Positions 1-56,151 of a DNA stretch of 56,151 bases are shown here, in pieces. The position numbers were made by a program, and so were the translations under genes. The notes under the pieces are model-generated. The model saw only the letters and a program-made list of their open reading frames with translations, did no database searches and had not been told where the DNA came from. Origin of the DNA: Alphaproteobacteria bacterium (GTDB lineage Bacteria; Pseudomonadota; Alphaproteobacteria; RF32; CAG-239); NCBI GenBank assembly GCA_017961285.1, contig JAGCXO010000005.1, positions 1-56,151 of the forward strand. Reading direction: 5' to 3'. Within the stretch, counting starts at the first letter, position 1, and each line of letters starts with the position of its first letter.

Positions 1-208
1 AAGGGCAAAATGGTCGGGTCTGTCCAGACCAAAAGTATCTATTTTGGTATCTTTTTTGGGAAAACACTCAAATTTAAAAATAGATACGCGACCAGACCAG
101 CGCACAAATGCGCTTATAAATGCGATTGATGAAAAATCGGAAAGTGCCTAGAAATAAGGGATATAGAGGCAATATTTTAAGCTAAAATTGCACCCGAGAA
201 TTTAAAAC

Positions 209-239
209 AAAAAAACCTCTTCATTGTGAAGAGGCTTTT
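209..239 (-). terminator. Rho-independent terminator downstream of tRNA-Val
   Basis: CCTCTTCA-ttg-TGAAGAGG stem (216-234) flanked by A-run and T-run. Confidence 0.7.
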
Positions 240-242
240 ATA

Positions 243-318
243 TGGTGGGAGTTGAGAGGTTCGAACTCCCGACCCTCTCGGTGTAAACGAGATGCTCTTC
301 CAGCTGAGCTAAACTCCC
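243..318 (-). tRNA. tRNA-Val(TAC)
   Basis: Reverse complement GGGAGTTTAGCTCAGCTGG...TTTACAC...GTTCGAAC...CTCCCACCA; 76-nt cloverleaf, anticodon TAC, encoded CCA. Confidence 0.96.
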
Positions 319-397
319 ATCCGTTTAACAAAGAGTTTTATAACCAATTAAAAAAAATAAATCAAGTAAAAAATTTATATTTTTTCATATTTTTGAC

Positions 398-709
398 CTA
401 GCCGAAGACAAAGTCGACAATTTTCAACAATAACCAATAATAAATCACAAAATATACAAATCTCAAAAACCAGTTGCGCTTAGAAATTTTCTCCGGCAAA
501 AATCCAAACGTAAAAAACGCTATCGTATATACGGTAAACCAATCCAACCACTCCGCCGGATTTAACACCTTATTTTTTATTTCCCCAAAATCAGATGTTC
601 CGAACAAATCATACAAAAAACCACCCGTAATCGCCGGAATTGTAAACCACCCGCAAACAAACCAAAAAATTTTGCGCCCGTATTTTTGTTTCAGCTCTCT
701 AAAATCCAC
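398..709 (-). CDS. Hypothetical membrane protein
   Basis: 103 aa, about three aromatic-rich hydrophobic segments; GAGG upstream of GTG. Confidence 0.6.
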   Translation of the reverse strand: MDFRELKQKYGRKIFWFVCGWFTIPAITGGFLYDLFGTSDFGEIKNKVLNPAEWLDWFTVYTIAFFTFGFLPEKISKRNWFLRFVYFVIYYWLLLKIVDFVFG

Positions 710-722
710 CCCTCAATCCTCC

Positions 723-751
723 AAAAAAAAGAGGCGGCACATAACCGCCTC
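723..751 (-). terminator. Terminator after hup
   Basis: AGAGGCGG/CCGCCTCT stem with T-run on minus strand. Confidence 0.75.
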
Positions 752-770
752 TCTCCCTAAACTATTGCAA

Positions 771-1046
771 TTATTTATTAACTGTTTCTTGCAAAGATTT
801 TCCTGGCTTAAATTTCGCAACTTTACGAGCTGGAATGCTGATAGCAGCGCCGGTGCGAGGATTGCGGCCTTTGGTAGCTCTACGTTTAAATACGCCGAAT
901 GTACCAAAACCAACCAAACGAACTTCTTTACCAGACTTCAAAGACTTAGTAACAGAATAGATGAAAGCATCCAAAGCTTTTGCAGAATCTGTCTTTGTTA
1001 AGCCTGATGCGTTAGAAATGTTAGAAATAAGTTCATTTTTATTCAT
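771..1046 (-). CDS. hup: DNA-binding protein HU
   Basis: MNKNELI...GFGTF...GRNPRTG...FKPGKSL signature, 91 aa. Confidence 0.95.
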   Translation of the reverse strand: MNKNELISNISNASGLTKTDSAKALDAFIYSVTKSLKSGKEVRLVGFGTFGVFKRRATKGRNPRTGAAISIPARKVAKFKPGKSLQETVNK

Positions 1047-1311
1047 GAAAGGAACTCCCTTACTTAAAATGTTAATATTACAAAGCGAAACACCATGCCT
1101 CGCTGAAAAGAATTTAAGAATCTTTTTATATACAAGTCAAATAAAATCAAACGTTATAAGCACATTTTATCGCTTTTATCCCCTGAAATCGGCATTTTTT
1201 TTACTAATTTTTAATTTTTATCCCCAAATTTGCACATATTTCTCCGATTCCATAACAAAATCCCCGCCGAAAAATCGACGGGGATTCGCAAAACCAAATT
1301 TACAACCTGCT

Positions 1312-2472
1312 CTATGCAGCCTTGTTCATTTTTTGCGCTGCAAATTCATTCATCTTGTTGATGATATAATCCAAATCCTCATCATCAAGATATGGTGTCA
1401 TCGGAATTGAAAGCACGGTCTTTGAAAGTTTTTCACAAACCGGCAAAGAACGATTGTTCCAATTTTTATAAGCAGTCTGCGTATTAACCGGACGCGGATA
1501 ATATGCACCGCAAGGAATACCGTTTTCTTTCAAATAGTTCATCAACTCATCACGGTCATCGCAAGCAATGGTATATAAAGCATAAGCCGACTTACAGTTA
1601 TCCAAAACCTTTTGTTTGCGATAATAAGAACTTAGCTCATTATCATAACGTGCCGCAACACGATAGCGATTCTTCAACTCATTGTCAAAAACAGTCAGTT
1701 TTTGCAACAAAACCGCACCCTGAAAAGAGTTCATACGACCGGTCATGCCCAAACGAACATTATCATAGTGATCCTCAGGGCTCATACCATGAACGCGGCA
1801 AGACTTAACAATCTCGTTTTCTTCATTTGTATTGGAAAATACGGCACCACCGTCACCATAGCATCCGAGCGGCTTTGTCGGATAAAAAGAAGTAGCAGTC
1901 ATATCAGCAATGGATCCGGCTCTTTTGCCTTTATAAACCGAACCATAAGATTGGCATGAATCAGACAAAACTTTCATACCATATTCTTTGGCAATACTCA
2001 TAATCTCATCATATTCGCAAGGAGAACCGAAAATATCAACGGCAACAACCGCCTTCAAATTCAACTTTCCTTCTTTTTTAACATTTTCAATAGCACGGCG
2101 CAAGTCGGCAGGATCCATATTGAAAGTATCAGGTTTAGAATCAACAAATATCGGAGTTGCGCCAAGCAAAACCGGAGCCTCTGCCGAAGCAACAAATGTA
2201 AACGAAGAAACAAAAACGGCATCTCCGGCTTTTACATCCCAAGCCATCAAAGCCAATGTCAGCGCATCTGTTCCCGAACCGCAGGTTGAGCAATATTTAA
2301 CATTTGAATATTGTGCCAATTTTTCATCTAACTCTTTTGTCTCTGGCCCTTGGCAATATGCCCCGTGGTTCAAAATATTTTCAAAAGCATTCAAAAATTT
2401 TTCTTTACCTATAACACTCTGCGCAGTTTTGCAATCAAACAACATAATAGGTTTGTTAGGTTTTGTGGTCAT
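1312..2472 (-). CDS. DegT/DnrJ/EryC1/StrS family PLP sugar aminotransferase
   Basis: GSGTDAL, DSCQSYG, SFYPTKPLGCYGDGG (PLP lysine) motifs. Confidence 0.93.
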   Translation of the reverse strand: MTTKPNKPIMLFDCKTAQSVIGKEKFLNAFENILNHGAYCQGPETKELDEKLAQYSNVKYCSTCGSGTDALTLALMAWDVKAGDAVFVSSFTFVASAEAPVLLGATPIFVDSKPDTFNMDPADLRRAIENVKKEGKLNLKAVVAVDIFGSPCEYDEIMSIAKEYGMKVLSDSCQSYGSVYKGKRAGSIADMTATSFYPTKPLGCYGDGGAVFSNTNEENEIVKSCRVHGMSPEDHYDNVRLGMTGRMNSFQGAVLLQKLTVFDNELKNRYRVAARYDNELSSYYRKQKVLDNCKSAYALYTIACDDRDELMNYLKENGIPCGAYYPRPVNTQTAYKNWNNRSLPVCEKLSKTVLSIPMTPYLDDEDLDYIINKMNEFAAQKMNKAA

Positions 2473-2639
2473 TTTTATATCCTTATAAAAGTTTCAACTG
2501 AAAGCGATGTTACGACACAACAAATCATTTTGCAAAACACAAAAAATTTCTTTATTGTAACAATAAAATTTCATTTGCCATTATCTAATTATATTGATAT
2601 AATCCGGCAAAAATAGTCATTGTAACAAGGAGAAAAAAA

Positions 2640-3374
2640 TTGTTTAAGCACCTTATCGCCTGCGTTGCTGTCTTTTTATCCATCTCTTTTCCCGCCTTTT
2701 CGCAAGAAGATGAAAATTGGCTGGAGACATACAACCGCAATATGTTCGGCTTTAATATGACTGTTGATAAATATATAATGAAACCGGTTGCCAAAGCCTA
2801 TCGCTCTGTTACCACAAAAGATATCCGCAACCGCATAACCTCTGCTCTCGATAACACCGAAGAGCCGGTTACAGCCCTAAACTACCTGTTACAACTAAAA
2901 CCGAAAAAAAATCTAAATTCAATTGGACGTTTTTTGATAAACACCACCTTGGGACTTGGCGGAATGTTTGATGTCGCCTCAGGTTGGGGATTAAAAAAAG
3001 AACCTACCGGCTTTGATGAAACACTGGCAGAATATTGTGTTCCCGACGGCCCGTTTTTTATGGCTCCGTTTTTCGGACCATTTACGGTTAGATCAGCCAC
3101 CGGATATATTGCCGACGGCTTCTCAAATCCAATATATTGGGCAGCCATAAACGACAAAAACTACTCTGCAAAAATTTCTTATAGCTACGCCGCCGTAAAA
3201 GCCATCAATTCTCGTGAAAGAAGCCTTGATTTGCTTGATGATCTCGAAAAAAATTCTGTTGATTTCTATTCAACCGTTCGTTCTGCATATTTGCAAAATC
3301 GTCAAAAAATGAACCAATGCGGTTCTGACAACGTTCCAAGTTATGACTTCGACTTTGACGACGAAGACTATTAA
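2640..3374 (+). CDS. mlaA: MlaA/VacJ family phospholipid-asymmetry protein
   Basis: ETYNRNMFGFN, RFLINTTLGLGGMFDVA, GPF..PFFGP.TVR, DFYSTVRSAYLQNR; adjacent to mlaC. Confidence 0.9.
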   Translation: MFKHLIACVAVFLSISFPAFSQEDENWLETYNRNMFGFNMTVDKYIMKPVAKAYRSVTTKDIRNRITSALDNTEEPVTALNYLLQLKPKKNLNSIGRFLINTTLGLGGMFDVASGWGLKKEPTGFDETLAEYCVPDGPFFMAPFFGPFTVRSATGYIADGFSNPIYWAAINDKNYSAKISYSYAAVKAINSRERSLDLLDDLEKNSVDFYSTVRSAYLQNRQKMNQCGSDNVPSYDFDFDDEDY

Positions 3375-3397
3375 AAACTACAAAACTAGGAGAACTT

Positions 3398-4000
3398 ATG
3401 AAAAAACATATAGCTTTTATCTTTTCTGCTTTGTTCCTTTTTGCACAAAGCGCAAATGCCGAGGTTGATGCCGCAGGCGCCGAAAATTTTGTAAAAAACA
3501 CCACCCAGGAGGGCATTGTTGAAATTATCAACTCCAATGCTTCACAAGCCGAACGTGATGCGCGTTTTGAAAAACTTTTCAACTCTGCATTAGATGTAAA
3601 ATTTATCGGCCAATTTGTTTTGGGACGCAATTGGCGCACTGCCTCTGCCGAGCAACGCGAAAAATTTATTGATGTATATCGCAAACTAAACGTCAAAACC
3701 TGGTCAAAACGTTTTGATGAGTTCAAAGGGAAAGAATTTATCTTCAAAGGCACATCACCATCTTCTTCCGACAACCAAATTTTTGTAAACTCTGTTGTCC
3801 CGATGGAAAATGCGCAACCTGCCTCCGTTGTTTGGCGTGTAAAAGAAAAAGACGGCAAATTCAAAATTGTTGACATCATTATTGAAAATGTCAGTCTTGC
3901 CATCACCGCGCGCAATGAATATTCCGCGTTTATAAAAAAATCTCCTGACGGTCTAAATGGCTTGATAGCAGATTTGGAAAAGAAAATAGCACAAGAATAA
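3398..4000 (+). CDS. mlaC: MlaC/Ttg2D phospholipid-binding periplasmic protein
   Basis: Signal peptide; FVLGRNWR, KIVDIIIENVSL motifs. Confidence 0.88.
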   Translation: MKKHIAFIFSALFLFAQSANAEVDAAGAENFVKNTTQEGIVEIINSNASQAERDARFEKLFNSALDVKFIGQFVLGRNWRTASAEQREKFIDVYRKLNVKTWSKRFDEFKGKEFIFKGTSPSSSDNQIFVNSVVPMENAQPASVVWRVKEKDGKFKIVDIIIENVSLAITARNEYSAFIKKSPDGLNGLIADLEKKIAQE

Positions 4001-4003
4001 ACA

Positions 4004-4030
4004 AAAAAAGCCGCCAAAATGGCGGCTTTA
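4004..4030. terminator. Bidirectional terminator
   Basis: AAAGCCGCCA-aaa-TGGCGGCTTT between convergent genes. Confidence 0.75.
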
Positions 4031-4037
4031 ATTTTCT

Positions 4038-4601
4038 TTAGAAACTATATCTCAAACCTGCGGTCATTTCCCACAAATTGTCAAGATATCTTGTTCCGAC
4101 ATAGCTATATCGTCCCATCAAACGCAAAGACATATTGTCCGTAAAGTTATACATTGCGCCAAGACCGAAACGATATCCGACCTTGTTGGTATCATTGCTC
4201 TCGCCATATTGGCTGGTCTTAACATTATATCCGCCGAGACCGACCGATCCCAACAAATTATACGTTCCTTCACATCCCAAAGGCAAATATCCCATCATAT
4301 CCATACCATAGCTGAAGAAACGATTCTTCAACCTCTCGTCACCCTTAAAAGATGTGCGCTTAAAAGCATATTGATAATAAAATTCCGGTCCGAAATATTG
4401 CCACATCTGCATACCGAAATTACCCTCAATAGAGTTGTAGTTGCGTTTTGGTTTGCGTGCCACATCTTTATAATCGGCATACGAATAAATATAATCCATA
4501 CCGACATAGGGTTTAATATCATGCATATTCATCATATCAAACGCCGTGGCATTCATAGTAACCATAGTAGCAACACCTGCTAAAAGTAATATTTTTTTCA
4601 T
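4038..4601 (-). CDS. Outer-membrane beta-barrel protein (OmpA-TM/opacity-like)
   Basis: Signal peptide, alternating aromatic beta strands, C-terminal GLRYSF. Confidence 0.8.
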   Translation of the reverse strand: MKKILLLAGVATMVTMNATAFDMMNMHDIKPYVGMDYIYSYADYKDVARKPKRNYNSIEGNFGMQMWQYFGPEFYYQYAFKRTSFKGDERLKNRFFSYGMDMMGYLPLGCEGTYNLLGSVGLGGYNVKTSQYGESNDTNKVGYRFGLGAMYNFTDNMSLRLMGRYSYVGTRYLDNLWEMTAGLRYSF

Positions 4602-4728
4602 AATTTATACTCCATTTAATTAAACAGATATTCATAAAGTAGTCTTATTTAATGTATTAGCTCACATCTCAAATTAAAGGGTGCAAATAAAAAAAATTAT
4701 GCTAAATTATATAAAAACGGAGAAAAAA

Positions 4729-5358
4729 ATGATATGCCCGCAAAAAAATTGTTCATTATGTCCTCGTCTAGCCGAGTTTCGCGAACAGAATAAAATAAAA
4801 TTTCCAACCTATTACAATGCACCTGTTCCCTCTTTCGGTGACATCAATGCCAAATTGCTCGTTGTCGGCATGGCCCCCGGCTTGAACGGCGCCAATCAAA
4901 CCGGCCGCCCTTTCACCAATGACTATGCCGGCGACATATTATATCCGGCTTTGAAAAAATTCGGCCTCGCCAAAGGAGACTATCAAAAAAAAGCTGATGA
5001 CGGATTTGAACTCATCAACAGCAGAATAACCAACGCCGTTCGTTGTGTTCCACCGCAAAACAAAGTCATTGCGGAAGAAACCAACAATTGCCGCCAATTT
5101 TTGCTCTCAGAAATAAATTCCATGCCCAACTTAAAAATTATCTTAACCTTGGGCACCGTTGCACACAATACATTGCTTTCCGCTTTGGGATATAAAAAAT
5201 CACAATTCCCTTTTGCCCACGGGAAAAAACATTTTTTGGACAAGCATAATCTTTTGTTGTTCAATTCATATCATACCTCACGCTACAACATCAACACCGG
5301 TGTTTTGACCAACGAAATGTTTCAACAAGTTATCGCTTCAATAAAGGAAGAACTTTAA
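4729..5358 (+). CDS. Uracil-DNA glycosylase, family 5 (UdgB-like, Fe-S)
   Basis: CxxCPRL, GMAPG.NGANQTGRPFT.D.AG, NAVRCVPPQN, SYHTS; ATG at 4729 follows GGAG. Confidence 0.88.
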   Translation: MICPQKNCSLCPRLAEFREQNKIKFPTYYNAPVPSFGDINAKLLVVGMAPGLNGANQTGRPFTNDYAGDILYPALKKFGLAKGDYQKKADDGFELINSRITNAVRCVPPQNKVIAEETNNCRQFLLSEINSMPNLKIILTLGTVAHNTLLSALGYKKSQFPFAHGKKHFLDKHNLLLFNSYHTSRYNINTGVLTNEMFQQVIASIKEEL

Positions 5359-7094
5359 TGTCCTATGAAACAATTTTTCAACAAGCACTAAAATTTCACC
5401 AAAATGGGCAACTTGATGAAGCCGAAAAACTTTATCGCCAAGTTCTGCAGATTGCTCCCAACAATCCGCAAATTCTCAATTTGTTGGGCATTATTGCACA
5501 AAGCAAAAACTTACATGAACAAGCCGTCAGCTATTTTGAACAATCTTTGCTCAACGACAGCAACAATTTTGAAGTATATTTCAATCTCGGTTGGTCACTG
5601 TTCGAGCTCAAAAAATATGCCGAAGCCGCGAATGCCTACCATCGCGTCATAACTCTCAAACCTCAAACTTTTCAGGCTTATAATGCTCTCGGCAAAATTT
5701 ATGCTATTGAAAACAAAAAACTTGAGGCAAAATCAGCTTTTGAGCACGCACTAACCATAAATCCCCAATATTTAGAAGCCCAAATCAATCTTGCCTGCCT
5801 TGAACAAAATTTATCTCAACTGCAAAATTTGTTTCAACAAAATCCGTCTCGTGGCGATATTGCCTATAATATCGCTAAAATTTATCAGCAACAAAATCAG
5901 CTCGAGCCGGCCAAAGAATATGCTTTGCAAGCTGCACAACTTTCTCCTTGCGAAGATTTTTTCCTTTTTTGCGCCGACATTTTATCACAATTGCAACACC
6001 CGGACGAGGCCTTAAAATATTACCAACAAGCCTTAAACGACAATCCAGATTCCGTTCCGGCTTTGATAAATATCGCCAATTCCGCGCAAGATGCCTCCCA
6101 AACCGAACAGATGTATAAAAAAGCACTTTCACTGTCACCAAAAAATTTTGATGCCCACTTAAATTATGCGGTTTTATTGCACAAACAAAATCGCCTCAAT
6201 GAAGCATTGGAAGAATATCGCCAAGCCGCAATCCTCAACCCTAACAGTGCCGAAGTCAGCAATAATCTCGGGCTTTTGCAACGCTCACTAAACAATCTGC
6301 CGCAGGCAATCGACCTGCTTCTCAACGCATTTTGCCTCTCTCCGCAAAAACAGGAATATGCCGCCAATTTGGCTGAAACTTTGACCCTATATTCACATTC
6401 CAACCCAAGCGAAGCCGCCAAAATTGCCGCCGCTTGGCAAAAAAAATCCCCCGACAATCCTTTTGCCATACAAATTGATGCCGCTCTTAATAACAAAAAT
6501 ATCGCTCAAAATCCGGCATATTCCCAACAGCTTTTCGATATTTTTGCCGACACCTATGAAAACACTATGCAAAATATTGACTATCAACTTCCAAAGGAAA
6601 TAGCCTCTCTTATCGATAATAGCAATGATATCATCGTCGATTTGGGTTGCGGCACCGGACTTTTGGGTGAAAAAATCAGAGATAAATGTCGCCAACTTAT
6701 CGGTGTTGATATATCAAAAAAGATGCTCGAAAAAGCCGCCGCTAAGAAAATTTATGACCACCTGGAACAAGCTGATATTATAGAATTTTGCAACCAACTG
6801 CCGCCATCCTCTCTTGTGATTGCCGCAGATGTCATCGGTTATATCGGTGATTTAAAACCATTGATAGCAAAAATTTTTCCTCACCGCTTTATTTTCTCCG
6901 CAGCACTGGATGACAAGCTCTCACAAAATTTTTCGCTAACTCCGCAAGGCCGATACATCTACAATCCGACCTATATTAACGACACCTTAAAAGATTGCGG
7001 CTACAATGATACATCGCAACACAAAACCATTTTGCGTACCGAAAATGGAACTCCTGTTTATGGTGCAATTTATATCGCAAAGGAAAAATTATGA
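5358..7094 (+). CDS. TPR-repeat protein with C-terminal class I SAM methyltransferase
   Basis: Multiple TPRs; LFD.FA..Y and VDLGCGTG, GVDISKKML motifs. Confidence 0.88.
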   Translation: MSYETIFQQALKFHQNGQLDEAEKLYRQVLQIAPNNPQILNLLGIIAQSKNLHEQAVSYFEQSLLNDSNNFEVYFNLGWSLFELKKYAEAANAYHRVITLKPQTFQAYNALGKIYAIENKKLEAKSAFEHALTINPQYLEAQINLACLEQNLSQLQNLFQQNPSRGDIAYNIAKIYQQQNQLEPAKEYALQAAQLSPCEDFFLFCADILSQLQHPDEALKYYQQALNDNPDSVPALINIANSAQDASQTEQMYKKALSLSPKNFDAHLNYAVLLHKQNRLNEALEEYRQAAILNPNSAEVSNNLGLLQRSLNNLPQAIDLLLNAFCLSPQKQEYAANLAETLTLYSHSNPSEAAKIAAAWQKKSPDNPFAIQIDAALNNKNIAQNPAYSQQLFDIFADTYENTMQNIDYQLPKEIASLIDNSNDIIVDLGCGTGLLGEKIRDKCRQLIGVDISKKMLEKAAAKKIYDHLEQADIIEFCNQLPPSSLVIAADVIGYIGDLKPLIAKIFPHRFIFSAALDDKLSQNFSLTPQGRYIYNPTYINDTLKDCGYNDTSQHKTILRTENGTPVYGAIYIAKEKL

Positions 7095-7414
7095 GCCGAC
7101 AAAGTGAAAATACCGGATTCATCTGCCAAAATTGCGGCAAAGAAGTTCTTCCCCTAACCGACGGAAGTTACCGCAACCATTGCCCGTTTTGCCTATACTC
7201 TCTACACGTTGACATCACTCCCGGCGACCGTCAGTGCGAATGTGGCGGCTTGATGAAACCTATAAAAATCGTCAAAAACAAAAAAGGCTTTCAAATTCTC
7301 CATCACTGTCAAAAATGCGGCTTTGAGCGCTATAACAAAATCAATGAAGATATGCGCCAACCCGACAGCATCGAGGTCATAACCAAATTGATGAAAGAGC
7401 AACCCCTGCCTTGA
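7091..7414 (+). CDS. RNHCP-domain zinc-binding protein
   Basis: F.CQNCG...YRNHCPFCLYSLHVD..PGDR. Confidence 0.92.
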   Translation: MSRQSENTGFICQNCGKEVLPLTDGSYRNHCPFCLYSLHVDITPGDRQCECGGLMKPIKIVKNKKGFQILHHCQKCGFERYNKINEDMRQPDSIEVITKLMKEQPLP

Positions 7415-7465
7415 TTTTGCGCACCAAGCCACTACATAATACAAAAACACATCAGGAGAAAAGAA

Positions 7466-8059
7466 ATGGAAATAAGCAAAATTTTTGAACTGCGGCGCTC
7501 AATCTATTCCTTAAACGACAAAAGCAATTTAACACAATCTGAAATCAATAAATTAATTGAAAGTTGCCTCAAAAATGCTCCGTCAGCTTTCAATTCGCAG
7601 TCATCAAGACTTATAATTTTATATGATAGTGCCTACCAAAATTTTTGGAATAAAACTTTAGAGCTTCTAAAGTCATTAACCCCGCCGGAAAAATTTTCGC
7701 AAACCTCACAAAAAATAAATTCGTTTCAACAAGGTATCGGCACGATTTTGTTTTTTGAAGACCGAGAAATAGTGAAAAATCTGCAACAGCAATATCCTTT
7801 ATATGCCAACAATTTCCCCAAATGGGCAATACAGGCAAACGCCATGTTGCAATATATGATTTGGACAACTCTGGCAGAAAAAAATATCGGCGCGTCTTTA
7901 CAACACTACAATCCTTTGGTTGATGAAATGGTGCAAAAAGAATTTTCCGCCCCAAAAACTTGGGAACTGATTGCGCAAATGCCTTTCGGCGGCATAGAGC
8001 AACCGGCTCAAGCCAAAACTTTTGAGCCAATCTCAAGCCGATTAAAAATCTTAAGTTGA
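7466..8059 (+). CDS. Nitroreductase family protein (Frm2/HBN1-like)
   Basis: RRSIYSL, APSAFNSQSSR, GASLQHYNP, AQMPFG. Confidence 0.9.
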   Translation: MEISKIFELRRSIYSLNDKSNLTQSEINKLIESCLKNAPSAFNSQSSRLIILYDSAYQNFWNKTLELLKSLTPPEKFSQTSQKINSFQQGIGTILFFEDREIVKNLQQQYPLYANNFPKWAIQANAMLQYMIWTTLAEKNIGASLQHYNPLVDEMVQKEFSAPKTWELIAQMPFGGIEQPAQAKTFEPISSRLKILS

Positions 8060-8118
8060 TATTAAATATTTAAATTGTAAAAAAGTTATAATTTAACCGT
8101 AAAAGGACTAAAAAAACT

Positions 8119-9060
8119 ATGACACAATATCTAGCACATCTTTCAAACAATGCCATGTGGACAATATTTGGCATCGCCGTAATCATCCTCTTGGCGTGGG
8201 ATTTATTTTTCTTGAACCGTAAAAATGAAGTTCCAGTGTTTTCACACACCCTGCTTTTGTGCATAGTCTATATCGCCGCCGGCTTGCTTTTCGGACTTTT
8301 TGTAATGTATGAAAAAGGCACCGAAAGCGGCATGCTCTTTTTCACCGGCTTTTTGGTTGAAAAAAGCTTGTCACTTGACAACATTTTCATTATGTCGGTT
8401 GTTTTCACCTCACTGGGAATTCCACGCATATACCAACATCGTGTGTTATTCTGGGGTATTTTGGGGGCCATCGTCATGCGTGCCTTACTTATTATGGTCG
8501 GTGAAGCACTCATCAGCAACTTCCACTGGGTACTCTACATTTTCTCGGCATTTTTGCTCTATACCGGCGTTCAAATGATGCTCCACAAAGAGGAAGAAGA
8601 AGCCAAATTTGAAGAAAGCAAAGTCTATAAATTTTTGAGCCGATTCTGTCGCGTAACCTCGATCCACAGCGGACATTTTTTTGTTAAAGAGAACGGCAAA
8701 ATGTTCATAACACCGCTGTTTTTTGCACTTTTGACCATTGAGATTATGGACGTGATTTTCGCACTCGACAGCATTCCAGCAATTTTCTTGATTACCCAAG
8801 ATATTTTCATTGTATATACCAGTAACATTTTTGCCATTTTGGGCTTGCGTGCGCTATACTTTCTTTTGGAAGCCGCCGTCCACAAATTCTATTATCTAAA
8901 ACCGTCGCTATCGGTAATTATGGTCTTTATCGGTTGCAAAATCTTTTTGCCGCACCTTGGCTGGGAAGTTACAGCCATGCAATCTCTTGCCATAACCTTC
9001 AGCATAATTTTTGTCGGCATCACCGCCTCGCTCTTGCGCAGCCCTACCGAGGAAAAATAA
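8119..9060 (+). CDS. TerC/Alx family membrane protein
   Basis: EKSLSLDNIF, QHRVLFWGILGA, DVIFALDSIPA, SNIFAILGLRALYF. Confidence 0.93.
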   Translation: MTQYLAHLSNNAMWTIFGIAVIILLAWDLFFLNRKNEVPVFSHTLLLCIVYIAAGLLFGLFVMYEKGTESGMLFFTGFLVEKSLSLDNIFIMSVVFTSLGIPRIYQHRVLFWGILGAIVMRALLIMVGEALISNFHWVLYIFSAFLLYTGVQMMLHKEEEEAKFEESKVYKFLSRFCRVTSIHSGHFFVKENGKMFITPLFFALLTIEIMDVIFALDSIPAIFLITQDIFIVYTSNIFAILGLRALYFLLEAAVHKFYYLKPSLSVIMVFIGCKIFLPHLGWEVTAMQSLAITFSIIFVGITASLLRSPTEEK

Positions 9061-9187
9061 ATATACATTGTCATGGCTATTTTTCGACTTGTCGAAAAAT
9101 TTTAACTATCTACGACTTTTATATATTTTTTAATAACTCAAAATTAGAATCAATGGTATAATTAATTCTAACTAGGAGTCTTTTTTC

Positions 9188-10045
9188 ATGAAACTTGCAT
9201 TAAAATTATTACTGTTGTTCATTATCCTTATATCAACAACTCTGTCTGCCCAAGAAAACACCTCAACACCACTAAATGACGAAACAAAATCAAATTACAC
9301 TAAAGATCTCATTACAAAGGAAGTTGAAGAACTTATAAACAAGGGATACAACCTGAATAAACAAGATCCATCGACAGGATTAACCACATTAATGGAAGTT
9401 GCCAAAATTGATGAAAATCCTGAACTTATAGAAGCACTAATTGAACACGGCGCTGATGTTAATGCCAAAGACTTTGCCGGTACCACTGTTTTAATGTATG
9501 CTTCAGTTTACAATAATAATCCTGCTATTATAGAAACCCTTATCAAACATGGTGCCGACATAAATGCAAAAGATCGACAAGGACGAACAGCTCTGATATT
9601 AGCCATAACTAATGACAAAGATGTAACAACAATTGATACTCTCATCGCAAATGGTGCAAATGTTAACGATAAATTTATTCATAACAGCACTGCTCTTTAT
9701 CTTGCCGCTTCAATATCAAGCTATACTGAGGTAATTGAAACACTTATCAATCATGGAGCAATCGTGAGAGTTGATGATTTGTGTGCCGCAGCAGCATCTA
9801 CTAGAAACCTAGCTATCATTGAAAAAATCGCCCAACATTTACCAGATATCAACGAACAAGACGACGATGGTGATACCGGTTTAATGGCAGCTGTCTACAA
9901 TTCCAACCCCCAAGCCGTTGAAACACTCCTCAAACTTGGTGCCGATATCAACATAAAAAACAACAACGGAGAAACAGCCATCGATATCGCCAAAAGAGAA
10001 AATCGGCAAGATATTCTCGAAATTTTGCAAAAATATCAGCAATAA
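9188..10045 (+). CDS. Secreted ankyrin-repeat protein (short paralog)
   Basis: Signal peptide ending LSA-QE; about 7 G.T.L..A...LI.HGAD.NAKD repeats. Confidence 0.9.
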   Translation: MKLALKLLLLFIILISTTLSAQENTSTPLNDETKSNYTKDLITKEVEELINKGYNLNKQDPSTGLTTLMEVAKIDENPELIEALIEHGADVNAKDFAGTTVLMYASVYNNNPAIIETLIKHGADINAKDRQGRTALILAITNDKDVTTIDTLIANGANVNDKFIHNSTALYLAASISSYTEVIETLINHGAIVRVDDLCAAAASTRNLAIIEKIAQHLPDINEQDDDGDTGLMAAVYNSNPQAVETLLKLGADINIKNNNGETAIDIAKRENRQDILEILQKYQQ

Positions 10046-10085
10046 AAACTCTGCCATAATTAATTCTAATTAGGAGTCCCTTCTC

Positions 10086-12956
10086 ATGAAGCTTGTATTA
10101 AAATTGTTATTATTGAGCATCATACTTATATCAACAAACCTATCTGCCCAAGAAAACGTCTCAACACTTTCTTCCACCACTCAAGAAACAACTGAAAATA
10201 AGTGGTTGTTTGATCTAAAATGGTGGAAAAGAGCAACTCCGCAAGATGTTGAAACAATCATAAACAACGGAGCCTATGCCGATGCGGAAAGCGATTATGG
10301 CGGTTATACCCCTCTGATACTTGCCGCTCAAAACAATAACAATCCGAAAGTTATAGAAACACTCATAAAAAACGGCGCAAATGTTAATGGAAAAAACGAA
10401 GAAGGAGTAACTGCTCTAATGATGGCTGTAGCTTCCGGCAACAATCCTGAAATTACAGAAACTCTCATTAAAAACGGTGCTGATGTCAATGCAAAAAGCA
10501 AATATGATCAAACACCCCTAATGTTTGCAACCTCAAAACAAAAAACACCAGTCGAAAAGTTTGCAGTTATCCCTAACAACTCGGAGATCGACACCATAAA
10601 CGCACAAATTGCAGAAACGCAACTCAAAAACATAAACCTGCTGATCCAAAACAAAGCCGATATCAATGCCAAAAACACTTCTGGAGTGAGCGCATTGATG
10701 TATGCTGCATTTGAGAATAACAACCTTGAAGTTATCGAAACACTCATCAAACATGGTGCCGATGTCAACGCCACAGATATGGATGGCGAAAATGCCCTGA
10801 TGTCAGCAGCTTTTCAAAACGACAATCCGCAAATTATTGAAACACTCATCAAACACGGCGCCGATGTCAATGCCAAAGACAATAACGGCTATACAGCTTT
10901 GTTAAAAGCAGCCTCTGCCAATACCAATCCACAAGTTATCGAAACACTCATCAAAAATGGTGCCGACATTAACATAACCGGAAAAAACGGAGAAACTCCT
11001 TTAATATTGGCGGCATCCTCCAACCCTGCTTTTGCCATGCCCACACAATTCAAACGCGGAGCCGGCAAAGATACTGACATATGGCTTGGATTACTTGGAA
11101 TGATGGCAGTTTCTCTTTCTGATGAGGATAATCCCGAACAACTCAAAGCGAAAATAAGCATAATAGAAAACCTTATCAATCACGGTATTGATGTAAATGC
11201 CCAAGACAACAACGGACAAACAGCCCTGATGTATGCCGCCTCATTTACACAAAATCCCGAAGTTATCGAAACTCTCCTCAAAAACGGTGCTGATATAAAT
11301 GCAAAAGACAAAACCGGACACACAGCTCTAATGGCTGCGGCAAAACATACCGAAAACCCGCAAATTATTGAAACACTCATCAAACACGGTGCCGATATCA
11401 ACGCCAAAACCGAAAGCGGCAAAACAGCTTTTATGTATGCCGCAAAGAATAAAAAAGCTGCCATTTTGGAAACATTCACAAAATACACAAAAGATGCCGA
11501 TATAAAAGAAATCAGCGATGGAGAAAATTTGATAAAAATTGCCGGCACCACCAATGATGTTGAAATTATAGAAAATATGATAAAAAACGGAGCTGACGTC
11601 AATGCCAAAGATGAAATAGGAAAAACAGCTTTGATGACTGCCGCACAATTTAGCAATTTCGCTGCCGTTGAAACGCTCATCAAACATGGTGCTGATGTCA
11701 ATGCCGGAGACAATAACAAGCATACTGCATTATTCTATGCAAACCGAGCAGAAATTGTTGAAATCCTCATCAAACATGGAGCAGACGTCAACGCAGTTGC
11801 CGAATTTGGCAGAACCGTTCTTTTATATTCAACAAATAAAAGAGCGGATGTTATCGAAGCACTCATCAAAAACGGGGCTGATGTCAATGCAAGAGACGGC
11901 AATAATAATACAATTTTAATGAATGCTATAAGTAATGGACATGAACATGCAATTCTCCCACTTCTCAAACACGGCGCAGACATCAATGCCAAAGGTGATG
12001 GAGATTGGACAGCTTTAATGAGCGCTGTGCATAACAATAATCAGAAACTTGTTGAAATACTCATTGAACATGGCGCAGATGTCAATGCCAAAAATAATGA
12101 GGGTAGAACAGCATTAGATGATGCCCTAAACCAATATAATAAAGGTTATATCAAAAGCCCAATCATTGTCGAAACTCTCATCAAAAACGGAGCAAAAGAC
12201 AAAGATGGCAATGTTCCGACTATAACATCCAATAATCCTCAAGAAACAGCCCTCAATGAGTGGCCGTCCGAGTTAAACTCACCCTTTTATTATAAATGGT
12301 GGAAAAAAGCAACGCCGCAAGATATAGAAACACGCATCAAAAACGGAGCAGACATAAATGCCAAAGAAAACCCTCTAAAATTAGCAATAGAATATAATAA
12401 AAACCCGGCAGTTACCGAAATGCTCATCAAGCATGGTGCTAATTTATCAAGCATGTCAATTTTTTATGCCGCACTTTCAAACAAAAACCTCGAAATTTTA
12501 GAAACTCTTATCAAGCATGGAGCTGATGTCAATTTTAAAGATAATGACGGAGAAACTCCCCTAATGCATGCTGTTAAGAACCCTCAAGCTACTGAAATAC
12601 TCATCAAACATGGCGCTGATTTAAATGCAAAAGACAAAGATGGAAATACTGCTTTAATACATGCAATAAAAAAGGGGAGATTCTCCAATCCCAATGTTGT
12701 AAAAATACTTCTTGAGCATGGTGCCGATATTAATGTCAAAAGCAATACAGGAAATGTTTTAGAGATTGCTGCTTTTAGCGGAAATTCGCAAGTGATAGAA
12801 ACACTACTTGAACACGGAGAAAATATCAATATAAACAACACCGACTTTTTTGATGCTCCACCTTTAATATTAGCAATAGTAAATGATGCAGTACCTGCTG
12901 ACACCATAGAAACTTTCATCAAACATGGTGCTGACGTTAATATAAAAAAAAAGTAA
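10086..12956 (+). CDS. Secreted ankyrin-repeat protein (long paralog); frameshifted C-terminus continues to 13143
   Basis: Signal peptide; more than 20 ankyrin repeats; ends abruptly at DVNIKKK* inside an A9 tract. Confidence 0.88.
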   Translation: MKLVLKLLLLSIILISTNLSAQENVSTLSSTTQETTENKWLFDLKWWKRATPQDVETIINNGAYADAESDYGGYTPLILAAQNNNNPKVIETLIKNGANVNGKNEEGVTALMMAVASGNNPEITETLIKNGADVNAKSKYDQTPLMFATSKQKTPVEKFAVIPNNSEIDTINAQIAETQLKNINLLIQNKADINAKNTSGVSALMYAAFENNNLEVIETLIKHGADVNATDMDGENALMSAAFQNDNPQIIETLIKHGADVNAKDNNGYTALLKAASANTNPQVIETLIKNGADINITGKNGETPLILAASSNPAFAMPTQFKRGAGKDTDIWLGLLGMMAVSLSDEDNPEQLKAKISIIENLINHGIDVNAQDNNGQTALMYAASFTQNPEVIETLLKNGADINAKDKTGHTALMAAAKHTENPQIIETLIKHGADINAKTESGKTAFMYAAKNKKAAILETFTKYTKDADIKEISDGENLIKIAGTTNDVEIIENMIKNGADVNAKDEIGKTALMTAAQFSNFAAVETLIKHGADVNAGDNNKHTALFYANRAEIVEILIKHGADVNAVAEFGRTVLLYSTNKRADVIEALIKNGADVNARDGNNNTILMNAISNGHEHAILPLLKHGADINAKGDGDWTALMSAVHNNNQKLVEILIEHGADVNAKNNEGRTALDDALNQYNKGYIKSPIIVETLIKNGAKDKDGNVPTITSNNPQETALNEWPSELNSPFYYKWWKKATPQDIETRIKNGADINAKENPLKLAIEYNKNPAVTEMLIKHGANLSSMSIFYAALSNKNLEILETLIKHGADVNFKDNDGETPLMHAVKNPQATEILIKHGADLNAKDKDGNTALIHAIKKGRFSNPNVVKILLEHGADINVKSNTGNVLEIAAFSGNSQVIETLLEHGENININNTDFFDAPPLILAIVNDAVPADTIETFIKHGADVNIKKK

Positions 12957-13143
12957 TGATGGTAATACACCGTTGATGTTTGCCACAGTTTCAAGAAACC
13001 CTAACAGTCCTCAAATTATTGAAGTTCTTCTCAAACATGGCGCAAATGTCAATGCCAAAAATAATAGAGGAGAAACTGCCGCTGACATCGCCAAACGGAT
13101 AAACCGCCAAGACATTCTTTCAATACTGGAAAAATATCAGTAA
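12952..13143 (+). pseudogene. Out-of-frame 3' end of the long ankyrin gene
   Basis: +1 frame reads SNDGNTPLMFA...LLKHGANVNAKNNRGETAADIAKRINRQDILSILEKYQ*, matching the C-terminus of the 9188 paralog. Confidence 0.85.
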
Positions 13144-13871
13144 TAAAACAAATACCACAACCTGTTTTTGAGTTTTTGCCACAGCTTGCACCTAACGCAA
13201 ATTTTGCGCTTCAATTTCGGCTTTTGCAAATTGTCTAAATAAAGTGCTAGTTCTCTGACAAAAGGTAAAGTTACGTCCAAAACTTCTGAAGAATTTTCGT
13301 TAAAATCACGATATTTCTTAGTCCACTCCAACTGCATGGCTGTCGCTTGCGACAACTCTCGTTGCAAACGCCCCACCAACCCTGGCTGTCCTGTATATGA
13401 TGGATGATTGACAACATATTTCAACTTATATTTCTGACAAAGCTTTTTGATAAAAACCAACTCCTCAGCATAATCTTTAGGCGAACAATAACCAATTCCT
13501 ACCGCCAAATCAAAAGGCCTGTTTTTCATGGCATGAATATCCAAAAAATAGTGCTTTTCCAAATGGTTTTCTGCAATAAACGAATTAATCACACATTTTT
13601 CATCAATATATTTATTGCGCACAATATATGACATCCCACAAGTTTCACCCAAATATTTTACAATTCCTCCGGTAAACTTATCGTTCAGTTTAATGTGTTT
13701 ATTGGCTGTCGTTTTTGTTGAATGAGGCGCACTCAAACAAACATAAGAATTGTTCTCCGTATATGAAAAAACCTCATCATCTTCCGCATTGCCGAAATAG
13801 CTGTTTTCAGAAAACAGCTTTTCAAAATCATTCAACTGTTTAACAGTTTTTTTATTCATCATTCCTCTCAA
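13137..13871 (-). CDS. Hypothetical protein, possibly N-formylglutamate amidohydrolase-like fold
   Basis: SAPHS, LDIHAM, DLAVG, MQLEW resemble that fold; weak. Confidence 0.5.
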   Translation of the reverse strand: MRGMMNKKTVKQLNDFEKLFSENSYFGNAEDDEVFSYTENNSYVCLSAPHSTKTTANKHIKLNDKFTGGIVKYLGETCGMSYIVRNKYIDEKCVINSFIAENHLEKHYFLDIHAMKNRPFDLAVGIGYCSPKDYAEELVFIKKLCQKYKLKYVVNHPSYTGQPGLVGRLQRELSQATAMQLEWTKKYRDFNENSSEVLDVTLPFVRELALYLDNLQKPKLKRKICVRCKLWQKLKNRLWYLFYY

Positions 13872-13915
13872 AAGATAATAATATCACCAAGGACTTAATT
13901 TATCCTTAAACATAC

Positions 13916-13943
13916 AAAAACCGCCCTCAAAAGGACGGTTTTT
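13916..13943 (-). terminator. Terminator after tRNA-Thr
   Basis: AAAAACCG.CCT-caaa-AGG.CGGTTTTT. Confidence 0.65.
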
Positions 13944-13950
13944 CTTTAAC

Positions 13951-14026
13951 TGGTGCCGCTTGCGTGAATCGAACACGCGACAACACGATTACGAATCGTG
14001 TGCTCTACCAACTGAGCTAAAGCGGC
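13951..14026 (-). tRNA. tRNA-Thr(CGT)
   Basis: Reverse complement GCCGCTTTAGCTCAGTTGG...CACGA-TTCGTAA-TCGTG...GTTCGATT...GCGGCACCA, 76 nt. Confidence 0.96.
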
Positions 14027-14028
14027 AT

Positions 14029-15372
14029 TTACAATGCCTCGACAATCCTCATAAAATGATTGCCTCTTTCCATAAAATTTTTATAAAAATCAAAGCTTGG
14101 ACTGGTCGGCGTAAACAACACCGCTCCACCCCCAATCTTTTGCAACAAATCATAGGCTGATGCAACAGCTTTTTCCAAACTATCCACCTCCAACAGCTCA
14201 AAATCATCTCTTTTCACTCCCTCTCGCAAAGCCGAAGCAATTTTCGACCCCGTTTGATAGAGTGTTATAACGGCTTTAACATTAACACAAGCCTCAACGC
14301 TTTTGGCATAGTCGGTATAGTCTTGTTTATTGTCCTGCCCGCCCGAAATCAGCACCAAATTTTCGGCAAAACTCCTCATCGCTCCGATTGCCGCTTCCGG
14401 CGCGGTTGAAATGCTGTCATTAATAAACAAAACTCGGTTCTTCACCGCCACTTTTTGCAATCTGTGCGGCAAAGGCTCAAAATCGCGCAGAATTTCCGCC
14501 GCCTTTTTTATATCCATCCCCAAATATTGCAATATACTGAAAACACCGGCCAAATTATCCAAATTATGATTGCCGCTCAGTTTCAAATCATCAATCACCA
14601 AAAGCTTTTCTCTGCCGCAATAAAGAGCCTTTCCCTCGGCATGAAAACCATCTTCACAATTATAAAATTTTCGTTTGTCGGCATAAACTTCCGAATAGTC
14701 AACCAACTGCTGATTGCGCGCATTCACAAAAAAGACATCCCCGCCTTTTTGATTCGCCACCAAATGCATTTTATCTTTGCAATAATTCTCATGTCCGTTA
14801 TGCCAATCGCTATGAACATAAAACAAATTCGTAAACATCACGACATCTGGCGAAATTGTCAAATCAACCGCCTGATAACTCGAAATTTCCGCCACCAAAA
14901 AGTCATATTTTTCATCAACCAACTCAATCAACGGCCGACCGATATTTCCGCCCAGCCCGACTTTATATCCCAATTTTTCAAGCATAAAAGCCAAGGCACT
15001 GACACTGGTGCTTTTCCCCTTCGAGCCGCTGATTGCCACAATTTTGCATTTAGGATATTTTTCTCTTATCTCGTGCAAACACAAATCGCTGACCGTTGTA
15101 ACTTTGTTGCGATATTTTATAATTTCCGGCTTATAAACACTGACCCCCGGTGAACGAATAATCACATCCGCTTCTTTACATCCGGCATCAAGTTTATTTC
15201 CGCAATAAAGTTTATATTTTTCAAAACCTTCCGGCTTTTCGCACACATCATCATTAAGCAAAACAAATTTTTCCGTTATCTTATGAGAAAAAAGATAATT
15301 GAGAATTTCCTTTCCTTCTTTTCCCATTCCCCAAACGGCAACAATCTTGCCCCGCAAATCACTTATTTTCAT
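14029..15372 (-). CDS. murD: UDP-MurNAc-L-Ala:glutamate ligase (MurD family, MurD2-like)
   Basis: RSPGVS, SGSKGKST P-loop, GGNIG, EISSYQ, HRLQ, NDSIST, SFD.YKNF.ERG. Confidence 0.9.
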   Translation of the reverse strand: MKISDLRGKIVAVWGMGKEGKEILNYLFSHKITEKFVLLNDDVCEKPEGFEKYKLYCGNKLDAGCKEADVIIRSPGVSVYKPEIIKYRNKVTTVSDLCLHEIREKYPKCKIVAISGSKGKSTSVSALAFMLEKLGYKVGLGGNIGRPLIELVDEKYDFLVAEISSYQAVDLTISPDVVMFTNLFYVHSDWHNGHENYCKDKMHLVANQKGGDVFFVNARNQQLVDYSEVYADKRKFYNCEDGFHAEGKALYCGREKLLVIDDLKLSGNHNLDNLAGVFSILQYLGMDIKKAAEILRDFEPLPHRLQKVAVKNRVLFINDSISTAPEAAIGAMRSFAENLVLISGGQDNKQDYTDYAKSVEACVNVKAVITLYQTGSKIASALREGVKRDDFELLEVDSLEKAVASAYDLLQKIGGGAVLFTPTSPSFDFYKNFMERGNHFMRIVEAL

Positions 15373-17792
15373 TTATTATTGTCCGCATCATCATTTGCAT
15401 TATGAACAACAACCTGACTGAACGGAATCTCGATTCCTTCTTCAATAAATCTGCGATTAATTTCAAATCTCAACTCACTCGGAATTACCCATCCGTTCCA
15501 AATATTGCTGCTATATCCGCGCAGCTCAAAATCCAAACTGCTGGAACCGAAATCTTGGAATAAAACATAAGGCTCCGGCTTTTTCAAAACCCCCTTATTT
15601 TTTGCCGCACACTCCAACAAAATTTGCTTAACTTTTTCAACATCCGAGCCATATGCAACCCCGACTTTTACACTAAACCTCATCCAATTATTTCCATGCG
15701 TCAAGTTAGTTACAGAATTTGAAAGCACCGTAGCGTTCGGCACAATTACGCTTGCTCGATTAAAAGTTTCTATCTCTGTCGAACGAATATTAATTTGCTT
15801 AACCGTTCCTTCCTCACCGTTAATAATCACCCAATCACCGACCTTAACCGGTCTTTCAAACAACAAAATAATACCCGAAACAAAGTTGTTTACAATATTC
15901 TGCAAACCTAAACCGATACCGACTGACAAGGCACCTGCAACCAAGGCCAGATTGCTCAAATCCGCTCCCATCACCACCATCGCCAGCATAATCGATATCA
16001 CAAAACCGACAAACCCGAAACCTGATCCCAGCGAGTGTTTTATACCATCATCAATATCGAGGTGCGATAAAATATTTTCCACAAACTTGCGGCGCAAAAT
16101 TCTGAACACGGTAATCGAAATAAAGAATACTGCAATCGCCAACATAACCAAAACTAACGATATTTCCACATCGCCAATCTTAAAACCAAAGAACAGTTTT
16201 TTAACGCTATGCAGCAATATATCTGTAGAAACGCCCCACAAAGTCAATATTACCAACAACGCTAATACCGAAAAAATGGGATCCAACGTAACATTGAGCC
16301 AAAAATCAATTTTTGTCAGCATTTGACGGCGCAAACGAAGTTTCTTAAACCAAAATCCCAACAAAAATAATCTTCTTATCAGTTCAAATATAACCTTGCG
16401 TATCATAAACAATATCACAATAAACAGAACTGAAACCATAAATCTGTTAACAATAAACGATGACAAACGAGGATACCCGAAAAGCGAAACACCTATTATC
16501 AGAGCCGCCGAAACCATTGAGAACAAAATAACTCTCAAAGCATAACTGGTTCCCGTCTCATTATTATCCTGATTCTCTTCATTTGTACTCTTTTCAACTT
16601 CAGAAAAAGCTTTTTCCCAGAAAAATCTCTTAACAATCCATACAATACAAAAAGTTTTCACAATAACGGAAATAACCGTAAGAAAATATATCAAATCCAT
16701 TGAATAATTTGCTTGCTCGGCAATATGTTTCAACATAGCCGCAGCCCCAATCATGAAAAAGCTCATATAAAAAGTATGTGTCATCATCCGCGCTTTTGCG
16801 CTGTCCATACTAATCAATCTTCTCCTTGGATTATACGGCGCAAAAACCACTCTGATTGCGGCATTTGCCAAAAAGATATGCAAAGCATAGAACAAAAAGC
16901 TTGAAACAACCAACCCGAAAAAACCGACATTTAAAATCGGATTATGCTTAAACCAAACTAAAAAACCCCCTAGCATCACCGCAGGAATAATACCATATGC
17001 ACACGCCGCAAAAAAAGCTACGATAATTTTGGTAAAATAAGGCGTAATGCCTGCAAGCTTTTTCCTATAAACCAAATGCTTAATAATCATCACCCGCAAA
17101 AATATACCGACTGCCAAAGCGACTGCTACCATCAAGAACACAATAAACAGGTTCGAATGAACAACATTTTTATTTTCAGGCGACAAATCGGCATACCATT
17201 TTATCGGTGAAGTCAAAATAGCAAAGCCGAAATTTACAAACTCCGCCGTTGCTCGCAACAAATTCTTCGGATAAATTATCGGATCCTGATAATATAATAA
17301 ATTTCCGATAAGCGCCTGCTTACGCAAATCAGAAATCTTTGTTGTCAGTTCTTCGGCTTTGGTAATCAACAAATCTGCTTCGGCAATCTTTCCCTTTTGA
17401 AAAACCAATTCATCATTATATTCTTTACGCTTTTCAGCAATCACCGGCAACTCTTCCTCACCGTCTTTCGGCATCTCTCCCAATGATTCGATACGCTTAT
17501 TTATATTTTTAAGATCATTATCCATCAGCTTACGATTTTCCTGCATTTGGCTCGCAGTTGCCGCAAGATAAGACACATATCTACTAATTGTGCGCGGTTC
17601 AAAATTACCTGTTTTCAAAGCATCTTCAATAGCATTCAATTCCTTGCTTATATTTTGATAATCAATCACTTGCACCACCGAACTGACCACAAAAGTTTGT
17701 GCATCAACCTCAGCTTGTGTGCTGTCCGCCGCTTGCGCCCCAAAAGCAAAAAATGCCAAAAACGCAAAAATATAAGCAAATTTATTCATCAC
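15369..17792 (-). CDS. Large MscS-family mechanosensitive channel (MscK-like)
   Basis: Periplasmic coiled coil, many TMs, GALSVGIGLGLQNIVNNFVSG, ERPVKVGDW, IEIPF. Confidence 0.92.
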   Translation of the reverse strand: MMNKFAYIFAFLAFFAFGAQAADSTQAEVDAQTFVVSSVVQVIDYQNISKELNAIEDALKTGNFEPRTISRYVSYLAATASQMQENRKLMDNDLKNINKRIESLGEMPKDGEEELPVIAEKRKEYNDELVFQKGKIAEADLLITKAEELTTKISDLRKQALIGNLLYYQDPIIYPKNLLRATAEFVNFGFAILTSPIKWYADLSPENKNVVHSNLFIVFLMVAVALAVGIFLRVMIIKHLVYRKKLAGITPYFTKIIVAFFAACAYGIIPAVMLGGFLVWFKHNPILNVGFFGLVVSSFLFYALHIFLANAAIRVVFAPYNPRRRLISMDSAKARMMTHTFYMSFFMIGAAAMLKHIAEQANYSMDLIYFLTVISVIVKTFCIVWIVKRFFWEKAFSEVEKSTNEENQDNNETGTSYALRVILFSMVSAALIIGVSLFGYPRLSSFIVNRFMVSVLFIVILFMIRKVIFELIRRLFLLGFWFKKLRLRRQMLTKIDFWLNVTLDPIFSVLALLVILTLWGVSTDILLHSVKKLFFGFKIGDVEISLVLVMLAIAVFFISITVFRILRRKFVENILSHLDIDDGIKHSLGSGFGFVGFVISIMLAMVVMGADLSNLALVAGALSVGIGLGLQNIVNNFVSGIILLFERPVKVGDWVIINGEEGTVKQINIRSTEIETFNRASVIVPNATVLSNSVTNLTHGNNWMRFSVKVGVAYGSDVEKVKQILLECAAKNKGVLKKPEPYVLFQDFGSSSLDFELRGYSSNIWNGWVIPSELRFEINRRFIEEGIEIPFSQVVVHNANDDADNNK

Positions 17793-17804
17793 AAAAACTC
17801 CTCA

Positions 17805-18803
17805 TTAAGCCCATTTTTTAATAATATTATAGATATTTCCGGCAACCCCGAAACGCAAATCATCTGCCACCGTCCAAAAGCTGAAACCGCTCTTTACCGA
17901 AACATCTTGTCTCAATCGGCTGATATAAACTTCTTGCTCACCTTGAACATCACTCAAAGTTACATACCCGCCCTTTGTCTTCTTGTCAAAAACAATCAAA
18001 CCATTAACTTTTTTCATCAGCTTTTCGACATCAGCAACATCAACATCTTTTTCGCATTCAACATTAACATAAGCGGCACTTCCCACAAAAGCCGGCACAA
18101 TGGCACAATTTGCATGCACTTTAATATCATGCCCGACAATTTTTTTGACTTCGGCATTGATTTTCCACTCATACTGTGTTTCATCACCGATAAAATCTTC
18201 CACTTGCGGAATAACATTAAAAGCCACCTGCTTTTCAAAAACTTTCTGATTGTCAACCAAACTTTCGTTCATAAAAATTTTTCTTGTCTGCGCAAACAAT
18301 TCATCCATAGCCTCTGTGCCATATATAGAAGTAGAATTATATGTCGAGACAATCAATCTTTTGATTTTATATTCTTTATCGACTTCCCTAAGCGGCAACA
18401 AAATCTGCGCCACCACCGCCGACGGAATCATCACCAAATTCACATCTTTTTTGTTGAGCAAATCATCATTGAGCCCCGACAAAATCATCGGCACATCATC
18501 ACGCCCGAAAAATATATTGCTACAATCAATCACCTTAACTTTTTTATCCAAAGCCTTATGCACATAACGCTTCGAAACTTCTTCCTCCGCCGCAAAAACA
18601 GCCACATCAACTCCGGAAAAATCAAAACCTTCCAAATTTATAACATCAATATCGTCTTCTTCACCGAAAGCCGCTTGTGTTCCCAATGGCACCGCAACGT
18701 CCATAGCAATGACATTTTCTTTTTTATATCCGTCATTGGCTAAAAAAGCCAACACTTCACGACCAACACTGCTATCTGCGCCAATCACTGCAATTTTTTT
18801 CAT
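17805..18803 (-). CDS. Aspartate-semialdehyde dehydrogenase homolog lacking catalytic residues (USG-like)
   Basis: Asd fold motifs (VAFNVIPQ, ISRLRQD, WTVADDLR) but no NPNC Cys and no GHS His. Confidence 0.85.
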   Translation of the reverse strand: MKKIAVIGADSSVGREVLAFLANDGYKKENVIAMDVAVPLGTQAAFGEEDDIDVINLEGFDFSGVDVAVFAAEEEVSKRYVHKALDKKVKVIDCSNIFFGRDDVPMILSGLNDDLLNKKDVNLVMIPSAVVAQILLPLREVDKEYKIKRLIVSTYNSTSIYGTEAMDELFAQTRKIFMNESLVDNQKVFEKQVAFNVIPQVEDFIGDETQYEWKINAEVKKIVGHDIKVHANCAIVPAFVGSAAYVNVECEKDVDVADVEKLMKKVNGLIVFDKKTKGGYVTLSDVQGEQEVYISRLRQDVSVKSGFSFWTVADDLRFGVAGNIYNIIKKWA

Positions 18804-18816
18804 TTTTACCTCACAA

Positions 18817-19890
18817 TCAATCCAATTCCGCCAAACGTTGTGCCTGATCTTCGGCAATCAGCGCATCAATAATTTCTCCCAGAGCATCACCTGAAACAAC
18901 TTCATCAAGTTTATACAAAGTCAGGTTAATTCTATGATCCGTAACTCTTCCCTGCGGATAATTATAAGTTCTGATTCTCTCCGAGCGATCACCGCTGCCG
19001 ACTTGCAATTTTCTTCTTTCGGAATATGCGGAATCAATCGAATTTTTCTGTTGATCATACAACTTTGCACGCAACTGTCTCATTGCCTGCTCTTTGTTCT
19101 TGAACTGCGAACGTCCGTCCTGACATTGCACCACCGTTCCCGTCGGAATATGTGTAATTCTCACCGCAGATTCGGTTTTATTAATATGTTGTCCTCCGGC
19201 ACCCGATGCTCTATAAACATCAATTTTCAAATCCGCCGGATTTATCTCAAAATCAACTTCCTCAATTTCCGGCAAAACCGCAACCGTTGCCGCCGAAGTA
19301 TGCACTCTTCCCTGCGATTCCGTAACCGGCACTCTCTGCACTCTGTGCGCACCGGACTCAAACTTCAACTTCAAAAAAACATCTTTTCCGGTAATACTGG
19401 CAGAAGCTTCTTTATATCCTCCCAAACCGTTTTCGTTTGCATCCAAAACCTCAAAAGTCCATCCCTGCAAAACCGCATATCTTCTATACATCTCGAACAA
19501 AACAGCCGCGAACAAAGCCGCTTCATCACCGCCGGTTCCGGCTCTCACCTCCAAAATTGCATTTTTTTCATCTTCCGCATCTTTCGGCAAAAGCAAGACC
19601 TTAATTTCTTTTTCCAACTCCGGCAATTTTTCTTTCAGCTCATAAAATTCCATCGAAGCCATCGCCTGCATTTCTTTATCAACCGAATCATCATACATCA
19701 GCGATTCGGCCTCTTTCATATTTTTTTCCGCTTTCTGATAGGCATGAATTGCCCCCACCACCGGCTCAAGCTCGGAAAGTTCTTTGTTCATTTTTATCAT
19801 TTCCTCGGCACTCAAACCCGGCGCGGAAAGCAGTGACGAAATTTCGTCATAACGATTAACTACATTCGCTAAATTTTCTGCAAAACTCAT
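18817..19890 (-). CDS. prfA: Peptide chain release factor 1
   Basis: [13 protein letters not shown] recognition motif, [17 protein letters not shown]. Confidence 0.97.
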
Positions 19891-21125
19891 TTACCCAATT
19901 CCTTTACCAAGCTATCAATAGCAACGCTCCTTTGTTGTCCGTCATCAAGTTTTTTCAACATAACTTCACCTTTTTGCAACTCATCCGGACCAACAATCAC
20001 AACAGCTTTTGCCATCATTTTATCGGCCTTCATCATCCTCTTTTTAATATTTCCCGAATATCCCTGTTCAACCCTAAAACCAGCCAAACGCAAGTTATAC
20101 GCAATTTTCATAGCCTCATCATTAACATCTTCACCAACCGGAACAACGGCAACCGGACGTTGTCTTTCTTCCGGCTTATCCAAAAGCATTGCCAATCTTT
20201 CAACACCGCAAGCCCAGCCGATTCCGGCAACCGGACCGCCGCCCATCTGCTCAACCAATCCGTCATAACGACCGCCGGCAAGCACCGTTCCCTGCGCTCC
20301 GAGTTTGTCGGTAACCAACTCAAAAACCGTATGCGAATAATAATCCAGCCCTCTGACCAAACGATTATTAACCCGATATTTAATTCCCAAAATATCCAAA
20401 CCTTTCAACACTCCGGCAAAAAATTCTTTAGAAGCCTCATTCAAACTGTCGGCATACAAAGGCGCATTTTCCACCACCGCCTTATCGCATTCTTCTTTAG
20501 AATCAAGCACACGCAAAGGATTGCGCTCCAATCTGTTTTTGCTGTCCTCGGAAAGCTTATCATAATTTTTGCGCAAATACGCAACCAATTTTTCTCTGTA
20601 TGCATCTCTGCTTTCCGCATCACCCAAAGAATTTATTTCCACCACAACTTGTCCCTGCAAACCGAGCTTTTCCAAAAACTCATAAGCCATGGCAATAAGC
20701 TCCACATCTGCCTGCGGAGTTGCCGCGCCCAAAAGCTCAACGCCGAATTGCGTAAACTGACGTTGACGTCCCTTTTGCGGACGCTCATATCTGAACATCG
20801 GTCCTTGATAATAAATCTTCAAAGGCAAATCCTGCTGCATTCCGTTGGAAATAAAGGCTCTGACGATACCTGCCGTTCCTTCCGGACGCAAAGTCAAACT
20901 CTCACCGCCCCTATCCTCAAAACAATACATTTCTTTGGTTACAATATCACTTGTATCCCCCAAATTGCGAGCAAAAACTTCCGTAAACTCAAAGATAGGG
21001 GTTTCCATCTCTTCAAAACCGTATTTTTCAACAACCTGTTCGGCAATACGCGTAACCTGCTTGGTTTTTCTTTTTGCTTCTCCATACAAATCGTAGGTTC
21101 CGCGCACACTTTGTAACTTTGACAT
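19887..21125 (-). CDS. hisS: Histidine--tRNA ligase
   Basis: [32 protein letters not shown]. Confidence 0.97.
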
Positions 21126-21197
21126 TATCTTTCCTTTTCAAACACAAAAGTGAAAATAGCCGTTTCAGACCATTTTCACCATAAAAAACAAAAAGCA

Positions 21198-21893
21198 CTA
21201 ATTACTCGATTTATCCTCTTTTTTTACATCTTCTTTAGTCTCTTTTTCCTTATTCTCTTCAGATTGCTTTTCATCCGTATTTTGCAAATCTTTATCAACT
21301 TCGGCCGAAGCAGCATCACTTTCCAGCATTTTTTCAACCGATTGATAATAATCAACATCACCCTCGGCTATGGCTTCATCCTCACTGCTCACCGCAATGG
21401 AAGACATTTTGCTGATTTCACTCAAAGGACTCAAATATTGCCAAAGCCACGCCAACAAGGCCACCAACAAGATTCCCAACAACACATAAAACTTGCGTGG
21501 CATTCCGACCTCTGCAGATGTTTCCTCTGAAGGAGAATTAACCAATTGAGGCTTCACTTCGATTTCTTCTTTGAAAAGCTGTGTAATTCTTGTATTATTC
21601 AGCCCCAAATATTTTGCATAAGCATCAACGAAACCGGCAGAATAAGGCATTGAAGGAAGGTTTTTATATTCACCTTTTTCAATGGCCTCCAAATAATATC
21701 TGCGAATGCACAACTTTTGTGCAATCACATCCAAATCAATGTTCTTTTTTATACGCTCATTATACAAAATAGCGCCAATTCTATCAACTTCCATTGATTT
21801 ATTTTCTTCATCGCCTTTTTTTGTTTTACGAACATCTTCTTTCGAAGCACCTCGCATTGTTACAGAACTTTTTGCCATTACTTTACTTCCCAT
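21198..21893 (-). CDS. rodZ: RodZ-like protein (HTH + TM, short periplasmic part)
   Basis: IGAIL...R...YLEAIEKG...LP...YSAGFVDAYAKYLGL HTH, single TM; ptsP-hisS context. Confidence 0.75.
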   Translation of the reverse strand: MGSKVMAKSSVTMRGASKEDVRKTKKGDEENKSMEVDRIGAILYNERIKKNIDLDVIAQKLCIRRYYLEAIEKGEYKNLPSMPYSAGFVDAYAKYLGLNNTRITQLFKEEIEVKPQLVNSPSEETSAEVGMPRKFYVLLGILLVALLAWLWQYLSPLSEISKMSSIAVSSEDEAIAEGDVDYYQSVEKMLESDAASAEVDKDLQNTDEKQSEENKEKETKEDVKKEDKSSN

Positions 21894-21948
21894 TTTTAAA
21901 GTTAAATACAGTCAAAAAAACGACTTACCCATCTTTTTATCACAGCTT

Positions 21949-24231
21949 TTAATAAATTTCAATAGCGTGATCATTTGCATAAGCAATTAATTGCGAACGC
22001 AGGCTTGCACGCGGAGAATTAAGCAAACTTACCACATAATCTTCGACTTCAGCCTTATTTATACTCCTAATCATACTCTTAACTTTTGCAAACGCGGCTC
22101 CGTTACAAGAAAGATTCTGATAACCGAGTCCCACCAAAGCCAAAGCCTCAATCGGATTAGAAGCCATTTCTCCGCACACGGAGCAATAAACATTATTTTT
22201 CTTCGCCTTATCGACAATATCTTTCATCACCCGCAAAAAAGGTGCCGATAAAACATCATACCGATCAAGCAGTTGAGGATTTCCTCTGTCACAGGCAAAA
22301 ACAAATTGTGCCAAATCATTAGTTCCCACCGAAACAAAATCAGCATTAGGTAAAATATTGTCCAGTTGATACAAAACAGCCGGCACTTCAACCATCAACC
22401 CGACATTAACCTTTTTAGGCAACGGCAACCCGCGTTTTCTCATTTTTTCCAACTCGAGCATCAACGTTGCTTTTGCCTCTAAAAATTCTTCACAATTTGA
22501 TATCATCGGAAACATCACATCAAGCTCTCTGCCTGCCGCCGCCAACAAAAAAGCCTTAACTTGTTTTCTCAATATTGCACGCCTGTCAAGCGTAATCCTA
22601 ATCGAGCGCCAGCCGATTGCCGGATTGCTTTCTCCCTTATATCCCCAATATGGCAAAATTTTATCCGAACCCACATCCAAAGTCCTGAAAATAACCTTTT
22701 TCTTGCCGCAAACATCTGTTAAATCTTTATAATACGCAACTTGTTGATCAACATCCGGCATATTTATCGAGGTCATAAAAGGAATTTCTGTCCTATAAAG
22801 TCCAACTCCGTCACAATTTGTTTTTTCAACATACTCAAAATCAAGCGGCAAACCGACGTTGATATACATTCCGATTTTTTGTTTGTCTTTTGTAACAGAA
22901 GGCAACTTTCTTAATTCGGCAAATTTTTGTTGCAACCGCTCTGCTTCTGCAATTTTTTTATAAAACTTATTCTCCACATCTTGCGACGGGCTCAGATAAA
23001 TAATTCCCTCATTACCGTCAATCGCCAGTTTTTGACCGTTTTGCACTTCTGCCAAAACATTTTTAACCTTACTCAAAACGGGAATATTCAAAGCCTTCGC
23101 CACAATAGCCACATGCATTGTCGGCGTCCCTTCCTCCAATACCAAGCCCCTTATCTTGGTATAATCATAATCCATAAGCTCTGCCGGTCCCATCGACTGC
23201 GCAACCAAAATAATGTCTTTTGCCGAATTGACACTGTTTTTTCCAAAATCTCCGGCCAAATACGACAATAATCTATTGGCCACATCGCGCAAATCGTGCA
23301 ATCTCTCCTTCAAATAAGCATCATCACTTGCCGACAAGCGATTCCACATATCTTCATAAGCCCTCTCGACTGCCGCCTCTGCGGACAATCCACCTTCAAT
23401 ATTATCAGCAATTTTTTTATACCAGCCCTTGTCTTTGGCAAACATTCTATATGCTTCCAAAATATCGACATGCTCGCCCAAGCCTAACTTTGCCGCATTA
23501 AACCTGCTGTCCAAATCATCATTCATTTGCTCATGTGCAACGCGCAAACGTTCAAGTTCTTGATTTTTATCTTCTGCAAAAATATTGGTTATAGCCCGGC
23601 GTGCATTATGTATTATTGCCTGTCCGATCCCATATCCCTTATTCAAACTGACAGCCTTAATTTTATCCTTGACCGCAACACCCTTAATTTTTTGCAATTG
23701 TTTTATATATTCTGCAACATCCGGCATAGAGAGCATATCGCTCACAAACATTGCCACTGCCTTCAGAAAGGCAAGATCATCATCACCGTAAGCAAGTGCT
23801 TTTTTTGTAAAAATACCCACAACCCCGAGACACCGATTCCACTGAACAATAGCAACACCTGCAAACGACTTCATGTTTTTGTGTCTCAATTCTTCACCAA
23901 ATACAAAATTATCATAAACTTCATCGAGATTATTTATAACTACCGAATTTTTCTCCAAAGCAATCTTGCCGATTTCATCTTCATCTGCACGCCATTGGTC
24001 TTCAATATCCTCGTCCAAACCAAAATTTGATAAACATTCAAGATATTTATTATCAGCCAAAAGACAACAAACAAAAACATCTGCAGACATAACCTCTGCC
24101 ACAGTCTTGGAAACCTCTGCCACCTTTTGTTTTGCGACAAGAGAACTCATTGCTATTTTTTGCAATTTTTGTAAAAGTTTATCTGCCTTGTTTTTTTTAT
24201 TTATCATACTCATTTTATCCAACCGCACCAA
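21949..24231 (-). CDS. ptsP: PEP-protein phosphotransferase EI(Ntr) with N-terminal GAF
   Basis: TMHVAIVA (phospho-His), GLYRTEIPF, RTLDVGSDK, SVGTNDL, CGEMA; start may be ATG at 24213. Confidence 0.92.
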   Translation of the reverse strand: MVRLDKMSMINKKNKADKLLQKLQKIAMSSLVAKQKVAEVSKTVAEVMSADVFVCCLLADNKYLECLSNFGLDEDIEDQWRADEDEIGKIALEKNSVVINNLDEVYDNFVFGEELRHKNMKSFAGVAIVQWNRCLGVVGIFTKKALAYGDDDLAFLKAVAMFVSDMLSMPDVAEYIKQLQKIKGVAVKDKIKAVSLNKGYGIGQAIIHNARRAITNIFAEDKNQELERLRVAHEQMNDDLDSRFNAAKLGLGEHVDILEAYRMFAKDKGWYKKIADNIEGGLSAEAAVERAYEDMWNRLSASDDAYLKERLHDLRDVANRLLSYLAGDFGKNSVNSAKDIILVAQSMGPAELMDYDYTKIRGLVLEEGTPTMHVAIVAKALNIPVLSKVKNVLAEVQNGQKLAIDGNEGIIYLSPSQDVENKFYKKIAEAERLQQKFAELRKLPSVTKDKQKIGMYINVGLPLDFEYVEKTNCDGVGLYRTEIPFMTSINMPDVDQQVAYYKDLTDVCGKKKVIFRTLDVGSDKILPYWGYKGESNPAIGWRSIRITLDRRAILRKQVKAFLLAAAGRELDVMFPMISNCEEFLEAKATLMLELEKMRKRGLPLPKKVNVGLMVEVPAVLYQLDNILPNADFVSVGTNDLAQFVFACDRGNPQLLDRYDVLSAPFLRVMKDIVDKAKKNNVYCSVCGEMASNPIEALALVGLGYQNLSCNGAAFAKVKSMIRSINKAEVEDYVVSLLNSPRASLRSQLIAYANDHAIEIY

Positions 24232-24307
24232 TTTTGTATTGTGATTTTATTTATATTATTTATATTCATTTTCATCAAGTTAAAAATAATCTGCAAGGAG
24301 TAAATAA

Positions 24308-24682
24308 ATGGCTAACAAATATCAAATTGGAGACAAGGATACTCGTCCGTGGGGCACATGGGAAGTTTTATCCTGCGGAGAAAACTTCTGCATCAAAAAA
24401 ATTATTGTCAACCCGCAAGCAAAATTGTCTTTGCAGCTGCATCATCACCGTTCCGAACATTGGATAATCACCAAAGGCATTGCCAGCGTAGCTCTCGGCG
24501 ATTCTATTTTGGAAAAAAAGCCTTTTGAACACGTTTACATCCCGCAGGAAACCAAACACCGGATGACCAACCCAGGCTCGCAACCTCTTGAGTTTATAGA
24601 AGTGCAAACCGGCGAAATCTTAGATGAAAACGATATCATTCGTTTTGAAGACATATATAACCGTGTCAACCAACAAAAATAG
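24308..24682 (+). CDS. Cupin, type II phosphomannose isomerase C-terminal domain
   Basis: RPWG, LSLQLHHHRSEHW, HRMTNPG, IEVQTG...DIIRFED.Y.R. Confidence 0.9.
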   Translation: MANKYQIGDKDTRPWGTWEVLSCGENFCIKKIIVNPQAKLSLQLHHHRSEHWIITKGIASVALGDSILEKKPFEHVYIPQETKHRMTNPGSQPLEFIEVQTGEILDENDIIRFEDIYNRVNQQK

Positions 24683-24739
24683 TTGACTTCTGTGCTAACT
24701 CACTTATAACTAAATAAAAAACAATTTAGGTGAACAAAA

Positions 24740-25483
24740 ATGAATTTTTTAGATTTGGGATTAAGCGAAAAAACCGTTCAAGCCATCAATGAAAGCGGCA
24801 TTGTAACACCGACAACTGTTCAAACAGACGTTATTCCTGCTGTTTTGGAAGGTAAAGATATCTTCACAATTGCCCCCGGAGGTTGCGGGAAAACTATTTC
24901 TTATGTCTTGCCTTTGGTTGACATAATCAGTCGCAAAAACAAAACCAATATTCTCATCATAACATCCGATTCGGCAAAATCAGTTCTCATTTCTGACACC
25001 TTTGCCCTGCTCAATCGGTTTCACGAAGAACAAGAAAATGACAAAGAAGAAGATGAATCCGACGTCATCATCGGCTCACCTGATTTGATACTTGAATTAA
25101 CCGAAGAAAAACGTATTGATCTCTCCCAAATAAATATTTTGGTAGTTGACGATATCAACTTGATTAAAAAGAACAAGCAAATTTCTAATTTAGAAAAAAT
25201 ATTAGAAATGTTGCCGGCCGACAAACAAAATATTGTTTATACCAATCGTCGCTCCAAAGAAACTCAGGATATATTAGATAAAATCCTAAAATCTCCGCAA
25301 GAAATAAAAGTCGATAAGGACAAAGAAGAAGAAGCTCGCAATGCATCTTCTCCGCACAGCAAACATTCTGAAACTGCCTACGACAAGGAAGCACTTGAGT
25401 TGGAAAAAAGAAACAATTCTTTCAAAGGCCACACTCCTAAATTTTTGCTTCTGCAGGCAGAACCGGCACCAAATTGCGACTAA
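24740..25483 (+). CDS. Truncated, degenerate DEAD-box helicase (domain 1 only)
   Basis: Q motif (F.DLGL...PT.VQ), APGGCGKT Walker A, VVDDI in place of DEAD; no helicase-C domain. Confidence 0.75.
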   Translation: MNFLDLGLSEKTVQAINESGIVTPTTVQTDVIPAVLEGKDIFTIAPGGCGKTISYVLPLVDIISRKNKTNILIITSDSAKSVLISDTFALLNRFHEEQENDKEEDESDVIIGSPDLILELTEEKRIDLSQINILVVDDINLIKKNKQISNLEKILEMLPADKQNIVYTNRRSKETQDILDKILKSPQEIKVDKDKEEEARNASSPHSKHSETAYDKEALELEKRNNSFKGHTPKFLLLQAEPAPNCD

Positions 25484-25501
25484 ACATTCCCATCATTATT
25501 G

Positions 25502-25530
25502 TTGACAACTGCAACAATATAATATAGCGT
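25502..25530 (+). promoter_or_regulatory. Putative sigma70 promoter
   Basis: TTGACA-17 bp-TAGCGT upstream of the 25575 ORF. Confidence 0.4.
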
Positions 25531-25574
25531 GCAGAACAATACTCAATTATTATGCACACTAAAATTTTTATATT

Positions 25575-26009
25575 ATGAAAAAATTTTTTCAAACTTTTAA
25601 GATTGAAAAAAACAAAGCCTCAATCATGAAATGGGGCACAATTGTCATTGTTGCTATCAGCCTTTGTTTTGGGTGGAAATACGCACTTGTCAGTTTGTTC
25701 TCTGTTATCCTTACTGCTTTATACAGCCTCCGCGCCTACAATGAAGGCTGCTTTGAAAATGTTACAGACGAACACGAACATATAGACGGCGGTTATCCCG
25801 AAGATGGATGGAAAAGACTGCAAAAGAACCTAAAAATCATTAGCATAATCTTGATAATTTTAGGTATATTTCTGACATTTTTCTATTCACTGACACCGAT
25901 ACAAAACGCTTGTATAAATACCAGTTTTGCCGGCACCGACTATTCCATTCCATATACCCTGTTATTTCCTTGTCTGATAGGCATAATTTTGTTCTTCATA
26001 CTTTCATAG
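25575..26009 (+). CDS. Hypothetical membrane protein
   Basis: 144 aa, about 4 TM segments, own promoter and terminator. Confidence 0.6.
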   Translation: MKKFFQTFKIEKNKASIMKWGTIVIVAISLCFGWKYALVSLFSVILTALYSLRAYNEGCFENVTDEHEHIDGGYPEDGWKRLQKNLKIISIILIILGIFLTFFYSLTPIQNACINTSFAGTDYSIPYTLLFPCLIGIILFFILS

Positions 26010-26013
26010 CAAC

Positions 26014-26047
26014 AAAAAAAAGCGGTGAAAAATCACCGCCTTTTTTA
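26014..26047. terminator. Bidirectional terminator
   Basis: GCGGTGA-aaaa-TCACCGC with A- and T-runs. Confidence 0.75.
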
Positions 26048-26064
26048 TACCTTGATCAAGAAAA

Positions 26065-26784
26065 TTATTTCTTGGCTTCATTTATTTTGGCCTGAATTTC
26101 AGTCGCAACCGGAGCAACCATTTCACCATTCAAAACCACTGTCGGAACACCGGCAATTTGAACATTTCCGGCCAAAGTATTATTAGCTTCGAAAGCAGCA
26201 TTAACTTTATCAGCCTTCATATCTTTCTTCATTTGCTCAACATCAATGCCTGCTTTTCCGGCCAATTCATCAACCAAAGCCTCAGACAAAGGTTTTTGAA
26301 CAGTCATCAAAGCTGTATGCAATTCAACAAACTTTCCTTGTTCATTTGCAGCCAAAACGGCACGAGCAGCATATTCAGAGTGAGGAGAAACAAAAGCCAA
26401 AGGTCTATACAAAACCTTTACATCAGCATTTTCTGCAATAACTTTGTTCAACTCAGGGAACAATCTGCGGCAATATCCGCAAGCGTAATCATAGAACTCA
26501 ACCATAACAACTTTAGAGCTTGCATCGCCCTGAAGAGGAGCATTATTTGCGTTCAACTCAGCCTCATGTTGCTTAAACAAAGCTTTGAGCTGAGCTTCAG
26601 CTTCATCTCTGGCTTTTTGTTCATACGCCTGCAAAGCATTAATAACATACTCCGGATGCTCCTTCAAAACAGCCTCAATATTCACAGAATTTTCTGCCTT
26701 ATCTGCACAAGGAACATAAACCTTAATCAAAGCAAATGCAGCCATCAACAAAGCTACAACAGATATTAAAAGTGTTTTTTTCAT
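26065..26784 (-). CDS. DsbA-family thiol-disulfide oxidoreductase (Com1-like)
   Basis: L.EHPE, EFYDYACGYC, cis-Pro GVPT; ATG at 26784. Confidence 0.88.
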   Translation of the reverse strand: MKKTLLISVVALLMAAFALIKVYVPCADKAENSVNIEAVLKEHPEYVINALQAYEQKARDEAEAQLKALFKQHEAELNANNAPLQGDASSKVVMVEFYDYACGYCRRLFPELNKVIAENADVKVLYRPLAFVSPHSEYAARAVLAANEQGKFVELHTALMTVQKPLSEALVDELAGKAGIDVEQMKKDMKADKVNAAFEANNTLAGNVQIAGVPTVVLNGEMVAPVATEIQAKINEAKK

Positions 26785-26931
26785 AATAAATTCCTTACAA
26801 TTGTAATTAACGTTAACATTCAAGAATCTAATCAAATTTTCCAAACTTTACAAGCGGCAAAAAGAAATTTACACAAAAATCCAACATTTTTTAACTTTTA
26901 CAGAATACAATGCACAATACGGAGGTCAAAA

Positions 26932-27591
26932 ATGTTCAAAATAAAAATCTCACTTTTCTCAAAAACCAAAGCATTAGAAGAAAAAATTGATTCATTTCAC
27001 GACAAATTAATCGATTCTGCAAATTTGTTTGATAAAGCCATCAAAACTTTTTTGTTTTCATCTGATCGCGAAGAGCACGCCGCTGTCACCAAACAAAGCA
27101 AAAAAATAGAACATAATGCTGACGAACTGCGCCGAGATATAGAAAACCAACTATATGCACAAAATTTACTACCAAATCTGCAAGCCGACATTTTACAATT
27201 GGTTGAAAGCTTGGATAAAATCAACAATCACATTGATGAGGTAATTTATAAATTTTATGTTGAGCAACCGGAAATTTCCGAAAATTTCAAACCCAAACTG
27301 AAAGAATTGGGAAAGCAAGTCGCCGCTTGTTGCGAAAATATGGCCATTGCATCCCGAGCCTTTTTCAAAGACATAAGTATTGTCCGTGACTATACTCACA
27401 AAGTTTATTTAATGGAACAAGAATCAGACCGCACTTATAATGACTTAAAAAAAGCTATATTTGCCGCCAAAATGCCTCTGGCCAACAAACTCCAGCTTGA
27501 TATCTTGATTACCGAAATCGCTGAAATCGCTGATATTGCCGAAGATTGTGCCGATGAACTCCTGATATTCACTCTTAAGAGAGATATTTAA
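26932..27591 (+). CDS. DUF47 / PhoU-like phosphate transport regulator
   Basis: EHNADELRR, EQESD, IADIAEDCAD; overlaps pit. Confidence 0.88.
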   Translation: MFKIKISLFSKTKALEEKIDSFHDKLIDSANLFDKAIKTFLFSSDREEHAAVTKQSKKIEHNADELRRDIENQLYAQNLLPNLQADILQLVESLDKINNHIDEVIYKFYVEQPEISENFKPKLKELGKQVAACCENMAIASRAFFKDISIVRDYTHKVYLMEQESDRTYNDLKKAIFAAKMPLANKLQLDILITEIAEIADIAEDCADELLIFTLKRDI

Positions 27592-28628
27592 TGTTAATTT
27601 TTTTACTATTCCTAAGCAGCGGACTTTTTTTGGGCTGGTCACTGGGAGCAAATGACGGAGCGACCACCTTCGGAACTGCTGTCGGCTCCAAAATGCTAAA
27701 ATTCAAAAATGCGGCTATCATCGCCTCTGTTTTCGTCATAATCGGCGCAGTTCTCGCAGGTAGCGGCGGCGCCTCAACTCTCAACACCCTCGGAAACATC
27801 AACACCAGCGCCGGAGCTTTTATCGTTGAACTTGCCGCCGCCTTAACCATATATCTGATGGTTCGCGGCAAAATTATCACTTCCACTTCACAAGCCATTG
27901 TCGGCGCCATCATCGGTTGGAACTTTTACAGCCTGAAATCAACCGATTACGGTCTTTTTTCCACCATCGCCTCCACTTGGATAATCTGTCCGATATTATC
28001 AGGCCTTTTTGCAATATCTATATATTACATCTTAAAATCAATCTTTAAAATAGCCCCTGTCTCGCTCCTCAAACAAGACGTTTACATCCGTCTCTGCCTA
28101 ATCGCATCCGGCGCTTTTTCGGCCTATGCTCTCGGTGCAAATAATATCGCCAACGTTATGGGGGTTTTTGTAAAAACCAACATACTTAACCCCTTGCCTT
28201 TGCCCATCGGAATAGAACTCAACTCAACACAAGTGCTGTTCTTAATCGGTGCCATTGCTATTGCCGTCGGCATATTCACATATTCGAAAAAAAATACCGA
28301 AACTGTCGGGCACGATATCATGCAAATAAGCCCTTTTGTTGCCTGGATTGTTGTCATTTCACAATCACTGGTATTATTCATTTTTGCCTCGCCGGCACTG
28401 CACAATTTTTTGCTCAACCACAACCTTCCTACCATACCTTTGGTTCCTGTCTCCAGCTCACAAGCCACCATCGGTGCCATCATGGGCATCGGCCTCATCA
28501 AAGGCGGCTATTGCATTAACTGGCGGCTTATTTTTCGTATGGCTTTGGGCTGGGTTGCCACCCCCATCATCAGCGGTCTGATTTGCTACATCTCACTTTT
28601 TGTATTGATGAATATTTTTGGAATATAA
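27591..28628 (+). CDS. pit: Inorganic phosphate transporter (PiT family)
   Basis: GANDGA and GANNIAN signatures, PVSSSQA. Confidence 0.9.
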   Translation: MLIFLLFLSSGLFLGWSLGANDGATTFGTAVGSKMLKFKNAAIIASVFVIIGAVLAGSGGASTLNTLGNINTSAGAFIVELAAALTIYLMVRGKIITSTSQAIVGAIIGWNFYSLKSTDYGLFSTIASTWIICPILSGLFAISIYYILKSIFKIAPVSLLKQDVYIRLCLIASGAFSAYALGANNIANVMGVFVKTNILNPLPLPIGIELNSTQVLFLIGAIAIAVGIFTYSKKNTETVGHDIMQISPFVAWIVVISQSLVLFIFASPALHNFLLNHNLPTIPLVPVSSSQATIGAIMGIGLIKGGYCINWRLIFRMALGWVATPIISGLICYISLFVLMNIFGI

Positions 28629-29069
28629 TCACTCTCTATGATAAGGATGTCCTGCAATAATCGTCTGAACACGATAAACCTGTTCCAACAAAACCGCCCG
28701 CATCAACATATGCGGCAAAGTCAGCTTTCCGAAAGACAGCACCAAATCCGCCTTATCTCTTGTTGATTGCAAATGCCCGTCTGCACCACCGATCAAAAAA
28801 CATACTTCCGAGCAACCGTTCACCTGCCAATTTTCAAGTTTTGCCGCCAACTCCAAACTTTTAATATTAACTCCGCGCTCATCCAAAACTATTACTTTTG
28901 CCCCTTGCGGTATTGCCGCCTGCAAAAATTTTGCCTCATCTTCTTGGTTAGAATTGTCTGCTTCTTTAATCACAACCTCCCAACTCGAACGCTTGATATA
29001 TTCATCAATCAACATTCTTTCCGGCGAGTTTTTTTTACATTTTCCAATGGCAGCGACTATAACTCTCAT
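28629..29069 (-). CDS. rlmH: 23S rRNA pseudouridine-1915 methyltransferase
   Basis: LDERG, FLIGGADG, TLPHMLMRAVLLEQVYR, GHPYHRE. Confidence 0.96.
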   Translation of the reverse strand: MRVIVAAIGKCKKNSPERMLIDEYIKRSSWEVVIKEADNSNQEDEAKFLQAAIPQGAKVIVLDERGVNIKSLELAAKLENWQVNGCSEVCFLIGGADGHLQSTRDKADLVLSFGKLTLPHMLMRAVLLEQVYRVQTIIAGHPYHRE

Positions 29070-29156
29070 CTCACTTCCTAAATTCTATTGCATTTTTAAA
29101 TTGTTATGCTATAAACATATCAATAAATTGATATTATCACCAAAATTATTATACTT

Positions 29157-29654
29157 ATGAAAAAAATAAAAGCAATTTTTGAAAAATGGTTTCATAAAAA
29201 AGAAACCAAAGTAACCACACTGGGTGAACTCCCGGACCTTATTGTTCACCCCTTCGATTTACTGAAAACGCTAGGGATTGCCCTAGCTCACAAGACAGGA
29301 AAACCTATCAAAATCAGTAGTGACGAACTTTTGCAATTTGCTTTGTATGACAAAAAAGACAATTTTGTTGGCACTTTCTTTTGTATTGAAAGAAAAAAAC
29401 GCTACTTTGGCAATATCATCGGAAGCGCTGACATTATTTCTTGCGGCAAAAAAGCATTTCGCTTTGAAGAGACCGACAAAATTATCTACCCTATGGGTAA
29501 CCGCATGGGCGTAAATTACACTTTGTCCGCGATTTTCAAAAGTCCCCACGTAATTCCGATAGCTTTCCTCAGAAAAGATGTCGTGGTTCGCAAGTTCCTC
29601 AAGGAAAACACCATCAATCAGGCGATTGACTATTGTCTTTCCTTTATGGATTAA
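29157..29654 (+). CDS. Hypothetical protein
   Basis: 165 aa ORF between rlmH and rsfS, followed by a shared terminator. Confidence 0.6.
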   Translation: MKKIKAIFEKWFHKKETKVTTLGELPDLIVHPFDLLKTLGIALAHKTGKPIKISSDELLQFALYDKKDNFVGTFFCIERKKRYFGNIIGSADIISCGKKAFRFEETDKIIYPMGNRMGVNYTLSAIFKSPHVIPIAFLRKDVVVRKFLKENTINQAIDYCLSFMD

Positions 29655-29697
29655 AAAAAAGCAGCTTTCTTTTCGAAGAAGGCTGCTTCATTTTTTT
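29653..29697. terminator. Bidirectional terminator
   Basis: AAGCAGCTTTCTT-ttcg-AAGAAGGCTGCTT. Confidence 0.75.
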
Positions 29698-29707
29698 ATT
29701 TCAAACA

Positions 29708-30049
29708 CTATTCTTCACGCATATTGGCAATGGCTTTCCACATTTTTTCCAAATTATAATACTCACGCACTTCCGGACGGAAAATATGCACAATCACATC
29801 ATAGGCATCTATCAAAACCCAATCGCCTTTTTCTTCGCCCTCGCTCACCGATTTATAGCCGGCGTTTTTAAGATTCTCTTGCACACGCTGAGCCAAAGAA
29901 ATTACATGACGGTCAGAAGTCCCCGATGCCACAACCATTTCATTGGCTATCGAAGTTTTGCCTCGCAAATCAATAACCGTAACATCTTCGGCCTTGCCGT
30001 CATCAAGCGAATTTTTGACAATATTCAAAATTTCATCTTCTTTTTTCAT
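29708..30049 (-). CDS. rsfS: Ribosome silencing factor
   Basis: KAEDV..IDL, SGTSDRHV, WVLID..DVIVHIF.PEVREYYNLEKMW. Confidence 0.96.
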   Translation of the reverse strand: MKKEDEILNIVKNSLDDGKAEDVTVIDLRGKTSIANEMVVASGTSDRHVISLAQRVQENLKNAGYKSVSEGEEKGDWVLIDAYDVIVHIFRPEVREYYNLEKMWKAIANMREE

Positions 30050-30061
30050 ATCAACTCCCTC

Positions 30062-31120
<1,059 letters not shown>

Positions 31121-31180
31121 TCATCCTGCCAAAAACAAAGAAAGGGGGCTATGCCCCCTCGCCCTAAACTTTTGCTACAA

Positions 31181-31432
31181 TTATTCCGTAACAACAGAAA
31201 CAAAAGTCTTGTCGCCGGACTTTCTGAAAGCAACCTTACCTTCAACCAAAGCAAAAATGGTATGATCTTTACCCAGACCGACATTTTCACCCGGATGATA
31301 TTTTGTTCCGCGCTGACGAATAATGATATTTCCGGCTACAACAGACTGACCGCCGGACTTTTTCAAGCCCAAGCGACGGCCTTCGGTATCACGTCCGTTA
31401 TCGCTGCTACCACCTGACTTCTTATGTGCCAT
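31181..31432 (-). CDS. rpmA: 50S ribosomal protein L27
   Basis: [15 protein letters not shown]...RQRGT. Confidence 0.97.
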
Positions 31433-31462
31433 AACTTAATCTCCTTTACCAAACTTCATTCA

Positions 31463-31759
31463 TTAAGCAATTTCAGCAATTTTCACAATAGTGATATTCT
31501 GTCTGTGGCCGTTCTTGCGACGATAGTTTTGTCTTCTTTTCTTTTTGAAAACAATAACTTTATCAGCCTTAGCCTGCTTAACAATAGTAGCCTTAACCGA
31601 TGCACCGGAAACCAACGGAGTTCCGACGACATCGCCTTTAGCCAACACTTCGCTGAAAACAACACTGCTACCTTCTTCGCCGGCAATTTTCTCAATTTTC
31701 AAAACATCACCGGTATTAACCTTATATTGTTTTCCGCCTGTTCTAATTATTGCGTACAT
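31463..31759 (-). CDS. rplU: 50S ribosomal protein L21
   Basis: MYAIIRTGGKQYKV...KKKRRQNYRRKNGHRQ. Confidence 0.97.
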   Translation of the reverse strand: MYAIIRTGGKQYKVNTGDVLKIEKIAGEEGSSVVFSEVLAKGDVVGTPLVSGASVKATIVKQAKADKVIVFKKKRRQNYRRKNGHRQNITIVKIAEIA

Positions 31760-31852
31760 TTCATTCACCTAAATTATTTCGATTTTAACATAAAACGTTG
31801 CTTGCAATATACATAACTTTTTTTTGCTGTCAACTACATTTTCAATAAAAAA

Positions 31853-32362
31853 TTAACTATTTTTTCTCTTTAGCAAAAATCTATATAGTTCCGGACGCAT
31901 AAATCTGCCCTGCCAAACCCCGCGCTTATTGGCTTTTGCCTCTTTTTCCAAAGCCGCATACTTATCTCCCTCAGATCGATAAGCCAAGGCCCAACCGGCC
32001 TTGATCATCTCTTCATTCAAATTTTTGCCGTCTGCAAAACAAACGCTCAAACTGCGACCATACATATCGACCGATTCTTCCTTACAATCAACACTATGCG
32101 AAAAAACCAGTTCTTCCATATATTCTTTGGCCTTAATACCGCAATCATATTTCTGATGCTTTTTATTATAGCAAAACTGCTTATATTCCGGCGAGTCGAT
32201 TCCGACGAGTCTGATTCTCTTTCCATCAACTTCCAAACTATCACCGTCAACAACATATACATTTTCACCGGCACTAACCCAAGAAACATCCTTAAAGAAA
32301 AAATGCATCCCAAAAACAACCGCCAAAACCACTGCAACAAATTTCAATAACTTCATACCCAT
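31853..32362 (-). CDS. Thermonuclease (SNase) family protein
   Basis: VVDGDSL, IRLVGIDSPE, DMYGR, GWA, AKANKRGVW; N-terminal TM. Confidence 0.92.
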   Translation of the reverse strand: MGMKLLKFVAVVLAVVFGMHFFFKDVSWVSAGENVYVVDGDSLEVDGKRIRLVGIDSPEYKQFCYNKKHQKYDCGIKAKEYMEELVFSHSVDCKEESVDMYGRSLSVCFADGKNLNEEMIKAGWALAYRSEGDKYAALEKEAKANKRGVWQGRFMRPELYRFLLKRKNS

Positions 32363-32503
32363 GGCAACCTCCGCCGACAATATATCCCAACTGTAAAAAA
32401 TATGCAATTTAAATATTGTTTAATAAACCTAAAAAAAACTTTGTAGTTTAATATTTTTATCTTATTATTAGCTATAATTATAATTTTATAAAGGGTATAT
32501 GCC

Positions 32504-33367
32504 GTGTCTAAAATTAAAATTTTCGCATTGATTGTTTTGCCTCTTTTTGCAATATGCAGCTGCTCTTTTTGGGATCGCAGCCTGCAAGAAGTTTTGAACG
32601 ATCCTTTTGAAAGAGAAACTCCGCGCAACAACCGCCGGGTTCATATGGCTCCCCTGCAAATGCCGCGCAACATTGTTGTTTGCCGCAACAAACAATGCGC
32701 CCCGATAAAACTTTCAATGTCCAAGGAATATATCTACAACAGTTTGGTTCAAATGTTGCAGAACAACACCAACCAAAAAGCGCTGATTTGCGCCGCCGAA
32801 GCAAGTTCACATAACTGCTATGCCCACTACATATCCGCGCCGATTACTGTTGGCATAACTCCGGCATATGTTTATATCGATTCGGTAAAAATATCCGATG
32901 TCCAAATCGCCAAAGGTTCACGCTCGGTCAACCTGTTGCTGAATTATAATATTTCCTACAACGGCCAAACTCCTGATTGCACACCGAGCAAAACTATGTT
33001 CCTTGTCAAAAATTCCGAAAATATTGTCATGGAAGACAGCGGTTTCCAGTGCAAAATGACCACCATCGGAACAACTGCCGTCAAAAATCTGTTTTTGGTT
33101 GACTATATTGACTTGGATTACGGCTTTATCGGCGGATACTACTCTCTTGGCCTGTCCGGCCCGGCTTATGGCGGCGGTAGCGGCTATATGTTGTTGAGAT
33201 TGCCCGACACATCTTTCAGCCCGAAGGCAGTTCTTCCTTTGCCGCAAGAATACGATTCGAAGCCAAATTCACTGAAAGAAAAAATCAAAGAATACTTAAA
33301 TGGTCCAAAAGATAATACTACATCTTCTCAGGACAATGTAAAAGTATTTCCGATTGAGAGAAAATAA
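32504..33367 (+). CDS. Hypothetical Cys-rich exported protein, possible lipoprotein
   Basis: Signal with AICSC lipobox-like end; paired Cys; terminator follows. Confidence 0.65.
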   Translation: MSKIKIFALIVLPLFAICSCSFWDRSLQEVLNDPFERETPRNNRRVHMAPLQMPRNIVVCRNKQCAPIKLSMSKEYIYNSLVQMLQNNTNQKALICAAEASSHNCYAHYISAPITVGITPAYVYIDSVKISDVQIAKGSRSVNLLLNYNISYNGQTPDCTPSKTMFLVKNSENIVMEDSGFQCKMTTIGTTAVKNLFLVDYIDLDYGFIGGYYSLGLSGPAYGGGSGYMLLRLPDTSFSPKAVLPLPQEYDSKPNSLKEKIKEYLNGPKDNTTSSQDNVKVFPIERK

Positions 33368-33387
33368 AAAAACAAAATAACAACCAC

Positions 33388-33419
33388 AAAAAAACTCCGC
33401 AATCCGTGGAGTTTTTTTT
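33388..33419. terminator. Bidirectional terminator
   Basis: AAAAAAACTCC.C-aatcc-G.GGAGTTTTTTT. Confidence 0.7.
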
Positions 33420-33449
33420 AATAGTTAAGAACAAATCTAATAAACAATA

Positions 33450-34409
33450 CTATTCCGGCCTATACGTAAAATATCTCGGCAACTCATAAACCACAATTCG
33501 GTTAATATTCTCAAATTGCGTGCTCTTGCTGCCATAAACAATTTTTCCCGAATTATAAGGCATTTTTCCGTGACGTGTCTGATATATTTGCAAATCCTGC
33601 AAATTCATAAATATACCATTATCAAAAAACACATTCCACCCATATGGAGAAGCCACTTTCACATGTATCACCCTAATGGTTTTATCCGTATCCAAAAACT
33701 CCGGCATATTATCAACCGAAAGTTCATATGTCTTATCATCAAGCCTTCCGCTATACCAACGCAATATATCTTCAGATTTTTCCGATATCCCTTGCAATTT
33801 CAAATCTTTTTCCTCAATCACCAAAGGATTCATATGAATCATTGGCTGATGAGAGGCACTCTCCTCAATCTGCACATCTTCCACCGCCGCATTTTTCGAA
33901 CTCTCGACAATTTCTTCCGCCTCAACAACATCATCAACAACCGGCTCTTCCGGCTCAACAGGCACTTCTTCCACCGGCTCGGCAACAGAAACATCCTCCA
34001 CCGGCTCGGCAACAGAAACATCCTCCACCGGCTCGGCAACAGAAACATCCTCCACCGGCTCCAACTCTTCCTCAACAACGTTCTTAACCTGTTTTTCTTT
34101 AGCTTTAGAAACATTTTTATTAATCGGAGAAACTTTTCCACTTCTCGCCTCTTGAAAAGATTTTAAGGCAGAATCCAAATCTTCCAATTTAAAATCCTTA
34201 AAATCAGCTACAGGATCCATATCATCAGGTTCATCAATAAATTCTTCCTTTTTCTCTTCCACAACAGGAGAAAACTCAATAACCGGTTCGTCTTGCATAA
34301 AACTATCCAAATCCGAAACCTTAGAGTCTCCAAAATCTATTTTTGTATCCTCTTGTGTAGAGCCCAAAAGCTTATCAAAATCTATATCCTGCTCTTGCTT
34401 ATTATCCAT
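33450..34409 (-). CDS. Hypothetical highly acidic protein with internal repeats
   Basis: D/E-rich N-half, globular-looking C-terminal ~110 aa; ATG at 34409. Confidence 0.7.
   Translation of the reverse strand: MDNKQEQDIDFDKLLGSTQEDTKIDFGDSKVSDLDSFMQDEPVIEFSPVVEEKKEEFIDEPDDMDPVADFKDFKLEDLDSALKSFQEARSGKVSPINKNVSKAKEKQVKNVVEEELEPVEDVSVAEPVEDVSVAEPVEDVSVAEPVEEVPVEPEEPVVDDVVEAEEIVESSKNAAVEDVQIEESASHQPMIHMNPLVIEEKDLKLQGISEKSEDILRWYSGRLDDKTYELSVDNMPEFLDTDKTIRVIHVKVASPYGWNVFFDNGIFMNLQDLQIYQTRHGKMPYNSGKIVYGSKSTQFENINRIVVYELPRYFTYRPE
33971..34061. repeat. 27-bp coding tandem repeat x3.4
   Basis: CCACCGGCTCGGCAACAGAAACATCCT repeated exactly; encodes EPVEDVSVA. Confidence 0.95.
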
Positions 34410-34485
34410 TTCAAATTCCTCAATCAAAAAAACATTTTTCAAAAAATATATTCACTAACGAAAAACATATTTTCTTATGTGAGTG

Positions 34486-35856
34486 TTATAAGGGAATGCG
34501 GATGAGAACCCTCAAGCCTCCTATCGGTGAATCTTGTAACTCAATCGTTCCGCCGTGCGACGTAACCACATCTTTTGCAATCGAAAGCCCAAGTCCGATA
34601 CCGCCTGTCTCTTTGTTGCGCGAGTTTTCCAAGCGATAAAAGGCCTTAAACACTTCTTCTCTCTTATCTTCCGGAATCCCCGGTCCGTCATCATCAACAA
34701 CAATTTCCACCTTGCCGCCGACAGCCTCCAAATTGACCGCAATTGTTTTTCCATAATTAAAAGCATTGCCGATAATATTGGTCAAAGCCCTCTTCAAAGC
34801 CTGTTCCCTACCTTGCACCGCGCTGACTTGGTCATTTGTAGAATATCTGATCAACGCTTTGTTAGAAACCCTAAATTTATTGATAATGCTCAAAATCATT
34901 TCATTCAAATCAACAAAAGTCGGTTGCTCTCCACCCTCGCCGCTGACAAAAGACAAATAGCCTTCGAGCATTTTTTCCATTTCGCTGATATCTTGCAAAA
35001 ATTCTTCTTTGTTCAAAGCATTTTTCTTATCCCCGTCCGGCAACAAAGCCAACTGCAGACGCATTCTGGTCAGAGGTGTGCGCAAATCATGCGAAACTCC
35101 GGCCAACATCTGTGTTCTTTCGCTGATTTGCCGCAAAATCCTCTCCTTCATCTTAATAAAAGCAATGCCTGCTTTTCTAACCTCGGAGGAACCATACGGC
35201 TTAAAGTTTTTATCATCAATGCCTTTACCAAAATCCTCAGCCGCCGTTGCTAAATCTGCAATCGAACGAACCTGAATTCGCAAAAACGCAACCGCAACCA
35301 AAAACAAAAGCAAAGATGTTCCGACCATCCAAATCATAAAACCAAAAATCGAGGTCGAAAAAATATTTTTTCTACTCGTAATAAATTGATAAAGACCATC
35401 CGGCTGTTCTATAAAGACCACCAAATCAGAGCCCTTTACATACAAGCTCATAATCGCATCCGGAAAAGCCTTATTCAGCGATTCTTCCAAAAATCCCGTA
35501 ATCATCTTATTATTGCGATGAGCCTCTCTGATAACATCATGTTTGGCTTCATCATCAAAATATTTCATCTCCAAATCATAATTCTTCGCCGTCAGCTGCT
35601 GAATTTCATCAAGCTTATCAGGAGCTTCTTCCGCCAACTGCATCGCAAAAGCCATATTTGAGGTCAAATTTTCCGATAGTCTGCGCCCCACTCGCCCCCA
35701 CGAGCCGTTAAAAAACGCCAAAATAGAAACCATTTGCACCACAATCAACGGTACAAAAATCAACAACATAGTCCTAAAAAACAAAGTTTTCGGCATACAC
35801 TTAATCCGTATATACTTCAAAACCTCATCAACCTTATTCGGAAAATTCAAATGCAT
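34486..35856 (-). CDS. envZ: EnvZ-like sensor histidine kinase
   Basis: PKTLFFR, HAMP, AGVSHDLRTPLTR H-box, DDGPGI, GLGLSI. Confidence 0.9.
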   Translation of the reverse strand: MHLNFPNKVDEVLKYIRIKCMPKTLFFRTMLLIFVPLIVVQMVSILAFFNGSWGRVGRRLSENLTSNMAFAMQLAEEAPDKLDEIQQLTAKNYDLEMKYFDDEAKHDVIREAHRNNKMITGFLEESLNKAFPDAIMSLYVKGSDLVVFIEQPDGLYQFITSRKNIFSTSIFGFMIWMVGTSLLLFLVAVAFLRIQVRSIADLATAAEDFGKGIDDKNFKPYGSSEVRKAGIAFIKMKERILRQISERTQMLAGVSHDLRTPLTRMRLQLALLPDGDKKNALNKEEFLQDISEMEKMLEGYLSFVSGEGGEQPTFVDLNEMILSIINKFRVSNKALIRYSTNDQVSAVQGREQALKRALTNIIGNAFNYGKTIAVNLEAVGGKVEIVVDDDGPGIPEDKREEVFKAFYRLENSRNKETGGIGLGLSIAKDVVTSHGGTIELQDSPIGGLRVLIRIPL

Positions 35857-35867
35857 TTTTCACTCCT

Positions 35868-36557
35868 TTATTCCGTAAGCAAAATATATCCTTTGCCACG
35901 CACTGTCTGCAAATGGCGAGGATTTTTTGAATCCTTCTCAATTTTTTTGCGCAACCTTGTAACCTGCACATCAATAGAGCGCAAACCTTGTCCTGCCCCC
36001 ATCAGCTCTGCCAACCTTTCGCGGCTGAAAATCTGCCCCGACTTCTTTCCCAAAAGCGACAGCATAGCCTGCTCAACCGGCGTAATATGTATGATATGTC
36101 CCTGTTTATCGGCCAGTTCCTTTTTATCCAAATCATATTGGCAATGCCCGAAATCCAAAACTCTGTTTGTTTTTTCTGTATAGCTGGTGCTTCTTTTCAA
36201 TATATTTTTAATTCTTAGCACCAGTTCTTTTGGTTCAAAAGGCTTTGGCAAATAATCATCCGCGCCGCATTCCAAACCGTTTATCCTGTCGCCTGTCTCG
36301 CCCATTGCTGTCAACAGAATAACCGGGACACTATCCTCTTTGCGCAATTTTTGCAAAAACTCTAATCCCGTTTCTTCCGGCATCATAATATCCACAATCA
36401 AAAGATCAAACTTATACTGCGCCATCATAAAGCGAGCATCTTTTGCATCCTTTGCCGCCGAAACAAAGAAATCGCTCTCTCTTAGAAATCGCACTAAGAG
36501 AGAACGAAGTCTGGTATCATCATCAACCACCAAAATATGAGTTTTTTTTTCAAGCAC
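35868..36557 (-). CDS. ompR: OmpR-family response regulator
   Basis: VVDDD, DIMMP, GADDYLPKPF, RSIDVQVTRLR, TVRGKGY. Confidence 0.92.
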   Translation of the reverse strand: MLEKKTHILVVDDDTRLRSLLVRFLRESDFFVSAAKDAKDARFMMAQYKFDLLIVDIMMPEETGLEFLQKLRKEDSVPVILLTAMGETGDRINGLECGADDYLPKPFEPKELVLRIKNILKRSTSYTEKTNRVLDFGHCQYDLDKKELADKQGHIIHITPVEQAMLSLLGKKSGQIFSRERLAELMGAGQGLRSIDVQVTRLRKKIEKDSKNPRHLQTVRGKGYILLTE

Positions 36558-36572
36558 AAAACTCTCCTGAGA

Positions 36573-37316
36573 CTATCTTTTAACTGCTTTTTTTACAGTC
36601 TTTTTATTTGTTTTTTTCTTTGCAGTTTTTCTAACTTGCGGATTAGCTTTTTGTTCAGGCTGTTTAACTTCGGCAACTTTTTTAGCCACAGCATCCTTAA
36701 CCTTAACCGCAATTTTTTTAACTTCTTGCTCAACTGCCTTAACCGGATTTTGTTTCTTGTTTTCAACCGTATAAATATAATCCAGGCATTTTGCAAAATA
36801 TTGATATCCGGTAACAAAAGTCAAAATTCCCGCAATCCAAAGCAAAATTTCTCCGACAACACCGACAGGCTTGCCTATCAAATAGAGATTTTGCAACAAA
36901 ATCATCGAAATTGCTGTCATCTGGAAACCTGTTTTCCATTTTGCCAAACGAGTAACCGGCATTCCAACTCTGAACTCTGCCAGAAACTCTCTCAAACCCG
37001 AAACCAAAACCTCGCGGCACATAATGATGATAACCGGAATATAAGTTATCGGACAAACCATACGATTGGCAACAATAATCAACAATGCCGACACAACCAA
37101 AAGCTTATCGGCAATAGGGTCAAGCAAACGTCCCAAAACCGAATTTTGATTTCGTGAACGTGCAAAATATCCGTCCAAATAATCCGTAATTGAGGCCAAC
37201 ACAAAAAGCACGCCGGCAACAACAGACCACCAAGCATAATGAATATAAATTGCCAAGAAAATCACCGGAATTACTACAATTCGCGAGATTGTCAATAAAT
37301 TAGGAAGATTATACAT
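36573..37316 (-). CDS. pgsA: CDP-diacylglycerol--glycerol-3-phosphate 3-phosphatidyltransferase
   Basis: NLPNLLT.SR, TDYLDGYFAR, LDPIADKLLV; follows uvrC. Confidence 0.94.
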   Translation of the reverse strand: MYNLPNLLTISRIVVIPVIFLAIYIHYAWWSVVAGVLFVLASITDYLDGYFARSRNQNSVLGRLLDPIADKLLVVSALLIIVANRMVCPITYIPVIIIMCREVLVSGLREFLAEFRVGMPVTRLAKWKTGFQMTAISMILLQNLYLIGKPVGVVGEILLWIAGILTFVTGYQYFAKCLDYIYTVENKKQNPVKAVEQEVKKIAVKVKDAVAKKVAEVKQPEQKANPQVRKTAKKKTNKKTVKKAVKR

Positions 37317-37376
37317 AATAAGCACCTACTATAAAAATAAAAGTTTAACTCCGATGCTTATCATATTTCATATTTT

Positions 37377-39191
37377 TTATTTATGAAAGTAATTAAATAT
37401 CTTTTCCGCTGTTTTTTTACTAATTCCCGAAACTTTTTGCAGCTCTGTCACATTTGCCTGCTTAATCGTTTCAACCGAGCCAAAATGATTAAGCAGTTTT
37501 TTCTTTCTGTCTGCTCCAACACCCTCAATCTCATCAAGCTTTGAAACAAACATAGACTTTGCCCGTTTTTTCCGATGTGTCCCGATTGCAAATCTATGCG
37601 CCTCATCGCGAATATTTTGCATATAAAAAGCCAGTGGCGATTGATACGGCAAAGCAAAACTTTCTTTTCCTTTTTGATGATAAAACTCTTTTCCTGCGTT
37701 TCGTTCCGGCCCCTTTGATATTGCAATTATCGCAATCCCCGACAAGTCAAAATTTTGCAAACACTCATGCACCGCGTGCAACTGCCCCAAACCACCGTCA
37801 AGCAAAATAACATCCGGTCGATTTTCCGGTGTCATCTTCTCAAAACGGCGTGTCAAGACTTCTTTCATCATCGCAAAATCATCATTGGTAATTTCACTGT
37901 TTTTGATATTAAAAGTCCGATAAGCTTTTTTATCAAAACCGTCCTGCGTCGCCACAATCATAGCCCCCACGGCATAACTGCCCTGAATATGCGAGTTATC
38001 ATAAACCTCAATTCTCTTCGGCACCACCGAGAGGCCAAAAACTTCTTTCATATTCTGCAAGTTTTTCAAAACAGAAGTTTCCAAAGCCATTTTTCTTTCC
38101 AAAGCCTCTTTAGCATTGCGCAAAACTCCTTCGGCAATCTTGGCTTTGTTGCCTTTTTGATAAAACCCGATTTTTACTCCCAAAGCCTCTTGCAAAAACT
38201 CTTTATTTTCCGGCTCTTCCGAAACAATAATCTCTTCCGGCAGCTGATGATTGCTGTAAAAGTCGCTCAAAAATGCCTCCAAAATCTCGGCCTTTTCTGC
38301 TCCTTCCGCCTGTTTTGGAAAAAACGCCATATTGCCGCAATTTTGCCCTGCTCTGATTAAAAACAGCTGAATACAACACAAATTATGCTCAACATAAATT
38401 GCCGCAACATCTGCCGATTTTATACCGCCATATTCAACATTTTTGCCTTGTTGAACACTTGTCAAAGCTCTTATTCTGTCACGATAAACCATCGCCGTTT
38501 CATAATCACAAACATCACTTGCCTGCTGCATTTTTTCCGACATTCTCTGCTGAATTTTGGTATTTTTTCCTTCCAAAAATTCAACCGCCTCCTCAACCAA
38601 TTTGCGATAAGCTTCTTTGCTGATTTTCCCGACACAAGGCGCCGAGCAACGTTTAATTTGATACATCAAGCAAGGTCTTTCTCTGTTTTTGAAATTACTG
38701 TCACTGCACGTCCGCAACAAAAACGCTTTTTGCAACAAATCAAGAGTATTATTCACCGCCAACACATTGGCAAACGGACCGAAATATTTATATCCGTTTT
38801 TTTTGACACCGCGATACTTTCTCAAAACCGGAAATTCTTCTTTCAAATTCAAACTCAAATAAGGAAAAGTCTTATCATCTTTAAGCAAAATATTATATTT
38901 CGGTGCCAGTTTTTTTATCAACTCATTTTCGAGTAATAGCGCCTTTGCTTCATTTTCAACGACAATAAATTCCATCCGCCTGATTTGCGCAACCATACGT
39001 TGCAGCCTCGCCGGCAATTTATCAATATGCGAATAAGCAACAATTCTTTTTTTTATATTTTTCGCTTTTCCGACATAAAGCACATTTTCATCTTCATCCA
39101 ACATCCGATAAACACCGGGCTTTTCCGGAGCAATTTTAATATTTTTCTCCAAAACCTCCAGCCCGCGCTTTATGTCAAAATTCATTGTCAT
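37377..39191 (-). CDS. uvrC: Excinuclease ABC subunit C
   Basis: PGVYRM...LYVGKAK GIY-YIG, RIEVYDNSH, DGGLGQ, RDEAHRFA, HhH. Confidence 0.97.
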   Translation of the reverse strand: MTMNFDIKRGLEVLEKNIKIAPEKPGVYRMLDEDENVLYVGKAKNIKKRIVAYSHIDKLPARLQRMVAQIRRMEFIVVENEAKALLLENELIKKLAPKYNILLKDDKTFPYLSLNLKEEFPVLRKYRGVKKNGYKYFGPFANVLAVNNTLDLLQKAFLLRTCSDSNFKNRERPCLMYQIKRCSAPCVGKISKEAYRKLVEEAVEFLEGKNTKIQQRMSEKMQQASDVCDYETAMVYRDRIRALTSVQQGKNVEYGGIKSADVAAIYVEHNLCCIQLFLIRAGQNCGNMAFFPKQAEGAEKAEILEAFLSDFYSNHQLPEEIIVSEEPENKEFLQEALGVKIGFYQKGNKAKIAEGVLRNAKEALERKMALETSVLKNLQNMKEVFGLSVVPKRIEVYDNSHIQGSYAVGAMIVATQDGFDKKAYRTFNIKNSEITNDDFAMMKEVLTRRFEKMTPENRPDVILLDGGLGQLHAVHECLQNFDLSGIAIIAISKGPERNAGKEFYHQKGKESFALPYQSPLAFYMQNIRDEAHRFAIGTHRKKRAKSMFVSKLDEIEGVGADRKKKLLNHFGSVETIKQANVTELQKVSGISKKTAEKIFNYFHK

Positions 39192-39197
39192 TTTTTA

Positions 39198-39515
39198 TCA
39201 AAAAAGAAACATCATAAACAAACTGAGTGCACAAGCACAAGAAAGTAACAGCTTAAAGATATTGCCTATAAAATGACCAAAAGTCCCTTTCCAATCAACA
39301 ATATCGCTATATCCTTTTTGGGCACGATTAAATACAATCGTATAAACAAACGCAACCGCCAACACCCCAAAATATAATTGCGGCAGAGCCAAAAACGCAA
39401 AAATTTCCGGTATTTTATAATTCAAACAAAGATACGCTGCCACCCCGATACCCAGCAAAACCATCGGATGAATAATCAACCCGCTCCTAAACACATTCAC
39501 AAGTCCTCTTATCAT
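39198..39515 (-). CDS. Hypothetical membrane protein
   Basis: 105 aa, 3 TMs, tightly packed between glmM and uvrC. Confidence 0.65.
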   Translation of the reverse strand: MIRGLVNVFRSGLIIHPMVLLGIGVAAYLCLNYKIPEIFAFLALPQLYFGVLAVAFVYTIVFNRAQKGYSDIVDWKGTFGHFIGNIFKLLLSCACALSLFMMFLF

Positions 39516-39518
39516 CTT

Positions 39519-40859
39519 CTATCCTTTCTTAATTTCATCAATAATCATATTTGCAGCTTCATGAACCAAATTTTCATCACTTCCTGCCACCCAAACTCTG
39601 ATTTTCGGTTCGGTTCCCGAGGGATGCAAAACCACTCTGCCGACACCTTTCATCTTTTCCGTAGCTTCGGCAACAACTTTTTTCACCGCCTCCGAATTTG
39701 CAATTTCCTTTACTTTTTCTCTTGTTTCCACCGGCAAACTGACAAACACGCACGGATCGAACTCAAAAAGCGGAAAAATCTCGCTCATTTTTCTTTTTTC
39801 GTCAGCCAAAGCCAAACAAAACAGCAGCGCATTAACCAAACCATCGCCGCTCTTGCAACAATCACTCCAAACAATATGTCCGGATTCTTCGCCACCGATA
39901 CCGCAGCCGACTTCTTGCATCTTTGCCACAATCGCTCTTTCACCGACTTTCGTGCTATAATATTCCAAGCCCATCTCCTTGATATAGCGCTCCATTGCCG
40001 TATTGGAAAGAACCGTCGAAACAACCGCGTTGCCACTGTATTTTCCTGTTTTAAGCAAATATTTTACCATAAATGTCATCAACTGCTCTGCCGGAACTTT
40101 GCGCCCCAAATCGTCACAAATAAGCAACCTGTCGCCGTCACCGTCAACCGCAATACCCAACTGTGCTTTAGCATTTTTCACTGTTTCGAAAAGATTTTCC
40201 GGATGTTGTGAACCGCAATTTTCGTTGATATTATATCCGTTCGGCTCATTTCCGAGAGAAATCACACCTGCACCCAAATCCATAAATACTTGCGGCATAA
40301 TTTGGGCAAAAGAACCGTTGGCACAATCCAAAACCACCCGCATTCCGTTCAACGGACGTTCTCCTTGAATAAACTTTTTGGCTTTTTGCAAATAAATTTC
40401 CAAGCCCTCTTTATATTCGATAATTTTTCCCAGTTTTTCCGAGCTCAAAGCAAAATCCGCTTTCAAGACCATATCTTCCAACTTTGCCGTAACCTCGTCG
40501 GCAAACTTATCTCCGTTAGAGGCAATCAGCTTAATCCCGTTATCAAAATAAGGATTATGCGAAGCAGTAATCATCACCGCCATATCAACTTCCAAATCTT
40601 CGACAATCGAAGTCACCGCCGGTGTTGGCAAAACCCCGAGCAATTTCACATCAACACCTGCCGCCAAAAATCCGGCCGTCAAAGCCGATTGCAACATTTC
40701 TCCCGAAATTCTCGTATCTCTTGCTATCGCCACTTTTTTATGATTTTTACACACTTCCAAACCGCAAGCCATACCGAGTTTGGTTGCAAAATCGGCGGTC
40801 ATCGGATATTGATTTGCCACACCGCGCACACCGTCCGTTCCAAAAAGTTTATTTGCCAT
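39519..40859 (-). CDS. glmM: Phosphoglucosamine mutase
   Basis: LFGTDGVRG, TASHNP, DGDGDR, GGEESGH, SGTEP. Confidence 0.95.
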   Translation of the reverse strand: MANKLFGTDGVRGVANQYPMTADFATKLGMACGLEVCKNHKKVAIARDTRISGEMLQSALTAGFLAAGVDVKLLGVLPTPAVTSIVEDLEVDMAVMITASHNPYFDNGIKLIASNGDKFADEVTAKLEDMVLKADFALSSEKLGKIIEYKEGLEIYLQKAKKFIQGERPLNGMRVVLDCANGSFAQIMPQVFMDLGAGVISLGNEPNGYNINENCGSQHPENLFETVKNAKAQLGIAVDGDGDRLLICDDLGRKVPAEQLMTFMVKYLLKTGKYSGNAVVSTVLSNTAMERYIKEMGLEYYSTKVGERAIVAKMQEVGCGIGGEESGHIVWSDCCKSGDGLVNALLFCLALADEKRKMSEIFPLFEFDPCVFVSLPVETREKVKEIANSEAVKKVVAEATEKMKGVGRVVLHPSGTEPKIRVWVAGSDENLVHEAANMIIDEIKKG

Positions 40860-40978
40860 TTTTAACCTCCGTTTGCATATACTATATAAACATTCACAAA
40901 AAATATCAAGCGCATAAAAAAAGACCGTTATGACAAATCATTACCATATAGTAACAATTCATACATAACGATCATAAA

Positions 40979-41281
40979 CTAAGACTCAAAGTTATGCTTA
41001 AATAGTTGTTGCAGAATAATTGAAACAACACCAAGCACCAATCCCAAAAGAACTTTCAGCGAATAAGGACAAGCCAAAGGTACAAAAATCCATATCAAAA
41101 TAGCCCATGCGACCAATAGCATAAAAAATGCACTACCGACACACGCCCCTACTCCGTTCCAATAAAGACCGCCGCATATATGAACATCCTCTGCACTTTT
41201 AGCAGAAGCATCAAATTTGCCTGATAAGAGTATTGCAAAAATCCATGCCAAAAATTTTACTAACACAACTATTGCTGTCAT
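40979..41281 (-). CDS. Hypothetical membrane protein
   Basis: ATG at 41281 (MTAIVV...), about 3 TMs; the longer 249-aa ORF call overlaps the neighbouring gene. Confidence 0.5.
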   Translation of the reverse strand: MTAIVVLVKFLAWIFAILLSGKFDASAKSAEDVHICGGLYWNGVGACVGSAFFMLLVAWAILIWIFVPLACPYSLKVLLGLVLGVVSIILQQLFKHNFES

Positions 41282-41421
41282 AATTATACTGGTTTCTTTT
41301 AAGAGAGGCGCCTTTTCGCCAATCCAGCATACTCTTTTTTTTATGATAATTGAATAAAAATAACTTTGTAATTTGCTTATATCATAAAATTTTTCCAAAT
41401 TCAATCCCAAACATAAAAAAG

Positions 41422-41447
41422 CCGCTCGGAGTTTCCTCCAAGCGGTC
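41422..41447 (-). repeat. 26-bp terminator copy identical to the ftsH terminator
   Basis: CCGCTCGGAGTTTCCTCCAAGCGGTC also at 42256-42281. Confidence 0.9.
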
Positions 41448-41457
41448 CAAAGTTTAT

Positions 41458-41838
41458 TTATTTCCAATATGAAATCAACATATTGGCAAAATAGCCGATT
41501 GAGGCTATTAGAAAGAAAATACCTTCCAGCAGATAGACAACCACCATACTGGAAATCAAGAAGATATACAGTCCGACAAATGCCACTGCAAAAGCAACCA
41601 CCGGACCTTCTGTGGCATATAAATACATGCCGGAGACCACCGCCGCCAACAGTGCAAAAACAGCCGCCATCACCAAACAGATAATACAGGCCTTTCGTCC
41701 TTGCGGCTTGTCGGTTCTGATTTCCCAAGGGAATGTCTCAAAGACATCCTTGCAGAAAAGAACTCTCATCAGCGCCAAAAATACCAGCGCAACATAGGGA
41801 GCAGCAAACAACTCCCAACTCAAAATGATGTCTTCCAT
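41458..41838 (-). CDS. Hypothetical membrane protein
   Basis: 126 aa, about 4 TMs; TTGCAT-17 bp-TATAAG promoter at 41908-41880. Confidence 0.65.
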   Translation of the reverse strand: MEDIILSWELFAAPYVALVFLALMRVLFCKDVFETFPWEIRTDKPQGRKACIICLVMAAVFALLAAVVSGMYLYATEGPVVAFAVAFVGLYIFLISSMVVVYLLEGIFFLIASIGYFANMLISYWK

Positions 41839-41994
41839 ATTTTTTTATTTTAATTTGTAAATAATTTCTTTCGCAAGAGCTTATACACCTAAATTAAAAT
41901 AAATGCAAGTTTTTTATCGAAAATAGACAAAAGCTATTTAAAGCCATAAAAACAGAAAAACCGTTACTTCAAAATCATTACCAAAGGTAACAAC

Positions 41995-42234
41995 CCCTAT
42001 TTTTTGCCCTGGCAAAAAATTCAAGAGATCTACCGATTAGTTTTTATCGTCATCCCTTGCTCGGCGCGTAAGCGTCCGTGCATCAAGGGATCTAAACTTC
42101 AGTGCGTCAACACTGCTTCCTTATATAAAAAAACTCGAAGATGCCTTGACCTCACATTTTCAATGCTCGGAGGCATGACTTTTATTGTTATTGTCATCCC
42201 TATTTTTTGCCCTGGCAAAAAATTCAAGAGATCT
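41995..42234. repeat. Cluster of GTCATCCC...GATC-type REP-like palindromes
   Basis: 37-bp exact direct repeat (41995-42031, 42198-42234) enclosing an inverted pair GTCAT...AGGGATCT / AGATG...ATGAC. Confidence 0.85.
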
Positions 42235-42248
42235 TCGAATTAGCGCAC

Positions 42249-42281
42249 AAAAAAACCGCTCGGAGTTTCCTCCAAGCGGTC
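42249..42281 (-). terminator. ftsH terminator
   Basis: ACCGCT.GGAG/CTCC.AGCGGT stem with T-run on minus strand. Confidence 0.75.
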
Positions 42282-42295
42282 TCTCACAAAAGTTC

Positions 42296-44167
42296 TCAAA
42301 CTTCCGGCACCGAGGCCTTGGTTCTTTTTTCTTCCGGCACCGGAGAATCTTTGGCCTTGGAAATCATTTCACCTTTCAAAACGGCCTTAATTTCCTCACC
42401 GCTCAAGGTTTCATATTCAATCAAAGCCTGTGCCAATTTTTCCCAGTCTTTTTTCTTGTCTTGCAAAATCTTTAGCGCATTTTCATGTGCTTCAGAAACC
42501 AAAGATTTTATCTCTGCATCAATCAACTTGGCGGTTTCTTCGCTCATATTTTTATTTTGCGTAACCGATTTGCCCAAAAAGACTTCTTCGGAATTATCGA
42601 CATACAAAATCGGACCGAGTTTGTCGCTCATACCCCATTCCGTAACCATTGCACGCGCCAGCTTTGTCGCCGCCGCAATATCCGAAGACGCACCGCTGGT
42701 AACCTTATCATATCCAAACTTTAGCTCTTCAGCCGCACGTCCACCCATGGTAATCACCAAGCGCGAAAGCATTTTTGCCCGCGAATAAGAATATTGGTCT
42801 TTCTCCGGCAACTGCTGAACCATACCCAAAGCGCGTCCTCTCGGAATGATTGTCGCTTTGTGAATTGGGTCTGTCTCAGGCACATTAAGCGAGCAAATAG
42901 CATGCCCTGCCTCGTGATATGCAGTCAGCATTTTTTCTTGCTCATCCATAGCCATTGACTTGCGCTCATTACCCATCATCACTTTGTCTTTGGCATCATC
43001 AAAATCCTTTGAAGTAACTTTGCGCTTATTCTTGCGCGCCGCCAACAATGCCGCCTCGTTCACCAAATTCGCCAAATCAGCCCCCGAAAATCCCGGAGTC
43101 CCTCTGGCAATAACAGCTAAATTAACGTCTTTTGCCAACGGAACTTTTTTGACATGCACTTTCAAAATTTCTTCTCTACCGCGCAAATCAGGGTTGCTGA
43201 CCACAACTTGTCGGTCAAAACGCCCCGGTCTCAACAAAGCCGGATCCAAAACATCTGGACGATTCGTCGCCGCAATCAAAATAACATTTTCATTCTCATC
43301 AAAACCATCCATCTCAACCAGCAACTGGTTAAGTGTTTGCTCTCTTTCATCATTTCCGCCGCCAAGACCGGCACCGCGGTGACGCCCGACGGCATCAATC
43401 TCGTCAATAAACAACAAGCACGGAGAATTTCTTTTTGCCTGCGCAAACATATCACGCACACGCGATGCACCAACGCCGACAAACATCTCCACAAAATCCG
43501 AACCCGAAATCGAGAAAAACGGCACATCAGCCTCTCCGGCAACAGCTTTTGCCAAAAGGGTTTTACCTGTTCCCGGAGGTCCGACCAACAAAACACCCTT
43601 GGGAATTTTTCCGCCCAAACGCTGAAATTTTGCCGGCTCTTTCAAAAAATCTATAACTTCTTCCAATTCCTGCTTCGACTCATCACAACCGGCAACATCC
43701 GCAAAAGTAACTTTTTTCATATTTTCAATCAAGCGCGCGCGTGACTTGCCGAAGCTCATGGCTTTATTGTTTCCGGCATTGGCTTGGCGCATAAAAAACA
43801 CCCAAACGCCAATCAACAAAACCATCGGAAACCACGAAACAAAAACTCCCCAAAACGTATCTGCGGTATTATCCATCGGCTTGACTTCTACCCGAACATC
43901 CGCCTCACGCAGTTTTTCATACATCGACGGATCATATGGAGCATAAGTATAAAAACTGCTTCCATCTGTTTTTCTGCCATTAACATCATTGCCGGATACA
44001 ACTACCGAGGCAACATTTTTTGCTTCTACCAAATCTAAAAATTCGGAAAAAGCTATTTGATTATTACCAAAAGAAGTTCCTCTTGACCCCATCCCTGAAA
44101 GATTGCTGAAAATTGCCAAAGCAACAATCGCAACAAACCAAAACAAAACGCTTTTCCAAATTTTCAT
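42296..44167 (-). CDS. ftsH: ATP-dependent zinc metalloprotease FtsH
   Basis: 2 TMs, [24 protein letters not shown]. Confidence 0.98.
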
Positions 44168-44223
44168 AATTTCTTCCCCAAATTTATCCGATGCCAATAA
44201 TATAGTTTTTTTATTTTACAAAC

Positions 44224-45324
44224 TCAACCGCTTTTTCTAACCAAATACAATTTTAGTTTATAAGGCAGACCGTTAGCGTTTATTTTGCTGTGTTTACGCA
44301 CAAATTCCGCCCACTCATTTTTTGATAAAACTTTTTCATCTTGAATTTCCGGCACAACCCATATTCTGTTATTAAACTTCACAAACTCACATCTTCCGAG
44401 TGTCGCACCGGCAAAACCTTTCTTCACCAACTGTTCTGCCAATCTCGACAGCGAAGTATATTCGGGCGCATAATCAACTTTTGCCACATTCTTTATCAGT
44501 TCTGCCAAAACCCGGATTTGTATTTCTCTATGTAAAGTCCCAAACATCAAAGGCGCAAAACTCCACGCAACTCCATACCACAAGCGACAACGATTCTTGA
44601 TAAAACTATCAACCTGTCCGGCAAAATATTCTTTTGCCTCATTCAAAGCCACCGCCGCCGATGCAATTTTTTGTGCCGACAACCCCAGCTCTTTTTCGAG
44701 TTTAGGCAACATTTTGCGCACCCTCACCCGCAAAAAATCATCACAAGAATTTGAAGCATCTTCACACCAATCAATATTTTTATCTCGCAAAAATTTTTTT
44801 AATTCTTCCGGCTCAAAATTCAACAACGGTCGCACAATCAAGACTTCTTCACGCGGCGAAACCACCGCCATCGAAGCCAAACCGTCAACCCCGCTTCCTC
44901 TCTGCAAGCGCATCAAAAAAGTTTCTGCCTGATCACGCAAATGATGTGCCGTCATCAATATTTTGCAATCATTTTTTTTGCACCAACCGAACAGCAATTC
45001 ATATCTTGCTTGTCTGGCTTTGTTTTCCATTCCGCTCTGCACCGGCTCGTGATACCAATGCAAAACCTCGTGTTTTATACCGTTTTTTGCCAACAGTTCG
45101 GCAACATATTTTGTTTCATCATCTGCCTCTTTGCGCAAATGATGATTAACCGTCAAGGCACAAAGTTTACCACCGTAATTTTTAATATAATTATGCAGCA
45201 AAAACACCAAAGCAAGCGAGTCCGCTCCACCGGACACACCGACCGCAATTTTTGAAAAATCGAGATTATATTCGGCGACAATACGCCGCATTTCACAGTC
45301 AAACGACTGCTGCAAATCAACCAT
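44224..45324 (-). CDS. tilS: tRNA(Ile)-lysidine synthetase
   Basis: SGGADS PP-loop, ARQARY, AHH..DQAETFL, RPLL, EDASN. Confidence 0.94.
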   Translation of the reverse strand: MVDLQQSFDCEMRRIVAEYNLDFSKIAVGVSGGADSLALVFLLHNYIKNYGGKLCALTVNHHLRKEADDETKYVAELLAKNGIKHEVLHWYHEPVQSGMENKARQARYELLFGWCKKNDCKILMTAHHLRDQAETFLMRLQRGSGVDGLASMAVVSPREEVLIVRPLLNFEPEELKKFLRDKNIDWCEDASNSCDDFLRVRVRKMLPKLEKELGLSAQKIASAAVALNEAKEYFAGQVDSFIKNRCRLWYGVAWSFAPLMFGTLHREIQIRVLAELIKNVAKVDYAPEYTSLSRLAEQLVKKGFAGATLGRCEFVKFNNRIWVVPEIQDEKVLSKNEWAEFVRKHSKINANGLPYKLKLYLVRKSG

Positions 45325-46151
45325 TATTTACAACCCAATTTCTTTGCCTCAAGAGCGGCTCTGTCCCTGACATTTTTCTCTGCCTTAGGAAACTCTCTCG
45401 GCAAACTTACAAAGGCCGCACAAGCTTCTTTGTTTTTTTGCAACAACTGCATTGACATACCCAATTTCAACAAACTGTCCGGAGCCTTTGTTCCTTCGTG
45501 ATATTGCTGATACCCCTTAGCAAAAGCAACTGCAGCTTTTTCATATTGTTTACGGGCATAAAACGATTCTCCCAACCAATATTGCGCATTTCCGGCCAAC
45601 TTATCATTTGGAAATCTGTTCAATATTTTATTAAATTTTTTCTCGGCCTCATCATATTGCTCTGCTTTCAAAGCCTCCAATGCCGATTGATAAATCTCAG
45701 GAGCAGTATCACCGTTTGCCGGCTGCAAATTATCATCTCGCATAATATCACCGCCCACAATAGCCTGTGGAGCATCCATCGCAACCGGTGCCGCAAACTT
45801 TGGTGTATTATCTGCCACATCAGCGCTTACCGTAGGGCTGATTTTTTTTCCCTCCAAGATACTCATTCTCACATCAATATCTTTGTTTATAAGGTCAATT
45901 TTGTCACCCAGTTGTTTTATTCTGTATTCCAGCTCATCAAACCTGCCCGTCACACTGCGTACCTGTTCTTCCAGGCGTGTCAGCTGAGCGGCCGAACTGC
46001 CGTCATCATTATTATACATTTTTCGCTGAATAATTTTGATATCTTCACGCATATCATCCAACTCCTGCTGCAAAACAGAAGCATCTTGCGCACTGGCATT
46101 CATCGCAACAAAAAAGATTCCGATAACAAACAAAAAAACAGATTTTCTCAT
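45324..46151 (-). CDS. cpoB: Cell division coordinator CpoB (YbgF)
   Basis: Signal, coiled coil, TPR NAQYWLGES...KAPDSLLKLG. Confidence 0.92.
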   Translation of the reverse strand: MRKSVFLFVIGIFFVAMNASAQDASVLQQELDDMREDIKIIQRKMYNNDDGSSAAQLTRLEEQVRSVTGRFDELEYRIKQLGDKIDLINKDIDVRMSILEGKKISPTVSADVADNTPKFAAPVAMDAPQAIVGGDIMRDDNLQPANGDTAPEIYQSALEALKAEQYDEAEKKFNKILNRFPNDKLAGNAQYWLGESFYARKQYEKAAVAFAKGYQQYHEGTKAPDSLLKLGMSMQLLQKNKEACAAFVSLPREFPKAEKNVRDRAALEAKKLGCK

Positions 46152-46277
46152 AATTCTAGCCCCCAATTTTTCCTTAAAGATATGGTAAAATTTTTAATAT
46201 CACAAGCAAAAAAACTTTATCCTGTTATCTATTTTCACGAAAAAAGCCGCCGAACCATAAAAGTTCAGCGACTTCTT

Positions 46278-46670
46278 TCAATCTTTGACGATAAACCTGC
46301 TACCCATCCACCAAATTCCCATCACCAAGGCAACAAAAAACACCATCAAAGCCAAATACAAAATTTGTGCCGCATAAATCAACAATGCTGACCCCAAAAT
46401 CACAACAACAAACGACAAAATGTCATTTGCAATCGTTGTGTGGTTCATCACAATCAAGACACCCCAAATAACCAGCGAGGCTGTCAACAACAAACCACAA
46501 ACCCAATGCGGCCATTTTTCCTCTTTATTATTAGGGAAAAGGCACAAATTGTGAGGAGAATTAAAATCTCTACCCCAAATCAGAGCCACAAATGCCGACA
46601 ATACAAGGCACCCCAGCGCAACCATAATCAAAGGCTGGCTTTTTACAACCATGAAAAAAAACTCTATCAT
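46278..46670 (-). CDS. Hypothetical membrane protein
   Basis: About 4 TMs; lies between pal and cpoB with its own TTGACA and terminator; start uncertain. Confidence 0.6.
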   Translation of the reverse strand: MIEFFFMVVKSQPLIMVALGCLVLSAFVALIWGRDFNSPHNLCLFPNNKEEKWPHWVCGLLLTASLVIWGVLIVMNHTTIANDILSFVVVILGSALLIYAAQILYLALMVFFVALVMGIWWMGSRFIVKD

Positions 46671-46843
46671 AATAAAAATATTTTGGTGAATAATACGCAC
46701 AATAAATAAATTATGCTGACAGCACTAACACACAATAAAAAAAATGTCAAACTTTTATTTTGAGCTGCATACTCCAAACATAAAAAAGCTAAACCTATAG
46801 ATTCGGCAAAATATTATTTTTTTATTTAAAAATTTTTATCATC

Positions 46844-46877
46844 AAAAAAAGAGCACCCCTTCGGATGCTCTCTTTTT
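46844..46877 (-). terminator. pal terminator
   Basis: AGAGCA.CC-ttcg-GATGCTCT with A- and T-runs. Confidence 0.75.
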
Positions 46878-46896
46878 CTAAAACTGTCTAAACAAA

Positions 46897-47352
46897 TTAG
46901 TTAGAAGCTTTAACAACAGTTACAGCGCGACGGTTTTGAGCCCAAGCAGCTTCGTTGCTACCCAAAACAGCCGGTCTTTCTTTACCATAAGAAATGGTAT
47001 CGATTCTGTTAGCTGCAATGCCGTTAGCTACCAAATAAGATTTTACGGCATTTGCACGACGCTCACCAAGAGCCAAGTTGTATTCTCTGGTACCGCGTTC
47101 ATCGCAATAACCTTGAACGATAACATTAACTCTCTCATGGTTCTTCAACCATTTAACTTGAGTATCAAGAGCCTCTTCAGCATTGTTGCTCAAAGAAGAG
47201 CTGTCAAAAGCGAAGAATACTTTATCTTCGGCATTAGCCATAAAGTTACGGGCATCTCTAGAGTCGCACTCGCTGCCGCCAAACCATTCACTGGTTGTAG
47301 AACAAGCAGACAACAAAGCTACGAAACAGAACAGACCTAAAAGTTTTTTCAT
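46897..47352 (-). CDS. pal: Peptidoglycan-associated lipoprotein
   Basis: LSAC lipobox, GYCDERGTREYNLALGERRA, SYGKERP, NRRA. Confidence 0.96.
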   Translation of the reverse strand: MKKLLGLFCFVALLSACSTTSEWFGGSECDSRDARNFMANAEDKVFFAFDSSSLSNNAEEALDTQVKWLKNHERVNVIVQGYCDERGTREYNLALGERRANAVKSYLVANGIAANRIDTISYGKERPAVLGSNEAAWAQNRRAVTVVKASN

Positions 47353-47547
47353 TTCATTTCTCCATATATGGTTTTAATATTTTAATCAAATACACTTGCT
47401 AAGTTAAGCAATAAGAATTAATTTTTCAATAACAAAATGCAAAAAAAACAAAAATTGTGATTTTTTATTTTTTTTGCGACACTATAATCGCATATATTCC
47501 TTAATTTTTTATCAAGATTTTTATTGTTCGTAACTTTTTCAGCCAAA

Positions 47548-47950
47548 GAGCTGTTACACGCGCTTTACAAAAAGTGCGGAGTATAGTTCAGATGGAGTTA
47601 AAATAAAAAAAGGGAAAATTCTAGTGTACAAAGAAGTACATGAATTTTCCCTTTTTGCGATTTTAGCTCTAGATGAGCTGTTATACGCACTTTACAAAAA
47701 GTGCGGAGAATAGTTCAGATAGAGTTAAAATAAAAAAAGGGAAAATTCTAGTGTACAAAGAAGTACATGAATTTTTCTTATTGAGTAATTTTAGTTCTAA
47801 ATGAGCTGTTACACGCGCTTTACAAAAAGTGCGGAGAATAGTTCAGATAGAGTTAAAATAAAAAAAGGGAAAATTCCAGTGTACAAAGAAGTACATGAAT
47901 TTTCCCTTTTTGCGATTTTAGCTCTAGATGAGCTGTTATACGCACTTTTT
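47548..47950. repeat. Tandem array of ~127-bp palindromic elements (3 full + partial)
   Basis: Units begin AAAAAGTGCGG at 47569, 47696, 47824; each is an imperfect inverted repeat centred on TGTAC-aaagaa-GTACA. Confidence 0.95.
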
Positions 47951-50642
47951 AGCAGGCTTTTTTGCAGCAGCAGCTAACATTTTCCTCTTGCTTGTCATTT
48001 TTATGACGAACCGCAGCTTGTGCAGCAGCCAAACGAGCTACCGGAACACGGAACGGAGAGCAAGAAACATAGTTCATGCCGCAAGTCTGGAAAAAGTCGA
48101 TAGATGCCGGATCACCGCCATGTTCACCGCAAACACCGAGCAAAATTTTCGGGTTTGATGAACGAGCCTTACAGCAAGCCATCTTGACCAACATACCAAC
48201 GCCCTCAACATCAATAGATGCAAAAGGATCGGCAACATAAACACCGCGAGCGCGATATTCATCCAAGATAGCACCGGTATCATCACGGCTCATACCGAGA
48301 GTTGTTTGTGTCAGGTCATTGGTACCAAAACCGAAGAACTCAGCAGATTGTGCCAACTCATCAGCCTTAAGGGCTGCACGCGGCAATTCAATCATTGAAC
48401 CAACTTCATATTTAACTTTCTTACCTTTCTCGGCAAAAACCTTCTCAGCAGTTGTATCGATAATATTCTTAACAATGTCGAGCTCTTTCTTGGAACCTGT
48501 CAAAGGAACTTCAATTTCCGGCATAACTTTAATACCGGCATCTGCGCATTCGATAGCGGCTTCCAAAATAGCTCTGGTCTGCATTTCGCAAATTTCCGGA
48601 TAAGTAATCGGCAAACGGCAACCACGGTGACCAAGCATCGGGTTAGCTTCATGCAAAGCATCTGCTCTGTTCTTAACCTGTTGCAAAGTCATACCCATTT
48701 TGTCGGCCAATTCTTGCATTTCGGCATCTGTGTGCGGCAAGAATTCATGAAGCGGAGGGTCTAACAAACGAATAACAACCGGCAGACCTTCCATAATTTT
48801 GAACAAGTCTTTGAAGTCTTGCTTTTGATACGGCAACAAACGAGCCAAAGCCTCACGGCGTCCGGCTTCATTGTCAGACAAAATCATTGCGCGCATATTC
48901 GGAATACGATCAGCATCAAAGAACATGTGCTCAGTTCTTGCCAAGCCGATTCCTTGTGCGCCGAAATCGCGAGCTTGTTGAGCATCTTTCGGAGTTTCGG
49001 CATTAGCGCGAACATCCATGGTTCTGATTTCATCAACCCAGCCCATCAATTTACCGAAGTTACCGCTGTTGGTATCGGCCTTAACTGTCGGAACTTGACC
49101 TTCAATAATCTGACCTTTACCGCCGTCAAGAGAAACCCAATCGCCCTCTTTGATAACCACGCCGGATTTTGTTGTCATTGTCTTGTCTTTGTAGCTGATA
49201 ACAATGTCATGTGAGCCCGAAACGCAAGGAGTTCCCATACCGCGGGCAACAACAGCTGCGTGAGATGTCATACCGCCGCGAGCCGTAATAACACCTTGAG
49301 AAGCATGCATACCGCCGATATCTTCCGGAGAAGTTTCGTTACGGATAAGAATAACTTTTTCGCCTTTGGCTGCCCAAGCTTCGGCATCTTCTGCGCAGAA
49401 TACTGCACGACCGACCGCAGCTCCAGGAGAAGCCGGAAGTCCGGTAGCAATAACATTTTTCTTTGCCTTTGGATCGAGCATCGGGTGCAACAATTGGTCT
49501 AATTGGTCAGCACCAACGCGCATAATAGCTTCTTCTTTGTTGAGCAAACCTTCTTCAACCATCTCAACAGCCATACGAACGGCAGCTTGAGCGGTGCGTT
49601 TACCGTTGCGGCATTGCAACATCCAAAGTTTGCCGTGCTCAATGGTAAATTCCATATCTTGCATATCTTTGTAGTGAGATTCCAAATTGTTGCGAACATC
49701 AACCAATTCTTTATACAAATTAGGCCATTTTTCTTCCAAAGATGTGCCGTCGCCTTTTGAGCCCATCGGTTGCGGAGTTCTAATACCGGCAACAACATCT
49801 TCACCTTGAGCATTAACCAAATATTCGCCGTAATATACGTTTTCACCGGTTGCAGGATCGCGCGAGAAGCAAACACCTGTTGCACAATCGTCACCGGCAT
49901 TACCGAATACCATGGTTTGAACGTTAACGGCAGTACCCCAGTCACCCGGAATGTTGTTCAATTTACGATAAGTAATGGCACGATCAACCATCCAAGAACC
50001 GAATACGGCACCGATTCCTGCCCACAATTGATCCCATGGATCTTGCGGAACAACTTTGCCGATTCTCTGACCGATTTCCTTATATTGAGCAACCAAAGCC
50101 TTCAAATCATCAGCAGTCAAATCTGTATCAGAGGTATAACCTTTGGACTTTTTCATATTTTCCAAGGCTTCTTCATACAATTCCAGGTCTGCACCCAAAA
50201 CAACATCAGAGAACATCTGCAAAAAACGACGATAAGAGTCATAAGCAAAACGCTCAGAACCCGATGCTTTTGCCAAAGCTTTAACTGTCTCGTCATTCAA
50301 ACCCAAGTTCAAAACCGTATCCATCATACCCGGCATTGAAACTCTTGCACCCGAACGAACGGAGAAAAGCAAAGGATTGTTGGCATCGGCAAACTTCTTG
50401 CCCATAATTTTCTCAACGCCGGCAACAGCCTCTTTTACCTGTTCTTTCAAATCTTCAGGATAAGTTTTATTGTTGTTGTAATAATATGTACAAACTTCTG
50501 TTGTAACCGTAAATCCCGGAGGTACCGGCAAACCTACTTTGTTCATTTCAGCAAGGTTTGCACCTTTACCGCCGAGAAGATTGCGCATGGAGGCATCGCC
50601 CTCGGCTTTGCCGTTTCCAAATGTATATACCCATTTACTCAT
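47949..50642 (-). CDS. ppdK: Pyruvate, phosphate dikinase
   Basis: LLGGKGANL, SVRSGA, GGMTSHAAVVAR, RLLDPPLHEF, GTNDLTQ, CGEHGG. Confidence 0.98.
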   Translation of the reverse strand: MSKWVYTFGNGKAEGDASMRNLLGGKGANLAEMNKVGLPVPPGFTVTTEVCTYYYNNNKTYPEDLKEQVKEAVAGVEKIMGKKFADANNPLLFSVRSGARVSMPGMMDTVLNLGLNDETVKALAKASGSERFAYDSYRRFLQMFSDVVLGADLELYEEALENMKKSKGYTSDTDLTADDLKALVAQYKEIGQRIGKVVPQDPWDQLWAGIGAVFGSWMVDRAITYRKLNNIPGDWGTAVNVQTMVFGNAGDDCATGVCFSRDPATGENVYYGEYLVNAQGEDVVAGIRTPQPMGSKGDGTSLEEKWPNLYKELVDVRNNLESHYKDMQDMEFTIEHGKLWMLQCRNGKRTAQAAVRMAVEMVEEGLLNKEEAIMRVGADQLDQLLHPMLDPKAKKNVIATGLPASPGAAVGRAVFCAEDAEAWAAKGEKVILIRNETSPEDIGGMHASQGVITARGGMTSHAAVVARGMGTPCVSGSHDIVISYKDKTMTTKSGVVIKEGDWVSLDGGKGQIIEGQVPTVKADTNSGNFGKLMGWVDEIRTMDVRANAETPKDAQQARDFGAQGIGLARTEHMFFDADRIPNMRAMILSDNEAGRREALARLLPYQKQDFKDLFKIMEGLPVVIRLLDPPLHEFLPHTDAEMQELADKMGMTLQQVKNRADALHEANPMLGHRGCRLPITYPEICEMQTRAILEAAIECADAGIKVMPEIEVPLTGSKKELDIVKNIIDTTAEKVFAEKGKKVKYEVGSMIELPRAALKADELAQSAEFFGFGTNDLTQTTLGMSRDDTGAILDEYRARGVYVADPFASIDVEGVGMLVKMACCKARSSNPKILLGVCGEHGGDPASIDFFQTCGMNYVSCSPFRVPVARLAAAQAAVRHKNDKQEENVSCCCKKAC

Positions 50643-50792
50643 GGTCTATCTGTGCTCCTATCAGCATTAAGGTTAAAAACAAAACCACCCATATAGCGGT
50701 CTTCAAAACTAAATCGCGCTAAATTTACAACACTTGTAATGATTCTTCAAGCGAAAAAACAACTATTTTTGATTAAAATTCAAATAAACTTA

Positions 50793-51407
50793 TCAAAGCG
50801 ATTCTATTGCCGCAATCGCACCATCAATCATCTTCGACTGCTGCTTTTCATCCAAATTTTCTCTAATCGCTCTATCTAAAGTCTTGGCAACACAATCTGC
50901 CAACAAAGCCGACGATTCGGAAGCAATCTTTTCTTTCAAAGCATTCATATTAAGCTCGGCATTTCTTTCTTGAACCGCCAAGTCTTTATCTAACACTTTT
51001 TTCTGATTATTACAAAAAACATCAATATCTGCTTTTGTCTTCTCGGCCATAGAAGAAGATATTTCTTCAATATTTTCCATTTTCTGCTCATACGAAGCCA
51101 AAAGCTCTCTAGCCTCATCTCGCAGTTTTTCGGCATCTTCAATCTGATTGACCACATTATCAATCCGCTTTTGCAGCAACATTGTCAAAAGCCTTTTAAT
51201 CGGCACAAAAAGTCCCGCCACCACAATGCAAAAAGCAACGCCAACCCAAAATTCCGCCGACTGATAAAAAACTTCATGATGAGAGCCGGCAATCTCTTCG
51301 GTTGTGGTTTTTATAATATTTTCCACATCAGCAACAGCATCCATCACCGCTTCTTGCGTAGCATCAATCAGCTCTTTTCCGGCACTGTTTACAACCTGCT
51401 CATCCAT
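50793..51407 (-). CDS. atpF: F0 ATP synthase subunit b
   Basis: EFWVGVAF TM then coiled coil; N-terminal extension; operon context. Confidence 0.85.
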   Translation of the reverse strand: MDEQVVNSAGKELIDATQEAVMDAVADVENIIKTTTEEIAGSHHEVFYQSAEFWVGVAFCIVVAGLFVPIKRLLTMLLQKRIDNVVNQIEDAEKLRDEARELLASYEQKMENIEEISSSMAEKTKADIDVFCNNQKKVLDKDLAVQERNAELNMNALKEKIASESSALLADCVAKTLDRAIRENLDEKQQSKMIDGAIAAIESL

Positions 51408-51888
51408 TGCTGACCTCCTCGCGCAAAACTTTTTCTATTTGCTCTTTACTGATTGTCTCAATTTCCATCTTGTGCAAGACCTTCACAGCCAAATCAACCG
51501 CCAATGAATTCACCTGACTTTTGACATCAGCCTCAATCTTGCTCAATTCTTTTTCATTTTTATCCATACGCTCTTGCAGTCGTTGTGCCATTTCAGAGCG
51601 CATTTTTTTGGATTGCTCTTCCAGCTGGTTTTTTGCCTCAGTCCAAGACAATGCTGCTGCCTGTTCTGCTTTTTTAATTGCACCGTTATAACGCAAAACC
51701 AAATCTTCTGCCGTCTGCTTAAAAGCATCTGCGGCAGCAATACAATCATCAATTTTGCGCTGACGTCTTTGCATAATATCCGCAATCCTCGGAGCAATTA
51801 TCTTTGCTACAAAGAACCACATCAAAGAAAAGCAAACAAGCAACCAAAATATCTGCGATACAAAACTCGCACTGTTTAACTGAGGCAT
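51400..51888 (-). CDS. F0 ATP synthase subunit b'
   Basis: MPQLN...SQIFWL...PRI motif typical of alphaproteobacterial b'. Confidence 0.88.
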   Translation of the reverse strand: MPQLNSASFVSQIFWLLVCFSLMWFFVAKIIAPRIADIMQRRQRKIDDCIAAADAFKQTAEDLVLRYNGAIKKAEQAAALSWTEAKNQLEEQSKKMRSEMAQRLQERMDKNEKELSKIEADVKSQVNSLAVDLAVKVLHKMEIETISKEQIEKVLREEVSNG

Positions 51889-51911
51889 AACCAACCTATC
51901 CTTTTATAAAA

Positions 51912-52139
51912 TTAGTTTCCGCCGCCGGTCAACATAACCAACGCGATAACCAAGGCATAAAGAGCAATAGCTTCAACAGCAGCAAAACCTGCCCAACCAT
52001 AAATATCTACATCTTTCTTAACCTGAGGATTGCGTCCGACAGTTATAATAATTGTCATCCAAACTTTTGCCACACCCCAAGCTGCAACGGTCATTGACAA
52101 AGCACAAAGCGCTGCACCAATATAAGCCATAGGTTCCAT
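51912..52139 (-). CDS. atpE: F0 ATP synthase subunit c
   Basis: Two TMs, RNP loop, conserved Glu (AVEA). Confidence 0.9.
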   Translation of the reverse strand: MEPMAYIGAALCALSMTVAAWGVAKVWMTIIITVGRNPQVKKDVDIYGWAGFAAVEAIALYALVIALVMLTGGGN

Positions 52140-52164
52140 TTTAGTATCCTTTCAAAAAAATTAA

Positions 52165-52887
52165 TTAATGGCTGTGTATTGCATCACTCAAATAAATACA
52201 ACTCAATATTGTATAAATAAAAGCTTGCAATAACGCTATAAACATTTCAAAAACAATAATTCCGGCATCAAACAGCAATGGCACAATTCCTGCCACGCCG
52301 AGTGCCACAATAAACCCCGCTATTATCTTGAGCATAATATGCCCGACCGTCATATTTGCTACCAAACGAATGGTCAAACTGAACGGTTTTGACAACAGCG
52401 ATATTGTTTCAATGGGCATAACCAACGGAGCTAAAACCCAAGGAATTCCTTTAGGCATAATGGTTCTTATATATCCCCACTTTTTCTTCTTTATACCCAC
52501 CACCATATTAAACAGCAAGCCCAAAAGCGACAAAGTTCCAACCGCCGCCACATGCGAAGTAAAAGTAAAGGCATATGGGAATAAACCCAACACATTACCA
52601 AAAGCCACAAACAAAAACAGCGAAAAAATAAAACTGAAATATTTCAAACCTTCCGGCCCGATATTTTCTTTCACCAAAGAATAAATAAAATCATAAACCG
52701 CTTCGGCAAAAGCCTGTGCCTTATTTGGAACAATCGTGCGTTTGCGCAAACAAAACAAAAACAAGCACACACAAAGAACAACCGCAAATGTCATAAACAT
52801 TGACGAGTTTGTATAAGATATATCGTGACCTCCCGCATTTATCGGCACAATGGGTTCGATCTTAAATTGTTCCATAGGGTTTGACAA
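52165..52887 (-). CDS. atpB: F0 ATP synthase subunit a
   Basis: PMEQF, IRLVANMTVGH (essential Arg), LQAFIY. Confidence 0.95.
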   Translation of the reverse strand: MSNPMEQFKIEPIVPINAGGHDISYTNSSMFMTFAVVLCVCLFLFCLRKRTIVPNKAQAFAEAVYDFIYSLVKENIGPEGLKYFSFIFSLFLFVAFGNVLGLFPYAFTFTSHVAAVGTLSLLGLLFNMVVGIKKKKWGYIRTIMPKGIPWVLAPLVMPIETISLLSKPFSLTIRLVANMTVGHIMLKIIAGFIVALGVAGIVPLLFDAGIIVFEMFIALLQAFIYTILSCIYLSDAIHSH

Positions 52888-52901
52888 CGAAACATACTCC
52901 T

Positions 52902-53189
52902 TTATTTTTCCACACTTTTAACCATTCTATACACGTTCAAAAAACCTGCCGCTCCGCCAAAAAGCAAAAAAATCACCAGCAAAATCGGCTTTGTCCCGAA
53001 CAAATCATCCAAAACATAACCAATGCATCCGCCCACCAAAACTCCGGCCAACAAATCGGTAGCAACCCTAACACCCAAACCTGTCGCTGCAACTGCCTTA
53101 TGACCTGCAGATTTCACGGTCTTTTTTTGCTTTGCCATATCTATTTTGCTTTTCAGCTTTTGCAAATCTTCAGGAACATTTTTATCCAA
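52902..53189 (-). CDS. atpI: ATP synthase protein I (AtpZ/AtpI)
   Basis: GVLVGGCIGYVLD..FGTKP...GAAGFLNVYR. Confidence 0.88.
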   Translation of the reverse strand: MDKNVPEDLQKLKSKIDMAKQKKTVKSAGHKAVAATGLGVRVATDLLAGVLVGGCIGYVLDDLFGTKPILLVIFLLFGGAAGFLNVYRMVKSVEK

Positions 53190-53219
53190 ACGATATACTC
53201 CATAAAAGTTACTTAGTTA

Positions 53220-53939
53220 TTAACAGTTAATTCTTTTGTTTAACTTTTCTGTCAGCGCTTTATAATTTGGAACCCCCGTAATAAGTTCATCTCCGTCATT
53301 TGACCTCAACAAAAACGAAGGAGTTGCCTGAATTTGTAATTTTTCCATAGCCTGTTGCCTAACATACATAATTTCCGCCGCAATTTTATCATCTTTCAAA
53401 CAAGCCAAACTCTTTTCCTTTGACAAACCATTAATCTGCGCATAATCAAGCAACAATTTTTCTGTCTTAAACGAAAACCCCCAAGTCATTTGTTTTTTGA
53501 ACAAAAAACTCAAAAAGTCAAAATATTTGTCTTCCGGAAAACAACGTGCCACCATAGCTGCCTGCATAGACTTTTTATCAATCGGAAAATCTGCAAAAAT
53601 CAACTTCACTTTTCCTTGATCAATAAAATCTTTCTTCAACTTAGGCAAAATATCCAAATGAAAATCCGAACAATGCGTGCAGCCTAAAGACGAAAACTCA
53701 TAAATAGTAATCGGCGCATTTTTATCACCCAAAACATATAACGGCTCTATTGAAAACGAAGATGTATCAATCTCCGCCAAAGGTTTTTCTATCCCTTTTG
53801 CTTGCGCATTTTTCACCAAAACAAAAGTTCCGTCCTGCCACACAAAACCTTTTTGCAACAAATAAACAACATCAGCCATTACAAAAATAATTATCGCCGC
53901 CAAAACCTTACTGAAAATTCTTATACTTCTTTCGAACAT
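53220..53939 (-). CDS. DsbA/thioredoxin-fold protein
   Basis: LGDKNAPITIYEFSSLGCTHC, ATPSF. Confidence 0.88.
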   Translation of the reverse strand: MFERSIRIFSKVLAAIIIFVMADVVYLLQKGFVWQDGTFVLVKNAQAKGIEKPLAEIDTSSFSIEPLYVLGDKNAPITIYEFSSLGCTHCSDFHLDILPKLKKDFIDQGKVKLIFADFPIDKKSMQAAMVARCFPEDKYFDFLSFLFKKQMTWGFSFKTEKLLLDYAQINGLSKEKSLACLKDDKIAAEIMYVRQQAMEKLQIQATPSFLLRSNDGDELITGVPNYKALTEKLNKRINC

Positions 53940-53945
53940 CTCATC

Positions 53946-54467
53946 TCACTTATGATTAAAATTAAATACAGCCTTGCCCAATCTGACCAGTTTTTCTTTC
54001 AACTCGTCACTTGCAATACCCTCTGATAGTTGCTCAATATAAATTTGTTCTTCGTCGCTGACAAGATTTTTTTCTTCCGACGGTTGATTATTTTTCATAT
54101 TTTTATCAAAAATACCGTTTCCGTCCTGCATAATCCTAATATCCGCAACAACATTATACCCGAAATATGTGTTAATTTTTTGTATCAAAAAATTTTTTCG
54201 ATGTTGCACTTCCAAAGCAAATGCCCCGTTCGGAACATTCAATTTCAAAACTGCCTGATCGCGATTTTTGCCGACAAACTCCAATTTTTCCGGACGAGTA
54301 TAAGCCGCCATCTGTTCTCCGACAATTTTTTCCCACATCAAGAGCATATCCGCAACAGCCATACCTCTCTTGCCGACAATATTCCTAATCAATGGCAGCA
54401 TACTCATTGACAAAATTTCCATTTTTCCCTTTCTTTGAGGGCTCATAACATCTTTTTTATCATCCAT
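53946..54467 (-). CDS. dciA: DciA (DUF721) family protein
   Basis: WEKIVG, FALEVQH, INTYFGY..V..IRI. Confidence 0.85.
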   Translation of the reverse strand: MDDKKDVMSPQRKGKMEILSMSMLPLIRNIVGKRGMAVADMLLMWEKIVGEQMAAYTRPEKLEFVGKNRDQAVLKLNVPNGAFALEVQHRKNFLIQKINTYFGYNVVADIRIMQDGNGIFDKNMKNNQPSEEKNLVSDEEQIYIEQLSEGIASDELKEKLVRLGKAVFNFNHK

Positions 54468-54595
54468 AAATACACTTATTCCACACTAAGAAAAATTTTA
54501 CAATATTTTTTTCAAAAAAAAACTTGATTATTTGCCAAAAATAGTGTAATGTGTCCTCAAAACTGAATTTTGTCTAACTTTTAAAGGGAATTAAA

Positions 54596-55213
54596 ATGTT
54601 AAAAAATACTACAGTAGCAACCTTATCACTGTTATGCGGTTTATTTATCGCAAACAATGCTGCAGCAGGATGTAATGGACTATACATTGGTGTTCGTGGC
54701 GGTTTGGCAAAACCTACAATCGACGACCAAGCTTCATCCACAAACGATTATGATATTGGTGGAAAAGACTTGATGTTGAGCGGTGCTTTAGGTTATCGTC
54801 ACAACTACTTCCGCGCTGAGGCAGAATATATCTGGCACGACACCAACGAAAAAGAAATCAAACCGGTCTATGACCCTGATTTTGACATCTATGTTGGTGG
54901 CGCAAAGAGTGAATTTGACTATTCATCCTATATGTTCAACGTCTATTTTGACTTGGCACCTTACACATGGTTCACTCCATACGTAAACGCCGGTGTTGGT
55001 ATTACTCATATGGAATATAACTTCACCTACGCAGACGGCAGCTCCTCTTATGAAGAAAACAACTTCACATGGAGCGTCGGCGGCGGTTTGTCAGCCAAAA
55101 TGACCAACAAATTAAACCTTGACGTTGGTTACCGCTACTTTGACTATGGCAAAATTAAAGACGCACAAATCCATAGTCATGAGGTATATGGCGGTTTACG
55201 CTACGTCTTATAA
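54596..55213 (+). CDS. Outer-membrane beta-barrel protein (opacity-like)
   Basis: Signal, FRAEAEY, MFNVYFD, PYVNAGVG, DVGYRY, GLRYVL. Confidence 0.85.
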   Translation: MLKNTTVATLSLLCGLFIANNAAAGCNGLYIGVRGGLAKPTIDDQASSTNDYDIGGKDLMLSGALGYRHNYFRAEAEYIWHDTNEKEIKPVYDPDFDIYVGGAKSEFDYSSYMFNVYFDLAPYTWFTPYVNAGVGITHMEYNFTYADGSSSYEENNFTWSVGGGLSAKMTNKLNLDVGYRYFDYGKIKDAQIHSHEVYGGLRYVL

Positions 55214-55270
55214 GCCTTTTTGCAGTTGTTTTCTCCCTATCTCCTAATTTTATCACAGCTGCAAATTTCG

Positions 55271-55304
55271 AAATGACACCATCTCCCATTGGTGTCATTT
55301 TTTT
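55271..55304. terminator. Bidirectional terminator
   Basis: AAATGACACCA-tctccc-ATTGGTGTCATTT followed by T-run. Confidence 0.75.
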
Positions 55305-55314
55305 TGCATTATAA

Positions 55315-55548
55315 CTAATAAAACTCGATTCTCACTTTCTTGTCATAAAACTTTGCCAACTTAAAAACAAACCCCAAAAGATGAAAATTTCCAAGTTCCA
55401 TAGCTTTCAAACTCACAATACCGATACCGGTTCTTATTGATAACTCGGCAAACGAAAGCTCAGCATTTTCACGCAAAAGCCGCACCTGCCGGCCAAAATC
55501 ATATTTCAATTCTAAATGATTTTTCTTAAAATTTTTTTTATCTTGCAT
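55315..55548 (-). CDS. XRE-family HTH protein
   Basis: FGRQVRLLRE...LS.AELSIRTGI...MELG; ATG at 55548 follows AAGGGAG. Confidence 0.72.
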   Translation of the reverse strand: MQDKKNFKKNHLELKYDFGRQVRLLRENAELSFAELSIRTGIGIVSLKAMELGNFHLLGFVFKLAKFYDKKVRIEFY

Positions 55549-55573
55549 TTTTTGTAACTCCCTTAATTTTGTT

Positions 55574-55730
55574 AAAACAAAACCGCCTTTATAAAAAGGC
55601 GGAGGAGCTGAAAAACTGTCCATAGGCAGTCACCGTTATTCAATATATTACCGGCACTCCTCCAATTTTAGGAGGATTTTATTATATATGGAAGATGTTT
55701 TTCAGACACCACAGCCGACCTCTCGGTTGC
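55574..55730 (-). ncRNA. Candidate C4-antisense-like structured leader RNA
   Basis: GGAGGAG/CTCCTCC closing stem, two inner hairpins, GTTTTTCAG complementary to upstream CTGAAAAAC, terminator hairpin. Confidence 0.5.
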
Positions 55731-55736
55731 ATAAAC

Positions 55737-55765
55737 AAGATATGATAATCTGCAAAATTACGCAA
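55737..55765 (-). promoter_or_regulatory. Putative sigma70 promoter for the leader and HTH gene
   Basis: TTGCGT-17 bp-TATCTT on minus strand. Confidence 0.45.
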
Positions 55766-55821
55766 GAAGATTTTACAACAAAATCATTCCTATTTTTTCG
55801 CTCTTCTAAAATAACATAATA

Positions 55822-55864
55822 GTCATCCCTATTTTTTGCCTTTGGGAAAAAATTCAAGGGACCT
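55822..55864. repeat. Third copy of the REP-like element
   Basis: GTCATCCCTATTTTTTGCC.TTGGGAAAAAATTCAAGGGACC, near-identical to 42193-42234. Confidence 0.8.
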
Positions 55865-55932
55865 TTGAATTATCGAGCAAAAAAAGACCCCGACAAAATC
55901 GAGGACTTTTCTGCTCATTCATTCAAGCGTTA

Positions 55933-56151
<219 letters not shown>

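Follow-up and report, generated by a model that had tools for sequence, protein, structure and literature searches.

The tandem hairpin array that lies directly behind the ppdK gene of an uncultured alphaproteobacterium belongs, without being exceptional, to a repeat family found in uncultured Alphaproteobacteria of the gut; the units of this family are imperfect palindromes of ∼125 nt. The family is apparently undescribed, and in the accessible parts of the literature on palindromic and REP repeats we found no account of such a hairpin repeat from gut Alphaproteobacteria. Its best explanation is a non-coding, non-autonomous repeat that has spread through a whole family of gut Alphaproteobacteria with small genomes. 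As to the array itself, it is probable that a REP/ERIC-like polar palindromic repeat is read into the 3′ end of ppdK in its weaker-folding sense and that the array is a duplicated old pair of two unit types, A and B. The safest statement is that the units constitute a polar palindromic repeat of the REP/ERIC kind, with a new sequence and a stricter placement, and that the array is an ordinary local amplification.

If this is true, a whole family of abundant gut bacteria, all uncultured, uses one and the same strand-polar hairpin over and over as a mark at the ends of many core genes. Such units matter for annotation, as assemblies break at them, stop codons are extended or replaced by them and they can pass for RNA genes, and also for strain typing, as array length and subfamily vary between species at one locus. 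Here a palindrome family combines a strict replication polarity with a built-in strand difference but comes without the transposase by which REP elements are explained, which makes it a clean natural system in which to study how such repeats multiply and whether there is cellular selection on which strand of a palindrome may fold.

A tandem array directly behind ppdK

The window, i.e. the whole stretch of DNA that was analysed (56 151 nt of contig JAGCXO010000005.1, assembly GCA_017961285.1), belongs to a genome of 1.196 Mb that is 92% complete, has a G+C content of 39% and consists of 51 contigs. The only long-period array of such kind that Tandem Repeats Finder reported in the window occupies positions 47548–47948 and has a period of 127, 3.1 copies, 90% matches and a score of 693. 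On one side it borders directly on the stop codon of ppdK (47949..50642, minus strand), an open reading frame for pyruvate phosphate dikinase of 897 aa with the Pfam domains PPDK_N, PEP-utilizers and PEP-utilizers_C. The far side is the promoter side of a gene for a pal-like lipoprotein of the OmpA family (46897–47352, minus strand; Pfam OmpA), beyond which lie a ybgF-like gene, tilS and ftsH. A promoter-like site for the pal-like gene (47379..47407, minus strand; TTAACT-17-TAAAAT, 9/12, a match to the consensus only) marks the putative far limit of the ppdK 3′ untranslated stretch.

In the hairpin register the units start at positions 47569, 47696 and 47824. Unit 1 (47569..47695, plus strand) is a 127-nt hairpin of the A type, unit 2 (47696..47823, plus strand) is of the B type and has a divergent right arm (TTTTTCTTATTGAG..., with the signature CGCGC), and unit 3 (47824..47950, plus strand) is again of the A type. 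The last bases of unit 3 overlap the ppdK stop codon (47949–47951, minus strand). Read in the ppdK sense, the start of this unit is ...GCCTGCTAA/AAAGTGCG, and the first unit in that sense starts right behind the TAA. All three are full-length matches to the covariance model of the family, R1 (see below), with E values from 1e-26 to 4e-22, the 87 rows of the model including these three units; the scores are 122.3 bits on the plus strand and 45.8 on the minus strand for unit 1, 115.2 and 35 for unit 2, and 134.9 and 63.4 for unit 3. The sequence-only reading of this DNA had described three tandem hairpin units of ∼127 bp, and the minimum-energy folds contain exactly the stems that it had listed.

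Units 1 and 3 are identical at 122/127 positions, units 1 and 2 at 117/129 and units 2 and 3 at 116/129, so that the units differ from each other at 5 to 13 positions. Of a truncated fourth unit (47548..47568, plus strand) there remain the final 21 nt of a right arm of the B type; these nucleotides, with which a unit opens when read in the ppdK sense (its first ∼20 nt), bear the CGCGC arm signature of unit 2, and a partial nhmmer match (47525–47567) to model positions 84–126 (E = 0.099) overlaps this stump. The right arms therefore alternate B-A-B-A with a higher-order period of 255 bp, as had been proposed. The second folding register that had been noted at the unit junctions is real but trivial, since in any tandem palindrome a right arm can pair with the left arm of the next unit.

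A draft genome in 51 contigs invites the suspicion that a short-read assembler inflated one unit to an array, repeats being hard to assemble. We consider such an artefact extremely improbable: the units differ from each other, as just described, arrays of 2–4 units recur in many independent genomes, and all types of array junction are covered by contigs from two DNA runs, one of which may be the source sample. These contigs span positions 47200–47577, 47664–47719, 47690–47775, 47746–47832 and 47874–48296; being short, they are compatible with additional 255-bp periods. Elsewhere in the same genome there is one degenerate copy, on contig 22, and no others.

A repeat family with a conserved fold

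Copies related to the units of the window were found by BLAST in 17 of 24 genomes of the genus, and nhmmer also links them. When one genome of each species was scanned with a pattern, at least 122 stretches were obtained, and among the stretches listed nearly all come from records of uncultured Alphaproteobacteria, ‘Azospirillum sp.’ or Rhodospirillales metagenome-assembled genomes (MAGs), with human, deer, rabbit and ruminant guts as the hosts of the MAG records. With the model R1, matches were obtained in 24 of 28 other genomes of the genus and in at least 134 of 149 genomes of the same family, covering all 20 genera sampled, with no more than 22 candidates scored in each genome of the family. 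On fuller scoring the number of matches reaches 61 in genome G080 and 83 in genome G130, some places being counted on both strands, which puts the copy load at ∼60–80 in some genomes of 1.5 Mb. Among other alphaproteobacterial families, represented by one genome each, only 8 of 150 genomes had matches; these had weak scores, and one of the eight genomes is unpublished. In Rfam 15 nothing over the array exceeded its gathering score: the best rows were plant microRNA models far below threshold, headed by MIR841 with 29.6 bits against a gathering score of 200.

The conservation of the fold was evaluated on a structure-blind MAFFT alignment (A1) of 87 distinct full-length copies, and the derived covariance model R1 has 128 positions and 52 pairs. 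RNAalifold predicted 34 pairs on this alignment, and 30 of them show changes on both sides. Paired cells amount to 94.6%, compared with 75.4% in shuffled alignments, and none of 500 shuffles reached the observed values on any of five measures; when the partner column was slid by 1–3 columns, pairing fell to 29–46%. Thus, the fold is what is conserved, not the sequence.

The units share an architecture of variable, covarying stems, between which lie conserved purine-purine internal loops (GAG/ATA or GAT/AGA, and GAT/AGA), and of a conserved tip, GTGTAC-loop-GTACAT, with a G.U pair and a 2-nt bulge. The tip stem GTGTAC/GTACAT is nearly invariant (85/87 copies), and the loop positions on the well-folding strand remain either purine-purine or Watson-Crick. 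Although the stems covary, the differences between left and right arm are conserved throughout the family.

Strand asymmetry and orientation relative to replication

The two strands of the array fold unequally. As RNA, the plus strand of the whole array reaches −182.2 kcal/mol (z = −21.5, with 0/100 shuffles as good), far better than the −123.5 kcal/mol (z = −11.9) of the minus strand. Units 1, 2 and 3 taken singly have energies of −62.1, −45.2 and −64.6 kcal/mol on the plus strand and of −40.7, −22.8 and −46.0 kcal/mol on the minus strand; with DNA parameters the corresponding values are −30.8, −15.7 and −36.7 versus −24.2, −10.1 and −28.6. The sequence-only reading had stated that most stem mismatches are G-T on the plus strand and would be A-C on the ppdK strand, and the unit folds bear this out, with 5, 8 and 4 G-U pairs on the former and 0, 0 and 0 on the latter. 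On the plus strand the non-Watson-Crick places are purine-rich: loop 1 has GAG opposite ATA, loop 2 has GAT opposite AGA, which makes a tandem G.A/A.G beside a U-A pair, and the foot of the tip has a G.U pair next to the 2-nt bulge. On the minus strand the same places read C.U, U.C and C.A.

This asymmetry is a property of the family. In a model-aligned set (A2) of 135 distinct copies, from which opposite-strand doubles had been removed, the strand that corresponds to the plus strand of the window folds better in 128/135 copies (40/42 in G130, 17/17 in G080 and 68/73 in other genomes), the mean being −56.7 kcal/mol for the well-folding strand and −44.6 kcal/mol for the other. Composition-matched shuffles show a strand difference of only 3.9, and the corrected difference of −8.2 kcal/mol is negative in 121/135 copies. 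The homologues thus both covary and share the strand bias, as had been anticipated. Over the 34 reliable pairs, standard pairs make up 94.6% on the well-folding strand and 87.9% on the opposite one, and G.T cells outnumber A.C cells 254 to 56. Most of this excess is supplied by three constitutive wobble columns, without which the ratio is 85 to 51, so the asymmetry is mainly a fixed architecture of wobbles and purine loops with a modest general excess added.

Whatever selects the fold, these data show that it does not treat the two strands alike. The sequence-only reading had gone further and held that the structure is selected as single-stranded RNA or DNA of the plus strand; the strand bias stands, but selection on the plus strand does not follow from it. 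A sequence that pairs by G.U and G.A on one strand necessarily has fixed open loops of pyrimidines on the opposite strand, and the asymmetry alone therefore cannot name the selected strand: it can equally mean that the minus strand, i.e. the mRNA sense, must stay open at fixed places.

One form of selection on the plus strand would be an independent non-coding RNA array, transcribed from that strand convergently with ppdK and processed to units of ∼127 nt. The better fold of the plus strand, the G.U and tandem G.A pairs typical of structured RNA and the covariation all fit this proposal. Against it, no sigma-70-like promoter was found on the plus strand between 47353 and 47547, the array has no Rfam family, and the contigs of two RNA runs (Logan contigs of relatives that are 90–95% alike) cover pal and parts of ppdK and no part of the array, which is a weak argument as the contigs come from relatives. 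The terminator rule of the same promoter and terminator scan is blind to long bulged hairpins. The sequence upstream of the plus-strand start is not shared between copies and varies by subfamily at 107 sites; the stretch that is shared within G130 and within G080 is either what is left of an older unit or a section of a larger repeat. Moreover, the orientation of the units tracks the replication strand over whole contigs (see below), and we know of no RNA gene family that does so. The missing promoter-like site, the varying upstream flanks and the replication-strand orientation together make an independent plus-strand RNA very improbable.

With regard to genes, the units start at the stop codon of a core gene or a few bases inside it. 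By crude longest-ORF gene calls, 83 copies could be scored; next to the 3′ end of the well-folding strand, 73 of them have an opposite-strand ORF and the other 10 a same-strand ORF, with 8 of 91 copies unscorable. The distance from stop codon to unit is often 0–4 nt, or else the ORF reaches 1–23 nt into the unit. A transcript in the sense of the gene would thus carry the weaker-folding version: the gene-sense strand is G-rich and weakly pairing, with C.A, C.U and U.C mismatches, and the opposite strand is the well-pairing one, with its G.U and G.A pairs. The genes that precede 21 sites in G130 are core genes and include those for H+-pyrophosphatase, infB (IF-2), ftsK, pnp (PNPase), groEL, RuvX, LepA, Ddl, mreB, RodA, AtpB, smpB, ftsH, ssb, a sigma factor, XerC/D, AcrB and FadL, among others, which rules out gene cassettes.

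The orientation relative to replication is strict. In 371 kb of G130, all 51 of 51 hits (∼31 sites) are oriented opposite in sign to the GC skew of their contig. Contig C2 (skew +0.139) has 0 hits on the plus and 12 on the minus strand, with 67/42 crude ORFs on the plus/minus strands; the respective figures are 0 and 15 hits and 41/51 ORFs for C5 (+0.109), 0 and 11 hits and 39/23 ORFs for C8 (+0.144), 9 and 0 hits and 8/25 ORFs for C13 (−0.139), and 0 and 4 hits and 17/27 ORFs for the tail of C1 (+0.116). Summed over these contigs the crude longest-ORF calls give 189 leading versus 151 lagging ORFs. Of 61 loci that come from many genomes, 57 had the same polarity to GC skew, and so had 19 of the 20 elements that lie in 13 regions of G054, G074 and G078. 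In the window the skew of the plus strand is −0.238 throughout, and the well-folding strand of the array is the C-rich one. The G-rich strand being the leading strand, the well-folding strand has the lagging-strand sequence, i.e. it is the leading-strand template. Since core genes favour the leading strand, gene polarity and replication polarity are not fully separated, and with a preference for core or highly expressed genes, gene polarity alone could yield much of the replication pattern.

The leading strand has a mutation bias from C to T, through deamination. This bias was considered as a cause of the wobble asymmetry and dropped, because it predicts the opposite strand: leading-strand deamination would put the G.T pairs on the other strand, and the wobble pattern appears to run against mutation pressure. 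Selection would then be needed, and both polarity and asymmetry might reflect selection on genome stability or on the traffic of replication and transcription, which we regard as improbable. In the stability variant the surviving copies keep the more stable hairpin off the exposed lagging-strand template, and it is indeed always the G-rich strand, the lagging-strand template when parental, that bears the weaker hairpin. According to the accessible part of one study, SbcCD cuts the hairpins into which long palindromes fold on the lagging-strand template of Escherichia coli (PMC3315005). The same part reports that an 85-bp palindrome is tolerated in E. coli and that SbcCD cleaves only at palindromes longer than natural ones (PMC3315005), so that an imperfect hairpin of 127 nt may feel little pressure. 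In the traffic variant the hairpin of the well-folding strand stops antisense, head-on transcription from entering leading-strand genes, but the main G130 subfamily has no U-run after its well-folding hairpin and hence no obvious terminator in that direction. The conserved sequence of tip and loops is left unexplained by both variants.

Relation to known repeats and history at the ppdK stop codon

Among known systems, the ERIC/IRU sequences are imperfect palindromes of ∼127 bp that are found behind genes, in intergenic regions that are transcribed, with copy numbers from tens to hundreds; they form a long hairpin in the transcript and encode no protein. The family resembles them in size, imperfect palindromy, place behind genes, copy number and lack of coding capacity. 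E. coli genomes carry ERIC copies, and the array had no blastn match (word size 11, E 1e-5) in 20 395 records of 5426 E. coli genomes, nor in plasmids or phages; the two repeats thus show no sequence likeness in this comparison and belong to different bacterial classes. Unlike ERIC/IRU, the copies of the family directly adjoin the stop codon, have a strict polarity and frequently stand in head-to-tail arrays, and their strands fold unequally.

The REP/BIME/REPIN elements, to the extent covered by the accessible parts of two papers, are extragenic palindromes at gene ends that form several subfamilies per genome, occur in clusters and are thought to be handled as single-stranded hairpins (PMC3116915; PMC6006769). 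Judged by those parts, the likeness lies in the extragenic palindromes at gene ends, the subfamilies and the clusters; REPs, however, are short (20–40 nt) and form inverted doublets, whereas the units of the family are ∼125 nt long and stand head to tail. Where REPs or REPINs come with a RAYT, its Y1 (HUH) transposase gene is flanked by the repeats, and in the six genomes checked no such gene lies beside units of the family. REPs near stop codons reportedly stall ribosomes.

The attC sites of integrons are imperfect palindromes of 57–141 nt directly behind an ORF, with structure rather than sequence conserved, and it is the gene-complementary strand that folds and is used. The family is alike in all these respects: palindrome, place behind an ORF, structure over sequence, and a folding strand complementary to the gene. 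The right arm, often GTTATAC, GTTAGAC or GTTAGGC, is like the attC core GTTRRRY. However, attC requires a complementary RYYYAAC ... GTTRRRY, whereas the other arm of the family is GGAGAAT or GGATAGT and gives a 3×3 purine loop; and attC sites belong to cassette arrays beside intI, whereas the units stand behind scattered chromosomal core genes such as ppdK, infB, pnp, groEL and ftsH.

The Rickettsia palindromic elements (RPE), to which the sequence-only reading had likened the core of the units, and MITEs such as the Correia elements, are non-autonomous palindromic repeats of 100–150 bp from reduced alphaproteobacterial or other genomes, and they may reach into reading frames. The family is alike in palindrome size and lack of autonomy, and in some copies up to 23 nt of the unit lie inside an ORF. 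MITEs, in contrast, duplicate their target site and share their ends with a parent insertion sequence. Neither feature was found for the family: no duplication is constant across the flanks of 107 sites, no parent insertion sequence turned up, and in 371 kb of G130, part of one genome, no pair of arms 0.5–3 kb apart encloses a gene.

It is possible, if on the whole unlikely, that the units are strand-selective substrates of a single-stranded DNA reaction, in the manner of attC, of IS200/IS605 ends or of the CTX phage attachment site. An enzyme would bind to one strand in its folded form, would know the strand by its conserved unpaired or purine-purine positions and would copy or move the unit at the replication fork, the element being essentially selfish and any effect on transcript ends secondary. 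This proposal is consistent with the arm differences that are kept family-wide while the stems covary, with the strict polarity to GC skew, with the persistence of the asymmetry under DNA energy parameters and with truncated older units beside full ones, as though copies land in or beside earlier copies. It also fits the near-identical copies at different G130 loci (94–97% over ∼140 nt), which indicate that copying is recent there; around one recent copy, species of the G130 genus are 64–78% alike in DNA and have a rearranged spacer, and the comparison yielded no clean filled/empty pair. The coupling of the single-strand transposition of IS608 and ISDra2 to the lagging-strand template is established, according to the accessible part of one paper (PMC6006769). 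In the case of the units, the strand logic would be the reverse, since their well-folding strand appears to be on the leading-strand template and IS200/IS605 elements act on the lagging-strand template.

The search for a linked enzyme at other copies, one of the checks proposed with the sequence-only reading, was negative for a Y1 transposase, an integron and a parent insertion sequence alike. The Y1 transposase domain PF01797 is absent from five of the six genomes checked, namely that of the window (G000, 92% complete), G130, G080, G137 and G060, and the one PF01797 gene of the sixth, G067, has no unit within 1.5 kb. There is no integron-type context either: no integron was found, core genes precede the units, and G060, which has at least 21 copies, has no extra integrase and only two tyrosine recombinases, both XerC/D-like. 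As MAG bins often miss mobile genes, the absence of an enzyme is weak evidence either way.

In a more specific form, which we put forward with considerable reserve, the conserved arm differences are the strand label for a single-stranded DNA step, and the family would represent a new class of mobile hairpins coupled to the replication fork. Equally tentative is the corollary that some enzyme other than a Y1 transposase or an integron integrase places new copies at the stop codons of genes with the same orientation. A host factor, e.g. XerCD, might be that enzyme, or else an unrecognized protein, and the recognized form would be the well-folding strand on the leading-strand template.

For the REP/ERIC-like repeat that we prefer, the position of the units suggests that transcription of ppdK runs on into them, so that they form the end of its message in the weaker-folding sense. 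At 26/26 loci of the genus the tail of ppdK (mostly CCCKKAC) and its stop codon are kept, and what follows them differs. Seven genomes have 1–3 full units of differing subfamilies and four have half units, which retain the gene-side arm and the inner hairpin with its T-run and have lost the far arm; others have a plain terminator hairpin and nothing more, apart from two that show traces of the gene-side arm. Judging from this series and from their position, the inner hairpin and its run of seven U would serve as transcript-end hairpin and terminator, and the units may help to end or protect the ppdK transcript. A terminator role cannot be general, as the main G130 subfamily has no U-run after the inner hairpin, and a role as 3′ hairpin alone leaves unexplained why the mismatches pair on the other strand. 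New copies may come from a copying mechanism that acts on a single DNA strand, which would account both for the arm differences that are conserved and for the strictness of the replication polarity.

The order of an A unit and then a B unit also occurs after ppdK in G020, G016 and G042, and the A-B-A-(B) order of the window is therefore best read as a duplication of this old pair. A scan of metagenomes with the ppdK C-terminus gave three close loci only (95, 94 and 91% protein identity), none from the same species. In general, arrays were probably made by unequal recombination between neighbouring units. Of the two origins first suggested for the array, an arrayed non-coding RNA found no support in the results above, and head-to-tail amplification of a palindrome fits a dispersed repeat family in which such arrays are common: the 107 sites comprise 80 single, 22 double, 4 triple and 1 quadruple. 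At other genes truncated starts of older units often lie between stop codon and full unit. The layout in G130 is stop codon, unit, short conserved linker and plain terminator hairpin, and in G080 the units are embedded in a composite repeat of 300–375 bp. In several genomes a second hairpin family, with a related tip, adjoins the units.

Degenerate, variant and composite copies

Besides the array in the window, the genome that contains it (G000) carries only one other copy of the hairpin unit, a degenerate one on contig 22 (27913–28020; locus L003:1446–1557), which retains the right arm and the inner hairpin with its T-run; its left arm is mostly missing, as is the GTAC tip. This copy is found with an E-value of 5.9e-8 by nhmmer and 0.74 by R1, the covariance model of the repeat family.

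In genome G005, the copy at L012:1494–1620 is a perfect Watson–Crick palindrome, its left arm being exactly complementary to the right. The purine loops typical of the units have disappeared from it, and so has the GTTATAC motif, as though one arm were a copy of its partner. In the copy-rich genome G080, the hairpin unit forms the core of a 300–375-bp composite repeat (loci L189, L191, L193 ... L215, at ∼ 1355–1730) with conserved flanks on either side. Further repeat modules lie close by, forming a mosaic that resembles BIMEs.

Gene ends and a second hairpin family near ppdK

Behind ppdK, a second long-hairpin repeat family adjoins the units in several genomes of the genus (L168:∼ 1500–1630 in G013; further loci L162, L163, L164, L170 and L171). 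Its tip, CATGTAC-GTTT-ATGTACAC, is related to that of the units and its arms are different. The C-terminal tail of ppdK itself is cysteine-rich (window 47952–47975, minus strand). Among the 26 genomes of the genus (L161–L186), most conserve it as CCCKKAC or CCCKKAS; more distant ppdK genes have other endings.

At the 3' end of pal, upstream of a ybgF-like TPR gene, positions 46890–47008 (minus strand) match the Rfam CpoB/ybgF thermometer (RF02782) over the full model length at a sub-threshold score (33.4 bits, E = 7e-4; the gathering score is 51). This genomic context is the right one for that thermometer.

Other repeats in the window

A 956-aa ORF (10086–12956, plus strand) contains 102-bp periodic repeats at 10338–10523 and 11252–11446, corresponding to 34-residue units that are ankyrin-like, judged by their period. 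A 27-bp tandem repeat (3.9 copies, 33956–34061) lies within the minus-strand ORF at 33450–34442.
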